NCBI GenBank assembly: GCA_963771275.1
Contig: CAVYSW010000010.1
Coordinates: forward strand, 416,001 to 480,000
Source of the DNA: an uncultured Gemmatimonadales bacterium
Lineage (GTDB): Bacteria; Gemmatimonadota; Gemmatimonadetes; Gemmatimonadales; GWC2-71-9
DNA length: 64,000 bases
Direction: 5' to 3'
Shown: piece after piece, positions 1-64,000 of the stretch
Position numbering within the stretch: the first letter of the stretch is position 1
Layout: every line of letters begins with the position of its first letter
Notes under the pieces: generated by a model
Told to the model about the DNA's origin: nothing
Database searches by the model: none
The model's input: the letters and a program-made list of their open reading frames with translations, nothing else
Position numbers and translations under genes: made by a program

Positions 1-417
1 CACCTGCTCTACCGTCAGGGAGGCGGCGCGTTGGAGCCACCCTCCGAGCAGATGCTGGTGAACCGCTCCTACTTCATCAAGATGGCCGGGCGCGAGGTGT
101 TCAAGTCGGCGGTCCGCTCGATGGCGGACGCCTGCGACCATGCGTTGACGGGGGCCGGACTCCGCGGCGAAGACGTGGACGTGCTGATCCCGCACCAGGC
201 CAACATTCGTATCATCGAGGCCACGGCGAAGCACGCCGAGATTCCGATGGACAAGGTCTACGTGAACGTGGATCGGTACGGCAACACGTCGGCGGCGTCG
301 ATTCCGCTCGCGCTCGACGAGGCGGTCCGCTCCGGCCGCGTGCAGCCGGGCATGATCGTGCTGCTGGTGGCCTTCGGCGGGGGCTTCACCTGGGCCAGCA
401 TGGCGCTGCGCTGGTGA
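1..417 (+). CDS. fabH: 3-oxoacyl-ACP synthase III (5' truncated by window edge)
   Basis: PHQANIRII, YGNTSAASIP and AFGGGFTW motifs; heads the fab cluster. Confidence 0.95.
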   Translation, partial: HLLYRQGGGALEPPSEQMLVNRSYFIKMAGREVFKSAVRSMADACDHALTGAGLRGEDVDVLIPHQANIRIIEATAKHAEIPMDKVYVNVDRYGNTSAASIPLALDEAVRSGRVQPGMIVLLVAFGGGFTWASMALRW

Positions 418-1349
418 ACGCGGTCCTGCTCTGCCCAGGCCAGGGGGCCCAGCGGGTGGGCATGGGGAAGGACCTGGCCGAGCGGTTTCCCGCGGCGCGG
501 GCGGTGTTCGCGGAAGCGGATTCGGCCTTGGGGACGGCGCTGTCGCGCCTCATGTGGGAAGGCCCCGAGTCCGAGCTGACGCTTACCCACAACGCGCAGC
601 CGGCGATCCTGGTCCACACGCTCGCGGTGCACGCCGTGGTGGGCGAGCGACTCGCGCCGCTGGCGGCGGCGGGCCACTCGCTCGGCGAGTACGCCGCCTA
701 CGCGGCGCTCGGCACGCTGACCCTGACCGATGCGGTGCGGCTCGTGCGGACCCGGGGCGAGCTGATGCTGGCGGCGGGTCGGGAGCGACCGGGAACCATG
801 GCCGCGGTGCTGGGACTCGACCCCGGCCGCGTGGCCGCGATCTGCGCCGCGGCGAGCCGGGACGGGGAGGTCGCGGTCGCGGCCAACCTCAACGCGCCCG
901 ATCAGGTGGTGATCTCTGGTGATCCGCCGGCGGTCGAGCGAGCCGGTGCCGCGCTCAAGGCGGCGGGGGCGAAGCGGGTGCTGCCGCTCAAGGTGAGCGG
1001 CGCGTTCCACTCGCCGCTGATGGCGTCGGCCGTCGCGGGATTGACGGAGGCACTCGACCGGGTGACGCTGCGCGATCCGCGTGCGCCCGTCGTGGCGAAT
1101 GCATCCGCGGAGCCAGTGCGGGACGGGGCCACGGCCCGGCGCCTGCTCGGCGCGCAGCTCACCACGCCGGTGCGCTGGGTCGAGTCCGTCCAGACGCTCG
1201 CCCGGTTGGGGGCCGGTGCCCCGTTCCTCGAGTTGGGACCCGGCACCGTGCTCGCAGGTCTCGCCCGGCGGATCGCGCCGGGCGTGCCGGTGGGCAACCT
1301 CGGCACGGCCGTTGAGGTGGAGGTCTTCCTGGAAAAGGGGCTGGCATGA
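414..1349 (+). CDS. fabD: Malonyl-CoA:ACP transacylase
   Basis: PGQGAQ, GHSLGEY and VSGAFHS motifs. Confidence 0.96.
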   Translation: MNAVLLCPGQGAQRVGMGKDLAERFPAARAVFAEADSALGTALSRLMWEGPESELTLTHNAQPAILVHTLAVHAVVGERLAPLAAAGHSLGEYAAYAALGTLTLTDAVRLVRTRGELMLAAGRERPGTMAAVLGLDPGRVAAICAAASRDGEVAVAANLNAPDQVVISGDPPAVERAGAALKAAGAKRVLPLKVSGAFHSPLMASAVAGLTEALDRVTLRDPRAPVVANASAEPVRDGATARRLLGAQLTTPVRWVESVQTLARLGAGAPFLELGPGTVLAGLARRIAPGVPVGNLGTAVEVEVFLEKGLA

Positions 1350-2080
1350 TTGATCTGTCGGGCAGGGTCGCCCTGGTCACGGGTGGGTCGCGCGGCATCG
1401 GTGCCGCGATCGCGGAAAAGCTGTATCAGGCCGGGGCCAAGGTCGCCGTCGTCGACGTCGACGCCGCCGGCGCCGGCCAGCAGGCTGCCGCGCTCGGGGA
1501 GCGCGCGCTGGCGGTCGGTGGCAGTGTCGCCGACCAGGACCAGGTGGTGCAGGCACTCGAGACGGTGGAGCAGGGGCTCGGTCCCGTCGACATCCTGGTC
1601 AACAACGCGGGCCTCACGCGCGACGGCCTGCTCGCCCGCATGACCGGTGCGGACTGGGACACGGTCCTGAGCGTCAATCTCAAGGGCGCCTTCCTGATGA
1701 CGAAGGCGGCCACGCGCGGCATGATGAAGCGACGTTGGGGGCGCATCATCAACATCGCCAGCGTCGTGGGCCTGATCGGCAACGCCGGTCAGGCGAACTA
1801 TGCCGCGTCCAAGGCGGGCCTGATCGGCCTCACCAAGGCCGTCGCCAAGGAGTTCGCGTCGCGCAACGTCCTCGTGAACGCGGTGGCACCCGGCTTCATC
1901 GACACCGACATGACCCGGGCGCTCACCGACCAGCAGCGGGAGCTGCTGCTGCGCCAGGTCCCGCTGGGCCGCCTCGGCCACCGGGACGACGTTGCCAACG
2001 CGGTGCTCTTTCTTGCATCCAACCTCGCCGACTACATTACAGGCCAAGTCGTGGTCGTAGACGGCGGGATGGTCATGTAA
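1346..2080 (+). CDS. fabG: 3-oxoacyl-ACP reductase
   Basis: SDR motifs TGGSRGIG, NNAG and YAASK; fab context. Confidence 0.96.
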   Translation: MIDLSGRVALVTGGSRGIGAAIAEKLYQAGAKVAVVDVDAAGAGQQAAALGERALAVGGSVADQDQVVQALETVEQGLGPVDILVNNAGLTRDGLLARMTGADWDTVLSVNLKGAFLMTKAATRGMMKRRWGRIINIASVVGLIGNAGQANYAASKAGLIGLTKAVAKEFASRNVLVNAVAPGFIDTDMTRALTDQQRELLLRQVPLGRLGHRDDVANAVLFLASNLADYITGQVVVVDGGMVM

Positions 2081-2104
2081 ACCCTCCATCGAACGGGGAC
2101 TCAC

Positions 2105-2347
2105 ATGGGCGGCATCGAGGACAAGGTCAAGGATATCATCGCCGAGGAGCTCGGAGTCGAGCGGGAGAAGCTGACCGAGAGCGCGAGCTTCATGGAGGAC
2201 CTGGGGGCGGACAGCCTGGATCAGGTCGAGCTGGTGATGGCGTTCGAGAAGGAGTTTGACATCGACATCCCCGACGAGGAGGCCGAGAAGCTCCGCACGG
2301 TCGGCGATGCGCTCAAGTATCTCCACGAGAAGATGGGGAACAAGTAG
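2105..2347 (+). CDS. acpP: Acyl carrier protein
   Basis: DLGADSLD phosphopantetheine motif; 80 aa, acidic. Confidence 0.97.
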
Positions 2348-2348
2348 G

Positions 2349-3590
2349 TTGGCGCGTCGTGTCGTCGTCACAGGCCTGGGGGTCGTGTCGCCTCTGGGCC
2401 TGAATGCTGCGGATACCTGGGCCGGACTCGTGGCGGGCCGGTCGGGGGCGGCCCCCATCAAGCGCTTCGATCCGGCCAAGCTGGACGTGCGCTTCGGCTG
2501 CGAGGTCAAGGGCTTCGAGCCGTCACAGTACATGGATCGGAAAGAGGCCAAGCGCTACGACCTCTTCCTCCAGTACGCGATCGCCGCGGCCACCCAGGCG
2601 ATGCAGGACGCGGGCCTGGGGGAGACCGTTCCGGAGCCCGAGCGGGCCGGGGTCATCATCGGCAGCGGCATCGGCGGGATCGGGACGTTCGAGGAGCAGT
2701 GCAAGATCTCGCTCACTGAAGGCTACCGCCGCGTCTCCGCGTTCTTCGTGCCGATGTTCATTCCCGACATCGCCTCGGGTATCGTCTCGATCCGGACGGG
2801 CGCCAAAGGCCCCAACTACTGCACCGTGTCGGCGTGCGCCTCCTCGGCGCATGCCATCGGCGACTCGTTCCGCCTGATCCAGCGCGGATCGGCCGACCTG
2901 ATGATCACGGGCGGTGCCGAGGCGGCGATCACGCCGCTCGCGGTGGCGGGCTTTGCCAACATGAAGGCCCTCTCCACCCGCAACGACGAGCCGGAACGGG
3001 CCTCCCGGCCGTTTGATCGGGGGCGCGACGGGTTCGTGATGGGGGACGGCTCCGGCATCGTGATCCTCGAGGAGCTGCAGCATGCGCAGGCACGCGGCGC
3101 CCGGATCTACGCCGAAGTGCTCGGGTTCGGCATGAGCGCTGACGCGTACCACATCACCCAACCCGCGCCCGGAGGCGAGGGGGCCATGCGCGCGATGCAG
3201 GCGGCCTTCGCGGACGCCGAGATCGCCCCCGCGGCGGTCGGGTACGTCAACACGCATGGTACCGCGACCCTGCACGGCGACGTGGCGGAGGTGAAGGCCC
3301 TCAAGACGGTGTTTGGCCCGCACGCGTACCAGGTCGTGGCGGGTTCGACCAAGTCCATGACGGGGCACCTGCTCGGGGCCGCCGGCGGGCTCGAGTTCGC
3401 GATCAGCGTGCTCGTGCTCGTCAGCGGCGTGATCCCGCCCACGATCAACCTGGACGATCCCGATCCCGAGTGCGATCTCGATTGTGCGCCACGCGGGGCC
3501 GTGAACCGGCCGGTCAATGTCGCGCTGACCAATTCGTTCGGGTTCGGCGGGCACAACGTCAGCCTGCTCGTGGGACGGTATGCGGCCTAG
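2349..3590 (+). CDS. fabF: 3-oxoacyl-ACP synthase II
   Basis: RRVVVTGLG start (TTG at 2349), SACAS, HGTAT and NSFGFGGHN motifs. Confidence 0.96.
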   Translation: MARRVVVTGLGVVSPLGLNAADTWAGLVAGRSGAAPIKRFDPAKLDVRFGCEVKGFEPSQYMDRKEAKRYDLFLQYAIAAATQAMQDAGLGETVPEPERAGVIIGSGIGGIGTFEEQCKISLTEGYRRVSAFFVPMFIPDIASGIVSIRTGAKGPNYCTVSACASSAHAIGDSFRLIQRGSADLMITGGAEAAITPLAVAGFANMKALSTRNDEPERASRPFDRGRDGFVMGDGSGIVILEELQHAQARGARIYAEVLGFGMSADAYHITQPAPGGEGAMRAMQAAFADAEIAPAAVGYVNTHGTATLHGDVAEVKALKTVFGPHAYQVVAGSTKSMTGHLLGAAGGLEFAISVLVLVSGVIPPTINLDDPDPECDLDCAPRGAVNRPVNVALTNSFGFGGHNVSLLVGRYAA

Positions 3591-3630
3591 CCCGGATGTC
3601 CCGCGGGCCGCGGCGGGGAGTTAGCCGGCG

Positions 3631-4035
3631 GTGGCGCACAAGCCCGTCCTCATCCTCGTCGGCTCGGACAGCGATCGTGAGCGCGTCGAGCCGGCATGCA
3701 AGGCGCTCGACGAGGCCGGCGTGGGGTACGACCTCATGGTCTCCTCGGCGCATCGGAACGCAGAGCAGACGGCGCGGATCGCCAAGGACGCCCGCAAGAA
3801 TGGCTACCGGGTGATCATCGCCGCGGCGGGCCTCGCCGCCGCGTTGCCGGGCGCCGTCGCGGCCCTCACCGATCTCCCGGTGATCGGCCTCCCGCTCGAT
3901 GTCGGGCCGCTCCACGGCGTGGATGCGCTCTACGCCATCGCACAGCTGCCGCCTGGATGCCCGGTCGGGACGGTCGGCATCGGGATGGCCAAGAACGCCG
4001 CCTTGCTCGCCACGCGCATCCTCGGGGTCGCGTAG
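3631..4035 (+). CDS. purE: N5-CAIR mutase / AIR carboxylase, short form
   Basis: GSDSD, SAHR, AAGLAAALPG and PVIGLP motifs. Confidence 0.88.
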   Translation: MAHKPVLILVGSDSDRERVEPACKALDEAGVGYDLMVSSAHRNAEQTARIAKDARKNGYRVIIAAAGLAAALPGAVAALTDLPVIGLPLDVGPLHGVDALYAIAQLPPGCPVGTVGIGMAKNAALLATRILGVA

Positions 4036-4048
4036 CGGTCGTTTCGTT

Positions 4049-4124
4049 TTGACACGCCCGCACTGTCAAGCGGCTTCACTGACGCCGGGTGCCTTCCTGT
4101 CACAAACCGCCCGCTACCCGTGTC
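4049..4124 (+). promoter_or_regulatory. Inverted repeat TTGACA-N9-TGTCAA plus putative ECF-type promoter (TGTCACA...CGTGTC)
   Basis: Perfect 6-9-6 inverted repeat at 4049-4069; TGTCA recurs at 4064, 4098 and 4121, upstream of the DUF4382 gene and ECF operon. Confidence 0.4.
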
Positions 4125-4153
4125 AGTCAGCGAACCTCAACGGGACGTTTGCC

Positions 4154-5029
4154 ATGCGACGGACACGGATGTTCGCCACCCTGGCGCTGGGCGCCGGGCT
4201 GGCGCTGGGCTGTACGGACGGCACCGGAACGGGCGGCTCGGCCCGGCTCACGCTCCAGCTCACCGATGCGCCGACCGATCTGTTCGCGAGCGCGGAAGTG
4301 GACGTCGGGCGGATCAGCCTGATTCCGGCGGACGGGTCCCCCATCACGCTCACCGAAGCCGGCGGGACGTTCGACCTGCTCGACTTCCAAAACGGCGTGA
4401 CCGCCGAGCTGGCGTCGCTCGACATCCCTGCCGGCAACTACCTCCAGCTGCGGCTCGAGGTCACCGGGGCCCGCGTAACGCTGGCGGACGGACTCACGTT
4501 CCGTGACGGCTCGACGTCGGCCGACCTCAAAGTGCCGAGCGGCGCCCAGAGCGGGATCAAGGTGAATCTGTTCGACGATTCCTGGCAGGCCGGGACGGGT
4601 GACCCCCTCGTGCGCACGGCGGGCGTCAGCATCGCGTCGGGCGAGACGATCATCGTGCTGGACTTCGACGTGGCGCGGAACTTCCGGCTCACAGGTCCCC
4701 GTGCTACGCCGACCGGAGTGATCTTCACGCCTCTGATTCGCGCGGTCGTGCGGAACATCGCGGGCAGCATCGGCGGCGTGGTGACGGACGCGAACGGACC
4801 GGTGGCCGGCGCCACGGTACGCGCGACGCTGACGGACTCCCCCGAGCTGGCGGAGCTTCAGACCGCCGAGGCTAGCGCCGTCACCGCCGACGACGGGAGC
4901 TACACCATCTGGTTCCTGGTGCCGGGGACATATACTGTGGATGTGGACGGTGTCACGGCGGACGCCCAGTCGGTCACGGTTGGACGGGGTGAGTCGGTGA
5001 CGGACGTGAACTTCATGATCACGCCGTAG
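4154..5029 (+). CDS. DUF4382-domain lipoprotein with C-terminal carboxypeptidase-regulatory-like domain
   Basis: Lipobox LALGC; LTDAP, LKVPSGAQSGIK and LDFD motifs; C-terminal GSY..L.PGTYTV. Confidence 0.8.
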   Translation: MRRTRMFATLALGAGLALGCTDGTGTGGSARLTLQLTDAPTDLFASAEVDVGRISLIPADGSPITLTEAGGTFDLLDFQNGVTAELASLDIPAGNYLQLRLEVTGARVTLADGLTFRDGSTSADLKVPSGAQSGIKVNLFDDSWQAGTGDPLVRTAGVSIASGETIIVLDFDVARNFRLTGPRATPTGVIFTPLIRAVVRNIAGSIGGVVTDANGPVAGATVRATLTDSPELAELQTAEASAVTADDGSYTIWFLVPGTYTVDVDGVTADAQSVTVGRGESVTDVNFMITP

Positions 5030-5087
5030 GGTTGGCGGGGGGCGCCGCCCGTGGCGCTGGCGGGCGGCGCGCCCGCAGGGAGGCGGG

Positions 5088-5639
5088 ATGGCGGCAGGCG
5101 CAGCGCGGGCGGAGCTCTCGGATCGGGAGGCGGTGGCCTGCGTGCTGAGCGGCGACGTGGAGCGGTACGCGGTGCTGGTCGAGCGGTACCGGAAGGCGTT
5201 CGGCCGCTACGCCACCGCCGTCTGCGGCGACGCGGACCTGGCGGCGGACGCGATGCAGGAGGCGTTCATCCGCGCGTACGACGGGCTCGCCGGCTGTCGC
5301 GAGCCGGCACGGTTCGGGGCCTGGTTCTTCCGCATCCTGACGAACCAGTGCCGCAACCACCGCAGCCGGCGCCGCATGCACCTGCCGCTCGAGACCGTCC
5401 GAGCGGCGGCGCCGGAGCGGGCGGACGACGGGGTGGGGGCCGCGGAGACGCGCATGGCGATCGCGGCCGCGTTGGACGGTCTTGCACCGGAGCATCGTGA
5501 GGCGTTCGTGTTGCGGCACCTGGACGACCGGTCCTACGCGGAAATGGCGCAGCTGTTGGGCGAGCGGGAGGACACGCTGCGGATGCGCGTGCATCGTGCG
5601 CGCGCGGCGGTGCGCCAGCGGCTGGAGGGGGTGCTATGA
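5088..5639 (+). CDS. ECF RNA polymerase sigma factor
   Basis: Region 2 (AADAMQEAFIRAY...FGAWFFRILTN) and region 4 (REAFVLRH...SYAEMA) only; 183 aa. Confidence 0.93.
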   Translation: MAAGAARAELSDREAVACVLSGDVERYAVLVERYRKAFGRYATAVCGDADLAADAMQEAFIRAYDGLAGCREPARFGAWFFRILTNQCRNHRSRRRMHLPLETVRAAAPERADDGVGAAETRMAIAAALDGLAPEHREAFVLRHLDDRSYAEMAQLLGEREDTLRMRVHRARAAVRQRLEGVL

Positions 5640-6286
5640 CGAGCGACGACTGGAGTGAAGCGACGCGGCGCTACCTGGACGGGGATGGCCCGGCGCCGGC
5701 CGACCCGGCCGAGCGCGGGCGGGCGGATCGCTTGAATGCGGCGTTTGCCGCGTACGCCGCCGAGCTGGTGCCGCCCGGGGCTGAGGTCGATCGTGCGGTG
5801 CTCGCGTCCGTGCGGGCGCGGCAGATGGCGCGCCGGGGCTGGTGGCGCTGGCTCGTCGAGCCGCGGCAGCTTGCGGTGCGTCCAGCGGTGGCAGCGGCGG
5901 CGCTCGTGGTGATTCTGGTGGCCGGCGCGGCGTTGGCGGCGCTCATTGGGTCACCTGACCGGCCGGGCGCCGAGCTGCGCGTCGCGGCGCCACCGGACCG
6001 CACCGTGCTGGTTCGTTTCGAGCTGGTCGCTCCCGACGCGCATTCGGTCGCGCTCGCCGGATCGTTCAATGGCTGGAACGACTCCACGACCGTGTTCACC
6101 CAGGGTGTGGAGGCCGGCGTCTGGACGGTGACGGTGGCGTTGGTGCCGGGCGAGTATCAGTACCTCTTCGTGGTGGATGGCCGACGCTGGATCCCGGATC
6201 CGGCGGCGCATGCGCAGGTCGAGGACGATTTCGGGCAGCGCAACAGCCTGCTCGTCGTCGGCCCGCGGGGAGTGGTGCGATCATGA
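5636..6286 (+). CDS. Putative membrane anti-sigma factor with C-terminal CBM48/AMPK-beta-like glycogen-binding domain
   Basis: ATGA overlap with the sigma gene; one TM helix; VALAGSFNGW...GVW...GEYQYLFVVDG..WIPDP...DDFGQRNS. Confidence 0.8.
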   Translation: MTSDDWSEATRRYLDGDGPAPADPAERGRADRLNAAFAAYAAELVPPGAEVDRAVLASVRARQMARRGWWRWLVEPRQLAVRPAVAAAALVVILVAGAALAALIGSPDRPGAELRVAAPPDRTVLVRFELVAPDAHSVALAGSFNGWNDSTTVFTQGVEAGVWTVTVALVPGEYQYLFVVDGRRWIPDPAAHAQVEDDFGQRNSLLVVGPRGVVRS

Positions 6287-6999
6287 GACGCATGCTGATG
6301 CTGGCCGCCCTGCAGCTTGCGCTGGGGGCGGGAGCGGCGGCGGCCCAGACGCGCGACATCCGTGCTGAGCTGGCCGCGCGCGGGGCGCCGGCCGATTTCA
6401 TCGCGCGGGTTGGCGCCACGGTGGACGCGGCCCGCGCGCAGGGCCTGCCGCCCGAGCCGCTGATTGACAAGGCCCTTGAAGGGTGGGCCAAGCGGGACCG
6501 CGTACCGCCGGAGCGGGTGCTGGGCGTCCTCGAGCAGGTGCGCGCGCGCCTCGCCGAGGGCCGCGCTGCCACGGTGCGCGCGGGCATGGCCGACCCGCCG
6601 GGCGCGGTCGTCGCGGCGTCCGCCGAGGCGCTGGGGCGCGGCATGACCGCGGACGATGTGCGCGACCTCGTCGCGACCGCGTCGGACGCGGATCAGGCGG
6701 CGGCCGGGCTTACGGTGGCCGCGTCGCTGTGCGCTCAGGGACTCGACCGGGGGGCCGCGGTTCGGGCAGTGCAGGATGGCTACCGCGGGCACAGCGGCAC
6801 CGAAGGGCTGTTCGAGTTGCCGTCGGCGGTCGCTGACCTGACCGGGCACGGCACGCCGATGGCGGATGTGGCACGGCGCATCATGCAGGGAGGCGGACTC
6901 CCGGCGCCTGCGGCAGGCCAGGGCACCAGTCAAGGGCGGCCCGGCACCGTACCGCCGGGCCGCGGGAGCAAGGGCTCCGGACACGTGCGCGGGCAGTGA
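6283..6999 (+). CDS. Secreted Ala-rich helical hypothetical protein
   Basis: Signal peptide ending AAA-Q; 4-bp overlaps on both sides; Gly/Pro-rich tail. Confidence 0.7.
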   Translation: MRRMLMLAALQLALGAGAAAAQTRDIRAELAARGAPADFIARVGATVDAARAQGLPPEPLIDKALEGWAKRDRVPPERVLGVLEQVRARLAEGRAATVRAGMADPPGAVVAASAEALGRGMTADDVRDLVATASDADQAAAGLTVAASLCAQGLDRGAAVRAVQDGYRGHSGTEGLFELPSAVADLTGHGTPMADVARRIMQGGGLPAPAAGQGTSQGRPGTVPPGRGSKGSGHVRGQ

Positions 7000-8051
7000 T
7001 CCGCGGCGTCGGTGTCGCCACCCTCCTGTGCGCGGGTATCCTCGAGGCCCAGGAGGGCTCGCTGTTCTTGGGGGCGAGCCGCGCCCGATACGCCGACAGC
7101 CTGGACGGGACGGCGGCGTTCGCCGCGGGCCGGCTGACCGCCGGGCGTGGGCTACGGGCCGGCGAGCTCGACGGAGCCTTCTCGGCGTTCACGAGTGGAG
7201 GCTGGGCGCTCCAGGTCGCGGGTCAGGCGACGGTGTTGTGGCGCGCAGAGCGCACTCGGGGACCCTTCCTCGGGTTCGCGGGCGGTGCCACGCTCAACGC
7301 GTACCAGGGGGGGACGCCAAGCGGGTCGCTGGCCGGCGGCCCGCTCGTCGCGCTCGCAGCAGGGTCGTCCTATCTCTCGCTCGGCGTGGCGGGGGGCGCC
7401 GTGCGTCGCGTGGACTCGACTTGGTCGCGGCTGGGCAGCCTCTCGGCCCGGTGGCAGTGGGCGCCCACGCGCGCACTGAGCGCGGACGCGGGCGTGACGC
7501 TCACAGGCTCCGATACCAACAGACTGGCCGACGTGTCCCTCGGACTGCGCACGGGTGGGGCGCCGGTGAGGATCTCGGCCATCGCGGGGACCCGCATCGG
7601 CGACCTCGCGGACGGGCCCTGGGGCTCGCTGGAGCTCGTGTGGCAGGCGACGTCGGTCGTCGCGATCGAGGCGTCGGCCGGACGCTTCCCGCAGGACCTC
7701 GCGGGGTTCGCCCACGGTCTCTACGCCCAGGCCGGCGTGCGGCTCGCGACCCGCGGGGCGGGCGGTCTGCCTCCACCCACCCTGACCGTGACGCCGTTCG
7801 GAAACGACCGCGTGCGGGTCGCGCTGCGCTACCGGCGGCCGGCCACCGCGCTCGCCATCAGTGGAGATTGGAACGGCTGGACCGCGATCCCGCTGCGGCG
7901 CGAGGGAGGCTGGTGGATCGTGGAACTGCCGCTCACACGCGGCGTGTACCACTACGCGCTCGTCGCGGACGGCACGTGGACGCTGCCCGACGGCGTGCGC
8001 GGCATTGCCGACGAGCTCGGCGGGCAGGTCGCGCAGCTGATCGTGCGGTAG
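6996..8051 (+). CDS. Exported protein, probable beta-barrel with C-terminal CBM48-like domain
   Basis: Signal peptide; amphipathic alternating strands; C-terminal ISGDWNGW...WW...GVYHYALVADGTW...DELGG. Confidence 0.7.
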   Translation: MIRGVGVATLLCAGILEAQEGSLFLGASRARYADSLDGTAAFAAGRLTAGRGLRAGELDGAFSAFTSGGWALQVAGQATVLWRAERTRGPFLGFAGGATLNAYQGGTPSGSLAGGPLVALAAGSSYLSLGVAGGAVRRVDSTWSRLGSLSARWQWAPTRALSADAGVTLTGSDTNRLADVSLGLRTGGAPVRISAIAGTRIGDLADGPWGSLELVWQATSVVAIEASAGRFPQDLAGFAHGLYAQAGVRLATRGAGGLPPPTLTVTPFGNDRVRVALRYRRPATALAISGDWNGWTAIPLRREGGWWIVELPLTRGVYHYALVADGTWTLPDGVRGIADELGGQVAQLIVR

Positions 8052-8114
8052 CCCGGGACGGAGCCGCGGATTCTGCGGCGGCGCAGGCCGTGGCGCGAGC
8101 GCCGTTCCGCCTGC

Positions 8115-9935
8115 TCATTCCCATTCGATGGTTCCGGGCGGCTTCGATGTCACGTCGAGGGCGAGCCCCGAGACGCCCGGCAACGCGAGGATGGCGTCCC
8201 GCAGTTCGGCGACGAGCCCGGGGGGGAGCTCGACCGGCGCCGCGGTCATGGCGCGCTGCGATTTCACGGGACGGATCACGACCAGTTCGCCGGGGCGCTC
8301 GTCGAGCGTGAGCGGGACGAGGATGGTCGGGCACTGCCAGACATCGTCGTAGATCCCGTGCCGCTCCAGCCCCTCCATCACGAGGTGGTCGGTGTCCCGC
8401 AGCAGATCGAGCCGCGCGCGGGTCACGGTCGCCCTGATGGCGCGGGCGACGCGCGGCACGGCGGGTCCGAGGTTCCACACGCAGCGGTTGATTCCGGGCA
8501 CGTCGCTCGTGAGCAACGAGACGGCGTCGATCAGCGTGCGCCACGGGACCGTGCCGTGGAGCAGCACCGGATGCTCGTACGCGCGGAGGTCGGCCTTCAC
8601 GCCCACCGACCGGATCGGCAGCGGCAGGGCAGCCAGGCTGAAGCGCCGGGCAATCGCCTCGACCTTGGGAGTGATGGCGTCGAAGTCGGTGCGGTCATCG
8701 GTGCCGTCGCTGCAGAGCAGCCGGATACCCAGGCCCGGGCCCGGGAAGGGATGGCGCCGCAGCATCGCGTCGGGGACACCCAGCTTGGTCCCCAGCTCGC
8801 GGACTTCGACCTTGTACAGCTCCACCAGGGGCTCGATCACGTCGCCGGCGGCCATCATCTCCTCGATGATCGGCACCCGGTTGTGGTGGGTCTTGATCGT
8901 ATCCGCACGGCGGGTTCCCCCGGTCTCGATCGTGTCGGGGTAGATCGTTCCCTGGCCCAGCAGGCGGTCCGCAATGCCGAGTCTCCGGGCCTCATCCTGG
9001 AACACGCGGATGAACGTGTCGCCGATGATGCGCCGCTTCCGCTCCGGGTCGATCACGCCTTCGAGGGCCGTCAGGAAGGTGGTGCTGGCGTCCCGGAAGT
9101 GAAACCGCGATCCCAGTCCGAGATGCTCGAACATCGCCGCGACCTGGCGGCTCTCGTCCTTCCGCATCAGCCCGTTGTCGATGTGCAGCAGGTCCACGCG
9201 ATCGGGACCCAGCGCGCGCCCGATGATCACCGCCGCCACCGTCGAATCCACGCCGCCCGAAGCCAGCAGGAAGACCGATCGGGTGCCCGCCGCCCGCCGC
9301 ACCTTGGCGGTTTCCTCCTCGAGGAACCCGTCCATGGTCCACGTCGCGCGACAGCCGCAGAGGCCGAACACGAAGTTGGCGATCATCCGGTCGCCGTGGA
9401 CGGTGTCGTCCACTTCCGGGTGGAACTGCAAGCCATAGCGCCGCAGCTTGTCGGAGCCGATCGCGGCGAACCGATGGGCCTCCGCTCCGGCCGCCGCGGG
9501 CGTGTGCCCGAGCTCGCGAAACGCCGGTCCGACTGCCACGACGGAGTCGTAGTGGCTCATCCACACCTGCTCGACCGCCGCCAGCCCGGCGAATAGCGGG
9601 TGATCGGCGGCGAGATGGAGGTCGGTGCGCCCCCATTCGCGCCCGCCGTGGATCACGGTGCCGCCATAGTGCTTGGCGATCTCCTGATGGCCGAAGCAGA
9701 GGCCGAGGATCGGGGTGTCGAGGTCGTAGATCTCCTTGGTGTAGATCGAGTCCTCGCCGTACGCTGACAGGCTTGGGCTGCCGGAGATGATGATGCCGCG
9801 GTACGGTCGAAAGGCGTCGAGCGGATCTTCCGGCTGGCGGATCTCCGCAAGGACGCCGAGGCGGCGCACCTTGGTGGCGATCAGGTGCGCATACTGGCCG
9901 CCGAAATCGATGACGGCGATGGCGTCGTGTTTCAT
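8115..9935 (-). CDS. guaA: GMP synthase (glutamine-hydrolysing), long form
   Basis: IDFGGQY, LGLCFGHQ, QFHPEV, SGGVDS, IKTHHN, RHPFPGPGL and SKPPGTIEWE; ATG at 9935. Confidence 0.93.
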   Translation of the reverse strand: MKHDAIAVIDFGGQYAHLIATKVRRLGVLAEIRQPEDPLDAFRPYRGIIISGSPSLSAYGEDSIYTKEIYDLDTPILGLCFGHQEIAKHYGGTVIHGGREWGRTDLHLAADHPLFAGLAAVEQVWMSHYDSVVAVGPAFRELGHTPAAAGAEAHRFAAIGSDKLRRYGLQFHPEVDDTVHGDRMIANFVFGLCGCRATWTMDGFLEEETAKVRRAAGTRSVFLLASGGVDSTVAAVIIGRALGPDRVDLLHIDNGLMRKDESRQVAAMFEHLGLGSRFHFRDASTTFLTALEGVIDPERKRRIIGDTFIRVFQDEARRLGIADRLLGQGTIYPDTIETGGTRRADTIKTHHNRVPIIEEMMAAGDVIEPLVELYKVEVRELGTKLGVPDAMLRRHPFPGPGLGIRLLCSDGTDDRTDFDAITPKVEAIARRFSLAALPLPIRSVGVKADLRAYEHPVLLHGTVPWRTLIDAVSLLTSDVPGINRCVWNLGPAVPRVARAIRATVTRARLDLLRDTDHLVMEGLERHGIYDDVWQCPTILVPLTLDERPGELVVIRPVKSQRAMTAAPVELPPGLVAELRDAILALPGVSGLALDVTSKPPGTIEWE

Positions 9936-10016
9936 GGCGGCGGAGCTTAGACGGTCGGAGGGGGACGGGGAAGGGGAGGTCGTGGCAGACGGGAGAGGTC
10001 GGTAGATTCCAACGGC

Positions 10017-10616
10017 ATGCCGTTTCCGGAGGTCTGTTCGGTGCAAGGAGATCTGCCGCACCCGACGCTCAGCCCCGACGACAAGCGAGCATTGCTCGCC
10101 CTCGCCCGTGAGACTCTCGCGGTGTACCTGAGGAGCGGCCGCTATCCACCGAATCGCACGACCACGCCCGCGCTGCTGGCACCAGGTGCCGTGTTCGTCA
10201 CACTGCGCCGGCGCGACACGCGCGACCTGCGCGGCTGCCGCGGGGAAATCGTGCCGCGCACGCCCCTGGCGGACGCGGTTCAGCGCATGGTCATCGCCTC
10301 GGCGCGCGATGATCCGCGGTTCCCCGCCGTCACGCCGGAGGAGGTGCCGCAGCTCCACATCGAGATCAGTGCGCTCACGTCGCTTGCCCCGATTCGCCCC
10401 GAGGAGGTCATCGTCGGCAAGCACGGGCTGATGATCAGCCAACGGGGGCGAGGGGGCCTCCTCCTGCCGCAGGTGCCGGTGGAGCAGGGGTGGGACCGGG
10501 AGACGTTCCTTCGGTGGACGTGTCGCAAGGCTGGTCTGCCGGATGACGCGTGGGCGTCCCCCGACGCGGAACTCAAGGCATTCGAGTGCGTCGTGTGGGG
10601 TGAGCCGGACGAGTGA
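10017..10616 (+). CDS. AMMECR1-domain protein (AmmeMemoRadiSam protein A-like)
   Basis: GAVFVTL...LRGCRG, DPRF, IEISAL, LLLPQV and KAGL motifs. Confidence 0.9.
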   Translation: MPFPEVCSVQGDLPHPTLSPDDKRALLALARETLAVYLRSGRYPPNRTTTPALLAPGAVFVTLRRRDTRDLRGCRGEIVPRTPLADAVQRMVIASARDDPRFPAVTPEEVPQLHIEISALTSLAPIRPEEVIVGKHGLMISQRGRGGLLLPQVPVEQGWDRETFLRWTCRKAGLPDDAWASPDAELKAFECVVWGEPDE

Positions 10617-10645
10617 GCGCAGTAACCGCAGGGTGCTCACGGCCA

Positions 10646-10674
10646 TTTACATGACCTACTCATGTATTTATCGT
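10646..10674 (+). promoter_or_regulatory. Sigma70-like promoter overlapped by a palindromic operator
   Basis: TTTACA-N17-TATCGT with perfect TACATGA-N5-TCATGTA at 10648-10666, in an AT-rich patch. Confidence 0.55.
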
Positions 10675-10708
10675 TATTAATCGACTCCGTTGACCTGCTG
10701 GGGGGACC

Positions 10709-11263
10709 ATGAAAGCCACCGAGATCCTGAGGGACGAGCACCGCGTCATTGAGCGGGTGCTGGATGCGCTGGAAGCCGGGGCGGATCGCGTGGATCGCGG
10801 CGCCGCGATCGATCCCGCGTTCTTCCTCGACGCGGCCGAGTTCATTCGCGGTTTCGCCGACGGCTGCCATCACCACAAGGAGGAGGGCGTCCTGTTTGTG
10901 GCGATGAACGCCGCCGGCATGCCGACCCAGGGAGGGCCGATCGGGGTGATGCTCACCGAGCACGAGGAGGCCAGGGCGCTCACGCGGGCGTTGCGCGACG
11001 GGGCCCAGCGCATGGAGGCCGGTGATCGGGTGGCAGGCGCCCAGGTGGTGAACGCCGCGCGGGGGTACGTGCGTCTCCTTCGCGCACACATCCAGAAGGA
11101 AGACCAGATCCTGTTTCCGATGGCGGACCAGCTGATTCCCCCGTCGCAACATGCCCGGGTCGAGCAGGAGTTCGATCGGGTGGAGCGCGAGGAGTCCGGC
11201 GCGGATGCCCACAGGAAATACCACGCGCTGGCGGAAGAGCTCGAGCGGATGGCGCGCAGCTGA
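10709..11263 (+). CDS. Hemerythrin/HHE cation-binding domain protein
   Basis: EH, HHHKEE, EHEE and HIQKED..LFP motifs. Confidence 0.9.
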   Translation: MKATEILRDEHRVIERVLDALEAGADRVDRGAAIDPAFFLDAAEFIRGFADGCHHHKEEGVLFVAMNAAGMPTQGGPIGVMLTEHEEARALTRALRDGAQRMEAGDRVAGAQVVNAARGYVRLLRAHIQKEDQILFPMADQLIPPSQHARVEQEFDRVEREESGADAHRKYHALAEELERMARS

Positions 11264-11369
11264 CTTGCCCGGGGTGATTCGCCGACCCGGGTCTCGCACA
11301 CTTGGCGCGGTCCGGCGCAGCCCAGTGGTATCGGGCGGACCCGCTGGACCGATCCGCGCCGGCACGTCG

Positions 11370-11398
11370 TTGAACCGCGGTGTACCCCCGATTACGAT
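11370..11398 (+). promoter_or_regulatory. Sigma70-like promoter of the transporter gene
   Basis: TTGAAC-N17-TACGAT followed by GGGAG RBS at 11424. Confidence 0.5.
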
Positions 11399-11433
11399 TT
11401 GGCGAGCCGTATGTCCCCAACCAGGGAGTGATC

Positions 11434-12849
11434 GTGGTGCTTGCCACGTTGCAGAGTCTCCTGGCAGTGCAGGAAGCGGCCCATGCCGGCGCGGAGTCGA
11501 TCGGCGGGCGGCTGCCCCTCATCACCGTCGTGCCGTTTGCGCTGCTCCTGCTCGTCATCGCCGTCACGCCGCTGATCCATGGGCACTTCTGGGAGAGCAA
11601 CCGCAACAAAGCCATCGTTGCGGCCATCATCTCGGTGCCGGTGGCCATCTACCTGGCGGTCGCCTGGGGACCTGAAGGCCGACTGCTGCTCGAGGAGAAG
11701 CTCTCGGAGTACGCGTCGTTCATCATCCTCCTCGCCGCGCTGTTCGTGATCAGCGGGGGGATCTACCTCCAGGGCTCCTTTGCCGGCACCCCGCTCGTCA
11801 ACACCGTCTTCCTCGGTATCGGCGCGGTGTTCGCGAACCTCATCGGGACGACGGGCGCGTCGGTGCTGCTCGTCCGCCCGCTGCTGCGCGCGAACAAGAC
11901 GCGCCAGCGCAAGGGCCACATCGTCATCTTCTTCATCTTCGTCGTCGCCAACTGCGCCGGGCTGCTGACCCCGCTGGGTGATCCACCGCTGTTTCTGGGA
12001 TTCCTGAAGGGCGTGCCGTTCGAGTGGACGCTGCGACTCTGGCCCCAGTGGCTGCTGGTGAATGCCATTCTCCTCGTGGTGTTCAACGTGTGGGATCAGG
12101 TGGTGTTCGACCGCGAGGAGAAGGAGCGCCCGGGCTCGCAGCTCGAGCAGGTGATGAAGCACGAGCCGTTCAAGATCCACGGCTGGCACAACGGCCTGTA
12201 CCTCCTTGGGATCATTGGCACCGTGCTGGCGGCGGGGGAGGGACTCGGGTTCGGCGGTGAGCCCTGGCCCTTCGGGGTGAAGGAAGCGCTGATGGCGCTG
12301 CTCGCCATCGCGGCCTACGCCACGACCTCCACCAATCATCGCAAGCGCAACGAGTTCACCTTCGGGCCGATCATCGAAGTGGCCGTGCTGTTCATCGGGA
12401 TCTTCATCACCATGGCCCCGGCGCTCGCGATCCTCAACGCGTGGGGCCAGGGGCAGCGCGACGTGCTCGGCATGGGCTTCGGCCTGCACCGGACCTGGCA
12501 CTTCTTCTGGGCCACGGGAGGCCTGTCGAGCTTCCTGGACAACGCCCCCACGTACTTGACGTTCTCGGCGACCGCCGCGGGTCTGGACGGGATCACCGCG
12601 GAGGGGCGCTTCCTCGAGGAGCTGCTCCGGGTGGGCGCCGGCGGCGCGGGGCTGCTCACCGCGATTTCGTGCGGGGCGGTGCTGATGGGTGCGAACACGT
12701 ACATCGGGAACGGCCCCAACTTCATGGTGAAGGCGATCGCCGAGGAGAACGGCGTCAAGATGCCGAGCTTCTTCGGCTATATGGCGTACAGCCTGACGAT
12801 TCTGATCCCGATCTTCATCGTCGTGACGCTCGTGTTCTTCCGGGCGTAG
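11434..12849 (+). CDS. Ion transporter (IT superfamily; putative Na+/H+ antiporter or CitMHS-like)
   Basis: Many TM helices; LTPLGDPPLFLG, SSFLDNAPTY and TYIGNGPNFMVK; start placed after the RBS. Confidence 0.82.
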   Translation: MVLATLQSLLAVQEAAHAGAESIGGRLPLITVVPFALLLLVIAVTPLIHGHFWESNRNKAIVAAIISVPVAIYLAVAWGPEGRLLLEEKLSEYASFIILLAALFVISGGIYLQGSFAGTPLVNTVFLGIGAVFANLIGTTGASVLLVRPLLRANKTRQRKGHIVIFFIFVVANCAGLLTPLGDPPLFLGFLKGVPFEWTLRLWPQWLLVNAILLVVFNVWDQVVFDREEKERPGSQLEQVMKHEPFKIHGWHNGLYLLGIIGTVLAAGEGLGFGGEPWPFGVKEALMALLAIAAYATTSTNHRKRNEFTFGPIIEVAVLFIGIFITMAPALAILNAWGQGQRDVLGMGFGLHRTWHFFWATGGLSSFLDNAPTYLTFSATAAGLDGITAEGRFLEELLRVGAGGAGLLTAISCGAVLMGANTYIGNGPNFMVKAIAEENGVKMPSFFGYMAYSLTILIPIFIVVTLVFFRA

Positions 12850-12952
12850 CGCCTGGTGACGGGACGCCCGGCCTCCGGTCCATCGGGGGCCGGGCGTGTG
12901 CTTTCAAGGATGGCGCGCAGCCAGGTCGCGCGCGACCCGTGCTCGCCATGCG

Positions 12953-15900
12953 CTACCGCGCGCGGAGAATCAGCAGCCACCCTCTCCCTGGTGCGATGGG
13001 GATGGCCTGATCCGGTGCGAAGATCGCCGCGTCCTGGAAGTTCTCGATTGCCGGTGCGGTGAGAGTGACGCGCGCGGGATCCATGCCGAGGGCCTGCCAG
13101 TCGATCGCGAGACGCAGCGGCACCTCGCTCGGCGCCCAGCTCCCGATCGCAATCAACACCCGGTCGGGCCGCACGTATGCCGTGGCGAGCACGTCGGCGC
13201 GATCGGAGCGCACCGGACCGTTCGGCACCCAGCATCCGATCATGCGGCTTCCCACCATGCCGAACTCGTCCCAAACCCTCCACAGAGGGCGCGGGTCGCC
13301 GGCCCACGGGAGCCGGTTGGTCATGCCGAACAGCATGCCACGCCAGGGGTTGCCGCCCTTCTCGAGCATCTCACCCATCAGCCCGAACGGAATGCCCGAC
13401 ACTTCGGTCAGCCAGTAGTCGGGCGGCTGGTCGTAGTCGAAGTACTCGCCGAACCAGAGACGGTCGATGAAGGGGAAGTGCTCGAGATAGAGGTTCGCGC
13501 TGTTGGCGAAGCCGTCGCGCACGTTGAACTGGTTTGCCGAATGGAGGTCGATCAGGGCGCCCGGCCGCCCGCGGTCGAGGATCTTCCGGACCCGTTTCAT
13601 CACGGTGCGGTCGAACGCGACGTCGTCGATGTACAGGCCATCGATCCCGGCGTTCCGCACCAGCCAGTCGAGGCCTTCGAGGTAGAAGTTGTGCCACCGC
13701 GAGACGCCGCTGTTGATCAGCGCGGCGTCACGCAGGTCCGGCACGTACCAGCCCGCGATGTAGTTCCCGTCGAGATGCTCCTGCAGCCACGGCGCCCCTC
13801 CGCCGGGGCCGTACGAGAGGATCTCATCGCCGAGGCTCTTGAGCGCGAACAGCTCCGGAGCGCGGTTCGTGAGCTCGCGGACCGTATAGTAGATCTTGAC
13901 CTTCATACCCAGCACGTGGGCCGAATCCACGTACGCGCGCAGCTCGGGAACGCGCAGGAACGGGTAGTTGATGTACGGGTTCACTGCTGTCGCGTGGTGC
14001 ACGTTCACCACGTTCGCGCCGAGGGCCCGGATGCTGTCCAGCGGGGAGTAGCGATGGTAGAACCGCGTTTGCCATTGCGCGTCCGGATCGATCGGGCGGA
14101 ACGGCGTCACCGTGAGGCGGAAGTCGTAACGCAGGGTGTCGCCGGGAGCCAAAGTGCGCGGGCCGCTGAAGCACCGGACGAGGTAGGTGCCCGAGCGGTC
14201 GTCCGCGAGCCGGCAGCCGCCGCGACCGTCGTTGGCCCAGGAGCGCGGCAGGATCAAAGGCTTGGAGAGGTAGAAGTTCGTGTTGAGCGGGCGCTCGTAG
14301 CGCTCGTCCCGCAGCGCGAATTGGAGTCCGGCGTTCACGTCGCCGAGCCACGCGCCTTCCTGGTTGTGCTTCGCGTCCCATGCCCACGTTAGCGTGTCCG
14401 GCCGCAGCCCGCCCTGGCGTCCCATGCCGAGCATGTAGCGCGCCACGTCGGCGGCGAACGGCAGGTCGAGCCGGATGTCGTCGAGCGCGATAGGCGCGGC
14501 GGTCGAGAGCCCCACCTGGTATTCCATCATGCCGTCGAACTCGAGGCGTGCCGCCACGTGCATCGTGATGGCGTCCGCGGTGTTCGTCGCCTCCCAGGTC
14601 ACGACGCCGGGCGCTCGCCGCGTCACGTGCCAGCCCCCGGCCGTCCACGACAGCGGCGTTCCGCCCCTGAGCGCGACGAGCGCGATCGGCGCCCGGAGCA
14701 TCGCACGGGGCGCGTCCGTCAGCCGCGTCATCTCGACGTGGAAGAAGCTCTCGATGGTGGCGGGAAACCCGAGCGTGTCAAGCGTGATGCGCCGTCCCAG
14801 GATGCCCAGCCGGTTGCGCTCGACGGTGACGGGCGTGTAGGGCGTGACCACGTCGTCATCCACCGCGATCTGGGAATCGAGCCAGCGCAGTCGGGCGAGG
14901 CGCCACGGGTCGTCGTCTCCGTGGTGCGGGATCACCGTCGGCTGCACGTCGATCGCGATCACCACTGTGCGGGCTTCGCCGCCGTCCGCCGCGATCGTGA
15001 GGGTGCCGGCGAACCGTCCGGCTGGCACCGCCTGCGGCACCTGTATGCCGAACCAAAGGGCCTGCACCGCGCCCGCCGCCACGTGCGGCGCGCGCGAGAA
15101 CGGTCGGCCGGTCCAGTCAAGCCCGCCGAAGTTGAACGCCTTGACCTCGCGGGCCGGGATTACGGCGCCATCCGGGCCGCGGAAGTCGCTCGCCGTGACG
15201 CGCAGATCCGCGACGTCCCGTATCGCATAGAGCCCGACCTGGAAGACGTAGAACTCGCCGCGTTGCGCCATCCCCGTGAACGGGTGCTCGGCGCCGGCCA
15301 CGATCCAGCGATGGGGCAGATCGTGCGGCATGCGGATCGGCAGACTGCGGTCCTCCGGGAACAGCAGGAACGCAGTGCCGCCGCTGCGGCGGACGAGCGC
15401 GGCCGTCTCGTCACGGGTCGCGATCAGCTCCATCGGCGTGAACCGGTCCAGCGTGTCCGCCGCCTCGAACCGCACGACGTGCGCGCGTGGCAGGCGTTCG
15501 GCGGCGGCCGTTCGGTCGGCTCCCGCCAGTCCGTGACGGGCGAGCCACGCGGAGGACGCGGTCGAGTCGGGCTCCGGGTACACGGCCTGGGGGTAGTTGG
15601 ATCGTCCCGCCATCGCGTAGGGCAGGAAGTAAATCCAGTAGTCACCGGCGCCCGACGTCGGCTGGAACGCGAGATCGCCTCGTTCTCGTGTGATCGCGAG
15701 CCGCGCGACGTTCAATACGCGTGCATTGGTACGCGCGTCGCGCACGATGATGAGCTTCCGCTCGGGCTCGGCGTCGCGGCGCCGCCAGACGATGCGAGCC
15801 AGGACCGCATCGTGGGTGCCGCTCACACGGACCACGACGCGGTGATTGCCCAGGGAATCGCGATCCCAGGAGCCGGTCCCGTAGCTGACGTCTTGTGCGA

Positions 15901-15982
15901 CGGCCGGGATCGCGGTGATGAACAGGCCGAGGAGCGCCGGGAGGGCTGAGCGGGTCATCATGCAGGGATTCGGAGAGGACAT
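12953..15982 (-). CDS. Large secreted putative glycoside hydrolase (DUF6067-like)
   Basis: Signal peptide; about 1000 aa; HHAT..NPYINYPF, KIYYTVREL and IDGLYIDD motifs; start may be 15961. Confidence 0.72.
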   Translation of the reverse strand: MSSPNPCMMTRSALPALLGLFITAIPAVAQDVSYGTGSWDRDSLGNHRVVVRVSGTHDAVLARIVWRRRDAEPERKLIIVRDARTNARVLNVARLAITRERGDLAFQPTSGAGDYWIYFLPYAMAGRSNYPQAVYPEPDSTASSAWLARHGLAGADRTAAAERLPRAHVVRFEAADTLDRFTPMELIATRDETAALVRRSGGTAFLLFPEDRSLPIRMPHDLPHRWIVAGAEHPFTGMAQRGEFYVFQVGLYAIRDVADLRVTASDFRGPDGAVIPAREVKAFNFGGLDWTGRPFSRAPHVAAGAVQALWFGIQVPQAVPAGRFAGTLTIAADGGEARTVVIAIDVQPTVIPHHGDDDPWRLARLRWLDSQIAVDDDVVTPYTPVTVERNRLGILGRRITLDTLGFPATIESFFHVEMTRLTDAPRAMLRAPIALVALRGGTPLSWTAGGWHVTRRAPGVVTWEATNTADAITMHVAARLEFDGMMEYQVGLSTAAPIALDDIRLDLPFAADVARYMLGMGRQGGLRPDTLTWAWDAKHNQEGAWLGDVNAGLQFALRDERYERPLNTNFYLSKPLILPRSWANDGRGGCRLADDRSGTYLVRCFSGPRTLAPGDTLRYDFRLTVTPFRPIDPDAQWQTRFYHRYSPLDSIRALGANVVNVHHATAVNPYINYPFLRVPELRAYVDSAHVLGMKVKIYYTVRELTNRAPELFALKSLGDEILSYGPGGGAPWLQEHLDGNYIAGWYVPDLRDAALINSGVSRWHNFYLEGLDWLVRNAGIDGLYIDDVAFDRTVMKRVRKILDRGRPGALIDLHSANQFNVRDGFANSANLYLEHFPFIDRLWFGEYFDYDQPPDYWLTEVSGIPFGLMGEMLEKGGNPWRGMLFGMTNRLPWAGDPRPLWRVWDEFGMVGSRMIGCWVPNGPVRSDRADVLATAYVRPDRVLIAIGSWAPSEVPLRLAIDWQALGMDPARVTLTAPAIENFQDAAIFAPDQAIPIAPGRGWLLILRAR

Positions 15983-16254
15983 GGGTGCGGACCGTCCGAC
16001 CGCGTTGGATAACTACCCAGGTCGGAGGGATGTGTAAACCGCGCGCGCTTCCCGCCGTCGCGGTGGCGGCATCAGGACCGCACACCGGGGCTCGGGCCGC
16101 CCACGCGGCCCCCGCTTGCCGGGTCGCTCGGGCCTGTGCAGGTTACGCATTCGATTCCCATGTTGGAGCCTCACCGGGAGCGTGACAATGGCAGGACGCT
16201 GCGTGCCACCGGGTGCGCGGATGCGGAGCATGGCGCGGGAATGGGGGCCGTGAC

Positions 16255-17542
16255 GTGAGCTCGGTTTCCGGTCCCGATCGCGGAACCATCGAAGCCGCGG
16301 CGGACGTGCTGGCCGGACGGAGCCGGAAGGGCGTCTTCCAGCGCCTGCTGCCGTTCCTCGGCCCGGCGTTCATCGCGAGCGTGGCCTACATCGATCCCGG
16401 CAACTTTGCGACCAACATTCAGGGCGGCGCCAAGTTCGGCTACACCCTGCTGTGGGTCATCGTCGCCAGCAACCTGATGGCGATGCTGCTGCAGGCGCTG
16501 TCCGCGAAGCTCGGCATCGCCAGCGGCAAGAACCTCGCCGAAGTGTGCCGCGAGCGCTCTCCCGCGCTGGCTCACGCTCACCATGTGGGCGCTGATGGAG
16601 ATCGTGGCGATGGCCACCGACCTGGCCGAGTTCCTGGGCGCCGCGGTCGGCTTCAATCTCCTGTTCGGCATTCCGCTATGGCTCGCGGGGCTCTTCACCG
16701 CGGTCGTCACGATGCTGATTCTGGGCCTCGAGCGCTATGGGTTCCGGCCGGTCGAGGCGGTGATCGGCGTCCTGGTCGGGATTGTGGGGGTCAGCTACGT
16801 GATCGAGACGTTCCTGGACCGCCCCGATCTGCTCGACGTTTTCCGCAGCGCGGTGACGCCCCGGTTCGCGGGGTCGGAGAGCGTGCTGCTCGCGACCGGC
16901 ATCCTCGGCGCCACCGTGATGCCCCACGTGATCTTCCTGCACTCGGCGCTCACGCAGGGCCGCATCCGGGTCGCCGACCCCGTGCGGCTGCGGCGGCTGT
17001 TCCGCTTCGAGCTGGTGGATGTCGCCATCGCGATGACCCTGGCGGGGCTCGTGAACGCGGCGATGCTCATCATGGCCGCGGCCACGTTCCATAAGACCGG
17101 GCTCACCGACATCGCGACCCTCGAGGAGGCGCATCGGACCCTGGCCCCGCTCCTGGGGCACGCGGCCTCGTGGATCTTCGCGATCTCGCTGCTCGCGTCC
17201 GGCCTGTCGTCGGCGTCGGTGGGGACGATGTCCGGCCAGGTGATCATGCAGGGGTTTCTCCGACGGCGCATCCCCATCTGGCTCCGCCGGCTGGTCACCA
17301 TGACCCCTTCGCTGGTGGTCATCGCGATCGGGTTCGACCCCACGCGGACGCTCGTGCTGAGTCAAGTGGTGCTGAGCTTCGGCCTGCCGTTCGCCGTGAT
17401 TCCGTTGCTCGTGTTCACGAGCCGGCGCGACGTGATGGGCGTACTCGTGAACCGGCGGACGACGATCGTGGCGACGACGCTGGTCGCCGGGCTCATCGTC
17501 GCGCTGAACATGCTGCTGCTCTACGACACCTTCTTCGGGTAG
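16255..17542 (+). pseudogene. mntH: Nramp-family Mn2+/Fe2+ transporter with a +1 frameshift near 16558
   Basis: YIDPGN lies in one frame; ATDLAE and GATVMPH lie in the next; removing one base restores continuity. Confidence 0.85.
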
Positions 17543-17547
17543 GGCCC

Positions 17548-18453
17548 ATGTACCGGCATCTCCTGGTCCCGCTCGACGGCTCCCGCCTCGCCGAATCGGT
17601 GCTGCCCCTCGCGGCGTCGCTCGCGCGCGGCTTCGGGGCGGCCGTCACGCTGCTGCACGTCATCGAGCGGGGACCGCCCGCCCACGTGCACGGCGATCGC
17701 CACCTGACCGATCGGGCCGAGGCCGAGACGTATCTCGACGACCTCGCGCGGCGGTTCTTCCCGGCGGGGGGCGCCGCGACCCACCACGTCCACGGGGAGG
17801 TCGAAGCCGACGTGCCGGGCAGCATCGTGCGCCATGCCCGCGAGCTCGGGGCCGATCTCATCGTGATGTGCACGCACGGCCGCGGGCGGCTGCGCCACCA
17901 GCTGTTCGGGGGGATCGCTCAGCGGGTGCTGGCGGGCGGCACGGTGCCGGTCCTGCTCGTGCCGCCGGTGGAGGGGCCGGCGTGGGAGTTCTCCTGCCGC
18001 CGTGTGCTCGTGCCGCTGGATGGGCGCCCGGAGCACGCGCAGGGCCTGCCGGTCGGCATCGCCTTTGCCCGCGCCTGCGCCGCCGCCGTCCATGTGCTGT
18101 GGGTGGTACCGACCTTCGGCCGCCTCTCGGGGGAGCAGGCGGCAGCGGGCCACTTGCTGCCGGGGACCGTTTCGGCGCTCCTGGAAATCGAGCAGGAGGA
18201 AGCCGAGCGCCAGGTGCGGCAGCAGCTTGCCACTCTCGCGGCGAACGACGTGCCCACCGTCGTCGAGGTGGAGCGGGGTGACCCGTCCGGGGCGATCATG
18301 GCAACCGCCACCCGGATCGGGGCGGACCTCATCGTGATCGGGACGCACGGTCGGGCGGGGATGGACGCGTTTTGGGCCGGCTCCGTGGCCCCGCATATCG
18401 CGCTCCGTGCCGCGTGGCCGCTCCTGCTGGTGCCGCTCGAGGTCGCGCCGTGA
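17548..18453 (+). CDS. Tandem universal stress protein
   Basis: Two USP domains: LVPLDGS...ADLIVMCTHGRG and LVPLDG...ADLIVIGTHGRAG. Confidence 0.92.
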   Translation: MYRHLLVPLDGSRLAESVLPLAASLARGFGAAVTLLHVIERGPPAHVHGDRHLTDRAEAETYLDDLARRFFPAGGAATHHVHGEVEADVPGSIVRHARELGADLIVMCTHGRGRLRHQLFGGIAQRVLAGGTVPVLLVPPVEGPAWEFSCRRVLVPLDGRPEHAQGLPVGIAFARACAAAVHVLWVVPTFGRLSGEQAAAGHLLPGTVSALLEIEQEEAERQVRQQLATLAANDVPTVVEVERGDPSGAIMATATRIGADLIVIGTHGRAGMDAFWAGSVAPHIALRAAWPLLLVPLEVAP

Positions 18454-18509
18454 CGGTGCCGGCGCGGTCCGCCTTCTCAGCGGGTCGTGCGGGCGCCTAG
18501 ATTCCACCC

Positions 18510-18989
18510 ATGGCCAACCGCGTCGGTTTCGGCTACGACTCCCATACGTTCGGCGCCAACCGGCCGCTCAAGCTGGCTGGGGTCGAGATCCCGCACACGA
18601 CGGGCCTCAAGGGACATTCGGACGGCGACGCCGTGACCCACGCCGTCACCGATGCGCTGCTCGGCGCAGCGGCACTCGGCGACATCGGCCGGCTGTTCCC
18701 GGACAGCGACCCCCGTTGGAAGGATGCGGACTCGCTGCAGTTCCTCGTGGACGTCCGCGATCGCGTGGCCCGGGCGGGCTTCCGGATCGTGAACGTCGAC
18801 GCCACCGTGGTGACGCAGCACCCGCGTCTCGCGCCCCATGCCGCGGCCATGTGCGAGCGGCTGGCGGCGGTGCTGCAGATTCCGGTCGGGGCGGTCTCGG
18901 TCAAGGCCAAGACTAACGAGGGCATGGACGCCGTGGGCCGGGGAGAAGGACTGCTCGTGTTCGCCGTCGCATCGCTCGCCGGGACCTAG
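18510..18989 (+). CDS. ispF: 2-C-methyl-D-erythritol 2,4-cyclodiphosphate synthase
   Basis: RVGFGYDSH, GHSDGD, GDIG..FP and VKAKTNE motifs. Confidence 0.96.
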   Translation: MANRVGFGYDSHTFGANRPLKLAGVEIPHTTGLKGHSDGDAVTHAVTDALLGAAALGDIGRLFPDSDPRWKDADSLQFLVDVRDRVARAGFRIVNVDATVVTQHPRLAPHAAAMCERLAAVLQIPVGAVSVKAKTNEGMDAVGRGEGLLVFAVASLAGT

Positions 18990-18992
18990 GCT

Positions 18993-19616
18993 CTGCTCGA
19001 CGACCTCATCACGACGCTGCTGGCCCTGCCGCCGGCGGCCGTCTACGCGGTGGTCGGCGCTTTGGCCGCCGTCGAAAACGTGTTCCCCCCCGTGCCGGCG
19101 GACACGGCTGTGGCGTTGGGGGCGTTCCTGTCGGCGGGGGGCGTGATTTCCGCGTGGTCGATCTTCCTGGTCACGTGGGTGGCGAACGTGAGCTCGGCAA
19201 CGGCCGTATACGTCGCGGCGCGCACCATCGGTCGCGCGTTCTTTCGCGGGCGCACCGGCGGGCGCCTGGTCCGGCCCGCCGCTCTCGCGCGCATCGAGCG
19301 TCTCTACGAGCGCCACGGCGTCTGGGCGATCTTTCTCAGCCGCTTCATACCGGGGGTCCGGGCGGTGGTGCCCCCGTTCGCCGGGGTCGCCGGGCTCGGG
19401 GCGGTCCGCGCGCTCGTACCGGTGGCGCTCGCGTCGGGCCTGTGGTACGGCGCCCTCACGTTCGTGGCGGCCCTGACGATTCGCAACGCGGGTCAGATCG
19501 GCGCCTTCATCACCGGGCTCAGTCGGGTGGTGCTCGTCGGGGCGACGGTGGCGCTCGTGGTCGCGGGCAGCGTTCTGCTGGCGCGACGGCGCGCGCGCTC
19601 GGGCGGCCGGCCGTGA
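18993..19616 (+). CDS. DedA family membrane protein (start uncertain; CTG at 18993 or GTG at 19050)
   Basis: ENVFPPVPAD and SRFIPGVR DedA motifs. Confidence 0.85.
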   Translation: MLDDLITTLLALPPAAVYAVVGALAAVENVFPPVPADTAVALGAFLSAGGVISAWSIFLVTWVANVSSATAVYVAARTIGRAFFRGRTGGRLVRPAALARIERLYERHGVWAIFLSRFIPGVRAVVPPFAGVAGLGAVRALVPVALASGLWYGALTFVAALTIRNAGQIGAFITGLSRVVLVGATVALVVAGSVLLARRRARSGGRP

Positions 19617-20521
19617 ACGACGAGGAGCTGCAGCGGGCCTTCTGGCTTGAGGGGTTCACCGACTACCTGGCGCTCGAAGTGGGGTCCAGCCCACACACCG
19701 TCGAGGCGTATCTGCGGGACGTGCGGCGCCTCGCCGAGTACGCCGTTGCCTGCCGCGCGCCGCGTCCGGATGCCGTGACGCCCCGTCTCGTTCGCGACTT
19801 CGTGTACCACCTGAAGGACCTCGGGCTCGCGCCGTCAAGCATCCGCCGCGAGATCTCGGCGACCCGCACGTACTATCGTTTCCTCGTGGACGAAGGGCAC
19901 GTGGCGGTCGATCCCAGCGAGAAGCTGGAAACGCCGAAGGGCTGGCGCACGCTGCCGGAGGTGCTCACGGTGCCCGAGATGGAGGCGCTGCTCGGAGCCC
20001 CGAGTCCCGACGAGCCGCTCGCCTGGCGCGACCGGGCGCTGCTCGAGCTCGGCTACGGGACCGGCGCGCGCGTCTCGGAGCTGTGCGGCCTGGCCGTCCA
20101 CGATGTGGCGTTCGACGAGGCGCTGGTCCGGCTGTTCGGCAAGGGCGCCAAGGAACGACTCGTGCCGATCGGCCGACGCGCCCTGGGGGCCGTCGCGGTC
20201 TACCTGCGCGAGATCCGGCCGGGACTGGACGGCGGTCACGGACGCGGCATCCTCCTGCTCAACGCGCGCGGCCGGCCCCTGACGCGGGTCGGCGTTTGGG
20301 GCATCATCAAGAAGGCCACCACGCGCGCGGGGATCACCAAGCGGGTCACCCCGCATACCCTGCGACACTCGTTTGCCACGCACCTGCTCGAAGGCGGGGC
20401 CGATCTCCGCGCCGTCCAGGAGATGCTGGGACACGCCGACCTGTCCACCACGCAGATCTACACGCACGTGGATCGCGAGTACCTCCGGTCGGTGCACAAG
20501 GCCTTCCACCCGAGAGCGTAG
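19613..20521 (+). CDS. xerD: Tyrosine recombinase XerD
   Basis: RDRALLEL..TGARVSE, GKGAKER and HTLRHSFATHLL.GGADLR.VQEMLGH...TTQIYTHV. Confidence 0.9.
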   Translation: MNDEELQRAFWLEGFTDYLALEVGSSPHTVEAYLRDVRRLAEYAVACRAPRPDAVTPRLVRDFVYHLKDLGLAPSSIRREISATRTYYRFLVDEGHVAVDPSEKLETPKGWRTLPEVLTVPEMEALLGAPSPDEPLAWRDRALLELGYGTGARVSELCGLAVHDVAFDEALVRLFGKGAKERLVPIGRRALGAVAVYLREIRPGLDGGHGRGILLLNARGRPLTRVGVWGIIKKATTRAGITKRVTPHTLRHSFATHLLEGGADLRAVQEMLGHADLSTTQIYTHVDREYLRSVHKAFHPRA

Positions 20522-20528
20522 CGCGGCC

Positions 20529-21128
20529 ATGATCTTCGTGCTCGACAACTACGATTCGTTCACGTACAACCTCGTGCAGTACCTCGGGGAGCTCGGGGCC
20601 GAGTCCGTCGTGCGGCGCAACGACGAGATCACTGTGGATGAGGTCGCCGCGCTGGCCCCGGACGCCATCGTGATCTCCCCGGGACCCGGCCGGCCCCGTG
20701 ATGCGGGCATCAGCCTGGCCCTGATCCGCCAGTTCGTCCGCCGGCGCCCACTCCTCGGAGTGTGCCTCGGCCACCAGGCCATCGGCGAGGCATTTGGCGG
20801 ACGGATCGTGCCGGCGGCTCGCCTGATGCACGGCAAGACGTCACCCATCGCCCATACGGGAGCCGGCGTGCTCGCGGGGCTGCCGGATCCGTTCGAGGCG
20901 ATGCGCTACCATTCCCTGGTCATCGAGCCCGCCTCGCTGCCCCCAGACCTCGAGGTCACGGCGTGGTCCGCCGACCGCCCCCGCGGGACGGAGATCATGG
21001 GGGTGCGGCACCGCGACGCGCCGATGTTCGGCGTGCAGTTCCACCCCGAGTCGGTCGGGACCGCCGTGGGGCTGCGAATTCTCGAGAACTTCCTCGCGAC
21101 CCTCGACGGCGCTCGGGGCACCCCGTGA
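20529..21128 (+). CDS. Anthranilate/aminodeoxychorismate synthase glutamine amidotransferase subunit (TrpG/PabA)
   Basis: DNYDSFTYNL, SPGPG, GVCLGHQ, RYHSL and QFHPES motifs. Confidence 0.93.
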   Translation: MIFVLDNYDSFTYNLVQYLGELGAESVVRRNDEITVDEVAALAPDAIVISPGPGRPRDAGISLALIRQFVRRRPLLGVCLGHQAIGEAFGGRIVPAARLMHGKTSPIAHTGAGVLAGLPDPFEAMRYHSLVIEPASLPPDLEVTAWSADRPRGTEIMGVRHRDAPMFGVQFHPESVGTAVGLRILENFLATLDGARGTP

Positions 21129-21269
21129 CATGAGGAAAGCGGCCGAAACCGCGCGAGTCATCGCGGTTCGCGCCGTTGCGACGTTGCTTGCCCTATCGCC
21201 ATTACGATAAACGACTTACCGCATTGGCCCGGATTTTGACACCGGCATCAACCACTGTTAGTTTCTGCC

Positions 21270-23626
<2,357 letters not shown>

Positions 23627-23627
23627 C

Positions 23628-24434
23628 GTGTGGACCCCGGCCCCGGTGCTCGTGGCGGGCCCGTGCGTGCTCGAGGACGACGCGGTGAATCTCCGGGTCG
23701 CGGAACGGCTCGCCACCCTGGCCGTGCGGCTCGGCCTGCGGGTGGTGTACAAGGCCAGCTATGCCAAGGCCAACCGCACGCGCGGCGCGGCATCGCGCGG
23801 ACCGGGGCTGGAGCTCGGCCTCGCGCGCCTCGCCCGCGTGCGTGAGGAGACCGGACTGCCAGTGCTCACCGACGTCCACGAGACGGGCGAGGTCGCCGCC
23901 GCGGCGCAGGTCGTGGACGCGCTCCAGATCCCGGCCTTCCTCTGCCGTCAAACGCCGCTGCTGGAAGCGGCGGGACGGACGGGCAAGCCGGTGAACGTGA
24001 AGAAGGGACAATGGATGGCGCCGGAGGAGATGACGGGCGCGGTCGAGAAGGTGCGCGCGGGCGGCGGCGGCCCCGTCGCGGTGACCGAGCGCGGCACGTT
24101 TTTCGGCTACGGCGACCTCGTGGTCGACATGCGGAACTTCGCGCGGCTGCGGGCGGCCACGGGCGCGGCCGTGCTGTTCGACGCGACCCACGCCGTCCAG
24201 CGGCCGGGCCGCGGCCCCGGCGGCGGCTCCGGCGGGAGCCGGGAGCACGTCGCGGCCCTGCTCGCGGCCGCCGCGGCCGCTGGGGCGGACGGCTTCTTCC
24301 TCGAGACCCACCCGGCCCCCGAAAACGCGCCGAGCGATGCCGCCACGATGTGGCCGCTGGGCGAGTTGGGCCCGCTGATCGAGCGGGCGCTCGCGGTGTG
24401 GCACGCGGTGCGGGAGGGGACGGTCCGTGCTTGA
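23628..24434 (+). CDS. kdsA: Kdo-8-phosphate synthase
   Basis: AGPCVLE, KANRT, IPAFLCRQT, NVKKGQ and FDATHAVQ motifs. Confidence 0.93.
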   Translation: MWTPAPVLVAGPCVLEDDAVNLRVAERLATLAVRLGLRVVYKASYAKANRTRGAASRGPGLELGLARLARVREETGLPVLTDVHETGEVAAAAQVVDALQIPAFLCRQTPLLEAAGRTGKPVNVKKGQWMAPEEMTGAVEKVRAGGGGPVAVTERGTFFGYGDLVVDMRNFARLRAATGAAVLFDATHAVQRPGRGPGGGSGGSREHVAALLAAAAAAGADGFFLETHPAPENAPSDAATMWPLGELGPLIERALAVWHAVREGTVRA

Positions 24435-25005
24435 CGGGCTGACGGCGCGCCGCATCCGGCTGATCGGCCTGGACGTCGACGGGGTCCTCACCGACAACGG
24501 CGTGTACGTCGGGATGGTGCACAATCAGCCCACGGAGCTGAAGCGGTTCGACATCCAGGACGGCATCGGCATCGCCCTGCTCAAGCTCGCGGGCCTCATG
24601 GTCGTGATCGTGAGCGGGCGGACCTCTGAGGCCAGCGTGATCCGGGCCGAGGAGCTGGGTGTGGAAGCGTTCGCGCAGGACGACCGCGCCCACAAGCTCC
24701 CCGCCTTCGCGGCCATGCTCGACCGGTTCTCCGTGGGCTGGGACGAGGCGGCGTTCGTGGGCGACGACCTGCCGGATGTGCCGTTGCTGACCCGGGTGGG
24801 GCTCCCGGTGGGCGTCGCGAATGCCACCGCCGACGTCAAGGCGGTGGCGCGATACGTCACGGCGGCCCAGGGTGGTCATGGAGCGGTGCGCGAGTTTGCC
24901 GAGACGTTCCTCCGGGCGCGCGCGCAGTGGGAACCCACGGTGCAGGCCTACCTCGCCGAGCGTGGCGACGGCGCCTGGAAGCCGACCGATGCACCGGCGC
25001 AGTGA
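24427..25005 (+). CDS. kdsC: Kdo-8-phosphate phosphatase (HAD family)
   Basis: DVDGVLTD, GDDLPD and GGHGAVRE motifs. Confidence 0.92.
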   Translation: MLDGLTARRIRLIGLDVDGVLTDNGVYVGMVHNQPTELKRFDIQDGIGIALLKLAGLMVVIVSGRTSEASVIRAEELGVEAFAQDDRAHKLPAFAAMLDRFSVGWDEAAFVGDDLPDVPLLTRVGLPVGVANATADVKAVARYVTAAQGGHGAVREFAETFLRARAQWEPTVQAYLAERGDGAWKPTDAPAQ

Positions 25006-25540
25006 CGTCGTGGTGGGGGCGCTCGCGGCGCTCGTTTGGCTCGCGGCGGCCTGCTCCCGCGCCGAGCAGCCGCCGACCACGGTCACCGAGGCCGACTCGG
25101 CGGACCAGATCGGGTACGGCGTGACGCACTATCTCACAGGGATCGACGGCATCCGCCGCATGCGGCTCCAGGCGGACTCCGCCTATGCGTACTTCAACGC
25201 GCAGCGCTATCGGCTCTTCGGGCTGCGGGTCACGTTCTACTCGCCCGACGGCAGGGAGACGTCGACGCTGACGGCGCTGGGAGGTACGTACGATTGGCGC
25301 ACGGGCGACATGGAAGCCCGCGGGGACGTCGTCGCGGTGAGCCCGGACAACCGCAAGCTCACGACGTCGGTGTTGCGCTACGATCGCCGGACGGACCAGA
25401 TCAGCGGTCCCGAGCCGTTCGTATGGATCACGCCGGAGCAGCGGGTGGAGGGCGACGCCTTCACCAGCGACCCGGACCTGCGCAACGTTCAGACGACGCG
25501 GGCACGCGGCGCCGTCGGTCGCGTGCAGGTGGATCGATGA
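24989..25540 (+). CDS. lptC: LPS export protein LptC
   Basis: N-terminal hydrophobic/lipoprotein-like signal then beta-jellyroll-like strands; position after kdsC. Confidence 0.8.
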   Translation: MHRRSDVVVGALAALVWLAAACSRAEQPPTTVTEADSADQIGYGVTHYLTGIDGIRRMRLQADSAYAYFNAQRYRLFGLRVTFYSPDGRETSTLTALGGTYDWRTGDMEARGDVVAVSPDNRKLTTSVLRYDRRTDQISGPEPFVWITPEQRVEGDAFTSDPDLRNVQTTRARGAVGRVQVDR

Positions 25541-26832
25541 AGGCCCGCCCGGGACGGTGCGCAGCGGCCGCGCGCGTTGCCCTGGTGGCGGCCGGCTTCA
25601 GCGCGGGCCTTGCGCGGGTCGGTGCCACCCAGACGGCCCGGACCTGCTTCGTCGAGGTGGACAGCACGGGCGGCGTGGGACGCCAGGTGGACGTCGGTGG
25701 AGGGTTCGTCCGCTGGTTTCAGGGCGGCGGCTTCTGGGCGCATTGCCGCGGCCAGGACACGTTCTGGTATTCCGACAGCGTGGCGTGGTATCAGGACTTC
25801 GACCGGTTCGACATGATCGGCCGGGTGGACTTTCGGGACTCGACGGCGCAGCTCCAGTCGGATCGGGCGAGCTACTACCTCCGGGACGAGCGGCTGGAGG
25901 CGATGGGAGACGCGCGCCTCCGCAATCGGATCACCGGCTCGCTGCTGCGAGGCCCGCAGATCACCTACCTGCGACGCGTGCCGGGGCTGCGGGACGTGAC
26001 CGATCTCACGGCCTGCTCGCGACCGACGGTCGAGTATCGCTCGGAGCGGGACTCCGCGGGCACGGAGCCCTACCGGATTGTCGGGGATTGCGTGGCGCTG
26101 CATGGCGACAACTCGGCGACCGCCCGCGGCCGGGTGACCATCGACCGGACGACCTTCCACGGGGTGGCCGACAGCGCGACGCTGGATACCCAGGCCGAAA
26201 CCGGCCGGTTGATGAGTCACGCCCGGGTGGCGGGCGGCGACTCCGCGGGCTACGCGCTCACCGGCCACGACATCCGGTATCGCCTCTCCGCGCGACAGCT
26301 CACCTGGGTCCAGGCGGAAGGGAACGGCGCGGCGACCAGCGCCGAGTGGCGGGTGCGTGCCGATACGCTGCAGTTCGACGTTCGGGACGATCGCATCCAG
26401 GCCGGGGTCGCGTGGGGCGACTCCACGCGGCCGAGCGCGACGTCGGTCACGAACACGATCACCGCGGACTCGCTCGTGATCGATGCGCCGGGACAGACAC
26501 TGCGGGAAGTTCGCGGCATCGGCGACGCCCGCGCGGCCTCACGCACCGACTCGCTCGATGCCGGCGAAGACTGGGTGGCCGGCGACACGGTGACGGCCCG
26601 CTTTGGCGAAACAGCGGCCGGCAAGCGCGCGCTCGTCGAGATCGTGGCGGTGGGCGCGGCGCGGGCGCACTATCGGGTGTACCCGGCCACCGACCCGCTC
26701 GGGCCGCCGGACATCTCGTATTCGCGCGGGACGCGCATCGTCGCGCGGTTCGTCGAGGAGAAGCTGGCGCGCGTGGATGTCGCCGGGAAGACGGACGGCG
26801 TGTACCTCGAATCCCGCCGGAGACGCCCGTGA
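25537..26832 (+). CDS. Long LptA/OstA-like periplasmic LPS transport protein
   Basis: Signal peptide; repeated ADS/GD beta-jellyroll segments; lies between lptC and lptB. Confidence 0.7.
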   Translation: MKARPGRCAAAARVALVAAGFSAGLARVGATQTARTCFVEVDSTGGVGRQVDVGGGFVRWFQGGGFWAHCRGQDTFWYSDSVAWYQDFDRFDMIGRVDFRDSTAQLQSDRASYYLRDERLEAMGDARLRNRITGSLLRGPQITYLRRVPGLRDVTDLTACSRPTVEYRSERDSAGTEPYRIVGDCVALHGDNSATARGRVTIDRTTFHGVADSATLDTQAETGRLMSHARVAGGDSAGYALTGHDIRYRLSARQLTWVQAEGNGAATSAEWRVRADTLQFDVRDDRIQAGVAWGDSTRPSATSVTNTITADSLVIDAPGQTLREVRGIGDARAASRTDSLDAGEDWVAGDTVTARFGETAAGKRALVEIVAVGAARAHYRVYPATDPLGPPDISYSRGTRIVARFVEEKLARVDVAGKTDGVYLESRRRRP

Positions 26833-28007
26833 CCGACGTGATCGGCCTCCTCGGGCAAGATCGGAACCCGTCGCTGCCGCTCGCGATCGCCGCATTCCTC
26901 CGGGTGGCCGGGGCGGACGGCTCCGCCGCGTTCGACGCGCTCGCCGTGGCGTACCGCGAAGACCATCTGACGCAGGTCGGGAGTCTGGGCCACGGCGGCC
27001 AGGCGCGCGCCGGGACGATCTCGATGGACGAGGTGCGCCGCTTCCTCACGTCGTCGGTGCTGCCCCGGCTCGCCACCGACGGGCTGCTGCAGCTGCCCCC
27101 CCAGCCGCTCGAGGACGACACCCCGATCCGCATGACCCCCGCCTACTGGCAGGCGATGCTCGTGGACCGGGAGGCCATGCGCGCGCAGCTGATCGCGCTG
27201 GCCGCCGAGCGTCTCAGCGCGGCGGAGTCGGCGGGCGCCGCGCCGGCCCCGACGGGCTCCACGCTCGCAGGCCGGGGTCTCACCAAGGTCTACCGGCGCC
27301 GACCCGTCGTGGACGAGGTCGACGTCGCCCTCCGGCAGGGCGAGATCGTCGGCCTGCTCGGGCCGAACGGGGCGGGGAAGACCACGATCTTCTACATGAT
27401 CGTGGGCCTCATCCGCCCCGACGCCGGCCGCATCTACGTGGATGACGCCGACATCTCGACCCTCCCGATGTACCAGCGGGCGCGACGCGGGATCGGGTAC
27501 CTGGCGCAGGAACCGTCGGTGTTCCGGAAGCTCACCGTCGAGGAGAACGTGCTCGCGATCCTCGAGACGCTGCATCTGGCGCGCGTCGAGCGCGACGCGC
27601 GCCTCGAGACGCTGCTGGACGAGCTGTCGATCAAGCACCTGCGCGGCGAGAAGGCGTACAAGCTCTCCGGCGGCGAGCGCCGTCGGCTCGAGATCACGCG
27701 GGCGCTCGTCACCAGCCCCAAGTTCATGCTGCTCGACGAGCCGTTCGCCGGTGTCGACCCGATCGCGGTGCACGACATCCAGACCATCGTGGCGGACCTG
27801 CGGCGGCGCGGCATCGGCGTGCTGATCACCGATCACAACGTGGAGCAGACCCTCGACATCGTGGATCGGGCCTACATCATCTTCGAGGGACGCGTCCAGA
27901 TCGCGGGCACGGTGCGGGAGCTGGTGTTCGACAATCGCGTCGCCGACCTCTACCTCGGGCCGACGCTGACCGCGCGCCTGCGCACGCGCCTCGGAACCGC
28001 GGCATGA
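26829..28007 (+). CDS. lptB: LPS export ABC ATPase with N-terminal extension
   Basis: GPNGAGKTT, YLAQEPSVF, LSGGERRR, LDEPFAGVDP and ITDHNV; GTGA overlap at 26829. Confidence 0.92.
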   Translation: MTDVIGLLGQDRNPSLPLAIAAFLRVAGADGSAAFDALAVAYREDHLTQVGSLGHGGQARAGTISMDEVRRFLTSSVLPRLATDGLLQLPPQPLEDDTPIRMTPAYWQAMLVDREAMRAQLIALAAERLSAAESAGAAPAPTGSTLAGRGLTKVYRRRPVVDEVDVALRQGEIVGLLGPNGAGKTTIFYMIVGLIRPDAGRIYVDDADISTLPMYQRARRGIGYLAQEPSVFRKLTVEENVLAILETLHLARVERDARLETLLDELSIKHLRGEKAYKLSGGERRRLEITRALVTSPKFMLLDEPFAGVDPIAVHDIQTIVADLRRRGIGVLITDHNVEQTLDIVDRAYIIFEGRVQIAGTVRELVFDNRVADLYLGPTLTARLRTRLGTAA

Positions 28008-29545
28008 AGCCCTCGATGCAGCAGACGACGTCGCTGCGCCAGGAGCTGCGAATGAACCCGCGGCTCTATCAGGCGATGGACCTGCTGTACATGCCGCTGC
28101 TCGACCTGCAGCAGCACCTCAAGCAGGAGTTGCTGGTGAACCCGTTCCTCGAGCTGATCGAGCCCGAGGACGAGGCGCCGCTCGACGAGGTCCCCGACAC
28201 GGAGCGGGAGCGGGAGGAGGCCAAGAAGGAGGAGGAGACGAACTGGGAGGACATCATCCTCGACGGGTTCCAGGTGGGTGGGTCCGGGGCCCGCGACCTG
28301 AGCGGGTCCGACGAGATGTTCGAACGGGTGCCGGTGCAGAGCCGTGCGCTCACGGATCACCTGCACGACCAGCTCCTCATGCTCGAGCTCACCGACCGGC
28401 AGCGGCTGCTGGCGGATGAGTTCCTCGGCAACCTGGGTGACGATGGCTACCTCCACAGCACGCTCGAGGAGGTCGTGGCGGGAGCGAACACGTGGCTCGA
28501 TGGCCGGCGCGCGCCGGAACCGGAGGAAGGCGAGGAGGCGGACGACGCCGGAGAGGATGCCGCAGCGGCGCCGTCCGTCCCCGACCCCTCCTCCACCTCT
28601 GCCGCTCCTGGCGAGCCGGCGCCCTATACCCTCGCCGACGCCGAAGAGATGCTGCGCATCATCCAGCAGCTCGATCCCCCCGGCATCGGTGCGCGCGACC
28701 TGCGGGAATGCCTGTTGCTCCAGCTCGACGAGCTGGAGATGCGCGACACCCTGACCTACCGATTGGTGTTCGATGCCTTCGCCGACCTGATCGGCCATCG
28801 CTGGAGCGACATCGCCAAGCGCTTCGGGATCGACCCCAAGACGGTGCAGGACGCGGCCGACGAGCTGGCGAAGCTCGATCCCAAGCCGGGACTCCGGTAT
28901 CTGCCCTCCGACGATGAATACGTCGTCCCAGACCTCATCGTGGAGAAGATCGACGGTGTCTACCGGGTGTTCCTCAACGACGGGGGCATGCCCCGGCTGC
29001 GGATCAGCCGGGTCTACCAGGACCTCGCCGCCGACAAGAAGCAATTCACCGGGGAGACACGCGAGTTCATCACCGAGAAGCTGAATGGCGCGCAGTGGCT
29101 GATCCAGGCCATCGAGCAGCGCCGCCAGACGATGCTCAAGGTGATGCACTTCATCGTGGACCGGCAGCGCGAGTTCTTCGAGAAGGGCATCGAGTACCTC
29201 CGGCCCCTCACCCTCCGCGAGGTGGCGGAGGTGATCAGCATGCACGAGTCCACCGTGAGCCGGGTCACGAATCAGAAGTACGTGCAGACGCCGCGCGGTG
29301 TCTTCCCGCTCAAGTTCTTCTTCTCGAGCAGCCTGGAGACGACCTCCGGGGAGGACGCGAGCGCCCGATCGGTGCGGGCGCAGATCCAGAAGCTCGTGGC
29401 GGACGAGCAGGCCGGGCGGCCGCTCACCGACGCCGAAATCGTCGACGCGCTGCGGGATCGCGGCGTGCGGATCGCGCGCCGCACGGTGGCCAAGTACCGC
29501 GACCAGCTCGGGATTCTGCCTGCCCGGATGCGGAAGCGCCTATGA
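28004..29545 (+). CDS. rpoN: RNA polymerase sigma-54 factor
   Basis: Gln/Leu-rich region I, HESTVSR and RpoN box ARRTVAKYR. Confidence 0.97.
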   Translation: MKPSMQQTTSLRQELRMNPRLYQAMDLLYMPLLDLQQHLKQELLVNPFLELIEPEDEAPLDEVPDTEREREEAKKEEETNWEDIILDGFQVGGSGARDLSGSDEMFERVPVQSRALTDHLHDQLLMLELTDRQRLLADEFLGNLGDDGYLHSTLEEVVAGANTWLDGRRAPEPEEGEEADDAGEDAAAAPSVPDPSSTSAAPGEPAPYTLADAEEMLRIIQQLDPPGIGARDLRECLLLQLDELEMRDTLTYRLVFDAFADLIGHRWSDIAKRFGIDPKTVQDAADELAKLDPKPGLRYLPSDDEYVVPDLIVEKIDGVYRVFLNDGGMPRLRISRVYQDLAADKKQFTGETREFITEKLNGAQWLIQAIEQRRQTMLKVMHFIVDRQREFFEKGIEYLRPLTLREVAEVISMHESTVSRVTNQKYVQTPRGVFPLKFFFSSSLETTSGEDASARSVRAQIQKLVADEQAGRPLTDAEIVDALRDRGVRIARRTVAKYRDQLGILPARMRKRL

Positions 29546-30507
29546 CCCTCGTGCGCCGCGGCGAGCCCGCGGAGATCAGCGTCCTCGTGCCGGCCAAGGA
29601 CGAGGCCGAGAACCTCCCCGAGTTCGTGCGGCAATGTGCCGACGCGCTCCGGCGCGAGCCCTACCCGGTCGAGCTGGTCGTGGTCAACGACGGGAGCGAC
29701 GACGACACCGCGGAGGTGCTCCAACGCCTCGCCGCGGAGCACGCGTTCCTCCGGGTCGTGACCCATCGGGCCCAACGCGGCATCGCGGACGCGCTGCGCT
29801 CGGCGGCCGAGGCGGCGACCGGCCGGATCTTCGTATTCTACCCGGCCGACCTGCAGTTCCTGCCGGCCGAGATCCCGCGACTGGTGGGACCGATCCGCTC
29901 CGGCGAAGCGGACATCGTGACGGGGACGAAGCAGGGAAACTACGAGAAGGCGTTCGTGTCGCGGATCTACAACTGGCTGTGCCGCTGGTTGTTCGGCATT
30001 CGGGTTACGGACCTGAACGCCGTCAAGGCATATCGGCGCGAGGTGGCGCTCACCGTGCCACCGCGCCCCGACTGGCATCGCTTCATGGTGGTGATCGGCG
30101 CGGCGGACGGGTTTCGCGTGACCGAGCGCCCCGTGACGCTGCTGCCGCGCCGTGCCGGACGCTCGAAGTTCGGGCTCGGCCGCATCCCCGTGGGCGTGCT
30201 GGATCTGCTCTCAGTGTGGTTCCAGCTCCGCTTCGGGCGCAAGCCCCTGCTGTTCTTCGGCCTGTCGGGCATGATCCTCTTCCTGATCGGCTTCCTCGCC
30301 GGTGTCGCCGCGTTCGTGCTCCGGTTCGCGTTCGGCTACGGTTTCCGACCGTTGCTGTATCTGGTGATCACGCTCGTCGTGTCCGGCATCGCGCTGTTCG
30401 GATTCGGATTCGTGGGAGAGATGATCGCCGGGAGTCGCGAGGAGATGCGCGCGCTATCGCGGTCGGTCGACCGCCTGGCAGCGGAGATGGAGCGCCGCCG
30501 CTCGTAG
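29542..30507 (+). CDS. GT2 polyprenyl-phosphate glycosyltransferase with two C-terminal TM helices
   Basis: VLVPAKDE, NDGSDD, ADLQ and R.AGRSKF motifs; C-terminal TM pair. Confidence 0.88.
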   Translation: MTLVRRGEPAEISVLVPAKDEAENLPEFVRQCADALRREPYPVELVVVNDGSDDDTAEVLQRLAAEHAFLRVVTHRAQRGIADALRSAAEAATGRIFVFYPADLQFLPAEIPRLVGPIRSGEADIVTGTKQGNYEKAFVSRIYNWLCRWLFGIRVTDLNAVKAYRREVALTVPPRPDWHRFMVVIGAADGFRVTERPVTLLPRRAGRSKFGLGRIPVGVLDLLSVWFQLRFGRKPLLFFGLSGMILFLIGFLAGVAAFVLRFAFGYGFRPLLYLVITLVVSGIALFGFGFVGEMIAGSREEMRALSRSVDRLAAEMERRRS

Positions 30508-30552
30508 CGGGAAGGCCGGTGCGCGGTGGGGCACCCGCACCGGGCAGGGCGC

Positions 30553-31263
30553 CTACGGGTGCCGCAGCGCCTCCAGCGTCGCTTCGTCCCGGCTCAGCTC
30601 CTCGAAGTGATCGCGTGTCTCGAGAGCCCGCCAAAACTCCTTGATCTCGTAGGCGGCCACCGTGCCTCCGCTGCCGCGCACGCGGTCGGCGAGCTCCGGC
30701 ATGGTCATGGGAGCGTCCGCGCGCAGCAGGGCGACCGCCTCGGGGGAGACGCAGTACACGCCCGCGCTCACCGGATAGACGAAGGTCGGCTTCTCGGTGA
30801 TCCCGACAACCCGTGCCTCCACCAGCTCGAGAATCCCGAACGGGCTCTGGTAGGTGTGATGCACGTAGCCGATCGTGAGCAGCGCGCCCTGGTCGCGGTG
30901 AAACCGCGCCAGCTTGGCGAAGTCCAGCCGGGTGACCACGTCGCCGTTGGTGACCAGGAATGGCTCGACCGGGTCGAGAAACGGGCGGCACAGCGTGAGC
31001 GGGCCGGCGGTGCCCAGTGGCCGCGACTCCTCCACGTAGTCGATCCGCACCCCGAACCGGCGGCCGTCCCCGCAATACGCCCGGATCAGCTCCGCCTGGT
31101 AGCCGAGGGCTACGACGATCTCCGTCACGCCGCAGCGCACGAGCTGCGCGATGATGTAGTCGAGCAGCGGACGATCGCCCAGGGGCAGCAGCGGCTTGGG
31201 GACCGTGAAGGTGTAGGGGCGGAGCCGGCTGCCCTGACCCCCGGCGAGCACGATGGCCTTCAT
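30553..31263 (-). CDS. Sugar-phosphate nucleotidyltransferase
   Basis: LAGGQGSRLRPYT..PKPL, EESRPLGTAG and NGD motifs. Confidence 0.9.
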   Translation of the reverse strand: MKAIVLAGGQGSRLRPYTFTVPKPLLPLGDRPLLDYIIAQLVRCGVTEIVVALGYQAELIRAYCGDGRRFGVRIDYVEESRPLGTAGPLTLCRPFLDPVEPFLVTNGDVVTRLDFAKLARFHRDQGALLTIGYVHHTYQSPFGILELVEARVVGITEKPTFVYPVSAGVYCVSPEAVALLRADAPMTMPELADRVRGSGGTVAAYEIKEFWRALETRDHFEELSRDEATLEALRHP

Positions 31264-32249
31264 ATGGCGTACGCGTCCGGGCGGTAGGCGTCGAGATGCG
31301 CGCCGATCCACGCCGTCGTGCGACGGATGCCCTCCTCGAACGCCACGGCCGGTCGATAGCCCAGCAGGCGTTCGGCCTTGGTGATGTCGGCGCACAGCCG
31401 CGTGACTTCGCTCTTGTCGGGTCGGAGCCTTCGCTCGTCACGGACCACGCGGACGTCCTTGCCCACCACCGCGATGATCAGGCGGATCGCGTCATCGATG
31501 CTCGTCTCTCGGCCGGTCCCGATGTTGACGACCTCCCCGATGGAGGTTGCCGACTCCGCGGCGAGCAGGAAGCCTCGGACGGTGTCGTCGACGAACGTGA
31601 AGTCCCGCGTCGTCGAGGTCGCGCCGATCCTGATCTCGGCCCCGGCCAGCGCCTGTGTGATGACCGTGGGGATCACGGCCCGCGCGGACTGCCGCGGTCC
31701 GAAGGTGTTGAACGGTCGCACGATCGTGACCGGGAGATCGAACGAGTAGTGGTAGCTGAGCGCCACGTGGTCGGTGGCGATCTTGCTGGCCGAGTAGGGC
31801 GACTGCGGCTGGAGGGGGTGCGTCTCGGGAATCGGGATCTGCCGGGCGGAGCCGTACACCTCGCTCGTGGACGTCTGGACGAGCCGCGCGACCCCCATGT
31901 CTCGGGCCACGCTCAGCACGTTGAGGGTCGCGAGGACGTTGTTGAGGACGGCGTCGTGGGGGTGCGCGTACGAATACGGAATGCCCACAAACGCCGCGAG
32001 GTGAAAGACGACTTCCGCCCGCGCGAGCGCCTGGCGGGTGGCGTCCACGTCGGCGAGGTCGATGCGCTGCACCCGGAGACTGCGGCGAGTCTCGGGCGTC
32101 ACGTAGCGCAGGTTGCCGTCGTCACCCCGGGAGTTGTAGCGGACGATGGCGGTCACATCCGCCCCCGCGCCGACCAGGGCCTCGGCGAGATGGCTGCCGA
32201 TGAAGCCACCCGCGCCGGTTACGGCCACCCGCTTTGCGGTCCACGTCAT
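31260..32249 (-). CDS. NDP-sugar epimerase/4,6-dehydratase (LegB-like)
   Basis: TGAGGFIG, GIPYSY, TSTSEVYG, PYSASK and RPFNTFGPRQS motifs. Confidence 0.9.
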   Translation of the reverse strand: MTWTAKRVAVTGAGGFIGSHLAEALVGAGADVTAIVRYNSRGDDGNLRYVTPETRRSLRVQRIDLADVDATRQALARAEVVFHLAAFVGIPYSYAHPHDAVLNNVLATLNVLSVARDMGVARLVQTSTSEVYGSARQIPIPETHPLQPQSPYSASKIATDHVALSYHYSFDLPVTIVRPFNTFGPRQSARAVIPTVITQALAGAEIRIGATSTTRDFTFVDDTVRGFLLAAESATSIGEVVNIGTGRETSIDDAIRLIIAVVGKDVRVVRDERRLRPDKSEVTRLCADITKAERLLGYRPAVAFEEGIRRTTAWIGAHLDAYRPDAYAI

Positions 32250-32421
32250 TGCCGGGCACGTCCCACGATGGTGTCGCGTGGAAAAGGGGAGCGACCCTCC
32301 TTCAAGCCGCCGCCGGATCGAGATCGCGGGCTCGGCGGCTTGCGAGGCGAGAGGCTTGAGCCTCATGATTATAACGTCCACTCGTCGGCCTCGCACGCCG
32401 TCGGCCAGAGAGGAGTCTCCC

Positions 32422-34098
32422 GTGCATTCTCCAGCTCGTTTGTCCGACGTGGCTGTGCTCACTCTGCTCGCGGCTTGCGCAGGGCCTGGGCGGAACCGGG
32501 GCGCGGTACGCGTCGAGGTCGCGCCGGCGATCCTGAACCTGGTGATCGGCTCGAGCCAGCAGCTCACAGTCACGGTGTACGACGGCGGGGGCTCGGCGAT
32601 TCCAGGAGCTGCGGTGCTGTTCACATCCAGTGACACTCTGGTGGCCACGGTGAGTCCGAGCGGACTGGTCAGGGCCGTTGCCACCGGGGCCGCGGCGCTG
32701 TCCATGATCAGTGGCCCGGCGATGGCAGCAGTGCCGATTGCGGTGACGGCTGTGCCGGACCAGATCCACGTCACGCCGGCCGTGCTGAACCTGGTGCTTG
32801 GCGCCGCTCGACGCCTCGGGGTCGTGGTGCTCGACGCCGATGGGCAAGCCATTCCGGGAGCGCCCCTCACCATCAGCTCGGGCGACACGACCGTCGCACA
32901 GACCGATGGGACGGGGCTCGTGCGTGGCGTCGGGATCGGGACCGGGTCGATCACCGTGCGCAGCAACCCGGCGTCCAGTACCATCGTCGTTACCGTCGTG
33001 CGCCCGGCGTCGCTCGAGGTCGCGCCCGATACGGCCTTGCTCCAGGGAAGCCAGACGCTCCGCCTGACGGCCCAGGCGCTGGGCGTCGACGGGAGCGTGC
33101 TCCCTGACGCACCCGTTGCATACGAATCCCGCGACCCTTCGATCGTTCGGGTGGGGCCGGACGGGGTCGTGTCGGCCAGCGGCGTCGGGACGGCGTACGT
33201 GCTGGCGACGAGTGGCTCGGTGTGCGACAGCGCCCGCGTCACCGCCGTAACCGCTCGGTTGCCGATCGGCGGCAGGCCGTTCGGTGCCGCCATATCAAGC
33301 GCCGGAGTCGCGTACGTTACCCAGAGCGACAGCGCCAGCGTGGCACGCTTGGACCTCCCCACGCGCGCCGTGGTCGGCGGCCTCGTCGCAGGCTTGCGAC
33401 CCAGCTCGGTCGCGGTCAGTCAGGCCGGCGACCGCATCTACGTCGGTAACCAGGACGACGGGAGCGTCACCGTCATCGACGCGGCGACAAACGCCGTGCT
33501 CGCGTCGCTGGACTTCGCCGGCTCGGTGACGGCCGTCGGCGTTGGGGCGGATACGCTGCTCTTCGTCGCGGCGGGAGGCTGGATCCACCTGATCCGTGTT
33601 CCGGCCCTGCTCCGCGCGGACTCGATCGCGGTGCCGTTCGTCGCCAACGCGCTGGCCATCGCGGGCACCCGCCTGTACGCGAACGCCACGCACAACGGTA
33701 CCGTGGCCGAGATCGACATCGCCACTCGGCAGGTGGTCCGAACCTTGGCGGTGGGTGGCGTGCCGCAGGAAATCGTCGTCGCGCCGGATCGGAACGAACT
33801 CTACATCGCCAACGAGACGGGAGAGCTCCAGATCTGGGATCTCGGGCACAACACGTTGGTTGGTACGGTGCCGCTTCGGGGGGGAGGTGGCTTCGGCCTC
33901 GCACAGAACCCGGCAAACGGCCTGCTGTACGTGAGCACGGGCTACTACGGGAATCGGGTGCACGTGGTGGACCCGCTAGCGCGCACCGTGGTGCGAGTTG
34001 TCTACACCGGCGGGGTGCCGAGGCGGATCCGGTTCGCGGCGTCCGGGAATGTGGGAATCGTGACGAACGAAGCAGGGTGGGTCGACGTCATCCGGTGA
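32422..34098 (+). CDS. Lipoprotein with about three Ig-like (Big_2) repeats and a YVTN/YncE-like beta-propeller
   Basis: LLAAC lipobox; SSD..VATVS..G.V repeats; YVGN...VTVIDAATNAV blades; start approximate. Confidence 0.78.
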   Translation: MHSPARLSDVAVLTLLAACAGPGRNRGAVRVEVAPAILNLVIGSSQQLTVTVYDGGGSAIPGAAVLFTSSDTLVATVSPSGLVRAVATGAAALSMISGPAMAAVPIAVTAVPDQIHVTPAVLNLVLGAARRLGVVVLDADGQAIPGAPLTISSGDTTVAQTDGTGLVRGVGIGTGSITVRSNPASSTIVVTVVRPASLEVAPDTALLQGSQTLRLTAQALGVDGSVLPDAPVAYESRDPSIVRVGPDGVVSASGVGTAYVLATSGSVCDSARVTAVTARLPIGGRPFGAAISSAGVAYVTQSDSASVARLDLPTRAVVGGLVAGLRPSSVAVSQAGDRIYVGNQDDGSVTVIDAATNAVLASLDFAGSVTAVGVGADTLLFVAAGGWIHLIRVPALLRADSIAVPFVANALAIAGTRLYANATHNGTVAEIDIATRQVVRTLAVGGVPQEIVVAPDRNELYIANETGELQIWDLGHNTLVGTVPLRGGGGFGLAQNPANGLLYVSTGYYGNRVHVVDPLARTVVRVVYTGGVPRRIRFAASGNVGIVTNEAGWVDVIR

Positions 34099-34120
34099 CT
34101 CCCAGCCGGGGGGACCGCTC

Positions 34121-35254
34121 GTGCGCCTGGTAATCGTCGCGCACGCCTTCCCGCGCTGGCCGGGTGACGTCGCGGGTTCGTTCCTCGGTCGGTTGGCGGA
34201 GGCACTCGTCCGGCGTGGGCATACCGTGTCGGTCGTCGCCCCCGCCGACCGGGGCCGGGCCGAACGGCAGACCGTGGACGGTGTCGAGCTCGTCCAGGTG
34301 CGGTATGCGGCCCCCGAGCGCGAGGATCTCGCCTACACCGGTGACATGGCGCGCAAGGCCCGGTCCCCATCCGGCGCGTGGGCGTTTCGGGGGCTGGTCC
34401 GTGCGCTCGCCGCCGGCGTGCGGGAAGAGGCTCGCCGCATCGCCGCCGATCTCGTCCATGCCTTTTGGTGGGTTCCCGGTGGGTGGGCAGCCACCCGCGT
34501 CGCGGCGGTTCCCGCGGTGGTGAGCCTGATGGGCACCGACGTCGCGATGATGCGGCCGCTGCCCGCGCGCCTCCTCGCCCGCCGCGTGCTGGGGCGCGCG
34601 GCCCGAGTCACGGCCCTGTCTACCTTCCTCGCCGATCAGGCGCGGCAGCTCCTGCGGCTCGACCGGCTCGAGATCACCCGGGTACCCGTTCCGGTGGATG
34701 TCCGCCGGTTTGCGGGTCGCCGGACTGGCGGTGGTGGAGTGGTGTACCTGGGCCGGCTCAGCCACCAGAAGCGCGTGGATCTTCTGCTCGACGCCGTGGC
34801 CCGGGCGGGCATCCGGGCGCCCGTCGTCATCATCGGTGACGGTCCCGCGCGCTCGGAGCTCGCGCGCCAGGCGCAAACGCTAGGGCTCGGCAACGTCGAG
34901 TTTCGGGGCGCGCTGCCCAACGAGGAGGTCCCGCCCCTCGTGGCGGGCGCGGACGTCGCGGCATTCCTCTCGCGGGCTGAAGGCCTGGGCCTCGCCGCCG
35001 CGGAAGCGTTGATGCTCGGCGTTCCGGTCGTCGCGACCAGCGACGGCGGCGGAGTGCTGGATCTCGTGCGGGACGGGGCAGGGGCCTGCGTCGTCGCACC
35101 GACCGCCGAGGCCGTCGGCGCCGCGCTGCTGCGATGCCTTGGGGATTCCTCGCTGCGCGTCGCCGCGATCGGCGCAGGCGATCGACTCCGCGCCGACCTC
35201 GCGCCCGACGCGGTTGCGGGCCAGTTTGAGCGGGTCTACGGTGACCTCGCGTAA
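34121..35254 (+). CDS. GT4 family glycosyltransferase
   Basis: LGRL..QKR, IIGDGP and EGLGLAAAEAL..GVPVV motifs. Confidence 0.9.
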   Translation: MRLVIVAHAFPRWPGDVAGSFLGRLAEALVRRGHTVSVVAPADRGRAERQTVDGVELVQVRYAAPEREDLAYTGDMARKARSPSGAWAFRGLVRALAAGVREEARRIAADLVHAFWWVPGGWAATRVAAVPAVVSLMGTDVAMMRPLPARLLARRVLGRAARVTALSTFLADQARQLLRLDRLEITRVPVPVDVRRFAGRRTGGGGVVYLGRLSHQKRVDLLLDAVARAGIRAPVVIIGDGPARSELARQAQTLGLGNVEFRGALPNEEVPPLVAGADVAAFLSRAEGLGLAAAEALMLGVPVVATSDGGGVLDLVRDGAGACVVAPTAEAVGAALLRCLGDSSLRVAAIGAGDRLRADLAPDAVAGQFERVYGDLA

Positions 35255-36743
35255 GTCGCCCAGGTCGCGGGACGCGAGCTGCACTTCGGGCACCATCGCC
35301 ATACGTCGGGCGCTGACGCTTGCGCTGGGCATTGGTGTTGCGGCCGGATGCGAAGCGACGAGTCCCCCGGTGCCGACCTGGCTCACAGTCTCGCCGCCGT
35401 CGGCGATGCTGGTGCGGGGCGATAGCATGCGCCTCGAGGTCGGGGTTCTGGCGGCGGACAGCGTCCCGATCTCCGGCGTCACGGTGGCCTATTCCTCCAG
35501 TGACACGGCGATCGCGACAGTGTCCGCGACCGGCGTCGTGCGGGCCGTGAACCTCGGAAGCGCGACGGTCACGGTCCACGGTGGCGGGCTGACCGACGGG
35601 GTGCCGATCGCCGTGATCGCGCAGCCCGCCGGCCTGAACCTCACCCCCCAGGACACCACGCTCCGGCAGGGGCATAGCGTCCAGCTGGTGGCAACCGTGC
35701 TCGACAGCGCCGGCGCCCTGATCCCTGGCGTGACGCTGATTTTTCGCTCCGACGCCCCGGAGGTCGTGAGTGTGAGTCCCGGCGGGATGGCGCGGGCCTT
35801 GGCCGCGTCCGGCTCGGCGTTGGTGACGGTCAGCGCCGGGTTGCTCGGCGCGACGGCGATCGTCCGCGCGGTGGACTCCGCGATCGTGGCGCGCATCAAG
35901 CTGCCGGGCCCCGGCTACGGCGCCACCGCGCTGGGCACCGGAACGGCGTTCGTGACGCTCTCGTCCGGCCGCGCCGTGGCGCGGCTGGATCTCGGCACGT
36001 TGGGCTTCTCCGGCCTCATTGAGGTCGGTGCTGCGCCGGCGAGCCTCGCCACGAACCCCGCACGGACCCGGCTCTATGTGAGCAATCAGACCGAGCGGAC
36101 CATCAGCGTCGTGGATATCCCCGCGGGCGTCGCCGTGGACACGCTCCGCGTGACGGGCGAACCGGTTCCCCTCCAGGTCGGCGCTGATGGGTACACCCTG
36201 TTCGTTGCCACGGATGCCCATCAGCTGTACCGCCTGGATGTCGCGTCCGGGGCCGCGGTCGACACGCTCGACCTGCCGTCCACGTCGCACTTCATCGCAT
36301 TCAACGCGGGCCACGACCGGCTCTACGTGGCCACGCGGGTTGCGGGAACGGTGATCGAGGTCGACCCGGCGGACCTGACGCTCCTGCGCACGTTCGAGGT
36401 GGGGGGCTTCACGCAGGGACTGGTCGTCACGGCGGACGGCACCGAGCTCTGGGTGGGGAACGGTGGCAGTGTGGACGTGTGGAGTCTCGCCACCGGAGCC
36501 GCGCTCCGGACAATCACCGTGGGAACGCCATCCGGCGTCTTTGGATTGGCGGCGGACGCCGGCGACGCCCATCTCTACGCCACGATCCCGGCCGACGGGA
36601 AAGTCGTGGTCATCGATCGCGTCCAACGCATGATCATCCGGACCCTCCAGACCGGGGGACTGCCCAGACAGGTCGCCTTTGATGCCGCAACCGGCTACGT
36701 TGTCGTCGCGAACGAATCGGGATGGGTGGACGTCCTGCGATGA
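35241..36743 (+). CDS. Lipoprotein with two Ig-like (Big_2) repeats and a YVTN-like beta-propeller (paralog of 32422-34098)
   Basis: VAAGC lipobox; YSSSDTAIATVSATGVV; LYVSN...ISVVD; shared C-terminus NE.GWVDV.R. Confidence 0.78.
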   Translation: MTSRKSPRSRDASCTSGTIAIRRALTLALGIGVAAGCEATSPPVPTWLTVSPPSAMLVRGDSMRLEVGVLAADSVPISGVTVAYSSSDTAIATVSATGVVRAVNLGSATVTVHGGGLTDGVPIAVIAQPAGLNLTPQDTTLRQGHSVQLVATVLDSAGALIPGVTLIFRSDAPEVVSVSPGGMARALAASGSALVTVSAGLLGATAIVRAVDSAIVARIKLPGPGYGATALGTGTAFVTLSSGRAVARLDLGTLGFSGLIEVGAAPASLATNPARTRLYVSNQTERTISVVDIPAGVAVDTLRVTGEPVPLQVGADGYTLFVATDAHQLYRLDVASGAAVDTLDLPSTSHFIAFNAGHDRLYVATRVAGTVIEVDPADLTLLRTFEVGGFTQGLVVTADGTELWVGNGGSVDVWSLATGAALRTITVGTPSGVFGLAADAGDAHLYATIPADGKVVVIDRVQRMIIRTLQTGGLPRQVAFDAATGYVVVANESGWVDVLR

Positions 36744-37378
36744 GCGGTGCTCGAGACAACGTACCGGGCCGTGTGGCGCCGGGCTCTGATGAGCTGCGCG
36801 ACTTCTACCGCGCGCGCGTCGGTTGGCGGCATTCCGGCGAGGAGCGCATGCGGTTCCGCAAGGCCACGGCCCTGGCGCGGGTTACCCCGGGAGCGGCGGT
36901 GCTCGACGTCGGCGCCCGGGACGGTGGGCTGAAGGCCTATCTGCCGTCCGACGTGCGGTATCAAGGAGTGGAGATCGCGCCGGAATTCGCCGGCCCAGAC
37001 GTGCTCACGCACGACATCTCGCGGGGTCTCCCCTTTGGCGACGGGACGTTCGACTTCGCGTTCTGCATCGAAGTCCTCGAGCATGTGCCGAACCCGTTCG
37101 GCACCGTGAGCGAGATACACCGCGTGCTCCGCCCCGGGGGCGTGCTCGTGCTGTCCGTGCCGAACCCCTACCATGTGAAAGAGCTGATCTGGAACGTGCT
37201 GCGCATCCCGGACCGCCAGGGGCACCTGTACGGCTGGACCCGGCAGACCATGACGAAGCTGGGCGAGATGGGCGGCTTCAGGCTCACCGCGTTTGGCGGG
37301 ACCTACCTGCATCCACCCATCCCGATGTTCCCCTTGCTGGCCCGCTCGATCGTGTATCGCTTTCAGAAGGCAACGTAG
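36740..37378 (+). CDS. Class I SAM-dependent methyltransferase
   Basis: VLDVGA, LPFGDGTFD, EVLEHV and RVLRPGG motifs. Confidence 0.88.
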   Translation: MSGARDNVPGRVAPGSDELRDFYRARVGWRHSGEERMRFRKATALARVTPGAAVLDVGARDGGLKAYLPSDVRYQGVEIAPEFAGPDVLTHDISRGLPFGDGTFDFAFCIEVLEHVPNPFGTVSEIHRVLRPGGVLVLSVPNPYHVKELIWNVLRIPDRQGHLYGWTRQTMTKLGEMGGFRLTAFGGTYLHPPIPMFPLLARSIVYRFQKAT

Positions 37379-37419
37379 GACCGCGTGCAGGGTTTCGACG
37401 CCGTGCGGACGTGGCACGT

Positions 37420-38373
37420 ATGAGAATGCGCTGGCGCGTGGTCGCGCAGGGCGCCGTCACCATCCTCGTCGTCGCGTTTGTCGCGCGGGCCGTTGCCCGT
37501 AACTGGGGCGACATCCGCGCGATGGACGTAAGCCTCCGTCCGCGCGCCGACTGGCTTGCGCTATCGGTGGCCGCGACCATGGTCACCTACGCGCTCCAGG
37601 TCGAATCCTGGCGCCGCGTGCTCGCCGGCTGGCGTCAGACCATTGCATTCGCGCCGGCGGCCCGCGCGTGGTGCCTCGCCAACCTCGGCCGGTACGTCCC
37701 GGGCAAGGTCTGGAGCGTCGCCGGCCTCGTCGTCATGGCCCGCCAGCGCGGCGTCGAGGGCTGGGCGGCCGCCGCGTCCGCGGTGGTGATCCAGGCGCTC
37801 GGCCTCGGGACCTGCCTCGCGGCCGTCACCATGACGCTGCCGGGCCGCCTGCCGGGGCTCCTGCTGGGGGGCGGCGCTGTGATCGCGCTCGCGCTGGCCG
37901 TCGGTGCCGTGATCGCGGGGGTAACGCTGTTCGCTCTGCATTCGTCCTGGGCAGTCGGACGGATCGGGCGCATCGTGGGAGAGCAGGGGCGCGTGCTGCG
38001 CCCACTCCCTGTCCGCGCGACGGTCGTGGGAGGGCTGCTCACCTTGGCGAGTTGGCTGACGTACGGAGTGGCCTTCTGGGCCCTCGCGAGGGGGCTGGGC
38101 CTTGGGGCCGCCCTCACCCCATCGACGGCAATCGGCGTCTTTGCACTTGGTTACATTGCAGGCTTGCTGGCGCTGTTCGCGCCGGGTGGCGTCGGTGTTC
38201 GCGAGGCCGCGTTTGGTCTGCTGCTTGCGCCGGTCATGGGGCCGGGCCCGGCGGTGGGACTGAGCGTCGCGTCCCGGCTGCTCCTCACCGTCATGGAGGT
38301 CGCCGCCGCCGGCATCACCGTCTTGGTCGCACGCGCGCGATCGGGACCACCCAAGGAGTCGTCCAACGTCTGA
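37420..38373 (+). CDS. Flippase-like membrane protein (LPG synthase TM / UPF0104 family)
   Basis: Multiple TMs; LGRYVPGKVW and PGGVGVRE motifs. Confidence 0.82.
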   Translation: MRMRWRVVAQGAVTILVVAFVARAVARNWGDIRAMDVSLRPRADWLALSVAATMVTYALQVESWRRVLAGWRQTIAFAPAARAWCLANLGRYVPGKVWSVAGLVVMARQRGVEGWAAAASAVVIQALGLGTCLAAVTMTLPGRLPGLLLGGGAVIALALAVGAVIAGVTLFALHSSWAVGRIGRIVGEQGRVLRPLPVRATVVGGLLTLASWLTYGVAFWALARGLGLGAALTPSTAIGVFALGYIAGLLALFAPGGVGVREAAFGLLLAPVMGPGPAVGLSVASRLLLTVMEVAAAGITVLVARARSGPPKESSNV

Positions 38374-38374
38374 C

Positions 38375-40774
38375 ATGTCGCCGTCCTACGAGCCGTCCCG
38401 GCCGCTGCTCGGAGCCGCCGGACTGCTGTCGCTCTGGGTTGTGGTACTGGGGTGGCCCATGGCGCTCGGCAGGTGGCTCGTCGGACCGATGAGCGACCAA
38501 TACGTCGCGGGGTATGCGTTTCGCGAGTGGCTGGCGGAGCAGATCAAGACCACCGGTCACGTGCCGCTGTGGAATCCGGAGCTGTTTGGTGGCTTGCCGT
38601 TCGTGGCGGCCCAGCACGGCGACGTCTTCTACTGGACTTCCTGGTTCCGGCTGCTGCTCCCCACGGAAGTGGTGATGAACCTCGGCTTCGTGGTGCATTA
38701 CATCGCGGCCGGACTGCTGACCTACGGGCTCCTCCGGGCGCTGCGTGTGTCCTGGATCGGCGCGGTGGTCGGCGGCCTCGCCTACCAGCTTTCGGGATTG
38801 GTCGCGTCCTATCCGTCCCCGGGACACGACGGCAAGCTCTTCGTGACGGCGCTGCTGCCGGCCGCATTGCTCGCGCTCGTGCTCGCCCTCCGGTTCCGCA
38901 GGCTGGAGGGGCACGGTGTCCTGGCCGCCGTCGTGGGCCTCGCGCTGCTCAGTCCGCACTATCAGATGACGTATTACATGCTCATCGCCACCGGCCTGTT
39001 CGCCCTTTACCTGACGTTCGGGGATCCGGCGCCGGACGTCCCCGTTCGGAGCCGGTGGACCGGACTCGGGCTGGCCCTCGCGGCCGTGGGCTTGGGCTTC
39101 GGCATCGCGATGATCCAGGTCCTGCCATTCTACCAGTATCTGCCGTTCTCGCCGCGTGCCGAGGGGTACTACGGGTTCGAGGGCTCCACGTCGTACGCCG
39201 TGCCCTGGGTGCACGTCCCCGAGTTCTTTCTCGCGGGCTTCACGGGGACTTCGTTCCAGGGCACCTACTGGGGGAGCAATCCCGGCAAGCTGCACTCCGA
39301 GTACCTGGGGCTGCCGGTGGTCTTCCTCGCCGTCCTCGGAGCGATGTCCCGGGGGCGCCGCCGCCTCGTCCTGTGGCTGGGAGGGATCGGTCTGCTGTTT
39401 CTCCTGATCAGCCTCGGGGCCGCGACGCCATTCTACCGCGTCTGGTGGGCCGTGATGCCGTTCGTCAAGCAGACGCGCGCGCCGGGCATGGCGTTCTTTG
39501 TGGTCGCGCTGGTAACCGCCATGTTCGCCGCGTTCGGCGCTGAGCGGCTCGAGGCGGGTTTGGGCGCGCGGTTCGAGCGGATCTGCTGGGCTGTCGGCGG
39601 TGGCGTCGTTTTGCTGGCGCTCGCCGGAGCGGTGGGAGCGCTGGCCGAGCTGCTCGCGCAGGGAATCCAGCTCGCACAGGGCCGCCCGGTGGTGCAGGCC
39701 GCGGTTGCGGCGCAGGGCGCGATACGGCTGGGCGCGTTGCTCAGCGGCCTGGCGCTCTTGCTCCTCGGGATCGTGGCCTGGGTCTGGCGCACGCGACGCA
39801 TGCCGGCGGTCGGCCTGGTGGTCGCGCTTACCCTGGTGGCCGGCGCGGATCTCTGGAGCAACGCACGCCACTTCTGGAACTACATGGACGGGCCGCGCCA
39901 GGGCCTGTACGGCCGGGACGCCATCACCGACCATTTGAAAGCCACGCCGCTGCCGTACCGGGTCATCGACCTGACGGACACGGGCGCAGACGTGTACCCG
40001 GGATCCACGCTCATGGCGTTCGACATCCCCCAGATCCTGGGACACCACGGCAACCAGCTCGACGCGTTCAACAAGCTGCTCGGCGGGAAGAACCAGTGGA
40101 CCTACCTGCTCACCTCCCGCCGCCTCTGGGACCTGTTCGCGATCCAGTTCGTGCTCCTGCCAAGCGGGCCGGACCTAACCGGTCGGCTGCCGGCGTACGT
40201 CGACCTGCCGGCTGACTTCGATACCGTGATGGCGGACGTCGAAACCTCCGCAGGGGGGCGCGCAAGCCTGCTCGTACGGCGGACGTGGGTCCCGTACGCC
40301 CGGCTCGTGCCCGCAGCCGTGAAGGTGCCGGACGAGAACGCGATTCCCACCGTCGCCGATGCGCGCTCGCGCCTCGCGTTCGACCGCCTCGTGCTGCTGG
40401 CGCCGGAGGCCCCGGTGGAGCCGGCCCGCGTCGATTCCATGCCGGCACCGCTGGCCAACCGCGTCGTCGTGGAGGACTGGGGCCCGGGCCATATGAGCCT
40501 GCGCATCGAGCCCCGCACGACGGCCGACGCATTCGTGCTGGTAGCGGAGAACTATTATCCCGATTGGTGGGCGGAAGTGGACGGGAAGGTCGCTCCGGTC
40601 CTCAGAGGTGATGTCTCCCTCATCACCGTCCCCGTACCGGCCGGCGCCGAACGCGTACAGTTGGGCTACCGCTCGACCCGGTACGAGCAGGGCCGGACGA
40701 TCACGCTCGCGAGCCTGTCGCTCGTCGCGATCGTGCTCGTCGTCCCGCCTGTGCTGCGGAGGCGGCGTGGCTGA
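38375..40774 (+). CDS. YfhO-like polytopic membrane protein (putative GT-C glycosyltransferase)
   Basis: PLWNP.LFGGLPF, many TMs, C-terminal ENYYPDW.A.VDG. Confidence 0.78.
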   Translation: MSPSYEPSRPLLGAAGLLSLWVVVLGWPMALGRWLVGPMSDQYVAGYAFREWLAEQIKTTGHVPLWNPELFGGLPFVAAQHGDVFYWTSWFRLLLPTEVVMNLGFVVHYIAAGLLTYGLLRALRVSWIGAVVGGLAYQLSGLVASYPSPGHDGKLFVTALLPAALLALVLALRFRRLEGHGVLAAVVGLALLSPHYQMTYYMLIATGLFALYLTFGDPAPDVPVRSRWTGLGLALAAVGLGFGIAMIQVLPFYQYLPFSPRAEGYYGFEGSTSYAVPWVHVPEFFLAGFTGTSFQGTYWGSNPGKLHSEYLGLPVVFLAVLGAMSRGRRRLVLWLGGIGLLFLLISLGAATPFYRVWWAVMPFVKQTRAPGMAFFVVALVTAMFAAFGAERLEAGLGARFERICWAVGGGVVLLALAGAVGALAELLAQGIQLAQGRPVVQAAVAAQGAIRLGALLSGLALLLLGIVAWVWRTRRMPAVGLVVALTLVAGADLWSNARHFWNYMDGPRQGLYGRDAITDHLKATPLPYRVIDLTDTGADVYPGSTLMAFDIPQILGHHGNQLDAFNKLLGGKNQWTYLLTSRRLWDLFAIQFVLLPSGPDLTGRLPAYVDLPADFDTVMADVETSAGGRASLLVRRTWVPYARLVPAAVKVPDENAIPTVADARSRLAFDRLVLLAPEAPVEPARVDSMPAPLANRVVVEDWGPGHMSLRIEPRTTADAFVLVAENYYPDWWAEVDGKVAPVLRGDVSLITVPVPAGAERVQLGYRSTRYEQGRTITLASLSLVAIVLVVPPVLRRRRG

Positions 40775-41489
40775 GAGGGCGCTCGTCATCATCCCGACCT
40801 ACAACGAGATCAACAACATCCGGCGGATCGTGCCGCAGGTGTTGGAGCAGGATCCGCGGATCGAGGTGCTCGTCGTGGACGATGGGTCCCCCGACGGAAC
40901 CGGGGCCGCCGCCGACGAGCTGGCGCAGGCCGACGCGCGCGTGCACGCGCTGCATCGGGCGGGCAAGCTCGGCCTCGGGACGGCCTATCGAGCCGGCTTT
41001 CGGTGGGCCCTCGAGCACGACTACGAGTACGTATTCGAGATGGACTGCGACTTCTCGCATGATCCCAAGCACCTGCCGCAGTTTCTCGAGGCGGCTCAGA
41101 ACGCCGACCTGGTGCTCGGATCCAGGTACCTCCACGGGCGCGTGACCGTCGTCAACTGGCCGATGCCGCGCCTGCTGCTCAGCTACAGTGCCAACATCTA
41201 CGCGCGGGTCGTCACGGGCCTCCGGCTGTGCGATGCCACCGGCGGGTTCAAGTGCTTTCGCCGACGCGTGCTGGAGGCGATCGACCTCGAGGCCGTCGGG
41301 TCCAACGGCTATGCGTTTCAGATCGAGATGAGCTTCCGGGCCGCCCGGAAGAGATTCCGCATCGTGGAGATTCCTATCGTGTTCGTCGATCGGACGGACG
41401 GCGAGAGCAAGATGTCCCGCGCCATCGTGCGCGAAGCCATCTGGATGGTCTGGTGGCTGCGGCTCCAGGCCGTGCTGGGGCGGCTATGA
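40767..41489 (+). CDS. Polyprenol monophosphomannose synthase (DPM1-like GT2)
   Basis: IPTYNE, DDGSPDGTG, MDCDFSHDP and GYAFQIE motifs. Confidence 0.9.
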   Translation: MAERALVIIPTYNEINNIRRIVPQVLEQDPRIEVLVVDDGSPDGTGAAADELAQADARVHALHRAGKLGLGTAYRAGFRWALEHDYEYVFEMDCDFSHDPKHLPQFLEAAQNADLVLGSRYLHGRVTVVNWPMPRLLLSYSANIYARVVTGLRLCDATGGFKCFRRRVLEAIDLEAVGSNGYAFQIEMSFRAARKRFRIVEIPIVFVDRTDGESKMSRAIVREAIWMVWWLRLQAVLGRL

Positions 41490-42313
41490 GCGGCGACGTG
41501 TTCTTCAAGATGTCCGGCTCGGGGAACGATTTCGTATTCCTCGACGGACGGTGGACGACGGTGGAGGGCTGGACGCCGGACCGGATTCGGCTGGTCTGTG
41601 ACCGGCGGAACGGGGTGGGCGGCGACGGTCTGGTGCTGCTGACGCCCGGCAGCGCTCCTGGGAGAGTGCGGTTCCGGTACTTCAATAGCGACGGCAGTCG
41701 CGGAGCAATGTGCGGCAACGCCGCCCTGTGCGCGACGCGACTCGCAGTCCTCCTCGAGTTGGCTCCCCCCGATGCCGTGGAGCTGGAAACGGAAGCCGGA
41801 GTCGTCCGCTCGCGATGCGTGCCGGGGGGGGAGGAGCGCGCCGAGCTGGAGCTGCCCGATGTCCGGGAAACCCGCACCCCGGCGGTTGAGCTGGTCCCGG
41901 GGGAACGGCGAATCGGGTTTGCTTTGGTCGGTGTTCCCCACCTAGTAGTCCTGGTCGATACGCTTGAGTCGGTGAACCTGACCGAACGGGGCAGGGCGCT
42001 GCGCTTCCACCCGGCCGTGGCTCCGGACGGTGCCAACGTGAACTTCGTGTCTCGGACTGACGACGGTTGGGCGATGCGGACATACGAGCGGGGGGTCGAG
42101 GCGGAGACCCTCGCCTGCGGGACCGGGGCGGTAGCGTGCACGACGCTCCTGGGGGGCTGGGGGGAGGCCGGCGTTCCGCTGGATATGAAGACGCGCTCCG
42201 GGCGCCTCCTGTCGGTTTCGGGGCGGCTCGCTGCCGGCGGCGGCCTCACGAAACCGACCCTCGCAGGAGAGGGCAGGCTTGCCTTCAAAGGCGTTTTGGG
42301 GCCCCGCTTGTAG
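41486..42313 (+). CDS. dapF: Diaminopimelate epimerase
   Basis: GSGNDF, MCGNA and ERGVEAETLACGTG motifs. Confidence 0.95.
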   Translation: MSGDVFFKMSGSGNDFVFLDGRWTTVEGWTPDRIRLVCDRRNGVGGDGLVLLTPGSAPGRVRFRYFNSDGSRGAMCGNAALCATRLAVLLELAPPDAVELETEAGVVRSRCVPGGEERAELELPDVRETRTPAVELVPGERRIGFALVGVPHLVVLVDTLESVNLTERGRALRFHPAVAPDGANVNFVSRTDDGWAMRTYERGVEAETLACGTGAVACTTLLGGWGEAGVPLDMKTRSGRLLSVSGRLAAGGGLTKPTLAGEGRLAFKGVLGPRL

Positions 42314-42562
42314 GAAGCGACGCACCTGCCATGCCGGCACATAAGGGAGCGCGACGAGTGCCGGCCGAGCTCACAGTCGCCTGACTCCGTCCTATCCTGC
42401 TCGGCGTTCTCACCCAATAGGGCCACCACTCGTCCCACCCAGCCGGCTTGCCAGTGTAAGGTCTGCCTCATCGCCATGTCGGTCAGAAGTCATACACGGG
42501 AAAGCGCTTGCAGCGTGTCAGTCGGGCAGTAGCCGGCGTTATCAACACTGTGTTGGTGATAA

Positions 42563-42590
42563 GCTTAACATAACATATCTTATACGTAGT
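42563..42590 (-). other. dif: dif site (XerCD chromosome dimer resolution)
   Basis: Minus strand reads ACTACGTATAA-GATATG-TTATGTTAAGC: 11-6-11 layout with the conserved XerD arm TTATGTTAA; intergenic, at the strand switch. Confidence 0.88.
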
Positions 42591-42608
42591 ATACGACGCA
42601 TGACAGAA

Positions 42609-42637
42609 AGCGGGACGGGAATGGCTCCCGCCCCGCT
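42609..42637 (-). terminator. Intrinsic terminator of the TPR gene
   Basis: AGCGGGACGGGA/TCCCGCCCCGCT hairpin followed by a short T run on the minus strand. Confidence 0.55.
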
Positions 42638-42673
42638 CATCGAGCCGTTTCGCGGCCCGGCCGTCCGAACCGA

Positions 42674-43351
42674 TCAGTCGCTTGCGCCAAATCGGCCGAG
42701 TTCGCCCAGCCGCAATTCTGCCTCGGTTGCGATCGGCGTGTCGGGGTGGTCACCGAGCGCCTTCTGATAGACGCTTGCGGCCGCCGCCGTGTCGCCCGCG
42801 AGCGAGTAGGCGCGACCCGCGCTCAGCAGCATCTGCCCGCTCACGAGTGCATACGGCGAGGCCTTGGCGGCCTGCTCATACGCATTACCCGCGGACTTGA
42901 AGTCCCTTGTCTGTTCGAGCGCCGATCCCAGAAGCCCGTATGCCTGAGCCTTGTAGTGTGACTGCGGGCCCTTGGCAATGAACTGCTGAAGCTCCGACAC
43001 CGCTAGTGTGGGCTGCCCTTGCAGAAGGCGAACCTGGCCGCGTAGCAGGCTCGCCTGGTTGCCGGCCGCCGTCCCGCCGTAGTTGTCGACGATCCGGGAC
43101 AGGTCGCTGGCCGCGAGCGGCAGGTTCCCAGCCTCCGCGGACGCCCTGGCCTGGTCGAGCTCTCGCTCCGCGAACGTCTCCTTCCTCGCCCGGGCCGCCA
43201 TGATGAACCAGACTCCCGCAGCGACGACCAACACCGCCGAACCCGCGATGGTGAGGTTACGACTGTTGGCCTTTGCCCAGACAACTAGACGCTCGACCCG
43301 CTCAGTCTCTGGTGGGGTCGCACCCACCGGCTTCGTTTCGTTGGCCACCAC
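42674..43351 (-). CDS. Membrane-anchored TPR protein (YfgM-like)
   Basis: One N-terminal TM followed by helical TPR-like repeats. Confidence 0.75.
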   Translation of the reverse strand: MVANETKPVGATPPETERVERLVVWAKANSRNLTIAGSAVLVVAAGVWFIMAARARKETFAERELDQARASAEAGNLPLAASDLSRIVDNYGGTAAGNQASLLRGQVRLLQGQPTLAVSELQQFIAKGPQSHYKAQAYGLLGSALEQTRDFKSAGNAYEQAAKASPYALVSGQMLLSAGRAYSLAGDTAAAASVYQKALGDHPDTPIATEAELRLGELGRFGASD

Positions 43352-43410
43352 GTACCACCTAACTAGTTGAGATTAAACTACTTATCCATGATGTTGACGA
43401 TGCCGGCGAA

Positions 43411-43483
43411 TGCCCCTGGGGTGACTCGAACACCCGGCCAACGGTTTAGGAAACCGCTGCTCTGTCCACTGAGCTACAGGGGC
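43411..43483 (-). tRNA. tRNA-Arg(CCT)
   Basis: GCCCCTG/CAGGGGC acceptor stem, anticodon loop TT-CCT-AA, TTCGAGT T-loop; CCA not encoded. Confidence 0.95.
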
Positions 43484-43666
43484 GCACGAACCGCAGCCCA
43501 CCTCGAGCCCCGATGGTCGCAAGTGCGAATGGTAGAGGCCCCGCCGACCTGTCCTGCCCCACCTCGCCAACGTAACCACGAACGACGCCGCCCTACTGCT
43601 TGCACGCTTCTGCCTTGACCTCGAACACGTCTCAACTGTCAACCGGGTTTCAGCACAGCGTGCTAA

Positions 43667-43960
43667 CTACTTAATTTGGAAGCTGTTGTACTCAACATCT
43701 TCATGTGGAATATCCAGCTTCTCAACAGTGTCAACACGGGCGAACCTCGGCCCAATCTGGAGCTGGCGGTCGAGCTGCTCAAGAGCGACCCCCAAGCCTC
43801 GGGCCACTACCTCGACCCGCCCGTCTGGCAGGTTCCTGGTCCACCCCACCAAGCCCAGCGGCTCTGCGTGACGGAGCACGAACCAGCGGAACCCAACCCC
43901 CTGCACCCGCCCAGAGACGAGCCATCGGGTGGCGGCTACATCACCGGGATGAGCCACCAC
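43667..43960 (-). CDS. acyP: Acylphosphatase
   Basis: [10 protein letters not shown] and [12 protein letters not shown] motifs; start uncertain. Confidence 0.92.
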
Positions 43961-44606
43961 GCAACCGTCGTCCGCGCTGGAAGAGGACATAGGCGACTAC
44001 CACAGCCAGGACGAACGGGGCCAGAACCAGAAGCGCCCGGCGAACGTAGGCGTGTACCTCCGCCGTTGGCAACTGCCCCAACGCCGCCGCTCGGAGACCG
44101 ATGTACCAGCCCACCCAGGTGAGGATCGCGCACCAGATTCCGGCCCCAAGAGCGGTGTACACCGCGAACCGTCCGAGCTCCATGCGCGCGAGGCCCGCCG
44201 GAAGGGAAATGTACTGCCGGATCACGGGAATCAGCCTCCCGACGAAGGTGCTGATCTCGCCGTGCCGCCGGAAGAACGCCTCGGCCCGATCGAGCGTCGC
44301 CTCCTTGATGAGCAGGTACCTGCCGTATCGGTGCAGCAGCGGTCGCCCCAGCCGGACCGCCACGGCGTAGTTGAACAGCGCGCCAGCCACGCTTCCCGCG
44401 ATCCCGGCGGCGAGGGCGAACCATGCGTTCATTCTTCCCTGAGCCGCGAGGTATCCCGCGGGCGGCAGCACCACCTCGCTGGGGAACGGGAAGAAGGACG
44501 ATTCAAGCGCCATGAGCACGGCAATGCCGGGATATCCCAAGGCGAAGATGGTATCGGTGATCCAGGTGACGGCCAGCCTGAACCACTCTGCGATGGTCTC
44601 GGTCAT
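43941..44606 (-). CDS. DedA family membrane protein
   Basis: [13 protein letters not shown] and [16 protein letters not shown] motifs. Confidence 0.92.
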
Positions 44607-45280
44607 TGCTCGGTGGGGTCGCCGTCGGGGTAGCCGTGGCGCCCGATCAGTGGCACGAACTGGGCGCTGCCCAACTGCTCCTGTTCGAATGTGTCGCCGC
44701 GTCGCACCACGCGCACGAGTACCTGCCCGTGCGCCCGCGCTACCGGGGCTACGAGCCGTCCACCCTCGCCCAGTTGCTCGAGCAACGCCCCCGGAATCCG
44801 CGGGCCGGCAGCGGCCACCAGGACGGCGTCGTACGGCGCGTTTCCCCGCCAGCCGAGCGTGCCATCCCCAGTCACGACGAGCACGTTGGCGACGCCGGCG
44901 GCCCGGAGCGAGGCGCGGGCGGCGGCGGCGAGTGCGGGAATCCGCTCGACGCTCACCACGTGATCGGCGAGCAACGAGAGCAGGGCGGTCTGGTAACCGG
45001 ACCCCGTCCCGATCTCGAGCACTCGTTCCGTCCCCTTGAAGGCGAGCGCTTCGAGATAGAACGCCTGGGTCGACGGCTGGGAGATGGTCTGGCCACTCCC
45101 GATCGGAAGCGAGGTATCCTCGTACGCCTGGCGCTCGAGTGCCGCCGGGACGAACAGATGCCGTGGGATCTCGCCGAAGGCCCGCAGGACCGCGAGGTCG
45201 CGGACTCCCTTTGCGCGCAGGTCCTCCACGAGCCGTGCCCGGTAGCCGCCGTAGCTGTCGCCTACTCGCCGAGTCGCCAT
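44603..45280 (-). CDS. pcm: Protein-L-isoaspartate O-methyltransferase
   Basis: [18 protein letters not shown] and FVPLIG motifs. Confidence 0.96.
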
Positions 45281-46011
45281 GCTCCCACCGCCTCGAGCAG
45301 CGCGTAGTTGGTGAGATCGAGGTGCAACGGGGTGACCGATATGAACCCTTCCCGCACGGCACGGAAGTCGGAATCCTCTCTGCCCGACCAGGAGATGTGG
45401 CCCCCACCGACCCAGTAGACCGGCCGCCCCCAGGGATCCTCACCCCGGAGAATCGATCCTTCGAACGCGCGACTCCCGAGTGTCGTCACCCGGATCCCAC
45501 GAATCTCCTCACCCGGAATCGGCGGGAGGTTCACATTGAGCAGCGTTGCATCCGGAAAGCCGTGGACTTCCACGATGTCACGCACCAGCCGTTCGAGCCA
45601 CCCTCGGTGCGTATCCAGCAGCTCGATCTCCTGGCCGGCGAACGAAACGGCGACCCCCGGGATTCCCGCGGAGAGTCCCTCCATCGCGGCGGCCACCGTC
45701 CCCGAATACAGGACGTCCTCACCCATGTTCGGGCCGTGATTGATGCCCGAGAACAGGAAATCGGGTTTTTCCTCGAGCAACGCGCCCAGCGCCAGCAGCA
45801 CGCAGTCGGTCGGTGTACCGTCCACCTGGTAGGCGTCGGCACCGCGCCGGACGGGTCGCAGCGGCCGTTGCAGGGTGAGCGAGTGGCTGGCGCCACTCTG
45901 TTCCCGGTCCGGAGCCACGACGGTCACGTGGCCGACCGCGCGACACACGTCGGCGAGCAACCCGATGCCGTGCGCCAGGATGCCGTCGTCGTTACTGACC
46001 AGGATGTGCAA
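45262..46011 (-). CDS. surE: 5'/3'-nucleotidase SurE
   Basis: [20 protein letters not shown] and YSGTVAAA motifs. Confidence 0.97.
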
Positions 46012-46375
46012 GGAGCTTCTTGCCGTCGAGGAGATCCAGGATCTGGCGCAGCTCGGTGCGCAGGTTCTGAACCGTCTCGTGCTGCAGGGCGAGCCGCGCC
46101 TCGGATTTCAGGACGCCGGTCCGTCGGTAGTGATCGATCCGCTGGCGCGCACCCTCGATCGTGTATTTCTCGGTGTACAGGAGGTGCTTCACCAGCATGA
46201 TCAGCTCGATCTCGCGCCGCTGATACACGCGGTTCCCCGAGCGGTTCTTGGCTGGGTTGAGGAACCGGAACTGGCTTTCCCAGTACCGCAGCACGTGCGG
46301 TTTGAGGTCCGTCAGCTGACAGACATCGCCGATGGCGAAGAACTCTTGCACCGGTCGGGAGGCGGTCACCGCCAT
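45992..46375 (-). CDS. MerR family transcriptional regulator
   Basis: IGDV...KPHVLRYWE..F..L.P.K..SG.R.Y; YTIEGA. Confidence 0.92.
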   Translation of the reverse strand: MAVTASRPVQEFFAIGDVCQLTDLKPHVLRYWESQFRFLNPAKNRSGNRVYQRREIELIMLVKHLLYTEKYTIEGARQRIDHYRRTGVLKSEARLALQHETVQNLRTELRQILDLLDGKKLLAHPGQ

Positions 46376-47364
46376 TGCTCCGCTTTGAGCGTGCGCTCCA
46401 TCAGGTCCGCGATCGCCTGCCGCGGAGCCTTGCCCTCGAACAGCACGCGCTCGACCTCGCGCGTGATCGGCAGCTCGACGCCGGTCTGATCGGCCAGCGC
46501 CACCGCCGCGCGGGCCGTGTTCACGCCTTCGGCCACCGTGCGCCGCTCCGCCAGCAGCTCCGCCAGCCCCCGGCCCTTCCCCAGCTCGATCCCGAGCGCG
46601 CGATTGCGGCTCAAGGTCCCGGTCGTCGTGAGCAGCAGGTCGCCCATGCCGGCCAGGCCCGCGAACGTCAGCGGATCGGCGCCCAGCGCGACACCGAGCC
46701 GGGCAATCTCGGCGAGTCCCCGCGTGATCAGGGCTGCCTGGGTGTTGAATCCCAGGCCGGCGCCGACGAGGATCCCTGACGCCAGGGCGATCACGTTCTT
46801 GAGCGCTCCGCCCAGCTGCACCCCGATCATGTCGTGCGACCAATACACCCGGAAGTAGCGGGTGGCGAATGCCGCCTGCACCCGCTGTGCCACCTCGGCG
46901 TCCCCGGCCGCCGTGACGACGGCCGTCGGCAGCTGGGCGTAGACCTCGCGCGCGAAGCTCGGCCCCGACAGCACCGCGATCGGGCAGTCGGGCAGCGCCG
47001 CGGCGAGCGCGTCGCTTAGCATGCGGTGCGTCTCGGGCTCCAGCCCCTTGGACACGCTCACCACGAGCGGCCGTCGTCCCGGAATCGCGGCGGCGACGGC
47101 CTGAGCCGTCGTGCGCACGGCGTGCGACGGCGTGGCCGACACGATCATCTCGGCCTCACCGACCGCGTCGGGGATCGTGTCGCGTGCCGTGACCCCATCA
47201 TGGAGCGGCGCGTCCGCGAGAAACATGTCGTTCACGTGCCGCGCGTTGACGGAGGCCACGACCTCGGGCTCGCGCGCCCAGAGCGCCACCCGGTGCCCGT
47301 TCCGGGCGAGCAGGTCGGCCAGGGTCGTTCCCCAGCTCCCCGCCCCGATGACTGCGACCTTCAC
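46366..47364 (-). CDS. gpsA: NAD(P)H-dependent glycerol-3-phosphate dehydrogenase
   Basis: GAGSWG, SKG, LSGPSFA, GGALKNV and GDL..T..SRN motifs. Confidence 0.96.
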   Translation of the reverse strand: MKVAVIGAGSWGTTLADLLARNGHRVALWAREPEVVASVNARHVNDMFLADAPLHDGVTARDTIPDAVGEAEMIVSATPSHAVRTTAQAVAAAIPGRRPLVVSVSKGLEPETHRMLSDALAAALPDCPIAVLSGPSFAREVYAQLPTAVVTAAGDAEVAQRVQAAFATRYFRVYWSHDMIGVQLGGALKNVIALASGILVGAGLGFNTQAALITRGLAEIARLGVALGADPLTFAGLAGMGDLLLTTTGTLSRNRALGIELGKGRGLAELLAERRTVAEGVNTARAAVALADQTGVELPITREVERVLFEGKAPRQAIADLMERTLKAEQWR

Positions 47365-47969
47365 GTCGCGCTCCGATGCCGCTTGCCGAAGCGGTTCTCG
47401 GTGCCGGCCAGCAGGCGTCCAATGTTGGCACGGTGCGTGAACACGATGAAGGCCGCGATCAGCCCACCGACCGGCACCACGTACGGATTGGGGGTGCCGA
47501 GGGCCCAGGCGGCGACCGGGAACGCCACGGCCCCGGTGATCGAGGCCAGCGACATGTAGCCCGTGCTTCGCAGCAAGGCGGCCCAGGCCACTGCGGCGAC
47601 GAGCAGTGGAACCGGTGCCAATGCCAGTACGACACCCGCAGAGGTCGCCACGCCCTTCCCGCCGCGGAACCGCACGAACACCGAGAACACGTGGCCGAGG
47701 ATGGCAGCCGTCCCGACGGCGAGCGGGATCCAGTCGCCGGATCCGACGCGCGGCGGGAGCAGCAGGGTTGGCGCAGTCCCCTTCGCGATATCGAACGCGC
47801 CCACCGGGATCGCATAGCGCCACCCGAGCACGCGGTAGAGGTTGGTCGCCCCTAGGTTCCTGCTGCCGCGCTCCCGCAGGTCGATGCCGGCGCCAAGCTT
47901 GGCCGCGATCCAGCTGGTGGGTATCGCGCCGAGCAAGTAGGCGCCAAGCAACGCGGCGACCAGCGTCAC
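47361..47969 (-). CDS. plsY: Glycerol-3-phosphate acyltransferase
   Basis: GSRNLGATN, FRGGKGVAT and HRANI.RL motifs. Confidence 0.96.
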   Translation of the reverse strand: MTLVAALLGAYLLGAIPTSWIAAKLGAGIDLRERGSRNLGATNLYRVLGWRYAIPVGAFDIAKGTAPTLLLPPRVGSGDWIPLAVGTAAILGHVFSVFVRFRGGKGVATSAGVVLALAPVPLLVAAVAWAALLRSTGYMSLASITGAVAFPVAAWALGTPNPYVVPVGGLIAAFIVFTHRANIGRLLAGTENRFGKRHRSAT

Positions 47970-49294
47970 CGCCGACCCCGCTTCTTCCGGAGCTTCAGGC
48001 GCAATGGCACGCCCTCGAAGCCCCAGGCCGCGCGGAAGCCGTTGAGCAGATAGCGCTGGTAGGCCTCGGCAATGGCGTCGGGGGCGTTGGCGAAGACCGC
48101 GAACGTCGGGGGCTCGACGCTGACCTGCGTGCCATAGAGGATCTTCACCTCCTGCCCCGCCCGCTGCGGCGGCTGTTGTCGCTGCTGCAGTGCTTCGAGC
48201 ACCCGGTTCACTTCCCCCGTGGTGACGCGGCGGCGGCGGGCGGCCGCCACGTCCGCGATCGCGTCCAGGATGCGGCGCACCCGTTGGCCGGACAATGCGG
48301 ACACGTACAGGAACGGCACGTCACCCATGAACGGCACCCGGTCCGCCACCGTTTGCCTGCCGCGCTCCGCCGTGTTGGCGTCCTTCTCCGGGACGAGGTC
48401 CCACTTGTTGACGGCGACGATCAGGCCCGCGCCCCGATTCCAAACTTCGGCCGCGACTTTGAGATCCTGCCCGTGAACCCCATCGGCGGCGTCGACGACC
48501 AGCACACACACATCGGCGTGCTCGACGGCACGCTCCGTTCGCAACGTGGAGTAGAACTCGACTTCATCTATTACTTTCGTTCGTTTTCGTAACCCCGCTG
48601 TATCAATGAAGTTGAGCGTCATGCCATGATACCGCAAGGGGGAGTCGACCGCGTCCCTGGTCGTGCCAGCCTCCGCCGCGACCACGCTCCGTTCCTCACC
48701 AAGCAACCGGTTGACCAGGCTGGACTTGCCCACGTTCGGACGTCCCACCACCGCCACCTGGATCACGGTGGAATCGGCATCCGGGGTCACCGGAGGGGGG
48801 AGCCGGTCCGCGAGCTCGTCCAGGAAGTCGCCCGTTCCCTTCCCCGTGGCTGCCGACACCGGGTGTGGCTCACCCAGTCCCAGCTCGTGAAACGCGAGAT
48901 GGGAGACGCGATCGGTGGCCGGGTCGTCGACCTTGTTGGCGGCAACGACGACGCGGTCGCGGTGTGGCCGGAGGAGAGCGGCGATCTCGAGGTCGGCGGG
49001 GTGCACCCCGTCCCGCGCATCTACCACGAAGACGATCACGTCCGCCTCCGCGACCGCGATGCCGACCTGGTGCCGTACAGCGGCGGCGAGCGGGTCCGCG
49101 TCCCCTGGCAGCCAGCCTCCCGTGTCGACCAGCCAGAAATCCCGGCCGGCCCATGCGGCGGGTGCGAAATGCCGGTCCCGGGTGATCCCGGGCCGATTGT
49201 GCACGATCGCGCGCTTGCCGCCGGCGATCCGGTTGAACAGCGTGGATTTCCCGACGTTGGGTCGGCCCACGATGGCGACGGTGGAGCGTCTCAT
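47966..49294 (-). CDS. der: Ribosome biogenesis GTPase Der/EngA
   Basis: Two GRPNVGKS G-domains with DTGG/DTAG; C-terminal KH-like domain. Confidence 0.97.
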   Translation of the reverse strand: MRRSTVAIVGRPNVGKSTLFNRIAGGKRAIVHNRPGITRDRHFAPAAWAGRDFWLVDTGGWLPGDADPLAAAVRHQVGIAVAEADVIVFVVDARDGVHPADLEIAALLRPHRDRVVVAANKVDDPATDRVSHLAFHELGLGEPHPVSAATGKGTGDFLDELADRLPPPVTPDADSTVIQVAVVGRPNVGKSSLVNRLLGEERSVVAAEAGTTRDAVDSPLRYHGMTLNFIDTAGLRKRTKVIDEVEFYSTLRTERAVEHADVCVLVVDAADGVHGQDLKVAAEVWNRGAGLIVAVNKWDLVPEKDANTAERGRQTVADRVPFMGDVPFLYVSALSGQRVRRILDAIADVAAARRRRVTTGEVNRVLEALQQRQQPPQRAGQEVKILYGTQVSVEPPTFAVFANAPDAIAEAYQRYLLNGFRAAWGFEGVPLRLKLRKKRGRR

Positions 49295-50562
49295 GGTGCG
49301 GCCAGGAGCGCGTCGCCGAAGTCGTGGGAGAACCGGACCTCGGCGGTGGTCGAGCGGATGAGCGTCTCCGCGGGGTAGTCGTCGATCAGCAGGCCGTCGT
49401 CGTTAACGGCTTCGGCGGGGAGCAGCGCGAGATCGAGATCGCGGTGCTGGCCGAGCGCGCGCGCGAAAGTCCGCCCGGGCAGGAGCCCCGCCGTGGTGAC
49501 GGAGGGGCCGAACAGGTCGTTCTCTAGGGCGACCACGACGAACCGTCCACCGGTTCGGCGCGCCAGATCGGCGGTCACGTGCGGCATCAAGCGACTCATG
49601 GCGGTGCCGGTGAAGATGCCGATGTGCCGGTCCGTGAGGTCCGGCAGGCGCTGGCCGTACTCGGCGAGGCGGCGCTGGAGGTACCGCACGCTGCCCACGC
49701 CGTTCTCCACCTGCTCGAAACCGCCGTACCACTCTTCCGGAGGAAGATCGATCTCCGCGACGAGATAGAGGTCGTCCGATCCGTGAACCCAGCGGTGGCC
49801 CCGCTCGGCGATGGCGCGCTCCGCGTATGGCTGGACGATGGCGGCCGCCGCCCGGCACTCGTCACGCGACGGTTCCCGGACCAGATCGTGCTTGCTGAAG
49901 GTCGTGAGCCCCACGGGCACGACCGAAACGGAGAGCACAGCATCGCCCAGCGCCCAGAGATCCTCGAGGCTCTGTCTCAGGACCGGCCCGTCGTTGATTC
50001 CCGGCTGGAGGACGATCTGCGTGTGCACCCGGATTCCGCCTGCCGCGAACATGCGGAGCTGCGGGATGATCTCGGGAGCGCGCGGGTTCCGCAGGTAGCG
50101 TCGTCGCACGACGGAGTCCGACGCATGGACGGAGACGTACAACGGCGACAACCGGTACTCGAGAATCCGCCGGACGTCCTTGGCCTTCAGGTTGGTGAGG
50201 GTTGCGAAGTTGCCGTAGCGGAACGAGAGACGGTAGTCGTCATCGCGGATGTACAGCGTGTCGCGCAGGCCGGGAGGCAGCCCATCGACGAAGCAGAAAT
50301 CGCAGCGATTGGCGCAACGGCGCACGTGTGGCGGCTCGAGCTCGAGTCCCATCGGCAGGCCGTCGGGGCGCTCGATGTCATACTCCACAGTCTCGCCACT
50401 CGGCAGGCGGGCCAGCAGCACGAATCGGTCTTCGGCACTGAGGAACTCCCAATCGAGGAAGTCCTCGAGCGTCCGGCCGCCGATTGCCAACAGCTCCGCC
50501 CCGGGCTGGAGGCCCAGCTCCGCCGCGAGGCTATCGGGTGCAACCGATTTCACGCGAACCAT
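49291..50562 (-). CDS. PDZ + radical-SAM-like DUF512 protein
   Basis: N-terminal PDZ-like segment; CxxxCxxC (CANRCDFC); DDDYRLSF and QVENGVG. Confidence 0.88.
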   Translation of the reverse strand: MVRVKSVAPDSLAAELGLQPGAELLAIGGRTLEDFLDWEFLSAEDRFVLLARLPSGETVEYDIERPDGLPMGLELEPPHVRRCANRCDFCFVDGLPPGLRDTLYIRDDDYRLSFRYGNFATLTNLKAKDVRRILEYRLSPLYVSVHASDSVVRRRYLRNPRAPEIIPQLRMFAAGGIRVHTQIVLQPGINDGPVLRQSLEDLWALGDAVLSVSVVPVGLTTFSKHDLVREPSRDECRAAAAIVQPYAERAIAERGHRWVHGSDDLYLVAEIDLPPEEWYGGFEQVENGVGSVRYLQRRLAEYGQRLPDLTDRHIGIFTGTAMSRLMPHVTADLARRTGGRFVVVALENDLFGPSVTTAGLLPGRTFARALGQHRDLDLALLPAEAVNDDGLLIDDYPAETLIRSTTAEVRFSHDFGDALLAAP

Positions 50563-50600
50563 GACGACGAGCGGTGGTCGAGGATGTCGGGGAGCAAAAG

Positions 50601-50624
50601 GAGGGAGGGGTCTGCCCCTCCCTC
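50601..50624 (-). terminator. Intrinsic terminator
   Basis: Perfect 10-bp stem GAGGGAGGGG/CCCCTCCCTC followed by CTTTT on the minus strand. Confidence 0.65.
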
Positions 50625-50676
50625 TCTCATGTGCGCGGCGAAAGGTACAGCCGACGCGGAGCCGCCGCCACGGGAC

Positions 50677-52308
50677 TCACTCGCGTCGATACCGCCAGGC
50701 CACCGCGCCGCCCTGCTCGACACGCACCTGGATGGCCTCGCGGCCGCCCGGCGCGAGGGCCGGGACGGCGGCGGCCTGACGGAACAGGACCGTTCCCGCC
50801 GGGTCGAGGAACTCGAACATCAGCGCCATCGCCGCCAGCGGACGGCCCACCACGTTGCGCACCGTCCCGCTCACGCTGGTGGCGCGCGCGCCGGGGGTGA
50901 ACTGGCTGATCGTGACGTTCCAGGCGAGTCCGGTGTCGGCGAGTGCGAGATAGCGGGCGGTGGAATCGGCTTGGCCGGCGAGATCCCAAGCGAGCGCCAT
51001 CGCCCGGGCGCTCGCGGGGTTCAGCGGCTCGAGCGCGAGCAGCCGGCGCGCGACGTCCGCCAGGGGCGTCGCGCGGCCGAGGGCGTGGTACGCGTGCACC
51101 AGCACCGTGAGCGCGCGCTGGTCGTTGACGTTCCGGATGAGCGCCGCCTCGAGCAGCCCCGCCGCCGGGCCCGGCAGTCCGTCGCCGAGCAGGCCGAGGG
51201 CGGCCTGCACCAGCGTGGGCGCGTCCGCCGCGGGTGCGGCCGACACCCGCTGCACCAAAGAGTCGAGCGCAGCGCGATTGCCGGTCGCCGCCTGCAGGCG
51301 GAGCATCTGCATGGCGGCATTGACGTCGCCGGGGTAGTGCTCGAGCAACCGGCGATAGTACCGCAACGCGGGCTCCAGCGCCGTCGTGGCGGCCGTGCTC
51401 TCCGCCGCGGCCGCGACCGTCAGCGAGTCGGCGGCGCGCCGCTCCGCCGCGAGCCGCTCCGACAGCGCCGTGGAGTCGCGCTGGAAATTCTGGAGTGATT
51501 GGGGCGTCAAGCGCCCGCCGCCGGCGCGCAGGCCGCCGACCTCGGCGATGATCCGCGCCAGCAAAGCGGAGTCCCGGGCAATCGGTCCGGGCATGGAATC
51601 GCGGGCCACCCGGGTCCGCGCTGCCGACGCGACGGCGGGCTCATGCTGGTACGCCCGCGTCTCATACGCCCGCGCGACCTCGAGTTCGGCCTGCTTGAGC
51701 CGCTGCGCGTGCGTCGTGTCGGTCACGGCCTGCGTACCCTCGTCCAGCCAGCGCGCGGCGGCATCGGGCTCCCCCAGCGAGGCGAACATCAGCGCCTCGT
51801 AGAGCGGCACACCCGCGTCGCCCGGGGCGAGGCTCCGCGCCAAGGCAAAGGCGGCGATGGCGGAATCGCGCTGGCTCGCGCCCCAGAGCCGTAACGCCTC
51901 GCTCAACGCGATCGCTGCCAGCGGGGCTTCGTAGATGGCGATGTCGGAGGCGCAGTCGGGGGCAAGGGCCAACGCGCGGCGAAACGCCGAATCCGCGCCG
52001 GAGGGGTCAGGCCCTTCCACGTAGTAGCGGCCGAGGTAGTACCACGCCGCAGGGTTGTCCGCCTGACCACCCGTCGTCATCGCTTGGAGCAGGATCTTCC
52101 GCGCCTCGGCCAGGCGGCTGAGGCGTTGGTCAGGAAATCGCGCCTCGACGGCCTGCTTGAGCTGCATCACGGCGCCGTTGATCAGGTAATGCCCGGTGGA
52201 GAGCTTGCACGGCGGGCGATGACCGACCCACGTGCCCTGAGCCCACGCGGGTCCGGCGAGAGCACCCGCCGCGGCAAGCGCGATCACGAGCCGCGCGACG
52301 CGAACCAT
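50677..52308 (-). CDS. Secreted TPR protein with C-terminal FxLYD-like domain
   Basis: Signal peptide AWA-Q; TPR repeats; C-terminal GTVRN...FEFLDPAG. Confidence 0.75.
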   Translation of the reverse strand: MVRVARLVIALAAAGALAGPAWAQGTWVGHRPPCKLSTGHYLINGAVMQLKQAVEARFPDQRLSRLAEARKILLQAMTTGGQADNPAAWYYLGRYYVEGPDPSGADSAFRRALALAPDCASDIAIYEAPLAAIALSEALRLWGASQRDSAIAAFALARSLAPGDAGVPLYEALMFASLGEPDAAARWLDEGTQAVTDTTHAQRLKQAELEVARAYETRAYQHEPAVASAARTRVARDSMPGPIARDSALLARIIAEVGGLRAGGGRLTPQSLQNFQRDSTALSERLAAERRAADSLTVAAAAESTAATTALEPALRYYRRLLEHYPGDVNAAMQMLRLQAATGNRAALDSLVQRVSAAPAADAPTLVQAALGLLGDGLPGPAAGLLEAALIRNVNDQRALTVLVHAYHALGRATPLADVARRLLALEPLNPASARAMALAWDLAGQADSTARYLALADTGLAWNVTISQFTPGARATSVSGTVRNVVGRPLAAMALMFEFLDPAGTVLFRQAAAVPALAPGGREAIQVRVEQGGAVAWRYRRE

Positions 52309-52414
52309 AGGGCCTCCCACGGATGGGACGAAGGATGGTGGGCAGAAGGTACGTCTGCGGTCTCCGGAGCGGAACACCACGGGTCGGCGCCGCGCGCATG
52401 GGGATGTGAAACGG

Positions 52415-52444
52415 CGAACCCCGGAGCGGGGGCTCCGGGGTTCG
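52415..52444 (-). terminator. Terminator hairpin after tRNA-Gly
   Basis: Perfect 13-bp stem CGAACCCCGGAGC/GCTCCGGGGTTCG just 3' of the tRNA. Confidence 0.7.
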
Positions 52445-52449
52445 TAAAG

Positions 52450-52522
<73 letters not shown>

Positions 52523-52533
52523 GAATGGAGCGG

Positions 52534-52563
52534 AGTATGCCGGCGCTCCGCCCCGCCTGTCAA
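52534..52563 (-). promoter_or_regulatory. Sigma70 promoter of tRNA-Gly
   Basis: TTGACA-N18-CATACT on the minus strand just upstream of the tRNA. Confidence 0.6.
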
Positions 52564-52571
52564 GCAATCAG

Positions 52572-54005
52572 CTACGTGCCGACGCGGTACCGCCAGGCGG
52601 CAAGGCCGACCCCCTCCGGCGCCAGGGTGAATGGCACGACGCCCTCGCCCTCGATCGTCTGCGGGTCGATCGTCAGGGTCCGTACCACGTCCCCCTTCTC
52701 GTTGAGAAACTCGAACGTGATCGCCGGCACATTCACCGGCTGGGACTTGGTGTTGGTGATCACGCCCTTCACTTCCCAGGACGTGCCTCTCACCGGGAGG
52801 AACGTGCTCACGGTGAGGTCGATCGGCATCTCTTGCGCGCGCTGGAGGACCGCGAGGGTCGAATCCGACAGGTCGCGCAGCTGATACGATGCCGCGAGCA
52901 GTCGCAGCGACGCCGCGTTCGCCGGATCGACCGCGATGAGGCGCTCTACCACGGGCGTCATCCGCTCACCGTACTCGCGCTCGGTCTTCGGCAGCTCGGC
53001 CTTCGTGACGGTGGACTCGGCCGCCTGGGCCATCGACAGGTACGTATTCGCGAGATTGAACAACGCGTCGCGGTAATAGGGATTGCGCTCCAGGCCCTTT
53101 TCGAACGCTTCGGCGGCCCGGTGCAGCCGATGCGCGCGGAACATCGCCACGCCCGTCTGAAACACCTCGAGCGTGGGCATCGAGTCGGCCCGCATCAGCA
53201 CCGTGTCGTACAGGGCCACCGCCTCGTCCTGACGGCCGGCCTGGTCCAGCACGCTCGCCAGCTCGGCGGCGGCCTTCGCGTCGTTCGGGTTGACTTGACG
53301 GTACCGCCGGTACCAGTAGGCGGCGGAGTCAAGGCTCTTGTCCATGTGGAACAGCGTCGCGATGTTGAAGGACGCGGTTTCGCGGATGTCCGCGTAGTTC
53401 GCGTTGTTGGCGTTGGCACTGTCCATCGCGCTCTTCAGGGCGATCTCGAGGTAGTAGATCGCGCTATCGCGCTGGGACTGGTTGGCGAACACCTGGCCGA
53501 GATAGTAGTACGCCGGCGGCTCGGTCGCGAAGATGCGGTTTGCCTGCCGGAGCAGCGGCTTGGCCCCCTCGGGGTCGTTGGCCTTCATCCGCTCGACCGC
53601 GGCGTTCAGGATCGGCACCCACAACCGTCGCCGATGGAGGTTGATGTCGGCCGCGCACTGCGGCGCGAGTGCCTGGGCGCGCGTGAACGCCGAATCGGCG
53701 CCGTCGACGTCCTTCAGCTCCTCGTAATAGCGCCCGAGGTAGTACCACACCGCGGGATCCTCGGCGCGGCCCTTGTTGAGCGCCTCGAGCAGCACACGGT
53801 TGGCATCCCTCAGGTGTCGCTGGCGGTCGTCCTGGAACACCCCCCGCCGTGTCGCGTTCTGCAGGTAGAGGACCGCACTGTTGACGAGGTAGTGGCCCTT
53901 TTTCAGTTCGCAGGTCGCGGGGACGAATCCCCCTTGGGCCCGTGCGCGCGGTGCCACCGCGCCGCTCGCCGCCGCCACCGTGATCCCGACGATCCACCAC
54001 TTCAT
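52572..54005 (-). CDS. Secreted TPR protein with C-terminal FxLYD-like domain (paralog of 50677-52308)
   Basis: Signal peptide ARA-Q; TPRs; ITFEFLNEKGDVV; shared WYYLGRYY and AWRYR. Confidence 0.75.
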   Translation of the reverse strand: MKWWIVGITVAAASGAVAPRARAQGGFVPATCELKKGHYLVNSAVLYLQNATRRGVFQDDRQRHLRDANRVLLEALNKGRAEDPAVWYYLGRYYEELKDVDGADSAFTRAQALAPQCAADINLHRRRLWVPILNAAVERMKANDPEGAKPLLRQANRIFATEPPAYYYLGQVFANQSQRDSAIYYLEIALKSAMDSANANNANYADIRETASFNIATLFHMDKSLDSAAYWYRRYRQVNPNDAKAAAELASVLDQAGRQDEAVALYDTVLMRADSMPTLEVFQTGVAMFRAHRLHRAAEAFEKGLERNPYYRDALFNLANTYLSMAQAAESTVTKAELPKTEREYGERMTPVVERLIAVDPANAASLRLLAASYQLRDLSDSTLAVLQRAQEMPIDLTVSTFLPVRGTSWEVKGVITNTKSQPVNVPAITFEFLNEKGDVVRTLTIDPQTIEGEGVVPFTLAPEGVGLAAWRYRVGT

Positions 54006-55219
54006 GCTCGCTCCTGGGTGAGCAGTTTGTTTTCCAGTTGGGCCGCCGCCCGTCGCTCCGCGTCGCGCGCCACCTGCCACGCGGGCAGTCGCAGCCGGTC
54101 CGCGGCCGCCACCACGTCATCGTACTCCGCCTTCAGCCGGGTTCCCCCGGGGGCATCCCACAGCTTGATCCGTACCCGCCCGCCGCCGGTTAGCTCCACC
54201 GCCATCTCCCGCCGGCTCAACGTCTCCCGCAGCATCGTCGTGCGACGGATGCCGCCGGTCGTGCTGTGCCGAAACAGGGTGTCGATGACCCGGGCCGCGT
54301 GGTCCGGCGGCGCGAGCACCTCGACGCGCACCCCGCTACGGCCCTTCTTGCCCTGCACCGGCCACACCACACACTCCACGGCACCGGCCTGGAACGCCGC
54401 CTGCCGGAGCGGCTCAATGTACTCCGGACTCATGTCGTCGATGTCGGCCGCGATGACCTCGACGATTCCCGCCTCGACAGCCGCGTCCGCGAGCAGCAAG
54501 CGGAGCGCGTTGGGATACCCCGCCGGATCCCGTCGCCCGGCGCCCCAGCCGCTCCCCACCAGGCGCCACCGCCCGGGGGGCGCTCCGCGCGACAGCACCC
54601 GCAGCAGCGCGGCGCCCGTGGGCGTGGTCGCTTCACCTTCGATCGGGCCGCCGCTCGTCACGTCCTGCCCCTCGAGCAGCAGCGCCGTCGCCGGCGCCGG
54701 CACGGGCAGCGCGCCATGCGCCGCGTTCACCCACCCGGTCCCCACAGCCACGGGGAGATGGTAGACGGCGTCGATGCCGAGCTGTTCGAACCCCTCGATG
54801 CCGCCAATCAGATCCAGCACGGCGTCCACCGCGCCGACTTCGTGCAGGTGGACCCGGTCGGGCGTCGTCCCGTGCACCCGGGCCTCCGCCTCCCCGAGCA
54901 GCGCGAACGCGCGGACCGCGCGCTCGCGAACCCACTGCGACACCGGCGCGCGCTCGACCAAAGCGATCAGGTCGGGCACGTGCCGTCCGTGCTCGGTGCC
55001 GTCGGCCGCTCCGGCTGGGGCATCCGGGATGTCGAAGTCCACCTTCACGGCCTCGACGCCGGCCCGCGCCACGCGGCGAATGCCGACTCGGACATTCGGG
55101 AATCCGAGGCGGGTGGGCAACCCGGTGATCCAGCTGGCCGGGGCGCCCGCATCGAGCAGCGCACCGAGCAACATGTCACCGCTGATGCCGGCGGCGGGGT
55201 CCAGGATGGCAAAGCGCAT
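54002..55219 (-). CDS. larC: Nickel-pincer cofactor nickel insertase LarC
   Basis: GISGDMLLGAL, HLHEVGAVDA, HG.LPVPAPAT, TPTGAA, KKGR and EYDD motifs. Confidence 0.9.
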   Translation of the reverse strand: MRFAILDPAAGISGDMLLGALLDAGAPASWITGLPTRLGFPNVRVGIRRVARAGVEAVKVDFDIPDAPAGAADGTEHGRHVPDLIALVERAPVSQWVRERAVRAFALLGEAEARVHGTTPDRVHLHEVGAVDAVLDLIGGIEGFEQLGIDAVYHLPVAVGTGWVNAAHGALPVPAPATALLLEGQDVTSGGPIEGEATTPTGAALLRVLSRGAPPGRWRLVGSGWGAGRRDPAGYPNALRLLLADAAVEAGIVEVIAADIDDMSPEYIEPLRQAAFQAGAVECVVWPVQGKKGRSGVRVEVLAPPDHAARVIDTLFRHSTTGGIRRTTMLRETLSRREMAVELTGGGRVRIKLWDAPGGTRLKAEYDDVVAAADRLRLPAWQVARDAERRAAAQLENKLLTQERA

Positions 55220-55251
55220 GTCGCAACTCAACGATAAAATATCACCAACGG

Positions 55252-56403
55252 CTACCGGTAAAGCCACCCGGCGCCGGTGTTGAACACGACGACGCGGTGC
55301 TCCGGCTGCACGATGCCCCGCTCCACCAGCTTGGCGAGCGCGGCGACGGCGGCCCCGCCTTCCGGGCTCATGTCGAGCCCCTCCGTGCCTGCGACGCGCT
55401 GTTCGGCGGCCGACAAGTCCTCGTCGGGAATCGCCACCGCCGCTCCGCCGGTCTCACGCAAGCCGCGCAGGACCAGCGCCCCACCCAACGGCGCGGGGAC
55501 GCGCAGCCCGCTCGCCACCGTCACCGGGTTCTCCCAGGCGGTGGTGGCGGCCGCGCCGGCTTCAAAGGCCTGGACCACGGGAGCGCACCCCGTGGACTGA
55601 ACGCTGAACAGCCGGGTCTGCGCGGTCGCCGGCAGCCAGCCCGCCTCCCGCAACTCCACGAACGCCTTCCACATGCCGATCAGCCCGGTCCCCCCGCCCG
55701 TCGGGTAGATGATCGCGTCCGGCAGCGTCCAGCCCAGCTGCTCGGCGATCTCCAGGCCGAGGGTCTTCTTGCCTTCGATGCGATAGGGCTCGCGCAGGGT
55801 GGAAACGTCGAAGGCGCCGCTCGTCGCGGCCCATGCGCGCGAGGCGCGGCCGCAATCGCCGATGTGCCCGTCCTCGACGTGGAGGTCGCCGCCGTAGACG
55901 CCCACCGACTCCAGCAGGCGCGCCGGCGTCGCGCGCGGTGCATACACGCGGACCTCGCAGCCGGCGCGCGTCCCGTAGGCGCTGAGGGCGACCCCCGCGT
56001 TGCCGGCCGTGGGCACGGTGAAGCGCCGGGCGCCGCCGGCGATCGCGCGCGTCACCGCCGCCGACATGCCCCGCGCCTTGAAGGAGCCGGTCGGGTTCTG
56101 CGCTTCGTCCTTGATCCACACAGTGGAGACGCCGAGGGCGCGCTCGATCGAGGGGACACGAACGAGCGGGGTCATGCCTTCGCCGAGCGACACCGGCGTC
56201 TCGTCCCCCACGAGCGGCAGCCACTCGCGATAGCGCCACATCGTCGCCGGGCGGTCCAACAGGGTCTTCCGCAGCGCGGGATCCGGCCGGCGGTGATAGC
56301 GGACGAGCCACGGGGCGCCGCAGGCGGGGCACACGGTGGGGAGGCCGTCAGCCGCGCCCTGTGTGGTGCAGCCGGAGCATTCGAGATACCAGTCGTAAGT
56401 CAT
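55252..56403 (-). CDS. thrC: Threonine synthase (PLP-dependent)
   Basis: LGEGMTP, NPTGSFKARG, EPYRIEGKKT and PTGGGTG motifs. Confidence 0.88.
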   Translation of the reverse strand: MTYDWYLECSGCTTQGAADGLPTVCPACGAPWLVRYHRRPDPALRKTLLDRPATMWRYREWLPLVGDETPVSLGEGMTPLVRVPSIERALGVSTVWIKDEAQNPTGSFKARGMSAAVTRAIAGGARRFTVPTAGNAGVALSAYGTRAGCEVRVYAPRATPARLLESVGVYGGDLHVEDGHIGDCGRASRAWAATSGAFDVSTLREPYRIEGKKTLGLEIAEQLGWTLPDAIIYPTGGGTGLIGMWKAFVELREAGWLPATAQTRLFSVQSTGCAPVVQAFEAGAAATTAWENPVTVASGLRVPAPLGGALVLRGLRETGGAAVAIPDEDLSAAEQRVAGTEGLDMSPEGGAAVAALAKLVERGIVQPEHRVVVFNTGAGWLYR

Positions 56404-58226
56404 GGTCGGAGATGATCCAGGATGCGCATGGCCAGACGGGTCGAGAACCCGGGAACGGCGGCGATCTCCGCCGCGCTCGCCAGGCGCACGCCCGCGAGGC
56501 TGCCGAAGCGCTCGAGCAGAGCGCGTCGGCGAGCCGGACCGATGCCGGGAATGTTGAGCAGCTCGGAGGTCATGGTGCGTGCCGAGCGGCGCTTGCGGTT
56601 ATACGTCACGGCAAAGCGGTGCGCCTCGTCGCGCGCGCGCTGCAACAGGCGGAGCGACGGGCTGCGCCGCGAGAGGCGCAGCGCGGCCGGGCGCCCCGGA
56701 AGAAACACCTCTTCCTCGCGCTTGGCGAGGCTGGCAAGCTGCACGGCGACCGGCCCGATGTCCTTGATCGCCGTCTGGGCGGCCGCCAGCTGCCCCTTGC
56801 CACCGTCGATCACCATGAGGCTGGGAAGCGGCTTCGCTTCGGCGAGGCGGCGGGAAACGTATCGCGTGACGATTTCGCCGATCGCGGCGTAGTCGTCGGG
56901 ACCCGCGACGTCCGGCGCCTCGCTCGCCCGGATCTTGAACCGCCGGTACTCGCTCTTCTTGGGCCGGCCGGCCTCGAACCAGACGAGGCTGCCCACGGTG
57001 TCGCGCCCCTGACTGGTGGACGCGTCGATGCAGACGATGCTGCGGGGCACGGCCGTGAGCCCGAGATCGCGGCCCAGGGCGTACACCGGATCCTCGGCGC
57101 GCTCGTCGGTTTCCAGGGCCTCGATGCGGAAGCTCTCGAGGGCGTGCCGCGCGTTCTGGTCCGCGAGGTCCACGACGCGCCGCAACGCCCCGCGCTGGGG
57201 GGTGAACCACTCGGCGTCCGGAACGAGCTCGGCGAGGCCCGCGGCATCCTCCGGCGCGAACGGCAGGATCGCGCGGCGCGCGCGGTTCTCCGCCAGGCGG
57301 TACCATTGCACCAGCGCCATGCTGAGGATCCGCTGGTCCGGCTCCTCGGCGAGGTTGTGGAGAAACCGCGTCTCGCGCGCCACGACCTTCCCGCCGCGGA
57401 CGCGGAGCAGGACGACCGCCGCGTCATCGCCGTCGCGCGCGAACCCGAGTCCGTCCGCGTCGCCTCCGCCGACCTGCTCGACGGCCGGCGGCTGCTCGAG
57501 CTGCTCGAGCCAGCGGATCGCGTTGCGCAGCTCCGCCGCGCGCTCGAAGTCGAGGGCCGTCGCCGCGGCGTCCATCCGTTGGCGCAGCCGGCCACGCACC
57601 TCGACCGTGCGCCCCTCGAGCAACGCCACGACATCGTCGATCATCGCGCGGTAGGCGACCGGCGATTGCCGGCCCACGCAGGGGGCCTGACAGCGCCCGA
57701 TGTGGTAGTCGAGGCAGGCACGATCGGGCGCGTCGCCGGGGAGGTCGTAGTGGCAGGAGCGCACCGTGAATATCCGGCGGATGATGCGCAGGGTGCGCCG
57801 CAGCGTTCCCACGTCGGTGTAGGGCCCGAAGTAGCGTGCCCCCGGCAGCGCCACCCGTCGCACGACGAGCACCCGCGGGAACGGCTCACCGAGCGTGACC
57901 GCGATCGACGGGTAGCTCTTGTCGTCGCGGAGCTGGATGTTGAACCGCGGCGCGTGCTCCTTGATGAGGTTGTTCTCCAGCAGCAGCGCCTGCGACTCCG
58001 AGGGGACCACGATCGTGTCCAGGGCGGTCGCGACCCGCAGCAGCATGCGGGTCTTGGGGCTCGCGTCGTGGTCGGCCGACAGGTAGCTCCGCACCCGCTG
58101 GCGGAGCCGCTTGGCCTTCCCGACGTACACGACCCTGCCCTGGCGGTCCTTCCAGAGGTACACGCCGGGCTGGTCGGGCAGCGTGTCGAGCTGGCGCTGC
58201 AGGTCGGACGGCGGCCCGGCGATCAT
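56400..58226 (-). CDS. uvrC: Excinuclease ABC subunit C
   Basis: GIY-YIG domain (PGVY...YVGKAK.LR.RV), DDKSYP, IDGGKGQL, RDEAHRFA and HhH. Confidence 0.96.
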   Translation of the reverse strand: MIAGPPSDLQRQLDTLPDQPGVYLWKDRQGRVVYVGKAKRLRQRVRSYLSADHDASPKTRMLLRVATALDTIVVPSESQALLLENNLIKEHAPRFNIQLRDDKSYPSIAVTLGEPFPRVLVVRRVALPGARYFGPYTDVGTLRRTLRIIRRIFTVRSCHYDLPGDAPDRACLDYHIGRCQAPCVGRQSPVAYRAMIDDVVALLEGRTVEVRGRLRQRMDAAATALDFERAAELRNAIRWLEQLEQPPAVEQVGGGDADGLGFARDGDDAAVVLLRVRGGKVVARETRFLHNLAEEPDQRILSMALVQWYRLAENRARRAILPFAPEDAAGLAELVPDAEWFTPQRGALRRVVDLADQNARHALESFRIEALETDERAEDPVYALGRDLGLTAVPRSIVCIDASTSQGRDTVGSLVWFEAGRPKKSEYRRFKIRASEAPDVAGPDDYAAIGEIVTRYVSRRLAEAKPLPSLMVIDGGKGQLAAAQTAIKDIGPVAVQLASLAKREEEVFLPGRPAALRLSRRSPSLRLLQRARDEAHRFAVTYNRKRRSARTMTSELLNIPGIGPARRRALLERFGSLAGVRLASAAEIAAVPGFSTRLAMRILDHLRP

Positions 58227-59770
58227 GGGGGGGTGGCCCCATCGCGCCGCAGGGCTGCCACGAGCCGGCGTGCCTCGGGATGGCCGAGCGCGAAGGTCAC
58301 TATCCCGTACCCCGCGGCGAATGTCGCAAGGCCCACCAGGCAAACGACGCCGACCGGCGCGCCCTCCAGGATGCGGGCTCCCGCGAGCGCCAGGCCGGCC
58401 GCGGCGGTCGCTCCCAGCAGCACCGCCACGAACGCCGGCCGGTCGGCGGCGGTCACCACGGGTCCGATGCGTCGCTCGAGCCGCGTGACGAGGAGGCTCA
58501 CGTTCACGTAGGAGCCCAACGCCGCCCCCAGCGCGATGCCGGCCGGACCGAGCACCTGCATGAGCAGGGCCTCCATGCCGGCCGAGAGCGCAACGACGAG
58601 CACGGCGATGCGCACGGGTGTGCGCGTGTCGCCGAAGGCGTAGAACCCCGAGGCGAACAGCTTGATGGAGGCCTGCCCGAGCAGGCCGATGGAGTAGGCT
58701 GCCAGCACGCCCGTCGCGACCGCGGTGTCCGCCGCCCCGAACTTGCCGGTCTGGAACAGCGTGGCGATGATCGGGGTCCCCAGCGCGGCGAACGCATAGG
58801 CGGATGGCACGACGAAGTAGGTGATGCGCCGTGCTCCGTCGGCGATCCGGCGGCGCACGACGGCCATCTCCGTGGTCGCGGCGTCGCGCGACAGCTCCGG
58901 CAGGGCGACCGCGGCGACGCTCACACCGAACAGCGACACGGGAAGCAGGGCGACGAGCTGGGCATAGCCGAGGACGGCGACCGCGCCCAGGCCGAGCAGC
59001 GAGCCCAGCTGGGTATCGACGACGCTCGAGACCTGCACGACGCCGGCGCCGACCACGACGGGCAGCCAGGCGCGTATCACCTGGCGCACGCCCCGCGGCG
59101 AGAGGCTGAGCCCCCACTCGAACCGCCCCAGGAGCCGCAGCGTGGTGGGGAGCTGGACCGCCAGCTGCAGCACGCTCCCGACCAACGCCCCGACCGCGAG
59201 AGCGACCGCCAGCCGCGCGCCGAGCAGCACGCCTCCCAGCGTCACCATGGTGGCGATCTGGACGATGTTCCAGATCGCTTGCGACGCGTAGGGGAGGAAG
59301 AACCGGCGATGCGTGTTGAGGATACCCAGGCACCAGGCCGTGAGGATGATGATCCCGAACATCGGGAACATGATCTCCACCAGTCGCACCGTGAGATCGC
59401 GCGTGGGCCCGCCGAAGCCCGGGGCCACGATGTCGGTGATGATCGGGGCCAGGGCGATGCCGACGGCGGCGGCGGCGGCGGAAACCAGTACGAGCAGGGA
59501 GGCGATCGTCCCCGCGAGCACGCGAGCATCCTCGGTTTCGCCGCGGGCGAGCATGCCGGCGTACACCGGAATGAACGATGCCGAGAGCGTCCCTTCCCCG
59601 AGCAGATTGCGGATCGCGTTGGGAATGCGCAGGGCCGCCCGGAACGCGTCGGCCGACGGGCCCAGTCCGAAGTAGTGGGCGAAGACGCGCTCGCGCAGGA
59701 AGCCGACGAGGCGACTGAGGAGGATCCCGGCGGCGACGCGCGTCGCGAGCCGTCCTTGGGACGGCGCCAT
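58223..59770 (-). CDS. murJ: Lipid II flippase MurJ
   Basis: SRLVGFLRE, ADAF, RIPN.IR.LLGEG.LSASFIP; many TMs. Confidence 0.95.
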   Translation of the reverse strand: MAPSQGRLATRVAAGILLSRLVGFLRERVFAHYFGLGPSADAFRAALRIPNAIRNLLGEGTLSASFIPVYAGMLARGETEDARVLAGTIASLLVLVSAAAAAVGIALAPIITDIVAPGFGGPTRDLTVRLVEIMFPMFGIIILTAWCLGILNTHRRFFLPYASQAIWNIVQIATMVTLGGVLLGARLAVALAVGALVGSVLQLAVQLPTTLRLLGRFEWGLSLSPRGVRQVIRAWLPVVVGAGVVQVSSVVDTQLGSLLGLGAVAVLGYAQLVALLPVSLFGVSVAAVALPELSRDAATTEMAVVRRRIADGARRITYFVVPSAYAFAALGTPIIATLFQTGKFGAADTAVATGVLAAYSIGLLGQASIKLFASGFYAFGDTRTPVRIAVLVVALSAGMEALLMQVLGPAGIALGAALGSYVNVSLLVTRLERRIGPVVTAADRPAFVAVLLGATAAAGLALAGARILEGAPVGVVCLVGLATFAAGYGIVTFALGHPEARRLVAALRRDGATPP

Positions 59771-59773
59771 CGT

Positions 59774-60061
59774 CTACCTGGCGGGCGGGAGCTTCGGGGC
59801 CGACTTCTCCTCGGCGCTCTCGAGGAGCCGCTGGATGAACTGGGTGTCGTCCTTGAGCAGCTGTATGCTGCGCCCGAGGTCGTCGACCTCGTCCTCCAGC
59901 ACTGCGAGGCGCTTCTTCATGTCTTCCACGTCGCCCGCGGTCAGGCCGCCCGCCTTGCGCGACTCGACGAGGCGGTGAAGGACAGGGGAATCCAGCACGA
60001 TCGCCAGGATCGGGATCATGAGGAATACCAGGAGGATGACAAATCCGATTGCCCACACCAT
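59774..60061 (-). CDS. Small membrane protein with C-terminal coiled coil
   Basis: N-terminal TM; heptad RLAVLEDEVDDL; fills the operon gap. Confidence 0.7.
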   Translation of the reverse strand: MVWAIGFVILLVFLMIPILAIVLDSPVLHRLVESRKAGGLTAGDVEDMKKRLAVLEDEVDDLGRSIQLLKDDTQFIQRLLESAEEKSAPKLPPAR

Positions 60062-60070
60062 GACCGGATA

Positions 60071-61612
60071 CTAGGCTCCCCGCAGACCGGGTTCAAGAGC
60101 ACCCGCCCACCGTTCGGCCGCGCCCTGCAGCGCGGCGAGGAACGGCGGCCCATATCGCACCAGGTACGACACGACGTTCAGGACGCGCTCCTGCGGCTTG
60201 TCGAGTGGATAGAGGCTGCGCCGTGATTTCGCAAGCTGCTGCGCCACAATGTCGTTTTGCTGCGTGAGATGCGCGAGGATCCGCTTCTCGATGTCCTGCA
60301 GGCCGGCCAGCGCCGCATGCTGTGCCGATTCCACCGGCCGCTTGAGGGTGGGATCGATGCTCACGGCACCCTGCCGCAACCCGGCATACTCCCGCGGGAT
60401 GACGTCGCGCAGCGTCCGGAGCGCGGCGAGGACGCTCTCGGGCATGTCCCCTCGCACGAGGCGCCGCTCGAGCGGTCCTGCGGGCGGCCGCAGGTCGGTC
60501 GGTTGCAGGCCGTACTTGTCGAGCAGCTTGCGGACGCGCGCTTCCACCACCATTCCCGACCACCGGGCGATGGGCGCCTGCGGGGGCACGCCGAGCGCTT
60601 CGTACAGCGGGGCCGCCTGGGGCAGATAGGCGAGCTCCCCCGGCCCGCCCACGTAGGCCAGCGTCGGGAGCAGGGCCGCCTCGACGACTGGTCGCAGGAG
60701 CACGTTGGGGGAGAACCGCTCCGGGGCCCGGTCGGCGAGCACGCGCAGCTCGTCGAGCGTGAACCGCTGGCCGGATCGCCGGGTCTGAAACGTCCCGTCG
60801 CGCAGCAGGAGGCGGTCTCGTCCGGCCGCACCCTCCACCATGACGGGCGTGGCGCCGTCGCCGGTGGCGACGGGAGCTGCGGCCCCGCGCGCCGCCAGCT
60901 CTTCGGCGCGGGTCGCGAGGGCGCGGTCGAGCGCGTCCGCCCGCGCCAGCGTCTCCAGCAGCAGGGGGCGCATGGCGCGCTTGGCCGCCTCGTGCGTCGG
61001 ACGGAACACCACGAGGCCGAACGGGCCCAACAGCTCCGCCAGCGCAGCCGCGAACGCGTCGGCGACGTTGGTCTCCGGCGTGTAATGCCGGGCGATCCAC
61101 CCGAGGACGGCGTCACGAAACTCCGACGGGGGCGTTTCGAGCCGCGTGGTTGCCACAAGATCGGTGATCGTCGGACCGAGGCGCTCGCGGTACATCGGCG
61201 TGAGCGGCGCGTCGGGGGAGCGCCCGGGCAGCGCCAGACGCAGGACGTCGCTCGCAGCGGTGAGCACGTGCGTCTCGCACGCCTCGGCGTGATCGTGGTC
61301 GTCGCCGGCCACCCAGAAGACCGGCACGACCGGCCTGCCGAGCACGTGCTCGAGGCGCGCCGCGAGGGCAACCGCCGACATCGCCTTGTAGACGGCGTAC
61401 AGCGGCCCGAGGAACAAGCCGGGCTGCTGGCCCGTGGTCACGCACAGGGTCCGCGGCGCGAACAGCCGGTCCAGCTGGGGCTCGGCCGCTCCTTCGGCGA
61501 GGCAGGCCGCGCGCAGGGCGGCCGCGGTTGGTCGCTCGCGCTGCGCGGCACGGTCATGCCACGGGATCGCCGGCAGCGGCGCGATCGGTGTCGGGAGCAA
61601 CTCCACCGTCAC
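60071..61612 (-). CDS. bshC: Bacillithiol biosynthesis cysteine-adding enzyme
   Basis: TTGQQPGLF.GPLY..K, PVFWVAGDDHD, FSPNVLLRP, YVGGPGELAY and PQER. Confidence 0.92.
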   Translation of the reverse strand: MTVELLPTPIAPLPAIPWHDRAAQRERPTAAALRAACLAEGAAEPQLDRLFAPRTLCVTTGQQPGLFLGPLYAVYKAMSAVALAARLEHVLGRPVVPVFWVAGDDHDHAEACETHVLTAASDVLRLALPGRSPDAPLTPMYRERLGPTITDLVATTRLETPPSEFRDAVLGWIARHYTPETNVADAFAAALAELLGPFGLVVFRPTHEAAKRAMRPLLLETLARADALDRALATRAEELAARGAAAPVATGDGATPVMVEGAAGRDRLLLRDGTFQTRRSGQRFTLDELRVLADRAPERFSPNVLLRPVVEAALLPTLAYVGGPGELAYLPQAAPLYEALGVPPQAPIARWSGMVVEARVRKLLDKYGLQPTDLRPPAGPLERRLVRGDMPESVLAALRTLRDVIPREYAGLRQGAVSIDPTLKRPVESAQHAALAGLQDIEKRILAHLTQQNDIVAQQLAKSRRSLYPLDKPQERVLNVVSYLVRYGPPFLAALQGAAERWAGALEPGLRGA

Positions 61613-62331
61613 GGGCGGACTCCAGTCAGAATGATGCGCGGGGCGGATGGTGCCGCCGGTCCTCCGGCATAGTCGCCGAACCGGTCCCGCACGGCGAGGC
61701 CGGCCGCCTCGAGCAACGCCGTCAGGTCCTCCGGCGTGAACAGCCGGACCCGCTCGACGAAGCTGCGCCCGTCGTCCATCAGGTGCATCTCCTTGACCAC
61801 GAAGCGCCCGTCGGGGCTCAGGCGCCGTTCGATCACCACGCGCTCGGCGCCGATCAATCGCTCTTCGTGGGCCACGAGGGTCGCCCGCACGGCTGCCGCG
61901 TTGAAGTAGTCCAGCACGAACACCCCACCGGGTCCGAGGAGCGCGGCGGCCGCGCGAACCACCGCCGCGTGCTGCTGGTCGTCCGCGAAGTAACCGAAGC
62001 TCGTGAACAGGTTGACCACCATGTCGAACGTGGCCGGCGCGAACGGCAGCCGGCGCATGTCCGCCCGCACGAACGTCACGGCACCCTTGGTGCGTTGCCG
62101 CGCGCGGGCGAGCAGCGGCAACGACAGGTCCAGCCCCACGGTGCGTGCGCCCCGTGCCGCGAGCTGGGCGGCATGGCGACCCGGGCCGCAGGCGAGGTCG
62201 AGCACGCGGCGGCCGGCGAGCGGAGACACCCGGTCGATCAGCGCGACCGCCGCCCCCGCGTCGCGGTCGTCGCGGTGCGGGTAGAGGCGGAGGTATTCCT
62301 CACCGAACCACTGCTCGAACCACTCGGTCAC
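61609..62331 (-). CDS. Class I SAM-dependent methyltransferase (possible bacillithiol N-methyltransferase)
   Basis: VLDLACGPGRH, ADMR and NLFTSFGYF; GTGA overlap with bshC. Confidence 0.85.
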   Translation of the reverse strand: MTEWFEQWFGEEYLRLYPHRDDRDAGAAVALIDRVSPLAGRRVLDLACGPGRHAAQLAARGARTVGLDLSLPLLARARQRTKGAVTFVRADMRRLPFAPATFDMVVNLFTSFGYFADDQQHAAVVRAAAALLGPGGVFVLDYFNAAAVRATLVAHEERLIGAERVVIERRLSPDGRFVVKEMHLMDDGRSFVERVRLFTPEDLTALLEAAGLAVRDRFGDYAGGPAAPSAPRIILTGVRP

Positions 62332-62332
62332 A

Positions 62333-62803
62333 TCACACGCCCTTGTGGTACGGCTCGCCCCGCAGGATGGTCACCGCGCGATACAGCTGCTCGCACAGGA
62401 CGAGGCGCGCCAGCTCGTGCGGGAGTGTGAGCCGCGACAGGCTCAGCCGGGTTTCGCACGCCACGAGCAGGTCGTCGGGCAGGCCGTGCGCGCCCCCGAT
62501 CAGCAACGCGACGTCCCGGGCGTCCTCCCGCCAGCGCCGCACGACGCCGGCAAACTCGGTGCTCGACGGCGCCCGTCCGCCGCGCGTGAGCGCCACGCAC
62601 CGTGCGCCGGGCGGCACCGCCGCCAGGAGCCGCTCGCCCTCCGCCGTCCGCGCGGCGGCCGGTGTCGGCGCCCGCCGGCCCGCCTCGCGCACCTCGCGCA
62701 CCGCGATGCCCAGGCCGCGCCGCGCGCGCCGCAGATAGTCGTCACACGCCGCCGCGAGCGCGGCGTCCCGTACCCGGCCGACGGCGATGATATGGACCAC
62801 CAT
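62333..62803 (-). CDS. rlmH: 23S rRNA pseudouridine-1915 N3-methyltransferase
   Basis: IAVG, IGGAHGL and LSLS.LTLPHELAR..L.EQLYRA..IL.GEPYHK. Confidence 0.95.
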   Translation of the reverse strand: MVVHIIAVGRVRDAALAAACDDYLRRARRGLGIAVREVREAGRRAPTPAAARTAEGERLLAAVPPGARCVALTRGGRAPSSTEFAGVVRRWREDARDVALLIGGAHGLPDDLLVACETRLSLSRLTLPHELARLVLCEQLYRAVTILRGEPYHKGV

Positions 62804-63199
62804 CAGGCACACATCCCACGGAGGCGATGGACGGCCGCGACGCGCTCGACGGCGAGCATGTACGCGGCGGTGCGCATGTTCACCTTGTGGTGGTGGGCTG
62901 CAGAGAGCACGTCGCGGAACGACCGCTGGAGGATGGCCGGCAGGCGCTCGTTGACCGTGGACCCGTCCCAGAAGTACCCGCCGCGGTCCCGCACCCACTC
63001 GAAATAGCTCACCGTGACGCCGCGCGTTGGCGCGGATGTCGGGAATGACGAACGCGCCTTGCTCCTCGAGAATGCCCGATCGAACCGCTCCATCATGGCC
63101 CTCGAACGGGTTGTCCTCGTTCAGCACAGGGTCCTTGCTGGGCCCCAGGATGTCGGTCGCCGGGCGAGCGCCCGGGTTCTGGGATGGCGTCTGGCTCAT
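62803..63199 (-). pseudogene. Glu/Leu/Phe/Val dehydrogenase relic with a large internal deletion and frameshifts
   Basis: N-terminal NPFE/AMMERFD joined to C-terminal [18 protein letters not shown]...MRTAAY.LAVERV. Confidence 0.85.
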
Positions 63200-64000
63200 C
63201 GCTCGTGCTCCGCCGCCGCGGTCAGGACTCCGGTGGCCTGCGTTCCCGCCCCGCACCGGACGCATCGCGTCAGGTCCCCGAGGCATCGGTACAGAGCTTG
63301 GTCGACCTCGGCGCGACCCTGCTCCCAGCTGATTCCCAACTCCGCGACCAGGGGCTCCGGGGCGTCCGCGGGCCATCGTGCGCGGAGCTTGGAGGCGTCT
63401 TTCGCGGTGACAACAACGTAATCAGCCTTCCGGGCGGCGCCGAGCAGGCGCGCCACGTCCCGGCCCGTGTACGGGTGATGGTCGCGCCAGGCCAGCAGCG
63501 CGACCCCGGCGCCGGCGACGCGGAGCTGGGCGACGAAGGCGGCGGGGTCGGCAATCCCGCACGCGGCGAGCACGCGCTTACCCGCCAGGTCGCCGAGCGA
63601 CGCTCGTCGCGTACTCCGGAGACCATGGAGCCCGGTGATCCCCAATCGGGCCACGGCAACGGGGCGTCGCGGCGCGCGCGCGCGCAACGCCCGGACGCCC
63701 TCCCGCACCATCGCCGGCGGTGCGGCCTTGACGGTCAGCACAATCAGATCCGCATGGACCAGTGTTCCCCAGGTTTCCCGCCAGGGCCCCGCCGGCAGCG
63801 GCCAGCGGGGAGCGGTGAGCGATTCGGCGCTCACGAGCACGATTTGGAGGTCGGCGCGCGCCCGGAGATGCTGGAACGCGTCATCGAGCACGAGCACCCG
63901 GGCGCCGGCGGCGGCGGCCTGCCGCGCGCTCCGCACCCGGTCGGCTCCCGTGACGACAACGCCTCCAGGAACGGCGGCGCGGTGTATCCCCGCTTCATCC
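63196..64000 (-). CDS. lpxK: Tetraacyldisaccharide 4'-kinase (5' part outside window)
   Basis: LVLDDAFQH, LPAGPWRE, GIADP..F, DHHPY and VTAKDASKL motifs. Confidence 0.9.
   Translation of the reverse strand, partial: DEAGIHRAAVPGGVVVTGADRVRSARQAAAAGARVLVLDDAFQHLRARADLQIVLVSAESLTAPRWPLPAGPWRETWGTLVHADLIVLTVKAAPPAMVREGVRALRARAPRRPVAVARLGITGLHGLRSTRRASLGDLAGKRVLAACGIADPAAFVAQLRVAGAGVALLAWRDHHPYTGRDVARLLGAARKADYVVVTAKDASKLRARWPADAPEPLVAELGISWEQGRAEVDQALYRCLGDLTRCVRCGAGTQATGVLTAAAEHER

Follow-up and report, generated by a model that had tools for sequence, protein, structure and literature searches.

Five genes in an uncultured Gemmatimonadales bacterium probably make up a self-activating ECF sigma/anti-sigma envelope-signaling unit that is typical of Gemmatimonadota. 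The window, by which we mean the whole 64,000-nucleotide stretch of DNA that was analyzed, carries them all on the forward strand between positions 4154 and 8051. They comprise a DUF4382 lipoprotein gene, an ECF sigma factor gene, and three genes that we refer to as ORF2, ORF3, and ORF4.

Organization of the unit

4026..4050, + strand: terminator-like hairpin with a T-rich tail (consensus scan; putative function)
4099..4126, + strand: candidate ECF-type promoter, GTCAC-N18-GTCAG, 28 nt before the DUF4382 start codon
4154..5029, + strand: DUF4382 and CarboxypepD_reg lipoprotein (Pfam; lipobox LALGC by sequence reading)
5088..5639, + strand: ECF (group 4) sigma-70 family sigma factor (Pfam, TIGR02937)
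5636..6286, + strand: ORF2, protein in the anti-sigma position with one transmembrane segment (TM) and an AMPK1_CBM/CBM48 domain (Pfam, topology)
6283..6999, + strand: ORF3, secreted all-helical repeat protein (alignment, AlphaFold2)
6996..8051, + strand: ORF4, exported 14-strand beta-barrel with a C-terminal CBM48-like domain (Pfam, AlphaFold2)

The hairpin lies just 3' of the stop codon of a purE-like gene and would set that gene apart from the module, and the location of the candidate promoter before the DUF4382 gene makes this a five-gene unit. From the sigma gene to ORF4, neighboring genes overlap by 4 bp at start and stop (5636, 6283, and 6996), and the sigma gene and ORF2 are translationally coupled. 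A first-pass annotation had proposed these ORF positions and overlaps, which the ORF reading bears out, together with an anatomy that also holds: an ECF sigma factor, a protein with one TM and an exported CBM48, a helical secreted protein, and a barrel bearing another CBM48. It had also seen no glycosidase or TonB-dependent transducer, and Pfam finds neither in the unit. There is no protease gene within the unit either.

We class the 183-aa sigma factor as an ECF (group 4) protein. It contains regions 2 and 4 only (Sigma70_r2, E = 1.8e-13; Sigma70_r4_2, E = 1.4e-12; Pfam) and scores 86.4 bits against the TIGR02937 sigma70-ECF model, for which the cut-off is 42.9.

Conservation across Gemmatimonadota

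Co-occurrence in other genomes, one of the points on which the first-pass annotation had let its proposal stand or fall, is tight. The order sigma-ORF2-ORF3-ORF4 is found in 35 of the 35 loci among L001 to L037 whose sequence reaches ORF4, and where the sequence extends upstream of ORF2, as it does in 35 loci, a sigma gene is found every time. With starts chosen heuristically, the junctions that retain the -4 overlap number 29 of 35 for sigma/ORF2, 29 of 35 for ORF2/ORF3, and 21 of 32 for ORF3/ORF4. Four diverged loci (L038, L041, L042, and L052) contain only sigma-ORF2-ORF3, with no ORF4 found in their flanks, indicating that the core can do without the barrel. ORF3 is the most constant partner in the unit. 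The genome that holds the window also has a second, diverged copy, composed of sigma, ORF2', ORF3', ORF4', and a divergent DUF4382 gene preceded by GTGAC-N18-GTATC. The unit or parts of it were matched in 194 of 301 sampled Gemmatimonadota genomes, often in more than one copy, and it is therefore likely one of the main envelope signaling routes of this phylum, which is abundant in soils and sediments and whose genetics are almost unstudied.

A shared promoter motif links DUF4382 to the unit

The family motif is GTnAC-N18-GTCT; the window version, GTCAC-N18-GTCAG, reads GTCAG and not GTCT at -10. We counted 64 instances of GT[TCG]AC-N18-GTCT in 44 loci (440 kb), compared with a mean of 7.3 and a maximum of 13 in 100 shuffles, and in 30 of 40 loci the motif lies no more than 160 nt ahead of the sigma start. 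The main clade uses GTTAC-N18-GTCT and the diverged clade GTGAC-N18-GTCT. The window's clade has the motif ahead of DUF4382 instead of sigma; GTCAC-N18-GTCT precedes DUF4382 in L001, L005, and L036 and sigma in L003 and L009. A strict-pattern scan of the 3.86-Mb genome returned four matches with a downstream ORF, and the site at 4099..4126 is the sole one adjoining this operon.

A DUF4382 gene is present in the fetched flanks of 23 of the 44 loci, with the motif upstream in 19 of the 23, and these motif-bearing genes stand upstream of the operon, divergent from it, or downstream. Since the motif precedes DUF4382 genes wherever they are located, we regard DUF4382 as a regulon member and not a chance neighbor. 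The first-pass annotation had placed the lipoprotein gene directly upstream of the module; this position stands, while its status as a mere neighbor does not, as it has the module's own promoter motif. DUF4382 (E = 4.7e-23 in the window protein, which also matches CarboxypepD_reg at E = 4e-10; Pfam) thus gains its first regulatory context. A gene for a small Gln-rich secreted protein is also promoter-linked in one subclade. Neither the unit nor the set of promoter-linked genes includes an alpha-glucan enzyme, transporter, or glycosidase.

ORF2, the putative anti-sigma factor

ORF2 consists of an N-terminus (aa 1 to ~80) with a YLDG motif, a TM, a linker, and a CBM48 domain (aa ~123 to 210), and its C-terminal tail, VVGPRGVVRS, is invariant or nearly so. 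The single strong hydrophobic segment spans aa 86 to 104 (Kyte-Doolittle, 2.77). The 23 residues before it contain seven K/R and one D/E and the 20 after it contain three of each, a bias that fits an N-in, C-out orientation. This predicted topology puts the CBM on the periplasmic side, in agreement with the earlier proposal that it is exported. From position and topology only, we infer that ORF2 is an anti-sigma factor. No anti-sigma domain family matched the N-terminus at E <= 5 in any of 24 members, and hhalign against the N-termini of 30 Gemmatimonadota zf-HC2 anti-sigma factors aligned just 17 columns around YLDGE, with a probability of 20%. The nearest named ESM Atlas clusters to aa 1 to 110 carry zf-HC2, RseA_N, or RskA_C (scores of 0.81 to 0.87), which we treat as a lead only.

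ORF3 and ORF4

The ORF3 and ORF4 N-termini both read as signal peptide-like from sequence. The AlphaFold2 model of ORF3 (mean pLDDT, 89.9) has 12 helices within aa ~26 to 201, followed by a basic, Gly/Pro-rich tail in which P220 is invariant and P224 near-invariant in the alignment. ORF3 belongs to no Pfam family, Foldseek returned no match to its fold at E <= 1e-3, and the best Z score from VIA-align was 7.9, to designed helical proteins. Among the matches listed, its nearest ESM Atlas clusters are commonest in Gemmatimonadota.

The ORF4 model (mean pLDDT, 89.6) has 14 strands at aa 20 to 251, a short linker, and a beta-sandwich at aa 263 to 350. The barrel is nearest to OmpG (Foldseek, E = 3.4e-7); TonB-dependent receptors give only weak partial alignments, with rmsd values above 27. 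An even number of strands implies that the C-terminal CBM48-like domain should be periplasmic. All barrel loops are just 2 to 9 residues long in the model, so that ORF4 resembles an outer-membrane anchor, and we predict this role for it. The same short loops argue against ORF4 as a surface receptor.

CBM48 domains and alpha-glucan contact residues

The ORF2 domain matches both AMPK1_CBM (E = 2.4e-10; 40.9 bits, cut-off 26.8) and CBM_48 (E = 3e-9; 37.5 bits, cut-off 22.4), and the ORF4 domain matches AMPK1_CBM (E = 3.1e-9; 37.3 bits, cut-off 26.8). Foldseek superimposes the ORF4 domain model on structures of AMPK beta CBMs (1z0m_B, for example, with an rmsd of 1.9 over 78 columns), and the nearest solved sequences to the CBMs are those of a GH13 pullulanase and AMPK beta CBMs. 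The two domains find each other by tblastn at 32 to 47% identity, and by this sequence likeness we take the ORF4 CBM to be a paralogue of the ORF2 CBM.

W100, K126, W133, and N150 of AMPK beta1 are reported to be critical for glycogen binding (PMC4032982), and K126Q to abolish it (PMC6274970). All of 24 ORF2 homologues have W147, W185, and N203, which align to W100, W133, and N150 of AMPK beta1 (1z0m_A); the K126 position is Leu, Met, or Gln in all of the ORF2 homologues aligned. The four equivalents are thus W, L, W, and N in ORF2 (three of four) and W, A/S, W, and V in ORF4 (two of four, only both tryptophans being kept). The plant protein AKINbeta2 is reported to bind starch with just the two tryptophans (PMC4032982).

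Proposed mechanism and alternatives

In the mechanism that we favor, ORF2 would keep the sigma factor inactive via its cytoplasmic N-terminus, and ORF3 and the barrel-tethered CBM48 would act on the periplasmic domain of ORF2, in the manner of RseB on RseA. This assembly would be disturbed by a cue from the periplasm or envelope, and not by an extracellular one; candidates are a glycan polymer on the conserved Trp-Trp-Asn face or the loss of the outer-membrane partner. ORF2 would then be removed, probably through regulated proteolysis, and the freed sigma factor would transcribe its own operon, the DUF4382/CarboxypepD_reg lipoprotein gene, and, in one subclade, the gene for the small Gln-rich secreted protein. 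ORF3 and ORF4 could themselves be outputs, as co-transcription does not make them sensors.

A direct alpha-glucan sensor, in which both CBM48 domains bind a periplasmic glycogen-, starch-, or maltodextrin-like polymer and the sigma factor is released, appears rather unlikely. The first-pass annotation had put this reading forward, with contact between the two CBMs through the helical protein as its other option. It would account for the Pfam matches above cut-off in both proteins, the GH13 pullulanase and AMPK beta CBMs as nearest solved sequences, and the three critical residues that are invariant in ORF2; the AKINbeta2 precedent (PMC4032982) and the glycogen sensing proposed by Casas-Pastor et al. 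for the same domain (PMC7826278) also speak for it. However, the K126 equivalent is gone throughout and ORF4 also lacks that of N150, the promoter-linked genes encode the DUF4382 lipoprotein and the Gln-rich protein and include no alpha-glucan genes, and the ORF4 barrel has loops too short to form a binding site at the cell surface.

We consider it quite improbable that the switch consists of the sigma factor and ORF2 (perhaps with ORF3) only, with ORF4 and DUF4382 as sigma-induced envelope cargo that sits in the operon for co-expression and the CBM48-like folds in a structural role or in contacts between proteins. Many ECF operons include targets of their own sigma factor, ORF4 is missing from the four diverged three-gene loci, and DUF4382 shifts its position around the locus with the promoter kept, all of which suit cargo, as do the invariant P220 and near-invariant P224 of the ORF3 tail. 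Nevertheless, none of the 35 main-clade loci whose sequence extends far enough lacks ORF4, which in most cases overlaps ORF3 by 4 bp, and the paralogy of the two CBMs is easier to reconcile with a common ligand or with contact between them than with unrelated cargo. As protein-binding modules, the folds might, for example, hold on to the conserved Pro-rich tail of ORF3.

Less probably, the unit may form a new kind of trans-envelope sensor, apart from TonB-dependent signaling and Rcs. Of its two paralogous CBM48-like domains, the anti-sigma factor would tether one to the inner membrane and the loop-less barrel the other to the outer membrane, with the phylum-specific ORF3 joining or gating them. 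They would report on a periplasmic glycan or on the state of either the periplasm or the outer membrane, and would control a DUF4382 lipoprotein response. If the two tethered domains and ORF3 do build such a bridge, this would be a signaling design not described before. The unit raises the question of what role a glycogen-binding-type fold plays in the bacterial periplasm, and its defined promoter, sigma, and anti-sigma set is testable in a reporter host.

Comparison with known systems

The Sigma-E/RseA/RseB system of Escherichia coli combines an ECF sigma factor, a one-pass anti-sigma factor, and a periplasmic co-regulator in one operon and is autoregulated and envelope responsive. The window unit likewise encodes an ECF sigma factor, a one-pass predicted anti-sigma factor, and a periplasmic partner in one operon, but it differs in the CBM48 fold of the periplasmic domain, the helical-repeat partner, and the encoded outer-membrane barrel. 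Neither RseA_N nor MucB_RseB has a Pfam match in ORF2 or ORF3. FecI/FecR/FecA uses a 22-strand plugged transducer with an N-terminal signaling domain and a FecR-family regulator. It resembles the window unit in that a barrel, an inner-membrane anti-sigma factor, and an ECF sigma factor are encoded together and the periplasmic domain of the barrel faces the regulator. In contrast to FecA, ORF4 has 14 strands, 2- to 9-residue loops, no plug, and a periplasmic domain that is C-terminal instead of N-terminal. This plugless barrel and the absence of any FecR or TonB_dep_Rec match (Pfam) set the unit apart from TonB-dependent FecIRA-type signaling.

SigI is not known to be an ECF sigma factor. The SigI/RsgI systems of Clostridium thermocellum are described as polysaccharide sensors that signal via anti-sigma proteolysis, in which an autocleaving periplasmic domain with an Asn-Pro site is part of RsgI itself (PMC10328401). 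By that account, they share with our unit a membrane anti-sigma factor whose outer part has a carbohydrate-binding-type module, and they differ in their Gram-positive host and in having no outer-membrane or helical partner. No RsgI-type autocleaving domain family was found in the unit by Pfam.

The first-pass annotation could name no characterized system with this layout. A sigma factor and CBM anti-sigma pair of this build is in fact catalogued in silico as ECF278s1, while the helical protein and barrel are absent from that description (Casas-Pastor 2021, PMC7826278). In ECF278s1, the +1 gene is described as encoding a putative anti-sigma factor that crosses the membrane once and exposes an AMPK glycogen recognition domain to the periplasm, for which the authors propose glycogen sensing from in silico analysis only (PMC7826278). 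The window unit has the same kind of +1 protein, compared by description only, and the treatment of the ECF278s1 protein as a putative anti-sigma factor is a precedent for the role of ORF2. The published ECF278 hosts are Desulfovibrio, Syntrophobacter, and Chloracidobacterium (PMC7826278), outside Gemmatimonadota, and the group is described without a helical +2 protein, a barrel-CBM protein at +3, or a DUF4382 target. The predicted autoregulated promoter of ECF278s1 has GTGAC at -35 and GTATA at -10 (PMC7826278), unlike the GTCAC and GTCAG of the window. The diverged clade shares its GTGAC at -35, and GTGAC-N18-GTATC of the second copy comes close to both published elements.

Organization of the module

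The module comprises five genes on one strand, and the anatomy proposed in the first-pass annotation was confirmed in its coordinates, its 4-bp overlaps, and its Pfam and NCBIfam domains:

4154-5029, plus strand: DUF4382 lipoprotein gene (Pfam DUF4382, E 4.7e-23; CarboxypepD_reg, E 4e-10)
5088-5639, plus strand: sigma gene (Pfam Sigma70_r2 and r4_2; NCBIfam TIGR02937)
5636-6286, plus strand: ORF2, CBM48 protein in the anti-sigma position (Pfam AMPK1_CBM, E 2.4e-10; CBM_48, E 3e-9)
6283-6999, plus strand: ORF3, secreted helical protein (without a Pfam match)
6996-8051, plus strand: ORF4, barrel protein with a second CBM48 (Pfam AMPK1_CBM, E 3.1e-9)

Start/stop overlaps of 4 bp (ATGA or GTGA) at 5636, 6283, and 6996 chain the last four genes. 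The sigma factor is a member of the ECF superfamily, scoring 86.4 bits against the NCBIfam cut-off of 42.9 for TIGR02937. As read from the sequence, the DUF4382 protein carries a lipobox (LALGC), and ORF3 and ORF4 have signal-peptide-like N-termini. The best E-value of the DUF4382 protein against PDB sequences was only 0.57, and a literature search for DUF4382 gave nothing relevant, the sole paper returned being unrelated by title and abstract. Judged from translations, the module is flanked by housekeeping genes: a purE-like gene upstream, ending at 4035, and downstream, from 8115, a guaA-like gene on the minus strand.

Distribution and synteny

At least 373 ORF2 relatives were found at E<=1e-3 when 8000 candidates were scored. 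Both CBM families were present in all 120 ORF2 relatives among the matches listed, and the named ones belong to the Gemmatimonadota. A scan of species-representative genomes yielded 52 loci, the first 37 of which (L001-L037) are all from records with Gemmatimonad titles. In these 37 loci, ORF3 follows ORF2 without exception, ORF4 comes next in 35/35 loci whose sequence extends to it (L003 and L017 stop short of it), and a sigma gene precedes ORF2 in 35/35 loci that reach upstream (L031 and L035 begin inside ORF2). The expected co-occurrence of sigma, ORF2, ORF3, and ORF4 thus held wherever L001-L037 offer enough flank. With start codons chosen heuristically, the 4-bp overlap is kept at 29/35 sigma/ORF2, 29/35 ORF2/ORF3, and 21/32 ORF3/ORF4 junctions. 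In two loci on MAG contigs (L027 and L029), the sigma gene is truncated or matched in two pieces, which could reflect a frameshift or an assembly error.

Among the diverged loci, L038, L041, L042, and L052 contain only sigma, ORF2, and ORF3, while L040 and L044 possess ORF4 together with a second ORF3 paralogue, so that one ORF3-like gene lies on each side of the barrel gene. These contents indicate that ORF3 is the constant partner and that ORF4 is frequent, not universal. An ORF4 profile matched 194 of the 301 genomes sampled from the phylum, representing 83 of 127 genera, at E<=1e-10, a count that includes some matches to the CBM part only and four genomes flagged as unpublished (G057, G156, G181, and G096).

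ORF2 as a putative anti-sigma factor

ORF2 was described earlier as a one-TM protein with an exported CBM48 domain, and its predicted topology fits. It has a single strong hydrophobic segment (aa 86-104), preceded by 7 K/R and 1 D/E and followed by 3 of each; the segment and the charge bias of its flanks would place the CBM48 domain in the periplasm.

We infer that ORF2 is an anti-sigma factor. Its position, its coupling to sigma, and its topology argue for this role, as do a YLDG(D/E) motif resembling helix 1 of zf-HC2 anti-sigma factors from the same phylum and an ESM Atlas lead to zf-HC2/RseA_N/RskA_C clusters. The equivalent +1 protein is also treated as a putative anti-sigma factor by Casas-Pastor et al. 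(PMC7826278). However, alignment of the ORF2 N-terminus with zf-HC2 in hhalign is weak (20% probability over 17 columns) and counts against it. No Pfam anti-sigma family was found in the N-terminus of any of 24 members, and a comparison of the ORF2 N-terminus with PDB sequences gave no anti-sigma match.

ORF2 ends in the decapeptide VVGPRGVVRS (aa 207-216, window 6257-6286), which is invariant or nearly so in 24 main-clade homologues whose identity is otherwise about 50-80%. A diverged paralogue lacks this tail.

Carbohydrate-contact residues of the CBM48 domains

The residues of AMPK beta1 critical for carbohydrate contact are W100, K126, W133, and N150, according to PMC4032982. We aligned the AMPK beta1 structure 1z0m_A with the ORF2 profile, the beta1 residue number being the chain index + 67.

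Correspondence of AMPK beta1 contact residues with ORF2 (state in 24 homologues)
W100: W147, invariant
K126: L177, Leu, Met, or Gln
W133: W185, invariant
N150: N203, invariant

The K126Q substitution abolishes glycogen binding by the isolated beta1 CBM, as stated in PMC6274970. ORF4 retains only the two tryptophans of the four contact residues (W295 and W328). The ORF2 and ORF4 CBMs match each other at 32-47% identity, indicating that they are paralogues. Proteins of ~375-410 aa with a C-terminal CBM48 close to that of ORF2 occur in seven further loci (L045-L051, including Krumholzibacteriia and Latescibacterota), with no ECF sigma like the module's within 6 kb.

Structure models of ORF4 and ORF3

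The AlphaFold2 model of ORF4 (mean pLDDT 89.6, 29-row alignment) has 14 strands over aa 20-251, a short low-confidence linker, and a beta-sandwich over aa 263-350. Foldseek places the barrel nearest to the 14-strand porin OmpG (E 3.4e-7, TM 0.45/0.57) and matches the C-terminal domain to AMPK beta CBM structures (1z0m_B, rmsd 1.9, 78 columns). All inter-strand connections in the modeled barrel are 2-9 residues in length, so no long surface loops are predicted, and the even strand count puts both ends of the barrel on one side. In outer-membrane barrels, the side of the termini is generally the periplasm.

The model of ORF3 (31-row alignment) consists of 12 helices, the pLDDT being close to 98 across aa 30-200, and a Gly/Pro-rich basic tail that follows them. 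A Foldseek search of the PDB with this fold returned nothing at E<=1e-3. In the wide VIA-align search, designed helical proteins scored best (Z 7.9), in a range common for helical repeats, and no solved structure was accepted as a convincing relative. The nearest ESM Atlas clusters among the matches listed are nameless and commonest in Gemmatimonadota.

Complex prediction with ORF4 aa 20-351, ORF2 aa 107-216, and an ORF3 construct (aa 23-206) that left out the Gly/Pro-rich tail returned a score of 0.00 and a mark of 0.32, which give no verdict. The earlier interpretation of a putative sensor spanning the periplasm, with CBM48 domains at both membranes, is supported in part.

A shared promoter-like motif

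The sigma genes are preceded by a motif of constant spacing, GTTAC(C/T)TT...GTCT(C/G), which follows the general pattern GTnAC-N18-GTCT. Its 64 occurrences in 44 loci (L001-L044, 440 kb) compare with 7.3 on average, and 13 at most, in shuffled sequences, and in 30/40 loci a copy is found no more than 160 nt before the sigma start. Almost all of the remaining copies precede genes for DUF4382 lipoproteins or small secreted Gln-rich proteins. All 11 motif-linked lipoprotein genes tested encode DUF4382 by Pfam, and the five Gln-rich proteins tested gave no credible Pfam family. By profile search, the fetched flanks of 23/44 loci contain a DUF4382 gene, and the motif is upstream of 19 of these 23 genes, whether they are upstream of, divergent from, or downstream of the operon.

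In the window's clade, the DUF4382 gene directly precedes sigma and is itself preceded by the motif, which reads GTCAC-N18-GTCT in L001, L005, and L036. The corresponding features in the window are as follows:

4026-4050: terminator-like hairpin closing the upstream gene
4099-4126: candidate promoter, GTCAC-N18-GTCAG

A GC-rich hairpin in the gap between DUF4382 and sigma (5035-5076) was rejected as a terminator: it reaches -39.9 kcal/mol but has a z of only -0.79 against shuffles and no T-run. Taken together, the motif at 4099, the hairpin at 4026-4050, and a gap hairpin no better than shuffled sequence suggest that all five genes of the window's module belong to a single unit, with its promoter at about 4099. 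A scan of 3900-8400 for sigma-70-type promoters found none. A genome-wide promoter search gave few single matches besides the module operon, and these were rejected as regulon members.

One subclade has a secreted protein of ~140-150 aa with a long poly-Gln stretch, encoded divergently from the sigma operon and preceded by the module's promoter motif:

L004, 2708-3124, minus strand: poly-Gln protein gene
L007, 2242-2694, minus strand: poly-Gln protein gene
L011, 2728-3150, minus strand: poly-Gln protein gene
L012, 4838-5266, minus strand: poly-Gln protein gene
L023, 4858-5310, minus strand: poly-Gln protein gene

In several loci (L002, L004, L007, L008, L010-L015, L017, L019, and L021), the in-frame TTG picked by the script as the sigma start adjoins the -10 element (GTCTC-TTG). 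Translation must in fact begin further downstream, and the transcripts of these loci may have little or no leader.

Outside the window, GTCACAG-N16-GTCC near position 1673609 (plus strand) of contig C3 of the same genome lies 79 nt before the gene for a 1109-aa exported protein and some 3 kb away from C3:1670778, a gene for a zf-HC2 anti-sigma factor. This match could be recognized by another ECF sigma or could have arisen by chance.

A second copy and relationship to known systems

The same genome carries a second, diverged copy of the module on contig C3 (1499500-1507500, locus L056):

L056, 2244-5165, minus strand: sigma, ORF2', ORF3', and ORF4', counterparts of the window's genes
L056, 5338-6246, plus strand: divergent DUF4382/CarboxypepD_reg lipoprotein gene

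Our literature searches found no experimental description of the module. It would work like sigma-E/RseA/RseB with an outer-membrane partner added; it is like FecIRA in spanning both membranes and like RsgI/SigI (PMC10328401) in carrying a CBM on the putative anti-sigma factor. The family tests place the module in none of these three systems.

An ECF sigma paired with a putative anti-sigma factor that bears a CBM48 sensor has been catalogued before, in silico only. According to Casas-Pastor et al. 2021 (PMC7826278), subgroup ECF278s1 comes from Desulfovibrio and Syntrophobacter, and its +1 gene encodes a putative anti-sigma factor with one TM segment and a periplasmic AMPK glycogen recognition domain, which the authors suggest takes part in glycogen sensing. 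The earlier description of the module as a candidate new one is thus too strong for the sigma/CBM48 anti-sigma pair. That text, as far as it is available, mentions no helical +2 protein, barrel-CBM protein, or DUF4382. The version described here has a conserved helical partner, a second CBM48 predicted to be tethered to the outer membrane, and a putative DUF4382 output. The promoter predicted for ECF278s1 in the same text is GTGAC / GTATA; the diverged clade likewise has a GTGAC -35 element, and GTGAC-N18-GTATC precedes the DUF4382 gene of the second copy. This likeness in promoter motif makes a relationship between the module and ECF278 plausible.
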